Shown in pieces: positions 1 through 32,000 of a stretch of 32,000 bases of DNA. The notes below the pieces were generated by a model that was not told the origin of the DNA, did not search any database, and worked only from the letters and a program-made list of their open reading frames with translations. A program made the translations under genes and the position numbers. This stretch comes from Ignicoccus pacificus DSM 13166 (lineage in GTDB: Archaea > Thermoproteota > Thermoprotei_A > Sulfolobales > Ignicoccaceae), in NCBI GenBank assembly GCA_025340205.1, contig CP006868.1, positions 1,170,001 to 1,202,000 of the forward strand, written 5' to 3'. Each line of letters begins with the position of its first letter. The stretch's first letter is position 1.

Positions 1-1
1 T

Positions 2-754
2 TTCTCTGCGGTAGTTCAAGATGGGGACTTCCAGATACTATTCGACGCCGGACTAACCGGAACCGTTGCCTTGAGCAACGCCGAGAAGCTCGGAATAGAG
101 ATAAGGCCTAACTTCATCGTAGTGAGTCACGGACACTTGGACCACACCGGAGGCCTCCCGAAGGTCTTGGAAAAGGTCAAGGCTCCAGTAATAGCCCATC
201 CGGAGGCCTTCGAGCCCAAGTTCGCCATGATAGGAGGGAAGCTCTATGAGATAGGCTTCCCCATGCCTAGGCACAAGCTGGAGGAGATGACTAGGGTAAT
301 AGCGACGAAGTCTCCCTTGCAGATAACCGACAGGATCTTCTTCTCTGGAGAGATACCGAGGAAGTGGGGTCCGACCCACTCCGGCTTGGTTTACAAGGTC
401 GATCCGGAGAAGGGGGTAATCCAAGACTTGGTGAAGGACGACGCTGCCTTGTACATCAAGACTCCTAAGGGCCTCTTCGTGGTGACCGGCTGCGGTCACT
501 CGGGAGTGGAGAACATAGTGGAGTACGGATTGGAGGTAACCAAGGAAAAGAAGCTTTACGGAATTTTGGGAGGCCTCCACTTGCTGGGAGCCACCGAGGA
601 GAGGATGATCGAGGTAGCTAAGTACTTAGCTTCCAAGAATCCCGAAATAGTAGTGCCTACCCACTGCACCGGACAGAGAGCTCAGTACCTCTTAATGAAG
701 GAGCTCGGAGATGCCTATCGCGAGGGAGGACCGGGGGTCTCCGTCGAGCTCTGA
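2..754 (+). CDS. MBL-fold metallo-hydrolase; 5' end runs off the window
   Basis: The frame is open from nt 2 (FSAVVQDGDFQILFDAG... precedes the listed start at 71). It has the HxHxDH motif 'SHGHLDHTGG', plus later 'GCGHSG' and 'PTHCTG' ligand-like motifs typical of the beta-lactamase fold. Confidence 0.75.
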   Translation, partial: FSAVVQDGDFQILFDAGLTGTVALSNAEKLGIEIRPNFIVVSHGHLDHTGGLPKVLEKVKAPVIAHPEAFEPKFAMIGGKLYEIGFPMPRHKLEEMTRVIATKSPLQITDRIFFSGEIPRKWGPTHSGLVYKVDPEKGVIQDLVKDDAALYIKTPKGLFVVTGCGHSGVENIVEYGLEVTKEKKLYGILGGLHLLGATEERMIEVAKYLASKNPEIVVPTHCTGQRAQYLLMKELGDAYREGGPGVSVEL

Positions 755-2003
755 TCCCTAATTCTATCAATGAGAAATTTCTTCCTTTTGAGACAACCCT
801 CAGCTTGCTCAGCCTGGGAACCAATATCCTGGGCCTCTCCCCCAAGTACATTCTCCAGATGTCGCTCACTACCACAGCGATCTCATCTCCCCTTCTGACC
901 CAGAGGTAGGCGTAGGGCATCAAGAAGTACTGCTTCAAGGGAGAGCCCAGAAAGGTCACCTTGGAGGGGTCCTCCCTCGCCCACCTGGCGACCATGTTTT
1001 GAACTTCCGGGAGCTCTTCATCCCTTATCGCTAGCATTTGCTTCGAGTCCTTGAGGGGAGGGTGGACAACCTCCTTCCCCTTTATCGAGTCGAGGGGAAA
1101 GCTCAGCCTCCTCATAACCTTGGATCCCACCTCAACCACATCCTTCCCCTCAACGAGTTCACTTGAGAGAACGTTCAAGAACATCATGAGGGTTGGATCG
1201 ATCAAGACCGGAACCGCCTTTAAGTTCTCAGATCTTACCAAAGCTAACTTAATTTCAGTTATGTGGAAGAACACCTTCTTTCCCAATAGCTCCCAGTCGC
1301 CGAGCTCTACCGCTTTCTCCCAACCCTCCGGAACCCTCACAGCTTCAAACCTCCCCTCGGGGAAGGAGTACTCCCTCGCCAAGCCCTTCAGCTGGCTTAA
1401 ACTGTTTATCTTAGTAAAGAACAGCTTTACGTCTCTTCCCTTTGTATACCTTAAGACGATAGAAGTCCTCGGAGCTCCGAGCCTCTTGCAGAGCTTCTTC
1501 AAAATGTCGAGAACTTCCGAGGGCCACGTGGAGGGAGGCCACTCGGAGCAGTCCTTCACGATCTTTTCCATCTCCTTCGAGGGCACTAATTCCAGCTTTC
1601 CAAGAGTCCTCGCTATCCTTATCGAGTGATATCTAAGGATCTCCCCCTTTCCGAGCCTTCCGAACTTGTCGTTGGAGAGTATCAAGTTGAAGCCTTCCAA
1701 GTTATAGAATAAAAGCTCTATAGCCTCGTCGACCTCGTTGGATCCACTATCCCCATCAAGCTCTATAATTTCAGAAACCTTCATTTTCTCCTTTACTTCC
1801 TTCAGAAAAGGAACGCGGTTGTTCCTCTTAGAGTAAACTACTATGACCCTTCCGTACTTCCCGAGCTCTTCTAGGACTTGGAGAGCTGTTGAGGGATCCT
1901 CGATCGCGTTCAAGACGTTTGGGAGATCCACCAAGAAGTTTATCCTTACGCGCCCCCATAAGGAGATCAAGAACGAGCTCAAGGAGCTGCTAAAGCTCAC
2001 CAC
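657..2003 (-). CDS. Hypothetical protein with an N-terminal NYN/LabA-like (putative RNase) domain and a C-terminal region of about 300 aa of unknown function
   Basis: 448-aa ORF starting 48 nt downstream of nop10 on the same strand. N-terminal 'RINFLVDLPNV' and 'EVDEAIELLFYNLEGFNLILSNDKF' resemble the LabA/NYN pattern (fiDg.N ... vD.al..d ... vLvSgD.dF), recalled from memory. The 3' end overlaps the convergent MBL gene by 98 nt. Confidence 0.45.
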   Translation of the reverse strand: MVSFSSSLSSFLISLWGRVRINFLVDLPNVLNAIEDPSTALQVLEELGKYGRVIVVYSKRNNRVPFLKEVKEKMKVSEIIELDGDSGSNEVDEAIELLFYNLEGFNLILSNDKFGRLGKGEILRYHSIRIARTLGKLELVPSKEMEKIVKDCSEWPPSTWPSEVLDILKKLCKRLGAPRTSIVLRYTKGRDVKLFFTKINSLSQLKGLAREYSFPEGRFEAVRVPEGWEKAVELGDWELLGKKVFFHITEIKLALVRSENLKAVPVLIDPTLMMFLNVLSSELVEGKDVVEVGSKVMRRLSFPLDSIKGKEVVHPPLKDSKQMLAIRDEELPEVQNMVARWAREDPSKVTFLGSPLKQYFLMPYAYLWVRRGDEIAVVVSDIWRMYLGERPRILVPRLSKLRVVSKGRNFSLIELGIRARRRPPVLPRDRHLRAPSLRGTELSVRCSG

Positions 2004-2051
2004 AACTTCTCCCTATTTCTATGCCTCAGAGAAAGATTATGAGTTTTTCTC

Positions 2052-2228
2052 TTACTTGGATTCCTCTACCTTTATCCCGTACTTCGCCATTAACCTGTAC
2101 TTCACGTACTTGTCCTCGGGACTGAACCTCGGGGGATGGGGGACTCTAGTGGGAGAGCCGCAGACGGGGCAGACTTCCTTGAAGGTATACCTCCCGCAGT
2201 TGTCGCACCTCCTCATGAGCCACTTCAT
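2052..2228 (-). CDS. nop10: H/ACA RNP protein Nop10 (58 aa); not in the supplied ORF track
   Basis: Hand translation gives [58 protein letters not shown]. It has the zinc ribbon CxxC...CxxC and the [10 protein letters not shown] motif characteristic of archaeal Nop10. The ATG (2228-2226) directly abuts the aIF2-alpha stop (2231-2229). The aIF2alpha-nop10 linkage is common in archaea. Confidence 0.9.
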
Positions 2229-3020
2229 TTACTCCACCTGCTGGAATTGGTACATCCTGAAGCCCTCTCTCTTGGCCTCCTCAGTTATCTTCTTCCCTAT
2301 GGCTTCCAGGGTCTTTCCGGCGGTCTTGTAGTCGTAGGCGGTCACCTCGATCATGTACTTGGGAGCTCCAACGGTGTAGACCCTTACCCTTATCTCATCT
2401 CCCTTCATGAAGTCGTATGCATGCATTAAGACCCTCCTTATCTTGTCCACTCCCTCCGGGTCCAAGGTCTGGAGCACTGCCATGCCTCTCAGCATCGCAG
2501 GCTTTATCTTTATGTGAGTCTTCGCTACCTCGTATATCGCCTCAGCCACGTCCTCCGGAATTCCTACCTTGGTCAGTATCTCCTTACCCTTTAACGCCGC
2601 GTCCTCGAACACTCCCAGCAAGTCTCCGAAGTGCCTCTGGATCTTGGGCTCGAGCATGTCGTAGAGCTTGTCGTAGTCCATCCCTAGCTGCTCGGCAACG
2701 AGCTTTAGGAGGTTCTCTCCCTTCTTCAGCCTCTTGTACATGAGCATCTTCTGCCTTCTCTCAGAATCCATGACCTTCTTGAGGGATACGTCAACGGTCC
2801 CCCTCTTCCTGTTTACTCTTATTACCTTCACGACTATCTTCTGGTTCTCCCTCAGGACGCTCCTTATGTTCCTGACCCACCTGGAAGCTACCTCGCTCCA
2901 AGGCAAGTAAGCTTCCAAGTCGTTGTACTCATCTAAGGTCACGTAAGCTCCATAGTCGAATACTTGCTTTACTGTTGCTACTACCAGCTCTCCTACCCTA
3001 GGCAGCCTCTTCCTAGGCAT
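2229..3020 (-). CDS. eif2a: Translation initiation factor aIF2 alpha subunit
   Basis: 263 aa. N-terminal S1 domain (PRVGELVVATVKQVFDYGAYVTLDEY..LEAYLPWSEV) followed by the helical and alpha-beta domains typical of a/eIF2-alpha. Confidence 0.92.
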   Translation of the reverse strand: MPRKRLPRVGELVVATVKQVFDYGAYVTLDEYNDLEAYLPWSEVASRWVRNIRSVLRENQKIVVKVIRVNRKRGTVDVSLKKVMDSERRQKMLMYKRLKKGENLLKLVAEQLGMDYDKLYDMLEPKIQRHFGDLLGVFEDAALKGKEILTKVGIPEDVAEAIYEVAKTHIKIKPAMLRGMAVLQTLDPEGVDKIRRVLMHAYDFMKGDEIRVRVYTVGAPKYMIEVTAYDYKTAGKTLEAIGKKITEEAKREGFRMYQFQQVE

Positions 3021-3093
3021 CTTCAGAACCCCTTCTCCGAGACGAAGGGGTGGTTAAATGAGGGCGGTCTCCGATATTACCGGGGCTTCCTAG

Positions 3094-5580
3094 TTGAGCG
3101 GCTTGTGGTGTCCTGACGAGGTCTGGGTAGTAGGGGATGAGGAGATAGTGTGCACTTACACTTGCAACAAGACCTTCGGGAAGTGCGCCGAAGACTTCTG
3201 TGTGGAGGGAGCCGAGATAGTAGAGGCCTCTGGCAAGCTAAAGGTGGAGGGTAAGTGCGTCAAGGTCTTAGGAGGAAAGGGGAGGGGAGAGCTAAGGCTT
3301 AAGCCCGTCCTCGACGAGGTCAAGGTAAATGGATATGTAATAAAGGTAAAGAGGCTTAAGATAATTCCGATCGTTAGGAAGGCGTGGCTTAAGGCTCCGA
3401 CCGAGGTCACCTTGAGGTTCGAGGGATCTCCCGGAAAGGTGGGCTTCAGCGGGTTCATCTATGGCAATCCCGTGTCCGGGGAGGTCGAGGTTCCGGGGGA
3501 GGTGAGCTTCGAGGTAATCCCCGTCTCCCCCGGCGGCCACTTGGAGCTCTCCGTCTATCCTCACCCTCAAGTGATCTTGGACTTACCCCCTCCCCAGCCC
3601 CCCGTCGAGTCCTTGGAGCTCTTGGGGGACCCCCTCTTAGGCTTACCCTTGAAGGTAATGGTTAAAGGGAGGCCGAAGAGCGAGTTCAAGGTTAAGGTTT
3701 ACGGGACGGAGGCGAAGGGGAAGACGGACGAGGAAGGAAAGGGCATGGTTACCGTAATTCCAAAGGAGAAAGACAAGAAGGCTGTCGTGATCATCGGAGA
3801 GTATTCCAAGACCTTTGAGGTTCCCGAACCAAAGGAGCCGATAAGGCTCAAGAGCGCTTCCATAAGTGGAAGCGAGCTAGTGCTTGAGATAAGCTCAGTT
3901 AAGGACTTCTTTGCAAAGGTAATAGTTACCGGAATAGTGAAGCTTCAGAAAGATATTGCCCTGAAGAAAGGAGAGAACGAGGTTAGGATAAGGCTCGAGG
4001 AGCTCCCTCCCTTTACCAAGAGGGTCATCTTGGGAGTGAGGGTAAGGGTAGGAGAGTACGAGGAGAGCACGGAGGTAGAGGGAGAGCTGAGCGGGGTCGC
4101 AAAGGTCGTTCTCTTTGACGGTAAGAGGCTCTGGGTATACTCGACCGTCCCTAGCTCCTTGGGAATGTTTGAGCTGAGGGAAGGGGTAAACGTGATCGAG
4201 CCCCCTCTTAGGGCCCTGAGACCGTTGATCAAGGCCCCCTGCCCCGGTCCCGGTGCTATGGACTTGGTGCTGGCTATCGCTTGCGGTAAGTGCGTCAAGG
4301 TATTCTCAGATGGAAAGGACTTGGGAAGCGTCTGCTTGGACGAGGAGATAGTGGCGATAGATGTCGATGGAGAGAGGGTTCTCGCATCTGGAAAGACCTC
4401 CTCCCTCCTCCTAACAGATCCCAGGAAGCCGGCCAAGGTCCTTCCCGTAGGAGCGGTTCAGAACGCCTTGGGAGAGGATTGCATGATCCTCTGCTCCCCG
4501 GGCAAGTGTCATTGCTATTCCCTTACTGGGAAGAAGCTGTGGGATCTGCCAATAGGAGCGGACAAGCTCGAGGAGTTCTACATTCTGAAGGACGGAAAGC
4601 TGTACATGATCGAGGGGAAGTGGGTTAGGTTCATAGATGAGGTGGACGACTTCTCCAGCTACGGCGGAGAGCTTGCTATACTAAAGGGCAAGACCGTAAC
4701 CATAGGAAACAAGAGCTTTGAGGTGGACGGGAACAAAATAGAACTAGGTAAGGACTTCCTCGTGACCTATGGGGGTGAGTTCATATCCATATACTCAAAG
4801 GACGGCAAGCTGCTTTACAGGAAGAAGGAGAGGGCGAGGAGCGTTAAGGTAATCGATAGCAAGATACTCGTGAGCACGGACAAGGAAACCACGCTCTACG
4901 AACCGGTATACGAGACCTTTGAGGAGCCCCTCATCAAGCTGGAGGAGATACCCTCGGAGCTCAGGAACGAGAGGGCCTTCAGATTCATCACAATGCACTA
5001 CGAAAGCGTTATAGCCTACAAGGACTGCTTCTTGAGCTCCCACCTTCCGTTGGATCTCGTCGAAACCCTAGAGCTCTGCAAGCTCTCGGCCTCTCAGCCC
5101 GAGTACTCCGAGGTCTTCGAGAACCCGGACCTCATAGACGACCTTCCTTCCTTAAAGAAATATCTATCCGTTATGAGAATAGCTGAGAAGGGAGGAATGC
5201 TCGGAAGGCTCGCAAAGGACATATCTTCGAAGGCCCTCCCGTTAAAGGACTTGAAGCTTTACAAAGCCTTGAAGAAGGCTGAAGAGGTTCTGAATGACTC
5301 TCTTCCGACGTTAAAGGACCTCAACGAGAGCTTGTCCTCAATTAGGGAAGCCTTGGATGAGATAGGGGAGATAGAGGAGGGAGACCTCTGGAGGAGGGTA
5401 TCTGAAATAGAGAACGTCGGAGAACTCTCCGATCTTTTACTTAAAGAGAACATGGGACTGGACGAGCTGGCGATTAAGGTCTCAAGGGAAATAAGGAATC
5501 CTGAGCATTTGCTGAGAAAGGCTGAGGAGGCTATCCGCTTGTTAGAGCGCTCCAAGGAGTTGCTGGTGGAGGGCCGATGA
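3094..5580 (+). CDS. Large multidomain hypothetical protein: beta-sandwich/Ig-like N-terminal half, PQQ-like beta-propeller-type repeats, alpha-helical C-terminal quarter. No signal peptide.
   Basis: 828-aa ORF with a TTG start. 'KVKVYGTEAKGKTDEEGKGMVTV' looks like a CarboxypepD_reg-type beta-sandwich. 'YSLTGKKLWDLP' and 'YSKDGKLLY' look like PQQ-type blades. The C-terminal ~200 aa are rich in L/E/K (helical). Confidence 0.6.
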   Translation: MSGLWCPDEVWVVGDEEIVCTYTCNKTFGKCAEDFCVEGAEIVEASGKLKVEGKCVKVLGGKGRGELRLKPVLDEVKVNGYVIKVKRLKIIPIVRKAWLKAPTEVTLRFEGSPGKVGFSGFIYGNPVSGEVEVPGEVSFEVIPVSPGGHLELSVYPHPQVILDLPPPQPPVESLELLGDPLLGLPLKVMVKGRPKSEFKVKVYGTEAKGKTDEEGKGMVTVIPKEKDKKAVVIIGEYSKTFEVPEPKEPIRLKSASISGSELVLEISSVKDFFAKVIVTGIVKLQKDIALKKGENEVRIRLEELPPFTKRVILGVRVRVGEYEESTEVEGELSGVAKVVLFDGKRLWVYSTVPSSLGMFELREGVNVIEPPLRALRPLIKAPCPGPGAMDLVLAIACGKCVKVFSDGKDLGSVCLDEEIVAIDVDGERVLASGKTSSLLLTDPRKPAKVLPVGAVQNALGEDCMILCSPGKCHCYSLTGKKLWDLPIGADKLEEFYILKDGKLYMIEGKWVRFIDEVDDFSSYGGELAILKGKTVTIGNKSFEVDGNKIELGKDFLVTYGGEFISIYSKDGKLLYRKKERARSVKVIDSKILVSTDKETTLYEPVYETFEEPLIKLEEIPSELRNERAFRFITMHYESVIAYKDCFLSSHLPLDLVETLELCKLSASQPEYSEVFENPDLIDDLPSLKKYLSVMRIAEKGGMLGRLAKDISSKALPLKDLKLYKALKKAEEVLNDSLPTLKDLNESLSSIREALDEIGEIEEGDLWRRVSEIENVGELSDLLLKENMGLDELAIKVSREIRNPEHLLRKAEEAIRLLERSKELLVEGR

Positions 5581-5588
5581 GGATACCT

Positions 5589-5608
5589 CCTCTCATTTGG
5601 ATGAGAGG
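5589..5608 (+). other. Perfect 8-bp stem / 4-nt loop hairpin 9 nt after the stop of the 828-aa ORF
   Basis: cctctcat-ttgg-atgagagg read directly. Possible 3' RNA structure; archaeal termination does not require hairpins. Confidence 0.3.
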
Positions 5609-5688
5609 TGAAGAGCCTCACGGCGCCCGAGGACCCCTTTCTACAAGCTCATAAGAGGTGGGTGGGCCCACCCGCGGGGAGATAGGAA

Positions 5689-6009
5689 GTGAAGCTCCCT
5701 CCAATTCAAGATGTTGTCGAGACCTACTCTAAGTTCGTTGAGAAGGAGGATATCGACTCCGCCAACAGGTTCCTCGCCAGCGTCTGCGCCACCATAGCCT
5801 ACGCCACGGCAGCCGGAACCCTGGATCCAGAGGACGCCAAGAGCTACGCCGACGAGCTGAGGGAGAGGATCGTGGAAGGTCCCGAGATGCTCAACCCCTA
5901 CGTCTTCGGCCTGCTCGGAGACCTCATCGAGGATCCCACTGACCTCGAGAGGGTGAAGGAGAGGCTTAGGCTCATCTGGAGCATGGACTACTTGGGGCTC
6001 GAGGATTGA
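5689..6009 (+). CDS. Small acidic alpha-helical hypothetical protein
   Basis: 106-aa ORF with a GTG start preceded by a ggggag motif. Its stop overlaps the TTG start of the next ORF (aTTGA), suggesting translational coupling. Confidence 0.5.
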   Translation: MKLPPIQDVVETYSKFVEKEDIDSANRFLASVCATIAYATAAGTLDPEDAKSYADELRERIVEGPEMLNPYVFGLLGDLIEDPTDLERVKERLRLIWSMDYLGLED

Positions 6010-6545
6010 GGTGCTTCTGCGGAAAGGAAGCCTTCTACTTGCAAAGGTCCTCAGGAGACCCCCTCTGCCCCAAGCACCTCATAAGGAGGCTCGAGAGGCA
6101 AGTGGCCAAGGAGGCCTCCAGGCTCGGGATACTCGAATGCAAGGAGATAACCATAACCTACAACGACTACAACAAGCCGGAAGCCCTGCTCGTCTACAAT
6201 TCCTTAAAGGAGAGGGCGAAGAGGAGGTCTTGCCCTCCTCCAAGGCTCGCGGAGGAGGGGGAATGGCACCCCTTAAGCGCTGAAAAGGTGCTTTACCTCC
6301 TCTTCAAGGCGTTCTACTTAGGAGAGCTCGATCCCCTCCTGGATCCCAAGGAGGCCAAGAACCCCGCTTACGTGATCCTCCCAAGGGATCTGATGGCTTA
6401 CTCTTACGTGAAGAAGATAAGCCCTCCTAAGCCCTTCGGAGAGGGGCCCTTGTGGGAGCTTGCTCTGAAGGTCGCTACTGAGCAACCTACTGAGACGTAC
6501 AACTCCTTCAAGTTAATAGGAAAAGTCAAGGAGATGTGGGGATGA
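6006..6545 (+). CDS. TtuA/NcsA-like (N-type ATP pyrophosphatase family) remnant lacking the PP-loop
   Basis: 179 aa. The N-terminus MRCFCGKEAFYLQRSSGDPLCPKHLIRRLERQV mirrors the Zn-finger plus helix start of archaeal TtuA/NcsA. The C-terminal 'NPAYVILPRDLMAYSYV' resembles the 'kPLy.v.ErEv.aYA' segment. No SGGxDS motif is present anywhere in the ORF. Confidence 0.4.
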   Translation: MRCFCGKEAFYLQRSSGDPLCPKHLIRRLERQVAKEASRLGILECKEITITYNDYNKPEALLVYNSLKERAKRRSCPPPRLAEEGEWHPLSAEKVLYLLFKAFYLGELDPLLDPKEAKNPAYVILPRDLMAYSYVKKISPPKPFGEGPLWELALKVATEQPTETYNSFKLIGKVKEMWG

Positions 6546-6633
6546 TCGTCACTCCCCGGCGAGATCGATGACGACAGAACCCGCGTGTGACCCACTTAAC
6601 CCTCTTTCTCCCTCGCTCGTAGGAGGGGAAAGG

Positions 6634-7233
6634 ATGAAGGTGAAGATATGCGGAGTCACGAATCCCAAGGACGCTGAGCTGGCCGTAGAGGCGGGGGCTC
6701 ACTACGTGGGAGTTATCATAGGTGCTAAGTCCCCTAGGTTAATACCTCCCGAAAGGAGCAAGGAGATAGCTTCTATCCTTCCCTCTCACGTAAAGCTGGT
6801 AGGAGTGGTAGACGCCAGGAAGGAGCTGGACCTCGATCTGATTTTGAGAAGCTCGGTAAGGGTCGTTCAGCTTCACTGGGCCAGCTATCAGTCCTACAAG
6901 AGGGCGCTAGAGCTCCTAAAGCCCTATTCCGTTTCCGTTGCCTTGGCATCACCTTCGTTCAAGGACTGGCCCCTGGAGAGGCTTGAAGTCGAGTACTTGT
7001 TAGTGGACGTGAAGGACCACGAGAAGAAGGCGGAGGAAGTAGGAAGGGCTAGACCCTTGGCTAAGACCTTAGGTATAGCTGGAGGGCTGAATCCTAATAA
7101 CTTGAGGGACGTGTTGAGAGGCGTTAAGGTGGATATGGTAGACGTGAGCAGTGGCGTAGAGAAAGTCAAAGGGAAGAAAGATCCGGAAATGGTGAGGGCC
7201 TTCGTCTCAAGCGCCCTCGGCCTGCCTCCGTGA
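6634..7233 (+). CDS. trpF: Phosphoribosylanthranilate isomerase
   Basis: MKVKICGVTNPKDAELAVEAGAHYVGVI...SPR..., VQLHW, GIAGGLNPNNL and VDVSSGVEKVKGKKD are classic TrpF motifs. The start is placed at the ATG at 6634 behind aggagggg, not at the listed 6568. Confidence 0.88.
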   Translation: MKVKICGVTNPKDAELAVEAGAHYVGVIIGAKSPRLIPPERSKEIASILPSHVKLVGVVDARKELDLDLILRSSVRVVQLHWASYQSYKRALELLKPYSVSVALASPSFKDWPLERLEVEYLLVDVKDHEKKAEEVGRARPLAKTLGIAGGLNPNNLRDVLRGVKVDMVDVSSGVEKVKGKKDPEMVRAFVSSALGLPP

Positions 7234-7326
7234 TCGACCGGTTAACACTTCTTAGTAATTCCTAATTAATTATGCCCTTGAAGCGAAAGCGAGAACGTAA
7301 CGAAAGCACTTCAACGCCCTTTTCCT

Positions 7327-9501
7327 ATGCTCGTCGGTGAAAGGGAAGTGAAGAGATTAGCTGTGGTCCTCTTGATGATCTCGCTGGCCTTCGCTCAGCC
7401 GATCCTCCAAGAGCTCTGGAGGACCCCCACCTACCCGATAGTTCCGCTGTCCCTAGCCTTGGCCAACGACGGAGCGATAGCAATGACTGGAGCCGGCTTC
7501 CCCTTTGCCGGGCCTCAGCTGGCCAGCGCCGGAATGCTCTACATATTCTCTCCTAACGGAGTACTCAGAACAGCCTTGCTCTACGGAACCGGAATGAAGG
7601 CTGTAGCCTACAACAAGTACTTCCTAGCGGCCGACAACGACAGAATAATGGTTTTCGGAGAGCTGGGAGATCTAATAAAGGTCATAAACTCCAAGCCCCA
7701 GTACGTGGGTCCTCTAGCCCTTAGCGGAGACACCTTGGTCACTTGCAACGTCGACTGTGCCGCCTATTCACTAAAGACGGGCAAGCTCCTCTGGAGCACT
7801 CCGATAAGCGGAGCCGTCCTAGATTCCCCAGCCATAGCTAAGGAAAGGGTCTACGTACCTGACAGCTTGGGAATGAGCCTCTACGTCCTCGACTTGAAGA
7901 CGGGCAAGAAGCTAGCTGAGGTGGGCTTCCCCTCTCCAGTAATAGGGGTGAGCGCTTGTGAGGACATGCTGGCGGTCCTAACTCCCAAGAAGCTCTACCT
8001 CTTCGACATAAGCTCCGTCAGCCCCAAGGAGGTGTGGAACGTCACCCTCAAGGGCTTTGCCAGAACCGTGGCCTTCGGACCTCACTGTAAGTACATAGCC
8101 GTAGGAGGTGACATGCTCTACTTCTACAACACCAAGGGCAAGCTAGTGACAGACGCCAACCTGGGAGCCACCATCTCCAAGATAAGGTGGAGAGGTCAGT
8201 ACATGGCTGCTATGTTCGATCTGAACGGCAACACTTATGCTATTCTCTACAGGGTAGCGGAAGCCGCCTACAGCAAGTACGGAACTCCTACCACTAGGTA
8301 CGTGCTCAACTTCAAGGAGCTTAAGGGCGTGAAGAGCGCCAGGGCGCTGACCTATCCTTCTCCTAAGGGAACGATATTCTTACTCGTGAGGCTCCAGAAC
8401 GGCACCAGCGAGATATGGACCTACAGCAACAACACCTTCGTGGGAGCCTACAAGCTTCCTCCCAAGGCCTTCCCAGTTTACAACGCCAGAGTAGGCGAGT
8501 TCGCTACCTATCACGACAAGCTCTTGCTAGTAGTAAACGACACGATATACGAGATCTACGGATCCACCGCAACCAAGCTGGCGAGGCTTAAGGGAGCGCA
8601 CGCCCTAAGCTTCGTTCAAATAGGTAAGAACATATATGCCATCGACTACTACGCTAAGAACACCAAGAAGGGACTGTTACTCACCTGCGTTTACTACGAC
8701 GCCCTCCACGGAATGAAGAAGCTCAGGGAGTTCACCTTCGAATTGGGGGAGAACGTCACCGGGTTCACGGTGCTTCCGGACACGCTGGACGCTAAGGGAT
8801 GCATAGTGGTATGGCAGAAGAAGATGGATCCCAACGTCTACTATTGGTACAAGGGAACCAACGGGGACGTCAAGGGCACCTTCAACCCATTCAAGAGTCA
8901 AGCGCTGACGTTTGCAATAATCTTCATGGAAACCAGCAAGGGTAACAGCGTGCCCTACGTCGCTTACACCAGGATAGGTAATGGTCCTAAGGTCCCGCTG
9001 ACAATGATATTAGTAAATCCCTTCACTAAGGAGAACATAACGGTAAAGCTGCCAGGTCCCTACAACGTCGTCGGAACCGGTGATTTCAACGGAGAGGGCT
9101 ACTTGGGAGACTTAGCACTCATAGCAGCTGCTGGAAAGAAGGTGGATCTAATAATCATAAACAGTAGGGGAACCGTGAAGACCATACCTTTGGGACAAAT
9201 CAGCGAGAGCTCAGCTCTGCTAACCGGCTTGGCTTACCACAAGGGCTTCTTCAAGAACGTATTCGGTCTAGGAAACTTCACTGGAGCTATGGTGGACGTA
9301 AAGACCAACATAGGAACGCTGAGGTTCGAGGTAAGAGGGTTAACTGTGGCCCCTTCATCTCTAGGACTGCTGATAAGTCTGACCAAGACTCAGATGTGCT
9401 ACACCGCTATAATCAATCCGTACCTGAGGAACCCCACTACTGGGCAGCTGACGCCTACGGGCGGAAACGTGTACATGGCCTCTGGATGCCTCAAGAGGTA
9501 A
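7327..9501 (+). CDS. Secreted or cell-surface protein with PQQ-like beta-propeller repeats and an FG-GAP/VCBS-like motif
   Basis: Signal-peptide-like N-terminus (KRLAVVLLMISLAFAQP). 'AAYSLKTGKLLWSTP' and 'YVLDLKTGKKLAEV' are PQQ-type blades. 'GTGDFNGEGYLGDLAL' is FG-GAP-like. The true start may be the GTG at 7348. Confidence 0.65.
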   Translation: MLVGEREVKRLAVVLLMISLAFAQPILQELWRTPTYPIVPLSLALANDGAIAMTGAGFPFAGPQLASAGMLYIFSPNGVLRTALLYGTGMKAVAYNKYFLAADNDRIMVFGELGDLIKVINSKPQYVGPLALSGDTLVTCNVDCAAYSLKTGKLLWSTPISGAVLDSPAIAKERVYVPDSLGMSLYVLDLKTGKKLAEVGFPSPVIGVSACEDMLAVLTPKKLYLFDISSVSPKEVWNVTLKGFARTVAFGPHCKYIAVGGDMLYFYNTKGKLVTDANLGATISKIRWRGQYMAAMFDLNGNTYAILYRVAEAAYSKYGTPTTRYVLNFKELKGVKSARALTYPSPKGTIFLLVRLQNGTSEIWTYSNNTFVGAYKLPPKAFPVYNARVGEFATYHDKLLLVVNDTIYEIYGSTATKLARLKGAHALSFVQIGKNIYAIDYYAKNTKKGLLLTCVYYDALHGMKKLREFTFELGENVTGFTVLPDTLDAKGCIVVWQKKMDPNVYYWYKGTNGDVKGTFNPFKSQALTFAIIFMETSKGNSVPYVAYTRIGNGPKVPLTMILVNPFTKENITVKLPGPYNVVGTGDFNGEGYLGDLALIAAAGKKVDLIIINSRGTVKTIPLGQISESSALLTGLAYHKGFFKNVFGLGNFTGAMVDVKTNIGTLRFEVRGLTVAPSSLGLLISLTKTQMCYTAIINPYLRNPTTGQLTPTGGNVYMASGCLKR

Positions 9502-9504
9502 ACT

Positions 9505-9513
9505 CTTTTTATT
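9505..9513 (+). terminator. Oligo-T tract just after the stop of the 724-aa ORF
   Basis: ctttttatt begins 4 nt after the TAA at 9499-9501. Archaeal RNAP terminates at T-runs. Confidence 0.4.
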
Positions 9514-9548
9514 ATGAGCTATCCTCCTTAAGTATTAGAATCATTTGC

Positions 9549-10892
9549 CTATCCTAACGATGTAAAATGTACTATGCAGCTGTAAACCTTATGAAGAAGG
9601 TTATTGATATTTATAAACACGAGGATTAGTAGGACGATCTCGAATACCCATAAGTACTTCCACAAGTACTCGTAAACTGTATCATAATACGTGCTTCCCA
9701 AGAACTCACCGAGTATCATCGTTACCTTTCCGCCATCAGTGATGAATAGAGGTAATGCGTTGAATAGTGCACTGAATAGATTAATAAATATCCACACTAG
9801 GAGCGCAGTGTAAACGTCATCTGGTAAGGGCACTATGCCAATAACCGGTAAGGAGAAGTAACTCACAGCACTAATTCCCTCGAAGTTTCTAGGTAACACT
9901 ATAAGGCCAATTACATCGTCCCGGAGATGCTTATAGTAAACGACAGTGCGATCATCGAGAGGATACTTGATGAGTATTATGTCTCCTTCCATTAGCCTTC
10001 CATTCCGTAATATCTCCACCTTCAAAACTATCGAATTGTGTTTTTGAAGGCCCTTGATAATGATTCTTTCAAGCTCTTTAACGCTTTTGATAGACTTCTC
10101 ATTGATGCTGAGCACCACGTCACCTGTCCTTAGGTCTAGCACTCTTTGATAGAAGCTGTCTTTTTCGACATGCGTAATATAAATGCCGGGACCTTTGAAC
10201 AGTAGTAAGGTGACGATTAATAATGCCATGAGCATGTTAACTCCTGGCCCAGCAGCTGTTGTCTCTATCAGTGGGACGACCTTTTGTGGTGTGCTAAGAT
10301 CTTCTGTGTCTATGTTTACACGGACATAAAAGATAGCTAAGAAAAGGAAGAACCCTACACCGACTTCGCTGACCGAAATCCCTTGTTTGATGGCGCTCCA
10401 ATAGTGAGCTAGTTCATGAACTACAATGGAAATAATAAAGATGATGATGGGTGCTGCGAGTACAGTAAACGAAGGTGCTACTAGAAACGGTAGATAAGCA
10501 AGAGGGACGGTAATGGAAACTTTGCTTATGTTTTTAACGACTTTATCGTTGCTTGTCGGCACTCTTTTAGAACCAAGAAGGACCATCACGTCGTATAGCG
10601 CTAAAACGGTAAATAGAAGAGTGATTAAAAGTATCTCGGTTTCCGTTATCTCGAGCGAAGTTAATAGGATGTACATTCCGAAGAGAAATGCAAGAATGAA
10701 CATAATCGTTAACGTGTCTATGATTATTCTATTTATAATTGATAGTTCAGGTTTGATCCTTTTGGTCTCAAGCTTGCGAATTCGTATTAGAAGTAATCCT
10801 GGGAAGGGTGAGTATATGTGCTCACCATTTCTCAACCTTGATGATGCATAGGGAAGTAAGGAAAGTATTATCAGTAGGGTCTCGATGAGCAT
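9549..10892 (-). CDS. Site-2 protease family (M50) membrane metalloprotease with an inserted PDZ domain
   Basis: HExxH motif 'VHELAHYW' in a TM segment. Second M50 motif 'FNALPLFITDGG' (N.lP...DG). PDZ-like 'LRTGDVVLSINEKSIKSVKELERII'. Multiple hydrophobic helices. The gene is visibly AT-rich relative to its neighbours. Confidence 0.85.
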   Translation of the reverse strand: MLIETLLIILSLLPYASSRLRNGEHIYSPFPGLLLIRIRKLETKRIKPELSIINRIIIDTLTIMFILAFLFGMYILLTSLEITETEILLITLLFTVLALYDVMVLLGSKRVPTSNDKVVKNISKVSITVPLAYLPFLVAPSFTVLAAPIIIFIISIVVHELAHYWSAIKQGISVSEVGVGFFLFLAIFYVRVNIDTEDLSTPQKVVPLIETTAAGPGVNMLMALLIVTLLLFKGPGIYITHVEKDSFYQRVLDLRTGDVVLSINEKSIKSVKELERIIIKGLQKHNSIVLKVEILRNGRLMEGDIILIKYPLDDRTVVYYKHLRDDVIGLIVLPRNFEGISAVSYFSLPVIGIVPLPDDVYTALLVWIFINLFSALFNALPLFITDGGKVTMILGEFLGSTYYDTVYEYLWKYLWVFEIVLLILVFININNLLHKVYSCIVHFTSLG

Positions 10893-11008
10893 GATCTCCC
10901 TTTCTCTAGTTTGAATGAATCATTAAAAATCTATATTAATAGAATTTTATGTTTACGATTCCACATTGATGGGATTTACTGCCGTTGTGACTGTGCTTTA
11001 TGTAGCCA

Positions 11009-11459
11009 TTTTCCATTCACTCTTGTAACTCTTCTGACCAAGGAAACGTACACCTCGTCTGCATACCGAACGTGCAGACTAACGACTTTCCATTCACTAT
11101 TGTGACTCTTCAACACGTTCTCAGCCGGTATCAAGGACGGCCTAATAGTAATCTTTCCATTCACTATTGTAACTCTTCATAGCATTGATAACCATCGAAG
11201 CCGAAGTGTGGACTGATCTTCCTTTCCATTCACTATTGTAACTCTTCAAATAAGGAGTGTATCGAGACGTACATACGCACAGGACAGTATACATGTGCCT
11301 TTCCATTCACTATTGTAACTCTTCACTGCAAAGCCATTGCCGGAGGTAGGATACTACTAAGGTACCACTTTCCATTCACTATTATAACTCTTCTGCTTTA
11401 CAAAGAAGTTGAGCCCTATTGCTTCTGAGACCTCTTTCCATTCACTATTGTAACTCTTC
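11009..11459 (-). CRISPR. CRISPR array: 7 repeats of about 26 nt and 6 spacers (51, 41, 43, 51, 43 and 40 nt)
   Basis: Repeats ctttccattcactattgtaactcttc lie at 11009, 11086, 11153, 11222, 11299, 11368 and 11434 (each +25). The copies at 11153, 11222, 11299 and 11434 are identical. The 11086 and 11368 copies each have 1 mismatch. The 11009 copy has 2 mismatches, making it the degenerate terminal repeat. The minus-strand reading GAAGAGTTACAATAGTGAATGGAAAG ends in GAAAG, like crenarchaeal type I-A/III repeats. This places the leader on the right and transcription on the minus strand. Confidence 0.95.
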
Positions 11460-11981
11460 CGTGACCCTCCTATTTAACTAGTTCTTCCTTTCACTAATAA
11501 GCCATTCCTTTCCCATTGCCTTGATTTGGTTACTTTATTAACTTTGAATACTTAAGCTTTCATGAGAACAGTTTTGCTCTACTTCCATCAATTAGAATTA
11601 CCTAATTGAAACTAATGGTCAAACAAAAGAGTTCATTATCATCGGCGTTTCCATGTATGTGATAATGGAAAGAATTGCTTGATCATAAAGCTAATTGAAC
11701 TTTGAAGTTGCTTAATCGAATAGAGCTCAAGGTGAAGGAAAGAAAGGAGACCATAAACGTTCTGATATGTTCCCATGGAAATCTTAGAATTATTAAATAC
11801 TAGAAAATAAACTGCAAGTCGCGGAGACCCCGAAACTCTGGGTTCCTATGAGATCATTATGTGTCTCCTGGCCCAAGGGTTCAGAGAAAGAGATCGCGAC
11901 ATTTTCGGTCACCTCTACACCTTAAGGTTTCTAATCGTACCTCATTACTAGGTTCGTAATACCTACTACACGGGTGGTAGG
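11460..11981. promoter_or_regulatory. AT-rich CRISPR leader plus divergent cas-operon promoter region
   Basis: About 520 nt with no ORF of 60 aa or more, lying between the intact leader-proximal repeat and csa1. It contains repeat-derived fragments and two hairpins/palindromes (11589-11608 and 11648-11671). Confidence 0.7.
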
Positions 11982-12695
11982 TTGCTCCCGCGGGCGGTCT
12001 GGGACGAGTTGAGGGCGACCGCGGGGGAGGTCATAGTGAACACCAGGGGCTGGGACTGGGCCTTACTTCAGTCCCGCTTCAGAGCTAGACCGAGCATAAG
12101 CGACGTCACCACCCCGTGTCCCACCAAGAGGGACGTCTACCTAAGGAGAATACTAGGCATGAGGATGGAGTCCCAAGCGTTGGAGACCGGAAGGAAGGTC
12201 CACGAGGCATTCATGGCGCCCTTCAAGGGCGAGGAGAAGGAGTACGAGGATCCCCTCCTCAAGAGGGTCTACGAGGAGGCCAAGCTGAGAAAGCTGGAGA
12301 GCGAGCAGGAGGGCATACCGGTAAGCGTGGAGCCTGAGATCCCGGGCTCCCCGATAGGCCTCTCCAGCACTATCAAGCCGGACTTCTTGGTCGGCTTCAT
12401 GCCCGTAGAGGTGGTCTACGGAGGAAACGGCTCACTAGAGAGGAAGAAGATAGCCGTAACCGGCTACGCCCTAGCGTTAGAGTCTTGGATTGGCCTTCCA
12501 GTCGACGCAGCCGTAATAATCAACGTTACAAACAAGAAGACTTACTGGAACGTTGTCAGGATACATGAAGGCTTGAGGAGGAAGTTCATAGAGCTTAGGG
12601 ACGAGGTCGCCAGGATCCTAGCGGAGAAGGAGGATCCCGGAACCTCAGAGGAGTGTCCGAGCTACTGTCCCTTCAAGGAGGTGTGCAAGGGATGA
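11982..12695 (+). CDS. csa1: Csa1-type Cas4-like protein (RecB-fold, type I-A adaptation module)
   Basis: 237 aa immediately upstream of cas1, with an ATGA overlap. It has an N-terminal Cys (TTPCPTKRD), 'RGWDW', 'IKPDFLV...VEVV' and a C-terminal Cys cluster 'ECPSYCPFKEVC'. The order csa1-cas1-cas2-cas4 matches Sulfolobales type I-A adaptation cassettes. Confidence 0.6.
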   Translation: MLPRAVWDELRATAGEVIVNTRGWDWALLQSRFRARPSISDVTTPCPTKRDVYLRRILGMRMESQALETGRKVHEAFMAPFKGEEKEYEDPLLKRVYEEAKLRKLESEQEGIPVSVEPEIPGSPIGLSSTIKPDFLVGFMPVEVVYGGNGSLERKKIAVTGYALALESWIGLPVDAAVIINVTNKKTYWNVVRIHEGLRRKFIELRDEVARILAEKEDPGTSEECPSYCPFKEVCKG

Positions 12696-13618
12696 GGACC
12701 TTCTTCGTGACTGATCCGGGAAGGATAGCTAGGAAGGACGGCGGGGTCGCTTACATCTCCAAGGACGGCGAGGTAAAGTACTTGACGAACGACTACGACG
12801 TAATAGTGGTTGCGAGCTCAAAGGTATCCATAACCAGCGCCGCGATGAGGCTCTTGGCTAGGTACGGAATAGATCTAGTAGTTCTCGAGTGGAACGGAGA
12901 GCCAGTGATAAGGGCCTCCTCCCCCATACCCAACAAGACCGCTATGACTAGGCTGAAGCAGTACGAGGTAATACTGAAGGGGAAGGCTCTCGACTACGCT
13001 AAGCCGATAATAATGAGGAAGATAATAGAGCAAGGGAGGACCCTTAGGTACATAGCTAAGAGCAAGAGGATCAATTGGTTGAGGGATCAGAGCTATCAGC
13101 TGGAGAAGCTCGCTCAAGACGCTTCTTCCGCTCAAGATCCGGACTCCTTGAGAAGCGTAGAAGCCTTAGCAGCTAAGCTCTACTGGGGCCTCCTGAGCGA
13201 GGTGTTCGAGGACTTCCCCGGAAGGATCCAAGAGTCGCAAGATCCCTACAACATGGCTATAAACTACGCTTATGGAATACTCTATTCCAACACGGCTAAG
13301 GCGTTGACCGTGGTGGGCTTGGACATCTACGCCGACTTCTTCCACACTCCGAAGAGCGGGAAGAGCTCCTTGGTTTACGACTTCAGCGAACAGTTCAAGC
13401 CGCTGGTAGATCAAGCCCTGTTCAGCAAGCTGAACTTCGAGAGGCTTCAAGCGGTGAACGGTGCCTTAACTTACGACTCCAGAAAGGAGGTCGCCAAGGT
13501 TGTTACTGAGGCCTTGGAGGAGTGTATAAGCAACTTGTTGCTTGTAGAGGCCTGGAACCTTACCTCCTACCTCAAGGAGGAGAGAGTTTACGTTCCGGGG
13601 TGGAAGAGGTGTATGTGA
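12692..13618 (+). CDS. cas1: CRISPR-associated endonuclease Cas1
   Basis: 'NMAINYAYGILYS...GLDIYADFFHTPKSGKSSLVYDFSEQFKPLVDQ' matches the Cas1 catalytic-region consensus. The start is taken at the ATG at 12692, which overlaps the csa1 stop. Confidence 0.92.
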   Translation: MRTFFVTDPGRIARKDGGVAYISKDGEVKYLTNDYDVIVVASSKVSITSAAMRLLARYGIDLVVLEWNGEPVIRASSPIPNKTAMTRLKQYEVILKGKALDYAKPIIMRKIIEQGRTLRYIAKSKRINWLRDQSYQLEKLAQDASSAQDPDSLRSVEALAAKLYWGLLSEVFEDFPGRIQESQDPYNMAINYAYGILYSNTAKALTVVGLDIYADFFHTPKSGKSSLVYDFSEQFKPLVDQALFSKLNFERLQAVNGALTYDSRKEVAKVVTEALEECISNLLLVEAWNLTSYLKEERVYVPGWKRCM

Positions 13619-13857
13619 TAGCTTCCTATGACATAAGGGAGGATAGTAAGAGGAACAAGGTAATGAAGAGGTTAATGGCGTTAGGCTTCAGCAGGCTTCA
13701 GAAGAGCGTTTACTACAAGAGAGGAGGAAGGGGAGCTATGTTAGACGCCTTGAGGGCGGTACAAAGGCTCTTGGAACCTTATGACAAGCTCTTCATGATA
13801 GTTGTTAGCGACAAGGAGTTCAGGGAGGCTGTAAGGGTTGAAGGGGAAGTTGCTTAA
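13609..13857 (+). CDS. cas2: CRISPR-associated endoribonuclease Cas2
   Basis: 'YVIASYDIREDSKRNKVMKRLMALGFSRLQKSVYY' is the Cas2 N-terminal signature. The GTG start at 13609 overlaps the cas1 end. About 82 aa. Confidence 0.88.
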   Translation: MYVIASYDIREDSKRNKVMKRLMALGFSRLQKSVYYKRGGRGAMLDALRAVQRLLEPYDKLFMIVVSDKEFREAVRVEGEVA

Positions 13858-14375
13858 GGAGTACGTTCTATGTCCTGCCTTGGCATACTTCCAGCACCAT
13901 TTCCCCGAGCCCCCTACTTCATCTATGGAGTTTGGAAAAGAATTAGATGTTAAACAAATAATAGAGTCAAACCTTGAAGATTGAGGGAGAGATCAGATAC
14001 TCGGTATTCTTGAGAGGTTCGCTAGGAAGCGGTGTAGCGGATGCGATTATAATCAATGGCGATTATTTAGAAGTTGTAGAAGTTAAACTAAGGAGGGCAT
14101 ACGATATTAGACCTCATCTAGTTCAAGTTGCGTTCTATTGTCTCTTAGCTGAAGAAATCCTGAGAAAACGATGTAGAAAGGTTCACTTATGTTACCCAGA
14201 AGGCTGCGTTTCGAGGCCTATGAGTCTGTCCCTTAGAGAGAGCGTTTTCGGTCTAGTTGAGGCTGCGGAAAAAGGAATTGAAGAGCTTCGGAAAGCCAAA
14301 CCAAAGAAGTACTGTCAATATTGTAAGTACAAAAGGTTGTGCCCTTTTGCTCATGGAGAAAGTAAGAATAATTGA
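13838..14375 (+). pseudogene. cas4: cas4, split by a frameshift near 13965-13984
   Basis: Frame A (13838-13984) encodes (M)KGKLLKEYVLCPALAYFQHHFPE...IIESNLED*, carrying the Cas4 N-terminal Cys. The listed ORF at 13974-14375 (a different frame) carries the RecB motifs 'GVADAIII...LEVVEVK' and 'QVAFYCL', and the C-terminal 'CQYCKYKRLC'. Together they total about 175-180 aa, a normal Cas4 length. Confidence 0.75.
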
Positions 14376-14431
14376 GTGGGATTACTGGAACACGAAATAT
14401 GCGATAGGTAAGCTCTTCTAAATTAGCTCAC

Positions 14432-15577
14432 GTGAGCACACCCTCACGAGCGACGATGAGGGGGCTCTGCACCATAGCGTTTCTTAGCGGAATAGGGGGC
14501 ACCATAGCCTTCACGTTGATGGCTCCCTTGGCTTCGTACTTGGGAATGTCGCCCTCTGAGTATGCCTTTGCTACCTCCCTCTTCCTCCTCACCTCGACGG
14601 TAAGCTCCTTGGTTTGGGGAAGAGCAGCTGATAAGGTGGGCTCTAGGCCTCTCTTGTTCGTATCGGAAGTAATATTCGTTGTCTCAATATTCGTGCTCTT
14701 ATCCCTCACAAGGGAGAGCATATACTTGTCCAACTTGTTGAGTGGAATAGCTTCCGGAGCTCAACCTATCTACTTCAGCTACATAGCTAGGTCCAAGAGG
14801 CAATTGGAGAGAGCGTTCGGAAAGTTCAACGCTCTAAACCTTGTTGGAGGCGCTCTTGGATCCCTAGCAACGGTGCTCTTCTCCTCCCTCTTCCCTCGCC
14901 CAATTCGCTTTACGTACTCGATAGTATTCGCCTTACTGGCCTACACGCTTTCTCTTCTCTTCGTCCTCACTTTGGAAAACGTGAGGCCGAGGCCGAGAAG
15001 GCTCGGAAAGCCCTCTAGGGAAGTAGCCGGTTTGATAGCGTTTGAAGGCTTGTTGGCTCTCGGAGCCTCTGCCGGTATATGGAACTTCGACTTCTACTTG
15101 ACCTTGAAATATAAGTCCGGGCTGAAGTCAATAGGAATGCTCCACTTCTTCCAACTGCTCCTTCAAGCTCTAGGATCCTACTTGAGCCCTAGGCTCGCCT
15201 CGAGGCTCGGCACCGCTCTAGCTTACTATTCCTTGACGGTGCCGGCTACCCTAATGGTGCTTTTGATTACGCTGACGAACGACTTCCTCCTGGCCTACGT
15301 GCTGTTCATACTCAGGACGGCCTTGATGAACGCAGCCAACCCCCTTCTCTAAGCCCTCTTAGCAAGACTTGTCCCGGAGGAATATTTAGGAACAGTAGCG
15401 GGACTCACGTCTCTATCTTGGAACGTCTTCGCCTTCTTTGGGAAGAACTTGGGAGGGCTGTTAATGCAGATAGACTTAGAGCTTCCCCTGAGGTTCACGT
15501 TCGCTGACTACGTCTTCTCCTTGGCATTCTTGGCATTTGTATTGAAAAGAATTAAGAGGAACACGGAGCACCTCTAG
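14432..15577 (+). pseudogene. MFS transporter interrupted by an in-frame TAA (15350-15352)
   Basis: The 306-aa ORF is hydrophobic and multi-TM. The same frame continues after the TAA as ALLARLVPEEYLGTVAGLTSLSWNVFAFFGKNLGGLL...LKRIKRNTEHL* (to 15577), which is the expected last two TM helices of an MFS protein. The total is about 380 codons. Confidence 0.7.
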
Positions 15578-15587
15578 ACGCCCTTCT

Positions 15588-16328
15588 TCACTTATCCTTC
15601 TCTACCTTTATCCCAGCCAAATGCATTAACAATAAGTTCATCATGCTCTTTATCTCCCTTACATCTTCGCTCAACAAGTCAACCTTGTGATCCAATCTGG
15701 CAACCGCCACCTTTAGCTCTTCTACATCTTTCTCAAGCTCATAAACTCTATGTTCCAAGCTCTCGAACCTCTTATTGAAGTCCTCTCTTAGATCGTCAAT
15801 TCTTTTGTTAGTTAACTCGATCTTCTTCTCGAGATCTCTCTTAGTCTCTTCGATCTTCTTGTTCAATCTTTCCTCAGTCTCCTTGATCTCATTTCTGAGT
15901 CTCTCCTCAGTTGCCTTTATCTCGTTCCTAAGCTTCTGTTCCGTCTCCTTTATCTCGTTCCTTAGTCTTTCTTCACACTCTTTCATCTCGCTCCTCACTT
16001 GCTCAATCTTCTTGTCGAGTCTCTCCTCAGTTGCCTTTATCTCATTTCTCAGCCTTCCTTCGGTTTCCTTGATCTCGTTTCTTAAGCTTCCTTCCATCTT
16101 CTTCATGTCTTCACTTACTTCTTTTATCATCTCTCTGTTCAATTGAATCTGCCTTGAAAGTTCGTCATATCTCAATCTGACCTCGTTTAGCACCATGAAG
16201 AGCAATAGGAAGTTCGCTTCTTCACTAGTCAAAGGCTTTCCGCTTTGAATTTTATTTATCAGCTCTCCGAACTTCTCTTTTGCAAAATCATAGGCAATCT
16301 CTAAGGTCTTATCGACCAGGAAGGCCAA
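15588..16328 (-). CDS. Coiled-coil protein built from 11-residue (hendecad) repeats
   Basis: Repeats of R-L-R-N-E-I-K-E/A-T-E-E. The start is proposed at the TTG at 16328, with ggaggg 7 nt upstream and ataaata about 35 nt upstream. The listed Met at 16460 would overlap the aroC 3' end. No signal peptide. Confidence 0.6.
   Translation of the reverse strand: MAFLVDKTLEIAYDFAKEKFGELINKIQSGKPLTSEEANFLLLFMVLNEVRLRYDELSRQIQLNREMIKEVSEDMKKMEGSLRNEIKETEGRLRNEIKATEERLDKKIEQVRSEMKECEERLRNEIKETEQKLRNEIKATEERLRNEIKETEERLNKKIEETKRDLEKKIELTNKRIDDLREDFNKRFESLEHRVYELEKDVEELKVAVARLDHKVDLLSEDVREIKSMMNLLLMHLAGIKVEKDK
15795..16090 (-). repeat. Imperfect 33-bp tandem coding repeats (about 8-9 units)
   Basis: One example is gagtctctcctcagttgcctttatctc, which occurs at about 15898 and again about 120 nt later at about 16018. 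The 33-nt periodicity matches the 11-aa peptide repeat. Confidence 0.8.
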
Positions 16329-16398
16329 TTTTATCCCTCCAATAAGATGAGGAATATTGTATTTATGCGAGAGAGTTGAACGGAAGTGAAGGTCCGTG

Positions 16399-17562
16399 CT
16401 AGAGCGAGGCCTTGAGCTCTTCCGGTAGGTACTCCTCATAAAGCTTCCATACCCTTTCACATGAGCTGTTCCACTCTACCCTAACGGGGTTGAGCAAGCC
16501 TGACCTCAAGACGTGATCTATCAAGGTTATGGCAACCATGGCTTCTGCTACAGCCACTCCCCTAATAGCTATAGCCGGATCGTGTCTTCCCGGAACCTCT
16601 ACCGGAACCTCATCTAAGGTCTTTATGTTAACAGTCATCTCGGGCGTCATTATCGATGAGGTCGGCTTAAAGGCAACCTTAACCCTTATGGGACCTCCTA
16701 CGCTTATCCCTCCGAGCATTCCTCCAGCCTTTTCCCCCTCTAGGACCGCCTCTCCTACCGACGGCACTATTCTGTCCCTAGCCCTGCTCCCGTAGCTTCT
16801 AGCTAAGGAAAAGCCCTCTCCGACTTCGAAGCCCACAGCGGCTGGGATTGAAATAAGTGCCTTTGCCAAGTCAGCCTTGAGCTTATCGAAGACGGGTTCA
16901 CCAAGCCCAGCCGGGACGTCCCAAGCCACTACCTCCACTACTCCTCCAACTGAGTCCTTATTCTTCAGGACTTCCTTCAACAACTCCTCTGCCCTTTCGT
17001 CTCCCTCTATTACTCTAAATGGAGAGAGCCTAGCCTTGAGTCCTTCCTGAGGATCCTTAGCCCTAGGAAACTCAGTGTTTCCCAGCGAGATTATATTTCC
17101 AGTGATGATTATGCCTAGACAAGACAGTAGCTTCTTCGCTATTGCTCCGGCTATCACCCTAGCCACCGTCTCCCTTCCGGAGGCCCTTCCTCCACCACGA
17201 TAATCCCAATTTTCGTATCCGTACCTCTTTATGTAAGCTAGGTCAGCGTGACCGGGCCTGGGCGTTTCCCTGATCTTCTCGTAATAGCTTGAAATGACGT
17301 CTTTGTTCCAGACTACAACCGAGATCGGCATTCCCGTGGTCCTTCCGTTGAAGACGCCGCTCAAGATCTGCGGCTCATCTCCTTCCCTTCTCGGTGTAGT
17401 AAACCTCCTTCCGGGCCTCCTCAGAAGTAGCTCCACCTTGAGGTCCTTTTCATTTAAGGGCAAGCCTGCGGGACAGCCATCTACTACCGCTCCCAGGGCC
17501 TTGCCGTGGCTCTCCCCCCACGTGGTAACGGCGAAGAGCTTACCGAAGGAGTTTCCTCCCAC
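16399..17562 (-). CDS. aroC: Chorismate synthase
   Basis: 387 aa. 'FGKLFAVTTWGESHGKALGAVVDGCPAGLPL', 'RPGHADL' and 'GGGRASGRETVARV' are canonical AroC motifs. Confidence 0.93.
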   Translation of the reverse strand: MGGNSFGKLFAVTTWGESHGKALGAVVDGCPAGLPLNEKDLKVELLLRRPGRRFTTPRREGDEPQILSGVFNGRTTGMPISVVVWNKDVISSYYEKIRETPRPGHADLAYIKRYGYENWDYRGGGRASGRETVARVIAGAIAKKLLSCLGIIITGNIISLGNTEFPRAKDPQEGLKARLSPFRVIEGDERAEELLKEVLKNKDSVGGVVEVVAWDVPAGLGEPVFDKLKADLAKALISIPAAVGFEVGEGFSLARSYGSRARDRIVPSVGEAVLEGEKAGGMLGGISVGGPIRVKVAFKPTSSIMTPEMTVNIKTLDEVPVEVPGRHDPAIAIRGVAVAEAMVAITLIDHVLRSGLLNPVRVEWNSSCERVWKLYEEYLPEELKASL

Positions 17563-17594
17563 GCTTTTCCCTCAAGGAGCTGAAAAGGTGTGAG

Positions 17595-18773
17595 TTATAT
17601 CGCCTTGAGGGCCCTATCTAGGTCCTCTATCAAGTCTTGAACGCTTTCGAGACCGACGCTCAATCTGAGCAAGTTGTCCTTGATTCCCAGCTCCCTCCTC
17701 ACGTCGTCGGGAACGGTATGGTGCGTCATCGTGGCCGGGTGAGTAATGATGCTTTCTACGCCTCCCAAGGAGGCGGTTCTCTGAATTACCCTTACCTTCT
17801 TCATTACAGCTATTGCATCCATACCGTTGCCCTTGACCTCAAAGCTGACCACTCCCCCACATCCCTTCAGCAACCTCTTCGCTATAGGATAGCTTGGGTG
17901 ATCCGGCAAGCAAGGATAGTGAACCTTCTCAACCTTTGGATGCTCGCTCAAGAACTTAGCTATCTCCAGTGCAGTTTTGTTCTGTCTCTCCACTCTTACG
18001 TGCAGAGTTTTCATTCCTCTTATAATGAAGTAAACTTGCTGAGGATCAGGAATGCCTCCTAATAGCCTTCGGGTGTTCCTAACCGCTATGGTGTAGTTGG
18101 TGTCGTTAGAGGCCATAACTCCGCCCAAGACGTCGTTGTGACCCGCTAGGTACTTGCTAGCGCTGTGGACCACCGCGTAGGCCCCCTTCTCTAGGGGAAG
18201 GAAGTTGATTGGGGTGGCGAAGGTGTTATCCACTATGAGCTTCGCTCCTACCTCCTCCGCCACCTTGGCTATCTCATCTATTGGGGGAACTATGAGCAAG
18301 GGATTGCTTATGGTTTCTACGAAAACAACCTTCGTATTCTTATCTATTCTCTCTAGCACCTTTTCTCCGATTGCCTTTTCATCCACCTTGATTCCAAATC
18401 CTCCCAGAAGCTTGGTCATCATCTCGTAAGAGGTCCCGTAAATGTCTCTAGTCGTTACCAGCTTGTCCCCAGGCCTGAGCATTGATATGAGCATGCTGCT
18501 TATGGCAGCCATCCCGCTCGAGAAAGCTACTGCGTCCTTACCCTTCTCCACATAAGCTACCTTCTTCTCAAGGGCCTCTATGGTAGGACTCGAGTTCCTG
18601 GAGTACTTGTAACCGTAAATGTTGCCTTCCGGGTAGCGATAGATAACGGAGACGAAGATCGGCGTTACGATGGATCCCACTTGATCGTCCCTATACTCTC
18701 CACCATGAATGAGCTTCGTCTCCTCCTCCCACTCCTCCTCGGGTTCCACGAATCCCACGGGTATCACCTCCAT
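17595..18773 (-). CDS. PLP-dependent Cys/Met metabolism enzyme (cystathionine gamma-synthase/beta-lyase or O-acylhomoserine sulfhydrylase family)
   Basis: 392 aa. 'VVHSASKYLAGHNDVLGG' holds the PLP-lysine motif. 'SLGGVESIITHPATMTH' is the family C-terminal signature. Confidence 0.88.
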   Translation of the reverse strand: MEVIPVGFVEPEEEWEEETKLIHGGEYRDDQVGSIVTPIFVSVIYRYPEGNIYGYKYSRNSSPTIEALEKKVAYVEKGKDAVAFSSGMAAISSMLISMLRPGDKLVTTRDIYGTSYEMMTKLLGGFGIKVDEKAIGEKVLERIDKNTKVVFVETISNPLLIVPPIDEIAKVAEEVGAKLIVDNTFATPINFLPLEKGAYAVVHSASKYLAGHNDVLGGVMASNDTNYTIAVRNTRRLLGGIPDPQQVYFIIRGMKTLHVRVERQNKTALEIAKFLSEHPKVEKVHYPCLPDHPSYPIAKRLLKGCGGVVSFEVKGNGMDAIAVMKKVRVIQRTASLGGVESIITHPATMTHHTVPDDVRRELGIKDNLLRLSVGLESVQDLIEDLDRALKAI

Positions 18774-18917
18774 CCATGAGCTTTTCCCTTGGTTCTGGCT
18801 ACGCTGGGAGCAAAATAACTCTGAGACGTCGACTCTAGTAGTTAGAGTGCAACTTCGTGCAGTACGTGGTCATAGATTATAGGTTAAGGAAAGAGGGAGA
18901 GTTGGGGGAAACTAAAG

Positions 18918-19109
18918 GTGGTCAAGGCGGAGCAACTGTTCGCTATTGTGACAGCCTTGAGCGCAGGCATCTCAACCTTAGTAGGTCTACTAATGGTAAA
19001 CGAGTACAACTCCACTGGAGGTCTGATCATCTGGAGTCCAGCGCTGTCGCTGATTTTGCTCATCATAGCCTTACCGTTACTCTATTTTATCAGTGTCAAG
19101 ACAAGCTAG
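18918..19109 (+). CDS. Small two-TM membrane protein
   Basis: 63-aa ORF with a GTG start and two hydrophobic helices. No recognisable family. Confidence 0.35.
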   Translation: MVKAEQLFAIVTALSAGISTLVGLLMVNEYNSTGGLIIWSPALSLILLIIALPLLYFISVKTS

Positions 19110-19123
19110 CTGGGTAAGAAGCG

Positions 19124-19321
19124 ATGAACTGCGCGTCCGTCTACGCGTCCTTAAGCCTTGTAATATCGATACTGACGAGCACCACTGTTTTCTACTTAGC
19201 TATACTGTTCGGCGTGAACACGTTGATACAAGGGGTCCTCTTCGCTTCCTTCGTTTCAGCGCTTGCAGCGATAGTGTTGTTTAGTTTGTTATCATCTGTA
19301 GTGAACTTTTTGTGTAAGTAA
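19124..19321 (+). CDS. Small two-TM membrane protein, in tandem with the previous ORF
   Basis: 65-aa ORF starting 14 nt after the previous stop, with two hydrophobic helices. Confidence 0.35.
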   Translation: MNCASVYASLSLVISILTSTTVFYLAILFGVNTLIQGVLFASFVSALAAIVLFSLLSSVVNFLCK

Positions 19322-19365
19322 GTAGGAACAAGAAAGGTATCGAAAAACAAAACAATAAAAATACT

Positions 19366-21327
19366 TTACTTCTTCTTTCTTCCTAACTTCTTCCTTATCG
19401 CCACTACTACTGGTGCCAGAAGCGCTGGAGCTGGTAGCTTCACGTTAAACGGCTTGAAGGTGCTGGTGTTTATAGTTACCATGGAGCCAGGGGTGGTAGT
19501 AGTGGTCTGGGTGGATGCAGTGGAGCTACCTCCAGTTGCCGGTAGCTGGTTCAGATTAGGCGGTAGGTAGCCGATGTCAAATGGGAACTCACTGGAACTC
19601 ATGCCGGTGTCAGGCTGTATTGCTGCCTTCCAGACAGCGGCGAAGGAGACCTCGTAATAGCTTCCGAAGTCATTGTCGACGCCGTATCCCCAAGTGGATC
19701 CCTTGTAGGTAGTCATGGCGTCTAGGTGAGAGTACACTTGGCTCGGCGTAGAAGCGGTTGGATCTATGCCTAGCAGCACTAGCGAGGCGGCGAAGTATGC
19801 GGAGGCAAGGGAGGTACCCTTGCTTCCGGGCACGCTGACGGTGAGTATGTACTTGGTGGAGTCATAGCTCGTGCTGACGTCGGGAATCGCCACTTGTCCG
19901 TAGGTTCCGCTAGGTGAGAGTATGCTTCCGCCGGAGTAGAGGGTCGGGAGGCCAGTGAACTGTAGCTCTAAGGTGTAGGAGTTTCCATTAGCATCAGTGC
20001 CGTAGTTGGCTACGCTGTAGTAGTTGTTGGTACTGTCCATCTCTCCTGACATGGTGAACCATAAGTTGTTGGGGTTCTCATCGTAGTTGAAGTCGGTAAC
20101 GTTTGTTATCTTCACTGTGTTGTAAGTTGAGTCTATCTCTACCTTGAATCCGCTTACTGGATATACGGGAACGGTTGGGCTGGTTAGCACGTCGTTGCAC
20201 TGAGCGGGCCATAGGTAGATACCGTTGTTATTGTTGAGGCTGGTCACGTCCTCTCCATCGTTTCCTAGGGGAGCTACAGCAGCGACAGCGTTTATGCTGC
20301 TTAAGGTAGTCTCTAAGGTATTGCAGTAGTTTTGCACGTTGGTCTCGGTGTCGCTTATTAGGGGCTCTATTAGGACCACGGCCTTTGAATCGCCGAGGAA
20401 GTTGTTGATAGCTGTTTGGGCATCGCTTAGGGCTTGGTTGACGGCTAAGGCACCCAGCTGGGAGCCTAGGTACTTGAAGTCATAGTCTAAGTAGAAGGTG
20501 CTCACGCTGCCGGAGGTCTTGGCAGAAGCGATTAGGGACTGGGGAGTTATTCCGCTGGTTATCTGCGGCGTGTAGTCGGGGAGTATTATAGCTACGGTCT
20601 CCATGTCTACAACGAAGACGTCGGATCCTAAAGCGGCGCCAGTGTAAGTCTTCAGGTGTACCTTGTCGTTTAAGTCAGTTATGGTGTCGCTATAATAGTC
20701 AAAATATCCGCAGAGGGCTCCGGCCACCATAGTTCCGTGGCCCACCAGATCGGTCTTCCAGCTAGTGGGCTGGAGTATTATTACGGTGTCCGCCTTGGAA
20801 GTGTTTCCTTCATTTCCTACATTGAAGCCAGCATTGGAGAGTACGTTGGTATTAGTTATACAGTACTCGTAGGTCTCGTCGGCGCTAGGTAAGGTGTAAG
20901 TATTGCCTCCGTCTACGAGGGTGTAAGTACTCTGTACATTAGCTATATCCGATAGCCTCACGGTTCCGGTAGAGAGACAGAGATTGTTGTTCTTTAAGTA
21001 GTTGATTAGGCTAGTATTGGCCACTCCTGCCATGTTGCAGAGGAAGTTGCCATCGTTGTTATTGTATACCACTCCCGTGTCTACCAGCACTATCTTAGTA
21101 TTCGTCTTAGTGCTGGGGGTAAACACCTTGCCGGCATATTCGTCGGTCTTCAAGTTGCTAGAGGTTAGGTTGAGGGCATAGTAAGTGCTGTCCCAAGTCA
21201 TGTACTTAGACAGCGAATGAAGGGCTATGGAGACCGCCGGACTTTCAATGTAGATGTCGACAGTTGCCCTCACTATGGGCAATAGTATCAGTAAGGAGAG
21301 GATGAGCAAAGGGGCGAATCTCTTCAA
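19366..21327 (-). CDS. Membrane-anchored extracellular subtilisin-like (S8) serine protease
   Basis: Signal peptide (MKRFAPLLILSLLILLPIVRA). Catalytic-triad motifs 'VLVDTGV' (Asp), 'GHGTMVAG' (His) and 'GTSLASAYFAAS' (Ser), with 'APLGNDGED' as the oxyanion Asn. T/S-rich linker, then a C-terminal TM helix and the basic tail KKLGRKKK. N/T/S/Y-rich composition. Confidence 0.8.
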   Translation of the reverse strand: MKRFAPLLILSLLILLPIVRATVDIYIESPAVSIALHSLSKYMTWDSTYYALNLTSSNLKTDEYAGKVFTPSTKTNTKIVLVDTGVVYNNNDGNFLCNMAGVANTSLINYLKNNNLCLSTGTVRLSDIANVQSTYTLVDGGNTYTLPSADETYEYCITNTNVLSNAGFNVGNEGNTSKADTVIILQPTSWKTDLVGHGTMVAGALCGYFDYYSDTITDLNDKVHLKTYTGAALGSDVFVVDMETVAIILPDYTPQITSGITPQSLIASAKTSGSVSTFYLDYDFKYLGSQLGALAVNQALSDAQTAINNFLGDSKAVVLIEPLISDTETNVQNYCNTLETTLSSINAVAAVAPLGNDGEDVTSLNNNNGIYLWPAQCNDVLTSPTVPVYPVSGFKVEIDSTYNTVKITNVTDFNYDENPNNLWFTMSGEMDSTNNYYSVANYGTDANGNSYTLELQFTGLPTLYSGGSILSPSGTYGQVAIPDVSTSYDSTKYILTVSVPGSKGTSLASAYFAASLVLLGIDPTASTPSQVYSHLDAMTTYKGSTWGYGVDNDFGSYYEVSFAAVWKAAIQPDTGMSSSEFPFDIGYLPPNLNQLPATGGSSTASTQTTTTTPGSMVTINTSTFKPFNVKLPAPALLAPVVVAIRKKLGRKKK

Positions 21328-21506
21328 GGCACTCTCCCATCGATCTCGACTAGGAAACTACAGATAAACTTTACCCACAGTGAGTATACCGAAACTTTCG
21401 GATGTGAATGGTAAAACTCTCACGGACCACCTCAGAACAACGCGGAGTACGAACCACTCACTCTCTTTATTTATCCTCATCGAGGTGGGAGCCCTTCGGG
21501 ATATTC

Positions 21507-21836
21507 ATGGCCGTCGATCTGGACGAGACGCGGTTCTACGTGTACGAGGATGGGGTCGAGGACGAGCCGGGCGCCCTCTTCGTTAACATTGAGCCCGAGG
21601 AACCCACCGAGGAAGACTTCATGAATGCTTGCACCGTAGCGAAGTACTATGCCAGAAACATAGAGAAGGCCTTAGTCTATGTTAAGAAGATGAACGTAGA
21701 GATATGCGAGGGAAAGAGGGCGAGGAGGCTTGTCGGCTTGACGGAGGACGGAGGAGGCTACGTGGTTATCTGCGAGGAGCTGAACCCCTATACTTATGTA
21801 TGCAAGCTCGTATACTATGAAGCGCACGAACTCTGA
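21507..21836 (+). CDS. Small acidic hypothetical protein
   Basis: 109 aa from the ATG at 21507. The listed start at 21408 adds a low-complexity S/T/R N-terminus that looks non-coding. Confidence 0.45.
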   Translation: MAVDLDETRFYVYEDGVEDEPGALFVNIEPEEPTEEDFMNACTVAKYYARNIEKALVYVKKMNVEICEGKRARRLVGLTEDGGGYVVICEELNPYTYVCKLVYYEAHEL

Positions 21837-21874
21837 GGGATACACTCATTAACGAATGTTAGAGGCCTTTCCAT

Positions 21875-21962
21875 GCCGGGGTGCCCGAGCGGCCCAAGGG
21901 GGTGGGCTTGAGACCCACTGGGGCTCTGCCCCGCGCGGGTTCGAATCCCGCCCCCGGCGCCA
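21875..21962 (+). tRNA. tRNA-Ser (anticodon UGA), class II with a long variable arm; CCA encoded
   Basis: Acceptor GCCGGGG/CCCCGGC. Anticodon stem GTGGG/CCCAC with loop CT-TGA-GA. Variable arm GGGGC-tct-GCCCC. T arm GCGGG-TTCGAAT-CCCGC. Discriminator G followed by CCA. Confidence 0.93.
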
Positions 21963-22154
21963 ATCTTCCCTTCTGAACATTGATACTGTAAAATCATAGC
22001 TGACAAGGAAAGCACCTTCTTTCCAGATAATTCAATTCACTAATTGCTGTCTCTGTTAATGTATCTCCTTGGCCTAATCGATCCCTCTCATCCCGTTAAT
22101 AGAATTGTTTTTATTAATGAGAAACGGGAATGCTCGCGGGGAGGTAAGGGATAC

Positions 22155-23063
22155 TTGCCGCTGATAGTGCAGCTGTCTCCGTGTGGAGGGGCCGGGCGTA
22201 CGGTGATAGCTTACGAGACGCTAGTCCATTTGCTCAAGACAATGCCGGGCGAGGAGGGCATAGTGATAGACATCTCCACTGACGTCGACGCTGTCATGCC
22301 CGTGAAGGGTTGCCTAGCGGGTTACCTTTACGGAAAGATGCATCCCGCCGACGCTATGGCAAGGATGCCCGGCTTTACGACCGCCTACTACGCCCGACTC
22401 TTCAGTCCTTCATGCTCAAGGTTCTTCGGTAGTAGGGAATGGTCAAAGCTGCTAAGGGACGTAGAGGAGCTGGTAGGCCTCCTGACTATGGAGGTTGCTA
22501 GCTATCTGGAGCGGGGGGCGCACGTAATAATCACCGCACGCTTCGATCTGTTCACTGAGAATTTCCTTATACCGTTCCTCTCATCCCCAATAATAAAGAA
22601 ATACGCGAAGGTAGTCTTTGTAGGTAAAGAAAGCAAGAGGTGTATAGCAGAGCTGTTGCACCTAGTGGAGAAGATAAAGTACAACAATGCAGTAGTGTTC
22701 CTTAACAAGATACCGGCCGCCGAGATAATGAACGTAAGGGAGGAAATACTGAGGTGGGCCACGCTGAGGAAGCTGCACTTGGCTGTACTGCTACCCCTCA
22801 CGAAGCAGCTATACTATAGAGACTTCACAGAGTACACCAGCGTTATCATGAGGGCTCAGACGAATCCTCACGCGAGGACCATATCGGAGATCTTCAGAAG
22901 GATGCTGGCAGTAATGTACGGACAAGAAAAGGGAGGAAAGCTGATGGCGCTGATAGGAGGACTGCTGAGCGCCACGGAGTTGCCAGGAACCTACGTCACT
23001 GAGGAGAGCCAAGCTTCAGCTTCTCAAGTAGCTCCCTCCGCTCCCTTTCTAGAACATCCCTAA
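22155..23063 (+). CDS. Hypothetical protein, possibly a degenerate ParA/MinD-like P-loop fold
   Basis: The TTG start at 22155 is preceded by ggaggt. The N-terminus 'PLIVQLSPCGGAGRTVIAYETL' resembles a deviant Walker A (KGGxGKT), but both lysines are replaced. The listed start at 22044 adds an AT-rich, unlikely N-terminus. Confidence 0.3.
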   Translation: MPLIVQLSPCGGAGRTVIAYETLVHLLKTMPGEEGIVIDISTDVDAVMPVKGCLAGYLYGKMHPADAMARMPGFTTAYYARLFSPSCSRFFGSREWSKLLRDVEELVGLLTMEVASYLERGAHVIITARFDLFTENFLIPFLSSPIIKKYAKVVFVGKESKRCIAELLHLVEKIKYNNAVVFLNKIPAAEIMNVREEILRWATLRKLHLAVLLPLTKQLYYRDFTEYTSVIMRAQTNPHARTISEIFRRMLAVMYGQEKGGKLMALIGGLLSATELPGTYVTEESQASASQVAPSAPFLEHP

Positions 23064-23292
23064 CTTTCTCTAACTTCTCTATCTCCTTCTGAATCAGCTC
23101 CTCAGCGCTAGCAACGTCGACCTCAATTACTACCCTCTTGCCAAACACCTTGTAGAGGGCCTTCGGATGGAGCTCCTTCGTCCACTTCAATGCTTCCTTG
23201 AGCTCTGCTATCTCCCTCTCGACCTCAGCCAAGGATAGCTCTATCTGCTGAAGTTTTCTTTGAAGGGAATAATACTCGAGGAGGGAGGACAT
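22996..23292 (-). CDS. Prefoldin beta-like coiled-coil protein
   Basis: 98 aa with coil / single beta-hairpin ('ALYKVFGKRVVIEVD') / coil architecture, starting 11 nt downstream of pfdA on the same strand. Confidence 0.5.
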   Translation of the reverse strand: MSSLLEYYSLQRKLQQIELSLAEVEREIAELKEALKWTKELHPKALYKVFGKRVVIEVDVASAEELIQKEIEKLEKVRDVLERERRELLEKLKLGSPQ

Positions 23293-23303
23293 GGAAAAAT
23301 CCC

Positions 23304-23738
23304 TTAAGCCTTCTTCTGGAGCTCGGGGAGGATCTCGTTTATCTTCCTGTTGATCTCCTCAAGCTTCCTGAGGAGGGTTAGCCTGACTTGCTCGAGGGCG
23401 GCTATCCTGCTCTCAATAGCCTTCTTGGCCTCCTCGGTGGGGACCTCCAGGCTCAGCCTTCCTCCCACGGAGGTGATAACTGTACTAGTGTCCTCTATCT
23501 TAGCCTTGATCAAGTTGCCAGCTCCTATAGGGACGAGAACGGTCTTGCCGGCGCCCTCCTTAGCTATGAAGTCGAGCACCTCTAGGGCTGCGTAGAGGTC
23601 GTCGATTACGGCGTTGACCGCATCTATCTGGCTCCTCAAGTACTCAGCTTGGGCTAGCAAGCTCCTTACCTCTTCTTGAATGTTGATCTTGGGAGTCTCG
23701 GCCTTCTCGGGGGCCTTCTGCTCGGCCACGGATCTCAC
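23304..23738 (-). CDS. pfdA: Prefoldin alpha subunit
   Basis: 144 aa. '[46 protein letters not shown]' is the double beta-hairpin core, flanked by long coils. Confidence 0.88.
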
Positions 23739-23760
23739 CGTAAGTAGCTTACCATGAACA

Positions 23761-23768
23761 CTTAAAAG
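23761..23768 (-). promoter_or_regulatory. TATA-like box about 27 nt upstream of the pfdA start (leaderless-type promoter)
   Basis: The minus strand reads cttttaag, centred about 27 nt before the GTG at 23738. Confidence 0.35.
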
Positions 23769-23804
23769 TATAGGTCATCAACGCTTATATAAAAATCTTT
23801 CTGT

Positions 23805-24539
23805 CTACTCACTTACGAGAACATCCGTCATCATCCCAAGCGGAGGGAACTCCACGACCCCGAGCTCCTCATCGGCGACGTAGGGAACAGCTTCCTCTAA
23901 CTTGGCATACTTCTTTATTATTGGGGATAAGTACGACTCTTTAATCAAGCTCACGTTAGTGCCCGTCTGGTAAAGGCCTACCGCCGGTAGCACTACTAAG
24001 TAACCCCTTTCGTGGGGGACCTTTAGGAAGCACGGGAACTTGGCCGTAGCTCCTATAGGATCCCTCAAGGCCAAGCTTGGATGTTCGTGGCCCATTACCG
24101 TTATCTCCCCCGGCTCCACGTCTTCATGGCCGTGAACCACCTTGATCTCTCCTATGTCAAGCTCGTTGACCACGTCGAACCCCCTCTCTTGGAGCAAGTG
24201 TCTGACGAAGTTGTCGTGATTCCCCCTGACCAGTATGAGCTCGGCCCCCATCTCCTCGGCCGCGTCCAAGAACCTCAAAACGTCCCTCTGTTCCATTCTT
24301 CCTAACTTAGAGAAGAGGTGTTTGAGGTCGCCGGCTATAATTACTTTATTGCTTATCTTCAGAGAAAGCTTCAGCACCTCCAGCGCCTTCTTCAGCTGAG
24401 CTGGAGGCAAGTAGACTCCCTTTCTGCTCATCTCCTCCTCAAAGCCCAGGTGTAAGTCTGCTATTATCACGTGACCCTTGTAGACCAAGCCCCCGAAGGG
24501 AGTCGCCAACAAACCCGGCAGTATCTCCAGAGCCTCCAT
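23805..24539 (-). CDS. Calcineurin-like metallophosphoesterase (SbcD/Mre11-related archaeal family)
   Basis: All five motifs are present: 'ADLHLG', 'AGDLKH', 'RGNHDN', 'VVHGHE' and 'MGHEHP'. Confidence 0.85.
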   Translation of the reverse strand: MEALEILPGLLATPFGGLVYKGHVIIADLHLGFEEEMSRKGVYLPPAQLKKALEVLKLSLKISNKVIIAGDLKHLFSKLGRMEQRDVLRFLDAAEEMGAELILVRGNHDNFVRHLLQERGFDVVNELDIGEIKVVHGHEDVEPGEITVMGHEHPSLALRDPIGATAKFPCFLKVPHERGYLVVLPAVGLYQTGTNVSLIKESYLSPIIKKYAKLEEAVPYVADEELGVVEFPPLGMMTDVLVSE

Positions 24540-24605
24540 GGTTTAGTTCCGGGGAGGAGAGAGGAAAGGAGTATTTCTGTTTGGGAAGGGGAAAGGCGAA
24601 GGAGG

Positions 24606-24764
24606 TTAGGTGGGTAAGGTTAGGCACTGTTCGGTGCACTTTTGCTCGCAGTAGCGGGTGTTCTTGAGGTCCTCCGGGCAGTTGTTCATGCACTCGCACC
24701 AGCACCTCTCCTTAGGATCCATAACCTCCCACTTAGAGGGGTCGCACTCTACCAAGGCTTTCAC
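24606..24764 (-). CDS. Candidate small cysteine-rich protein (52 aa from the GTG, 38 aa from the ATG at 24722); not in the ORF track
   Basis: Hand translation gives VKALVECDPSKWEVMDPKERCWCECMNNCPEDLKNTRYCEQKCTEQCLTLPT*, with 8 Cys. Codon usage looks like neighbouring genes. It competes with the listed 88-aa ORF in another frame, which is P/G/S/L-rich. Confidence 0.4.
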   Translation of the reverse strand: MKALVECDPSKWEVMDPKERCWCECMNNCPEDLKNTRYCEQKCTEQCLTLPT

Positions 24765-24858
24765 CGCGTTCTATGCCGAATCTCCTAAGATAAGTTGGGG
24801 CCTTGCATAGCCCAAACCTCAACTATCCCTTGTCCCCCCATCTACCCGGGGATCGAAT

Positions 24859-27447
24859 TTGCCAGAACAGAAGTTCTTCGTCACTGCGGCCTTCCCCTAT
24901 GCCTTGCCGTTCGACTTGGAAGACCTCTACACGAGGCTAAGGAGCTTCGTGATAGCTGACGCTTATGCCAAGTACAACCTAAGCCTAGGCAAGGAAGTCC
25001 TCTTCCCCATGGGCTTCCACTACTCGGGAACCCCCATAGTGTCCTTCTTCGAGGAGGTGAAGAAGGGTAATGAGGAAGCTGTAAAGAAGCTCAAGAGCTT
25101 GGGCGTAGACCCCACTCAAGTGGAATCCCCTAAGCACTTGGCAGACATAATGGCTGAGAAGATAAGGGAGCTCTTGGAAAAGCTTCAAGTTGAGCCCGAT
25201 TGGTCCCATTCGTTCAACACCGAGGATCCTGGATATAAATCCTTCGTAAGATGGATATTCTTGAAGCTTAAGGAAAAGGGCCTCGTGGAGAAGGGGATCT
25301 ACCCCGTCCCGTGGGATCCGGTAGAGGAGATGCCCATAAGTCATCACGACACCCAAGGCTTCAAGCTTCCCAAGATAGGACAGTTCTACCTCCTCCTCTT
25401 CGAGGTCTCTCCTAACACCTACTTGCCGGCCGCCCTTAGACCTGAGACGGCCTTCGCCGTTACCAACATATGGATAAACCCTAAGTCAAAATATGTGCTA
25501 ATAGATATGAATGGAAAGAGGATGATAGTGAGCGAGAAGGCGGCCTTCAAGCTCAGGCACCAAATAGAGGGAGTCGTTGAGCTGGGAGAGGTCTCCCCCA
25601 CCGAGCTGCTCGGCAAGAGGGCGCTCAACCCCATAACCCTAGAGAGGGTCCCCGTCCTCCCCTCCTCTCACGTGGATCCCAACAAGGGGAGCGGGCTGGT
25701 CGCCTCCACGCCGGCCCACAACGTTCAAGATTATCTAGCTCTCAAGGAGTTCCTCTCCAGTCCTACCTTACTCGAGAGCTTTGGCATCGAGGAGAAGGAG
25801 ATCAAGCCGAAGAAGGTGATAGAGGTCCCCGGGGAGGAGGACCTCTTGGAGAAGCTGCTGAAGGAAGATCCCAAGGAGGCGAACAGGAGGCTAACCCTAA
25901 TAGAGAGGAACAAGGGAAGAATGATTTGCGAGGAGATACTGAAGCTCGCTAAGGGCACCGAGAGGGAGGACTTCTTCAAGGGCCTGCTGAAGGTAGCCAT
26001 TTGTGACCACAAGCCTGGAGAAGTTGCGGAAATAGTGAAGAACGCCACGATATTCTCTGGAATAGCGTTCGTAATGTATGATATAATTAACGGACCCATT
26101 TACTCTAGGTTTGGAAACGAGGTAGTGGTCAAGATCCTCAAGGACCAGTGGTTCTTGAATTACGACAACGACAAGTGGAAGGAGGAAGCACTGGAGGCCT
26201 TGGGAATGACCGAGTTCTGGCCTAGAGACGCCAAGAAGGTCGTGGCGGAGAGCATCAGGACCGCAAGGAAGAGGGCCTTCACCGTGACTAGGGGAATGGG
26301 AACGGAGCTTCCTTGGGAGAGAGGTGCGATAATAGACAGCTTGAGCGATTCCACATTATACTACATGTATTACATCTTCGCTCCCAAGGTTAACGGGAAG
26401 GAGCTCAGCCCGGAGGAGTGGGATTATCTGATACTGGGTAAGGGAATGGGTGAGATTCCGGAGGAGCTGAAGGAGCTAAGGAGAGAGTTCATCAAGTGGA
26501 TGCCACTCGATATGAGGATAGTCCACGAGGGCCTGCTAAGGAGCCACGTGGCCTACATGTACTTCCATCAAGCGGCGCTCCTTCCCCCGACCCAGTCTCC
26601 CAAGAGGCTCATCTCAACCGGACCGGTCGAGGGAGACCTCAGGGATCCGTGGAAGGTGAACGGAGAAGCGCTGAGGTTGTTACTATTAACCAAGGCCAAG
26701 CCATCATCTAAGCTAACGATTGAGAAGTTGGAGGATGAATTGAATTCAATGAATAGGATGATAAACCAGATCAAGAATCTGAAAGGCATTGAAACCGAAG
26801 AAAGGGAGATGACCTTGGTAGATCAGTGGCTCTTGAGCGAGCTCGCCAAGCAAGGGGAGAGGTTCAGGTTCCACATGGAGCAGAATCAAGTAAGGGAGGC
26901 AGCTCTTATAGCGGTTAACAAGATGCTGGACATAGCCTTTAGATACTTGAGCAGGGTTGCAGACGAAGGATTGAAACCCTCCAACGTCTTCAAGGACTTC
27001 TTGGAAGGCTGGAGCGCTATGTTGTATCCGATAATGCCTAAGCTGGCCAAGGAGATAGGGACCGGCAAGTGGGTTGAAGCCGAGAGGAACCTAGAGGCGG
27101 AGGCGGCGGAGGCCTACTTTGACATCCTCTACCAGACCCTCAAGCCGTACAGAGGTAAGAGGGTAACTTTGGTCGTGGCACCTTATGAGAAGATGAAGGC
27201 GCTTAGAGACGCGCTCGAAGCCATAGATGAAGGAGTGTGGGAGGACTTGGAGGACATGCCGAAGGAGATAGTGGATGAGGCCTTCAAGCTAGGGAGCGAC
27301 TTGAGGGAGCTGGTGAACTACATCAACGAAGAGGAGCTAGCGAGGAGGTTCGCCGAGGTGCTCAAGAACAAGCTCGGCTTAGAGGAACTCAAGGTTGAGG
27401 TCGGAGACACCCTTCCGCTAAAACCTCTTGTGAAAGAAAATCAGTGA
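24859..27447 (+). CDS. Leucyl-tRNA synthetase paralog lacking the HIGH and KMSKS catalytic motifs
   Basis: Clearly collinear with archaeal LeuRS: 'KFFVTAAFPY', 'LFPMGFHYSGTPIV', 'LPAALRPETAFAVTNIWINP', 'ESLSDSTLYYMYY'. Where HxGH is expected it reads 'FDLEDLYTR'. The KMSKS loop region reads 'STGPVEGDLRDPWKVNG'. It is also about 35 aa shorter at the N-terminus and shorter at the C-terminus than typical archaeal LeuRS of about 950 aa. Confidence 0.8.
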   Translation: MPEQKFFVTAAFPYALPFDLEDLYTRLRSFVIADAYAKYNLSLGKEVLFPMGFHYSGTPIVSFFEEVKKGNEEAVKKLKSLGVDPTQVESPKHLADIMAEKIRELLEKLQVEPDWSHSFNTEDPGYKSFVRWIFLKLKEKGLVEKGIYPVPWDPVEEMPISHHDTQGFKLPKIGQFYLLLFEVSPNTYLPAALRPETAFAVTNIWINPKSKYVLIDMNGKRMIVSEKAAFKLRHQIEGVVELGEVSPTELLGKRALNPITLERVPVLPSSHVDPNKGSGLVASTPAHNVQDYLALKEFLSSPTLLESFGIEEKEIKPKKVIEVPGEEDLLEKLLKEDPKEANRRLTLIERNKGRMICEEILKLAKGTEREDFFKGLLKVAICDHKPGEVAEIVKNATIFSGIAFVMYDIINGPIYSRFGNEVVVKILKDQWFLNYDNDKWKEEALEALGMTEFWPRDAKKVVAESIRTARKRAFTVTRGMGTELPWERGAIIDSLSDSTLYYMYYIFAPKVNGKELSPEEWDYLILGKGMGEIPEELKELRREFIKWMPLDMRIVHEGLLRSHVAYMYFHQAALLPPTQSPKRLISTGPVEGDLRDPWKVNGEALRLLLLTKAKPSSKLTIEKLEDELNSMNRMINQIKNLKGIETEEREMTLVDQWLLSELAKQGERFRFHMEQNQVREAALIAVNKMLDIAFRYLSRVADEGLKPSNVFKDFLEGWSAMLYPIMPKLAKEIGTGKWVEAERNLEAEAAEAYFDILYQTLKPYRGKRVTLVVAPYEKMKALRDALEAIDEGVWEDLEDMPKEIVDEAFKLGSDLRELVNYINEEELARRFAEVLKNKLGLEELKVEVGDTLPLKPLVKENQ

Positions 27448-28340
27448 CCGAATATACTGGTTCCTATTATCATCTCCATGACTTTTCCGAATGCGAAGCT
27501 TCCGAAGGCTGTCAGCATCAGCAAGGTGACGCTCTCCACGTATTCCCTCATGAAGTTCTTGTCTTGTATGACAGAGCTGTAGTATATGAAGGCTCCGAGG
27601 ATCGCCATAGCTACCATTAGCGACGCGACGAAAGCTCCCCAGATGTTGTGTATTATGAAGTACGGGAGCGCTAGTAGTACCACCGAGAGGATGTAGGCCA
27701 GTCCCGTTATCCCCGCGCTTACGGGAGGGCTAACGGAGGGATCGTGCTTCGCTTGGAGGTAAGCCGCTCCAGACATCGAGAGGGAGGCGGAGAAGCCCAC
27801 TATTATTCCGGCCAGTCCCGCCAGGATGGTGTTGGCGGTAGCTCCCAAGAAGCCCGCGTGGACTCCGGTGACCTCTACCACCGCGTCCGCCAATCCGAGC
27901 GCTATGTAACCCAAGTACTTTACCCTTATGTCCTCGACGTCCTTTATCAGCTCGTTCTCATGGTACATCTCGTCCTTCAGTATCTCCTCTAGCTCCCTCT
28001 TCGTCTCCTCGTCCTTTGCTTCCTCAAGCAATCTCTTGTAGCACTTTATCGCATCCGTTTCGCTTCTCTCCATAAGTTTAAGCAAGAAGTGCGTTCCAAA
28101 GATCTTTCTCATAATCTTTATCTTCCTTAAGTTAACCTTTGGTGGCTCGCATTCCACGTGCCTCCTCCAGAACTCGAAGTGTCTCCTCTCTTGCTCCGCT
28201 ATAGTCTTCAGCTTCTTGGCCACCTTCTCGTTCTTCTCAGTCGCTGCCAAGTAGCTGTAGATCACGTAAGACTTCCACTCCTCCTTGCACATCTCCTTCC
28301 CCATCTCCTCGAAGTCGGTCACTTTCGTCTTCACCGCCAA
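27441..28340 (-). CDS. Ferritin-like (erythrin) domain fused to a VIT1/CCC1-family iron transporter
   Basis: The N-terminal four-helix region has ExxH motifs ('EQERRHFEFW', 'DEMYHENEL'). The C-terminal TM region 'GLADAVVEVTGVHAGF...' is typical of VIT1. Confidence 0.75.
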   Translation of the reverse strand: MAVKTKVTDFEEMGKEMCKEEWKSYVIYSYLAATEKNEKVAKKLKTIAEQERRHFEFWRRHVECEPPKVNLRKIKIMRKIFGTHFLLKLMERSETDAIKCYKRLLEEAKDEETKRELEEILKDEMYHENELIKDVEDIRVKYLGYIALGLADAVVEVTGVHAGFLGATANTILAGLAGIIVGFSASLSMSGAAYLQAKHDPSVSPPVSAGITGLAYILSVVLLALPYFIIHNIWGAFVASLMVAMAILGAFIYYSSVIQDKNFMREYVESVTLLMLTAFGSFAFGKVMEMIIGTSIFGH

Positions 28341-28423
28341 AGTAGGCAGAAGGGAGCAATTAAGCGGAATCCCCGAAGAACCTAAATGAGCTCCTTGAGT
28401 ATGGCTATGACAGGTAAAGCGGC

Positions 28424-30172
28424 TTGTGCGGCATAGCGGCTCTAGCGACGACCGGAGAGACGAAGAAGCAGACGGTAAGGATATTGCTTGAAGCCTTGAG
28501 GTCCCTCGAGTACAGGGGATACGATTCTGCTGGGCTAGCCGTCTACGACGAGGACGAGGGGAGGATTAAGGTATGGAAGAGGAAGGGTAAGGTCGAGACC
28601 TTGGTGAGGCTTCTAAGGGGAGTAAGGATAAGCGCGCCCATTGGAATAGCCCATACCCGATGGGCCACTCACGGAGTCCCCAACGAGGTAAACGCTCATC
28701 CTCATTTAGATTGTAGAGGAGAGATAGCGGTCGTTCACAATGGAATTATATCAAACTACTTGGAACTGAAGAAAGAACTGATCGAAAAAGGTCATGTCTT
28801 CAAAAGCGAGACGGATACTGAAGTTTTCGCTCACTTGTTTGAGGAGGAGATGAAGAGTAAGGAGCCCTTCGAGGCGTTTAAGTCTGCCATAAGCAAGCTT
28901 GAAGGGTACTACGCTATAGTCGCCATAACGTCCAAGGACCCGGAGAGAGTATTCTTCGCTAGAAAGGAGAGCCCTCTGATCGTAGGCAAAGGGAGCGACT
29001 TGAATATGGTTTCAAGCGATATAGCGAGCTTGCTGAGGTACTGCTCCAAGGTAGCTCCCATAGAGGACGGGGAGGTGGGATGGCTCACTTGGAGGGAGAT
29101 ATATGTAGAGAAAAACGGAGAAAGGGTAGCGGTAGGGGAGAGGTTCTTCCGTCCCCCTTGGACCCCAGAACAAGCTACCAAAGGCAACTTCCCTCACTTC
29201 ATGCTTAAGGAGATACACGAACAAGGAACGGCAGTAAAGGAAACCCTCATGAGCATCTCAACAGATCCAAGGGTCAAGGAGGTTCTCGAGCTCCTCGAGG
29301 GGAGGGTAGTGGTGGTAGCGGCCGGCACTTCCCTTCACGCTGGAATGGTCTTCTCCTACGCCTTAGGTAAGCTCTTGGGTAAGGACGTAATCTTGTTGGA
29401 TTCCTCGGAAGCATATCATTTAGAAAAGTTATTGAAAGATACAGTAATTGCGATAAGTCAGAGCGGTGAAACCTATGATACCCTTAAGGCAGTCAGGATA
29501 GCGAAGAGGAACGGCGCTAAGGTAATAGGAGTTGTGAACGTCTTAGGATCTACCTTGGATAGGGAGGCTGACATAAGCCTCTACACCAGGGCCGGACCGG
29601 AAATAGGGGTTGCTGCCACCAAGACCTTCTTGAGCCAAGTCACCTTGCTCCTCTACCTAGTGTCGAGGATGAGCGGGGTAGAGTTGAAGGACCCTCACCT
29701 CCTCGTGGAATCTTCTATAAGAAAGAGCATAGGATATGCAAGGAGCTTGGCGGAGAGACTCAAGGAGAAGCAGAGCATGTTCGTCCTAGGCACTGGAGCC
29801 AGCTTGCCCATAGCGTATGAGGGAGCCTTGAAGATAAAGGAGATATCATACGTTCACGCCGAGGGATACCCGGCGGGTGAGGCGAAGCACGGTCCAATAG
29901 CTCTAGCAGAGGAGGGCTTTCCGGTTCTGATAGCTTGGACTCCAGAGGACGAGGAGAAGCTCCAAGTGGCGAAGGAGGAGTTCGCCTCCAGGGGAAGCGA
30001 GGTCTACTGGGTGGGTCCGAGGGGGGACATAGTTGCTCCCGAGAGCGATTGGCTCCACTTGCCCTTCACCATAACTCCTCCCTTCCAGCTGCTCGCCTAC
30101 TACATGGCAGTGCTCAAAGGTTATGATCCCGACAAGCCCAGAAACCTAGCGAAGAGCGTTACGGTTCACTAA
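28424..30172 (+). CDS. glmS: Glutamine--fructose-6-phosphate aminotransferase (isomerizing)
   Basis: 582 aa. N-terminal nucleophile 'MCGIAAL', 'HTRWATHG', 'VVHNGII', two SIS domains ('SQSGETYDT') and the C-terminal 'NLAKSVTVH'. Confidence 0.93.
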   Translation: MCGIAALATTGETKKQTVRILLEALRSLEYRGYDSAGLAVYDEDEGRIKVWKRKGKVETLVRLLRGVRISAPIGIAHTRWATHGVPNEVNAHPHLDCRGEIAVVHNGIISNYLELKKELIEKGHVFKSETDTEVFAHLFEEEMKSKEPFEAFKSAISKLEGYYAIVAITSKDPERVFFARKESPLIVGKGSDLNMVSSDIASLLRYCSKVAPIEDGEVGWLTWREIYVEKNGERVAVGERFFRPPWTPEQATKGNFPHFMLKEIHEQGTAVKETLMSISTDPRVKEVLELLEGRVVVVAAGTSLHAGMVFSYALGKLLGKDVILLDSSEAYHLEKLLKDTVIAISQSGETYDTLKAVRIAKRNGAKVIGVVNVLGSTLDREADISLYTRAGPEIGVAATKTFLSQVTLLLYLVSRMSGVELKDPHLLVESSIRKSIGYARSLAERLKEKQSMFVLGTGASLPIAYEGALKIKEISYVHAEGYPAGEAKHGPIALAEEGFPVLIAWTPEDEEKLQVAKEEFASRGSEVYWVGPRGDIVAPESDWLHLPFTITPPFQLLAYYMAVLKGYDPDKPRNLAKSVTVH

Positions 30173-30233
30173 AAGGGATGACTGAGTTTATTCCGGGCTA
30201 CCGAGCGGTGAGGATTGGACTACCGCGAGGACC

Positions 30234-30437
30234 TCAGTTGGGATCCATCTCGGCCGCCATTTCGGTGAGTATAGCGAGGCCTCCGAAGAGTATGGCCGCC
30301 CCAGTGGTCAGGAGCACTATGTTGGTTGCCAAGTCTGCTGGAATAGTGAACAAGTGAGTGGCGGTAGTCATTATGAAGTCGATAACTATGGCTATTACCA
30401 TCAATAGCGTGAATAAGCTGTTAATCTTCCCTATCAC
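30234..30437 (-). CDS. Small two-TM membrane protein
   Basis: 67-aa hydrophobic ORF with no recognisable family. Confidence 0.35.
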   Translation of the reverse strand: MIGKINSLFTLLMVIAIVIDFIMTTATHLFTIPADLATNIVLLTTGAAILFGGLAILTEMAAEMDPN

Positions 30438-30478
30438 TTCCCATCCCCATAGCTATGGGGAGGAAAGGGCTTTTACAT

Positions 30479-31324
30479 TTAAGGAGGTGATACCGAGAAG
30501 CTCCTCACCACGTTCTCGACGTTAAGCTTGTACAGGTAGTCCTCGCTGACCTTCTCCTCGTTCAGTAACTCCAGTTGTACCTTCGCCATCTCCCACGGGT
30601 AGATCACTATTCCGGGCCTCTTGGGATCGTCTATGTGGTCGCTCTCAACCATGTAATTAGGGGGTAACTCGAGGGCCTTCTCCAAGCTCCCCTTGACTCC
30701 TGGGGCAGTTGCGGGAACTCCTAGCTCCACCGCGGCCTTGAGCGTCTTTCCCCTGGCATGGTGCATTATCACCCTCTCCGACTTAGCGCCTATCCTCCTC
30801 ACCCTCTCCTTGACGTCGAGGGCGCTTACCCTCCCCCCTTGCTCTAGGTGTAAGTGCACCACCACGTCGTAGTCTTTGGATATCTCTATAGCTCTGTCCA
30901 TAATGTGCTCAGCTATGACCACCGAAATAGGGTTGGTCTTGTAGTGCTGCCTTCCTACCTCTCCCACGCCCTGAAGCCTTCCCTCCTTTACGGCCTTTTC
31001 CACTAAGTCCATTACCTTCATGCCAAAATCGAGCACTTCCTCCGGCTTCATCGATCCCAAGTGCTTGTCCACGTCGGCAGGGTGAAAGCCGTAAAGACAA
31101 GAGACCTTAAGGCCGTAGCTCCTAGCCTTCTCGCACTCCTTGATCGTTAACTCCAGCGTTTTCTCATAGCCCTCCAAGTTGCCTTCAATTCCATAGTGCC
31201 AAGGGCTCAGGCCCACTATCGCTAGGAACCAGCCTCCGGCTTCCTTGAACTTGGGAGCGATCTTTTCCATTCCGAGACCCCTTACGGGATTGGTGTGGGT
31301 GTGAGCATCCGCTATGGGAACCAC
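30479..31324 (-). CDS. TatD-related metal-dependent hydrolase (amidohydrolase fold)
   Basis: N-terminal 'ADAHTHTNP' (HxH metal motif), later 'VVHLHLEQ' and 'MHHARG', and 'ESDHIDD' near the C-terminus. Confidence 0.65.
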   Translation of the reverse strand: MVPIADAHTHTNPVRGLGMEKIAPKFKEAGGWFLAIVGLSPWHYGIEGNLEGYEKTLELTIKECEKARSYGLKVSCLYGFHPADVDKHLGSMKPEEVLDFGMKVMDLVEKAVKEGRLQGVGEVGRQHYKTNPISVVIAEHIMDRAIEISKDYDVVVHLHLEQGGRVSALDVKERVRRIGAKSERVIMHHARGKTLKAAVELGVPATAPGVKGSLEKALELPPNYMVESDHIDDPKRPGIVIYPWEMAKVQLELLNEEKVSEDYLYKLNVENVVRSFSVSPP

Positions 31325-31455
31325 TTCATTCCCCCGGAGCGCTTTGAGGAATAGCTTATGAGGAGAGGTTTAGGAAACCATCACGGCTCCGGTCCCTTCA
31401 CGCCGTCTGGAAGGGCGGCGAATGAGAGGGATCCCCGTTGGGCGCCACACATCCC

Positions 31456-32000
31456 TCACACACCAAGTTCCTCTAAGAGGAAGTATAGGAGAACCTTGTT
31501 GTTCTTAATTATTTCAAATGCCCTAAGTACATAGGGCTTATCCATGATTACAAGCTTCTCGCTGAGACTATCTCCTTTGAGCTTCCACCTGAGCATGGCA
31601 TTACCTCTAACATCGAGCACCTCCACCTCTCCTTTTCTTAGAACTAGGAGCAAGTCCTCGTATAATAGAGCGTCCTCAGCTTCTCCTATAACGACTTCAT
31701 CTCCGTTTACTATTGCCCTCCCGTCCCCAGTAATTATCAAACCGTTATCAGTCACCTTTAACGAGTTTAGATCGCCCAGCTTGGAAATGTGAACCTTGCC
31801 AGCTTCCTCCACCTCATCTTCAGCTAAGAGGAGGTGAAGCCAGGGAGGCTTGAGTATGCCTAAAGTAATCTTTCCCTTGATCCTCTTCGCGAAGAGTAAC
31901 CTTCCCTCAAGCGCGAAGACCTTCCCGTCGATCTCGACGATTACTTTGTTACTATTAAGAATTGAAATTAGGCCCTTACTCCCTATGAAGTACACCCTAG
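31456..32000 (-). CDS. Hypothetical protein (beta-rich); may extend beyond the window
   Basis: 179-aa ORF from the GTG at 31995. The frame is still open at the window edge, so the 5' end is uncertain. Confidence 0.45.
   Translation of the reverse strand, partial: RVYFIGSKGLISILNSNKVIVEIDGKVFALEGRLLFAKRIKGKITLGILKPPWLHLLLAEDEVEEAGKVHISKLGDLNSLKVTDNGLIITGDGRAIVNGDEVVIGEAEDALLYEDLLLVLRKGEVEVLDVRGNAMLRWKLKGDSLSEKLVIMDKPYVLRAFEIIKNNKVLLYFLLEELGV

Follow-up and report, generated by a model that had tools for sequence, protein, structure and literature searches.

Extra copies of aminoacyl-tRNA synthetases that do not charge tRNA are already known. Among leucyl-tRNA synthetases (LeuRSs), LeuRS-I of the Sulfolobaceae is, as far as the account relayed in PMC9437257 goes (Weitzel et al. 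2020), non-aminoacylating, makes Leu-AMP and has a divergent acidic C-terminal domain. In another archaeon, Natrialba magadii, LeuRS2 has strongly reduced aminoacylation, undetectable editing and weak tRNA charging (PMC4005665). Here we describe a LeuRS paralogue from Ignicoccus pacificus DSM 13166. It is, like LeuRS2, a second LeuRS in an archaeon, but in LeuRS2 an archaeal C-terminal domain is joined to a body of bacterial type, and HIGH is retained along with most of KMSKS (Ser replaces one Lys). It is closer in kind to LeuRS-I, since both are extra full-length LeuRSs of the archaeal type that stand beside a canonical copy, and both have a divergent acidic C-terminal domain. However, LeuRS-I, for which we compared the entries named 'Leucine--tRNA ligase 1', has both HIGH and KMSKS, and it has His for the editing Asp and an altered T-rich peptide. 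The Ignicoccus paralogues have lost their ATP site and, in most cases (10/12), retain the editing Asp. Judged from the sequences, the Ignicoccus case thus appears to be a reversed pattern with a separate origin.

More distant precedents come from other synthetases. Crenarchaeal ThrRS-ed is reportedly a free-standing editing paralogue with a defective catalytic domain, kept for its editing domain, and is said to divide the labour with ThrRS-cat, a partner without an editing domain. Cyclodipeptide synthases have a class Ic fold and use aminoacyl-tRNA without the ATP-binding signatures, and HisZ is a HisRS-like regulatory subunit in which the synthetase fold is reused, again without these signatures. 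Like the Ignicoccus paralogue, the latter two have kept a catalytic fold after loss of the ATP signatures, and they use it to bind aminoacyl-tRNA or an amino acid. They offer an analogy only, belonging to other synthetase families and being much smaller, and the Ignicoccus data show no sign of a transferase nucleophile or partner enzyme.

We suggest that the product is an expressed pseudo-synthetase, derived from LeuRS and specific to its lineage, which was born by duplication of leuS in Ignicoccus and is probably a non-aminoacylating binding protein.

A LeuRS paralogue confined to a small family

The window, i.e., the whole stretch of 32,000 nucleotides that was analysed, carries the gene in complete form.

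24859..27447, + strand: complete pseudo-synthetase gene (from the open reading frame list), 862 aa, TTG start, TGA stop

The encoded 862-aa protein is IPA_06975 of I. pacificus DSM 13166 (100% identity; P0001 in our set). The four peptides quoted in the first-pass annotation are all present: FPYALPFDLEDLYTRLRSF at aa 12-30, STGPVEGDLRDPWKVNGEALRLL at aa 586-608, LRPETAFAVTNIWINP at aa 193-208 and STPAHNVQD at aa 283-291. A search of 5.8 billion proteins gave only 12 clusters that belong to the family, and the next ones are at most 37% identical. In 1.84 billion proteins clustered at 50% identity there is one family representative (1421 bits), and the next match is the canonical LeuRS of I. islandicus (564 bits). 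Our orthologue set comprises 12 sequences. One is truncated at the N-terminus, so that the HIGH region was scored in 11, and the 11 full-length members are 840-873 aa long. The surroundings of the gene are not alike in I. pacificus, I. hospitalis and I. islandicus, and because the contexts vary among these three species the neighbourhood offers no functional clue.

Collinearity with archaeal LeuRS, proposed earlier up to the anticodon-binding region, is upheld and extends further. Alignment by phmmer to Pyrococcus horikoshii LeuRS (1wkb/1wz2) gives E-values of 1e-84 to 1e-86. The AF2 model (pLDDT 93.5, pTM 0.86) has LeuRS structures as its best Foldseek matches, with TMq 0.82-0.84 for human LeuRS and 0.77 for P. 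horikoshii 1wz2. The domain order of canonical archaeal LeuRS (1wkb/1wz2 and P0055, the canonical I. pacificus enzyme) is present, namely Rossmann fold, CP1, SC fold, helix bundle and C-terminal domain, and the collinearity reaches past the anticodon-binding region into the divergent C-terminal domain. An N-terminal extension of roughly 30 aa is the part of canonical LeuRS that is missing at the start of the paralogue.

Within this common frame, conservation is uneven. Positions conserved jointly in the paralogues and canonical LeuRSs number 100 and include FPY, FHYxGxP, much of CP1 and DQWF. A further 48 positions that canonical LeuRS conserves are relaxed in the paralogues, and at 32 positions the paralogues conserve a new residue of their own. 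Half of the conserved Lys/Arg positions of canonical LeuRS are lost, several with reversal of charge. Identity among the paralogues is 62-68% in the N-terminal Rossmann half, 62-64% in CP1 and 38-39% in the helix bundle. The best-conserved parts are thus CP1 and the remodelled N-terminal Rossmann half, in which FPY and FHYxGxP of the amino-acid side are kept.

25003..25038, + strand: FHYxGxP segment FPMGFHYSGTPI, aa 49-60, common to canonical LeuRS

In this segment F53, H54, Y55, G57 and P59 are kept in paralogues and canonical LeuRSs alike. We assign FPMGFHYSGTPI to the part of the former active site that faced the amino acid.

Loss of the ATP-site elements

Three segments that canonical LeuRS uses at the ATP site are altered or missing.

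24892..24948, + strand: remodelled HIGH segment FPYALPFDLEDLYTRLRSF, aa 12-30 (from alignments)
26497..26571, + strand: relic of the GKD segment, WMPLDMRIVHEGLLRSHVAYMYFHQ, aa 547-571, which corresponds to WYPLDSRHSGKDLI.NH
26614..26682, + strand: site of the KMSKS-loop deletion, STGPVEGDLRDPWKVNGEALRLL, aa 586-608 (from alignments)

The HIGH segment has a 3-residue insertion, and its H, G and H are replaced by L, T25 and R26. The phmmer alignment with P. horikoshii LeuRS places FPYALPFDLEDLYT against FPYLSGHLHVGH, and a MAFFT alignment of the orthologues with canonical LeuRSs finds L or M for the first H, T for G and R for the last H in 11/11. The replacement is itself conserved, as T25, R26 and R28 are found in all 11 orthologues with an N-terminus. 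The GKD motif reads HEG in the I. pacificus paralogue; K is replaced by E in 12/12 (E557 is invariant), G by H or Y, and D is variable, while His563 is kept. The KMSKS loop has been removed by a deletion of 14-15 residues in 12/12 orthologues (MAFFT), seen with phmmer as an 11-residue gap that faces QKMSKSKGNVLNF of P. horikoshii LeuRS.

The absence of HIGH and KMSKS noted in the first-pass annotation is therefore real and not a misalignment. It recurs in every orthologue that could be scored, and the GKD lysine has gone as well. In class I synthetases the HIGH and KMSKS motifs both stabilise the transition state of adenylation. Because HIGH, GKD and KMSKS are all absent, leucine activation is not expected, as had been proposed, and the protein is predicted to be a pseudo-synthetase unable to form Leu-AMP or to charge tRNA.

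An acidic C-terminal domain without the tRNA-Leu readers

A further difference from canonical LeuRS lies at the C-terminus, where the domain is shorter (by ~30-50 aa) and acidic.

27064..27447, + strand: C-terminal domain, short and acidic, aa 736-862, pI 4.6, net charge -10
27220-27255, + strand: conserved motif AIDEGVWEDLED within the C-terminal domain
27415-27444, + strand: degenerate tail PLKPLVKENQ of the C-terminal domain

A phmmer search with this domain gave no LeuRS match, and hhalign finds it homologous to the canonical C-terminal domain (98.7%, E 4e-16). Its pI is 4.6-4.8 in the Ignicoccus paralogues, 4.5-5.7 in LeuRS-I and 5.8-8.7 in LeuRS-F. In P. horikoshii LeuRS (PhLeuRS), the tip of the tRNA-Leu variable arm is read by D845, I849, P962, I964, I966 and E967. 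The equivalents of D845, I966 and E967 are lost and that of I849 is deleted in 12/12 orthologues; only P962 (in 9/12) and, conservatively, I964 have counterparts. The earlier suggestion that the protein might still bind tRNA-Leu is thus doubtful for the canonical mode, given the loss of these readers and the acidity of the domain.

The CP1 domain and the case for trans-editing

CP1 is the part of the protein closest to canonical LeuRS (45-46% identity). It keeps 25/36 (~69%) of the positions invariant in canonical enzymes, compared with ~54% in the Rossmann parts.

25339..25833, + strand: CP1 (editing) domain, approximately aa 161-325, weak Pfam match PF13603
25423..25482, + strand: T-rich peptide LPAA-LRPETAFAVTNIWINP, aa 189-208 (from alignments)
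25687..25734, + strand: editing-Asp segment GSGLVASTPAHNVQDY, aa 277-292, with Asp291 and Ala282

It had been noted that the landmarks of CP1 are kept, and this holds in part. Asp291 aligns with Asp332 of PhLeuRS (phmmer), where the D332A variant is editing-deficient. Of the orthologues, 10/12 have this Asp, and 10/12 have T197, the second Thr of the T-rich peptide. The T-rich peptide, however, is one residue shorter than AATLRPET, and Met of the pocket has become Ala (Ala282), both in 12/12. In I. islandicus and P0004 the Asp is replaced by Ser and the second Thr by Leu, so that both are lost. Even so, both proteins are of full length, and each shares 57-58% identity with that of I. pacificus.

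These observations bear on the possibility that the paralogue is a trans-editing factor, in which CP1 would hydrolyse Ile-, Met- or norvaline-tRNA-Leu and the dead body would serve as a tRNA scaffold. ThrRS-ed is the closest precedent. The proximity of CP1 to canonical LeuRS, its retained positions, and the Asp and Thr in 10/12 orthologues are consistent with such a role, and PhLeuRS still edits without its entire C-terminal domain. Against it stand the changes in the T-rich peptide and pocket that are common to all 12 members, the two well-conserved orthologues without Asp and Thr, and the loss of the residues that recognise the variable arm. For a family of the ThrRS-ed type the picture is mixed, with the editing residues kept in 10/12, both lost in 2/12 and the pocket altered in all. 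Moreover, and unlike the situation of ThrRS-ed, the partner has its own editing domain: the CP1 motifs of canonical Ignicoccus LeuRS are intact (AATLRAET and SVPAHAPFDY), which would make a second editor redundant. We regard a dedicated trans-editing factor as rather unlikely. Hydrolysis of mischarged tRNA, raised in the first-pass annotation, is possible but is made less probable by the altered T-rich peptide and the two orthologues. A trans-editing-like deacylase activity of CP1 in most members is plausible; because two orthologues have lost Asp and Thr, it is probably not the function of the whole family.

Proposed origin by duplication in Ignicoccus

The protein had been assigned to the class of duplicated LeuRSs reported from the Sulfolobales. 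The comparison does not bear this out. The pattern of LeuRS-I is the opposite one, and zinc-site characters and rate-corrected trees tie the paralogue to Ignicoccus LeuRS.

25300..25329, + strand: first former zinc-cysteine site YPVPWDPVEE, aa 148-157, Cys changed to Asp
26092..26127, + strand: second former zinc-cysteine site GPIYSRFGNEVV, aa 412-423, elsewhere YCRCG.E

At the first site, the paralogues and Ignicoccus-type canonical LeuRSs have WDP, and LeuRS-I, LeuRS-F and nearly all other Thermoproteota have W/Y-C-P. At the second, SRFGNEVV is common only to the paralogues and Ignicoccus-type canonical LeuRSs, with P0031 similar and P0112 partly so. In all, WDPV, YSRFGNEVV and PVS.HDT are states of the paralogue that are found otherwise only in Ignicoccus-type canonical LeuRS. 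LeuRS-I keeps its zinc cysteines like LeuRS-F, and the paralogue has lost them as Ignicoccus LeuRS did; LeuRS-I and P0129 retain both cysteine pairs and PVGMHDT, as does LeuRS-F. In addition, LeuRS-I has Q for the H of FHYxGxP, and the Ignicoccus paralogues keep H54. Because the loss of the zinc cysteines is common to the paralogue and Ignicoccus LeuRS, we infer a leuS duplication within the Ignicoccus lineage, independent of Sulfolobaceae LeuRS-I.

Alternatively, the paralogue could be a more degenerate orthologue of LeuRS-I, descended from one ancient duplication before the split of Sulfolobaceae and Ignicoccaceae. We consider this improbable. Phylogenies were built by neighbour-joining with simple distance corrections and bootstraps. 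Under Kimura distances, 67% of bootstraps unite the paralogues with the LeuRS-I clade, including P0129, and support is 100% when they are grouped with P0127 and P0129 alone. The two groups also have in common the acidic C-terminal domain, the lack of Trp in the LWPR segment and Tyr in the ..Y..(F/Y)HH segment. Further, four homologues, P0127/P0283 from Thermoprotei MAGs and P0129/P0386 from uncultured organisms, likewise have neither HIGH nor KMSKS, and they branch with LeuRS-I (FQYTG, retained cysteines, HEP.. in the editing segment); in P0127 and P0283 the editing Asp has gone as well. However, support for the LeuRS-I grouping falls as the rate correction becomes stronger, as long-branch attraction would predict. 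With gamma alpha 1.0, 34% of bootstraps retain it and 61% place the paralogues with the Ignicoccus canonical LeuRS; with alpha 0.6 these values are 1% and 92%. The derived states WDPV, SRFGNEVV and PVS.HDT point the same way, and the signatures FQ(F/Y)TG, AT(P/S)RPET, GAVAIL and Asp to His are not found in the Ignicoccus family. Searches with LeuRS-I-clade queries, those from P0127 and P0129 included, do not favour the Ignicoccus paralogues, which rank below many canonical enzymes.

The canonical enzyme, expression and selection

Each of the three species has a canonical LeuRS besides the paralogue, so this copy is not the only LeuRS of its genome. In I. pacificus, P0055 is annotated as LeuRS and has HLGH, KMSKS and an intact CP1; in I. 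islandicus both genes lie on CP006867.1; and in I. hospitalis both the canonical enzyme (Iho_0150) and the paralogue (Iho_0938) are found in the proteome. There, Iho_0938 gave 294/321 adjusted spectra (nSpC 102/110) and Iho_0150 gave 637/556 (nSpC 182/158). The paralogue thus reaches ~55-70% of the abundance of canonical LeuRS. Six orthologous genes read as DNA have 0 internal stops, and pN among the orthologous genes is 0.19-0.35 against a saturated pS of 0.63-0.83. The paralogue is under purifying selection and is not a pseudogene.

An intact fold, conserved replacement segments (T25, R26 and E557 are invariant) and an abundant protein are also what a still-active LeuRS, or a synthetase for another substrate, with non-canonical motifs would present. 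Such an enzyme is very improbable. This is because three ATP-binding elements are missing, including the mobile KMSKS loop by outright deletion, and by the established class I mechanism HIGH and KMSKS stabilise the adenylation transition state. The NCBIfam scores for archaeal leuS (EC 6.1.1.4) are below the cut-offs as well (550.3 bits against 677 for PRK12300 and 411.1 against 648.5 for TIGR00395), and an abundant canonical enzyme is already there. The name in UniRef is 'leucine--tRNA ligase', and in the proteomics table of I. hospitalis the protein appears as leucyl-tRNA synthetase; as a functional statement the ligase name is very probably wrong. A functionless, decaying copy is scarcely credible, for although the paralogue evolves faster than the canonical gene (57% against 70% identity between I. 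pacificus and I. islandicus) and has 48 relaxed positions, the 11 full-length orthologues, the six genes without internal stop, pN far under saturated pS, 32 positions fixed for a new residue and about 300 spectra in I. hospitalis all argue against decay.

Proposed role and implications

We favour a role of the paralogue as a non-aminoacylating binding protein. Its ligand may be an aminoacyl-adenosine or the acceptor end of tRNA, rather than the variable arm of tRNA-Leu. Such a contact is suggested because the N-terminal Rossmann half and CP1 are best conserved and the readers of the variable arm are lost. The short acidic C-terminal domain would more likely contact a protein partner, or it could avoid competition with LeuRS for tRNA-Leu.

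A more specific proposal, which we put forward only as a speculation, is that the pocket has been rebuilt, with the leucine side kept and T25-R26 and E557 replacing the ATP side, and now accommodates free leucine or the leucyl-adenosine end of Leu-tRNA-Leu. If so, the protein could be an aminoacyl-tRNA-dependent enzyme, like the cyclodipeptide synthases that reuse the class I fold, or a sensor of leucine or Leu-tRNA whose acidic C-terminal domain exerts control over a partner, like HisZ from HisRS. Non-charging LeuRSs with acidic tails would then have evolved at least two times in Thermoprotei, in Ignicoccus and as LeuRS-I in the Sulfolobaceae.

The roles of extra non-charging synthetase copies are mostly unexplained, and the Ignicoccus paralogue offers a clean experiment of nature. 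All the ATP elements have been removed from a class I synthetase that is otherwise full-length, yet it is selected genus-wide and made at a level like that of the canonical enzyme. An origin separate from LeuRS-I would imply that the two converged, both becoming non-charging proteins with acidic C-terminal domains. Together with the two further lineages in the LeuRS-I clade that have shed HIGH and KMSKS, this points to recurrent, selectable use of the LeuRS scaffold outside translation in hyperthermophilic Thermoprotei. The two systems may also provide complementary handles on this role, since Ignicoccus has given up the ATP site and retained CP1, whereas LeuRS-I has done the reverse.

Results

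Identity and fold of the paralogue

The open reading frame that the first-pass annotation proposed as a leucyl-tRNA synthetase (LeuRS) paralogue is real, and the four peptides quoted for it are all found (residues 12-30, 586-608, 193-208 and 283-291):

24859..27447, + strand, LeuRS paralogue, TTG start, TGA stop, 862 aa

A Pfam search gave class I synthetase domains. The best NCBIfam matches are two archaeal leuS models, which score 550 and 411 bits, each under its curated cut-off (677 and 648.5 bits, respectively), and the closest solved structure is P. horikoshii LeuRS (PhLeuRS; E 1e-84 to 1e-86). Thus, the protein is an archaeal-type LeuRS homologue. It is 100% identical to IPA_06975 of I. 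pacificus DSM 13166, annotated 'hypothetical protein'. Where public annotation calls the paralogue 'leucine--tRNA ligase', the name probably misstates its function. The structure prediction proposed earlier as a check gave a confident LeuRS fold by AF2 (pLDDT 93.5, pTM 0.86), which superposes over its full length on human and P. horikoshii LeuRS (TMq 0.77-0.84); as modelled, the fold is intact.

Of the six orthologous genes read, five begin with a non-ATG codon: TTG in the window, and a Leu-coded first codon in the genes as called at loci L001, L084, L085 and L086. Only I. islandicus has ATG. The called start of one orthologue, P0002, lies about 11 codons upstream of the others and may be mis-called.

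Distribution, selection and expression

Close relatives of the paralogue form only 12 clusters among 5.8 billion proteins, at 50-71% identity, and include I. islandicus EYM_02315, I. hospitalis ABU82118 and marine-vent-type MAG proteins. Below them there is an abrupt fall to canonical LeuRSs (<=37% identity). A profile built from these 12 and run against 1.84 billion representatives gave one family representative at 1421 bits; the second-ranked protein, the canonical I. islandicus LeuRS, scored 564 bits. The family is therefore narrow, without distant members in public data. A genome-collection scan with a single paralogue protein gave no match; a scan with the alignment gave, among the matches listed, canonical LeuRS loci only (28-36% identity) and is uninformative on distribution.

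The search for another leuS that the first-pass annotation called for found a canonical LeuRS, with HLGH, KMSKS, AATLRAET and PAHAPFD, in every species examined (I. pacificus, I. islandicus and I. hospitalis). P0055 is assigned to I. pacificus, and its coexistence there with the paralogue is given by the source names of the proteins. In I. islandicus, coordinates put the two genes on one chromosome, about 340 kb apart, and the canonical copy of I. hospitalis is Iho_0150.

The paralogue is a working gene, expressed and under selection. There are no internal stops in six orthologous genes, and pN is 0.19-0.35. Since synonymous sites are saturated (pS 0.63-0.83), just an upper bound on dN/dS, <=0.25, is meaningful. 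The paralogue evolves faster than canonical LeuRS: the I. pacificus and I. islandicus proteins are 57% identical for the paralogue and 70% for the canonical enzyme. Its N-terminal Rossmann half is still nearly as conserved as that of canonical LeuRS (68% versus 73%). In whole-cell proteomics of I. hospitalis, its 845-aa paralogue Iho_0938, entered as leucyl-tRNA synthetase, has adjusted spectra of 294 and 321 (normalised 102 and 110), and canonical Iho_0150 has 637 and 556 (normalised 182 and 158) (PMC3149612, Table S1).

Active site and editing domain

In the alignment to PhLeuRS, FPYALPFDLEDLYT of the paralogue lies opposite FPYLSGHLHVGH, and an 11-residue gap lies opposite the KMSKS loop. 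Across the orthologues, the first His of HIGH has become Leu or Met, the Gly has become Thr and the last His Arg (11/11), together with a 3-residue insertion; in the GKD segment Lys is Glu (12/12) and Gly is His or Tyr; and the KMSKS loop is absent by deletion (12/12). The earlier claim that HIGH and KMSKS are missing is thus borne out both against PhLeuRS and within the family, and with GKD the three ATP-holding elements of the class I active site are all lost. As read from these alignments, the ATP site has been dismantled. From the class I mechanism we infer that the paralogue makes no adenylate and charges no tRNA. The replacement residues are conserved, not random, with 32 positions changed to a new residue that is conserved among the paralogues and unlike canonical LeuRS. 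The amino-acid side of the pocket keeps FPY, FHYxGxP and His563; we take the FHYxGxP segment to be part of that side of the old active site.

The CP1 editing domain is the region closest to canonical LeuRS (45-46% identity). Its landmarks had been described as kept, which is true in part. Asp291 of the paralogue aligns with PhLeuRS Asp332, and this essential Asp and the second Thr of the T-rich peptide are retained in 10 of the 12 paralogues. The T-rich peptide is shortened by one residue and a pocket Met is replaced by Ala in all 12. In I. islandicus and in the family member P0004, both CP1 residues are replaced (Thr by Leu, Asp by Ser). CP1 hydrolysis is possible in most paralogues on these residues. 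It is unlikely to be what holds the family together, because these two orthologues lack the catalytic Asp and Thr with no other signs of decay.

C-terminal domain

In PhLeuRS, the tRNA-Leu variable-arm bases A47c and G47d are read by D845, I849, P962, I964, I966 and E967. Charging is abolished when more than one C-terminal residue is removed, and editing survives loss of the entire C-terminal domain. The canonical I. pacificus domain can be aligned with that of PhLeuRS through the final residue. In the paralogues, the equivalents of D845, I966 and E967 are lost and that of I849 is deleted; judged by these positions, the variable-arm readout is absent. Their domain is about 30-50 residues shorter than the canonical one, variable in tail length and acidic throughout (pI 4.6-4.9, net charge -8 to -13). 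It is homologous to the canonical domain by profile-profile comparison (hhalign 98.7%), and phmmer against the PDB gave it no LeuRS match at E <=10. Conserved Lys/Arg, used as a proxy for tRNA binding, are not decisive (23 kept, 19 lost and 16 gained relative to canonical LeuRS).

Origin relative to LeuRS-I of Sulfolobaceae

The extra LeuRS of Sulfolobaceae, LeuRS-I, binds tRNA-Leu and forms Leu-AMP with no charging; its CP1 is disrupted and its C-terminal domain divergent and acidic (review PMC9437257). Its properties are taken here from this review and from our reading of 'ligase 1' sequences. The clade, which comprises 'Leucine--tRNA ligase 1' of S. acidocaldarius, M. sedula and others, was recovered through a representative that surfaced in the 12-paralogue profile search. 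Sequences of this clade retain HIGH and KMSKS, with FQ(F/Y)TG, AT(P/S)RPET and a His for the editing Asp, a pattern of loss that is the mirror image of that in Ignicoccus.

A first tree joined the paralogues to P0127 and P0129, two homologues of the LeuRS-I clade, at 100% support. Once slow-evolving LeuRS-I members were included, gamma correction was applied and rare characters were inspected, we dismissed this grouping as long-branch attraction. The shift of placement with rate correction is typical of this artefact:

Placement of the paralogues by distance model
Kimura distances: with LeuRS-I clade 67%; with Ignicoccus canonical LeuRS 27%
Gamma, alpha 1.0: with LeuRS-I clade 34%; with Ignicoccus canonical LeuRS 61%
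Gamma, alpha 0.6: with LeuRS-I clade 1%; with Ignicoccus canonical LeuRS 92%

We suggest that the rare characters decide the origin. Three states are common to the paralogues and Ignicoccus-type canonical LeuRS alone: WDPV (versus WCP) and YSRFGNEVV (versus YCRCG.E), in which both zinc-cysteine pairs have gone, and PVS.HDT (versus PVGMHDT), where Gly has become Ser. The ancestral states are retained in LeuRS-I, its relatives and LeuRS-F, the canonical copy of Sulfolobaceae. In searches from LeuRS-I-clade proteins, the Ignicoccus paralogues ranked under many canonical LeuRSs. We conclude that the duplication probably occurred independently, within the Ignicoccus lineage, and that the two families would have converged on an acidic C-terminal domain. 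The first-pass annotation had placed the gene in the class of duplicated LeuRSs reported in Sulfolobales; motif pattern and cysteine characters instead point to a separate duplication.

Within or beside the LeuRS-I clade, and outside the window, neither HIGH nor KMSKS survives in P0127/P0283, from Thermoprotei MAGs, or in P0129/P0386, from uncultured sources; the remaining members keep both, and P0284, 70% identical to P0127, retains HVGH and KMSKA. Thus, loss of catalytic motifs in LeuRS paralogues looks recurrent.

The canonical Ignicoccus LeuRSs (P0055, P0061 and relatives) lack both zinc-cysteine pairs, which most other aligned Thermoproteota LeuRSs keep, and have about 60 extra residues inserted in their N-terminal Rossmann half.

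Gene neighbourhood

The three Ignicoccus species have different genes around the paralogue, so the neighbourhood gives no operon clue to function. In the I. hospitalis clade, its stop overlaps the start of a 120-124 aa gene (I. hospitalis locus L001, 8535-10707; MAG GCA_013154085 locus L084, 7532-10406), followed by a 297-aa gene (Iho_0940, abundant in I. hospitalis proteomics) and a Trm5/Taw2 tRNA methyltransferase. An AlaX-like gene also adjoins in the MAG. None of these four genes is within the I. pacificus window, where other features are:

657-2003, - strand, ORF of 448 aa without Pfam match at the thresholds used
3094-5580, + strand, ORF of 828 aa, likewise
11003-11460, CRISPR array
11982-12695 and 12653-13618, csa1 and cas1 genes
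19366-21327, - strand, ORF of 653 aa without Pfam match at the thresholds used
21875-21962, + strand, tRNA-Ser(TGA), sole RNA gene detected in the window
22044-23063, + strand, ORF of 339 aa without Pfam match at the thresholds used
24609-24722, - strand, Cys-rich ORF of 38 aa with 7 Cys, MDPKERCWCECMNNCPEDLKNTRYCEQKCTEQCLTLPT

The Cys-rich ORF lies in an apparently intergenic gap directly upstream of the paralogue, on the opposite strand. The CRISPR array is short (7 repeats, core CTTTCCATTCACTATTGTAACTCTTC, spacing 66-77 nt) and adjoins csa1 and cas1 in a low-GC stretch (0.40 versus about 0.52).

Discussion

The Rossmann pocket and the CP1 site of LeuRS normally host the aminoacyl-adenosine end of the tRNA. 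Since conservation in the paralogue is highest in the remodelled N-terminal half of the Rossmann fold and in CP1, the best reading is that it would be a non-aminoacylating protein that binds either an acceptor end or an amino-acid ligand. Its acidic tail may contact a basic partner; alternatively, it could stop the protein competing with LeuRS for tRNA-Leu.

Our literature search found no paper tying Ignicoccus to LeuRS or naming the accession or locus tags of the I. hospitalis paralogue, and the parts of the I. hospitalis genome paper available to us discuss other synthetases with no mention of this gene. Non-charging LeuRS copies are already known as a class. Within it, the Ignicoccus paralogue appears to be new and independently evolved, with a pattern of loss opposite to that of LeuRS-I.
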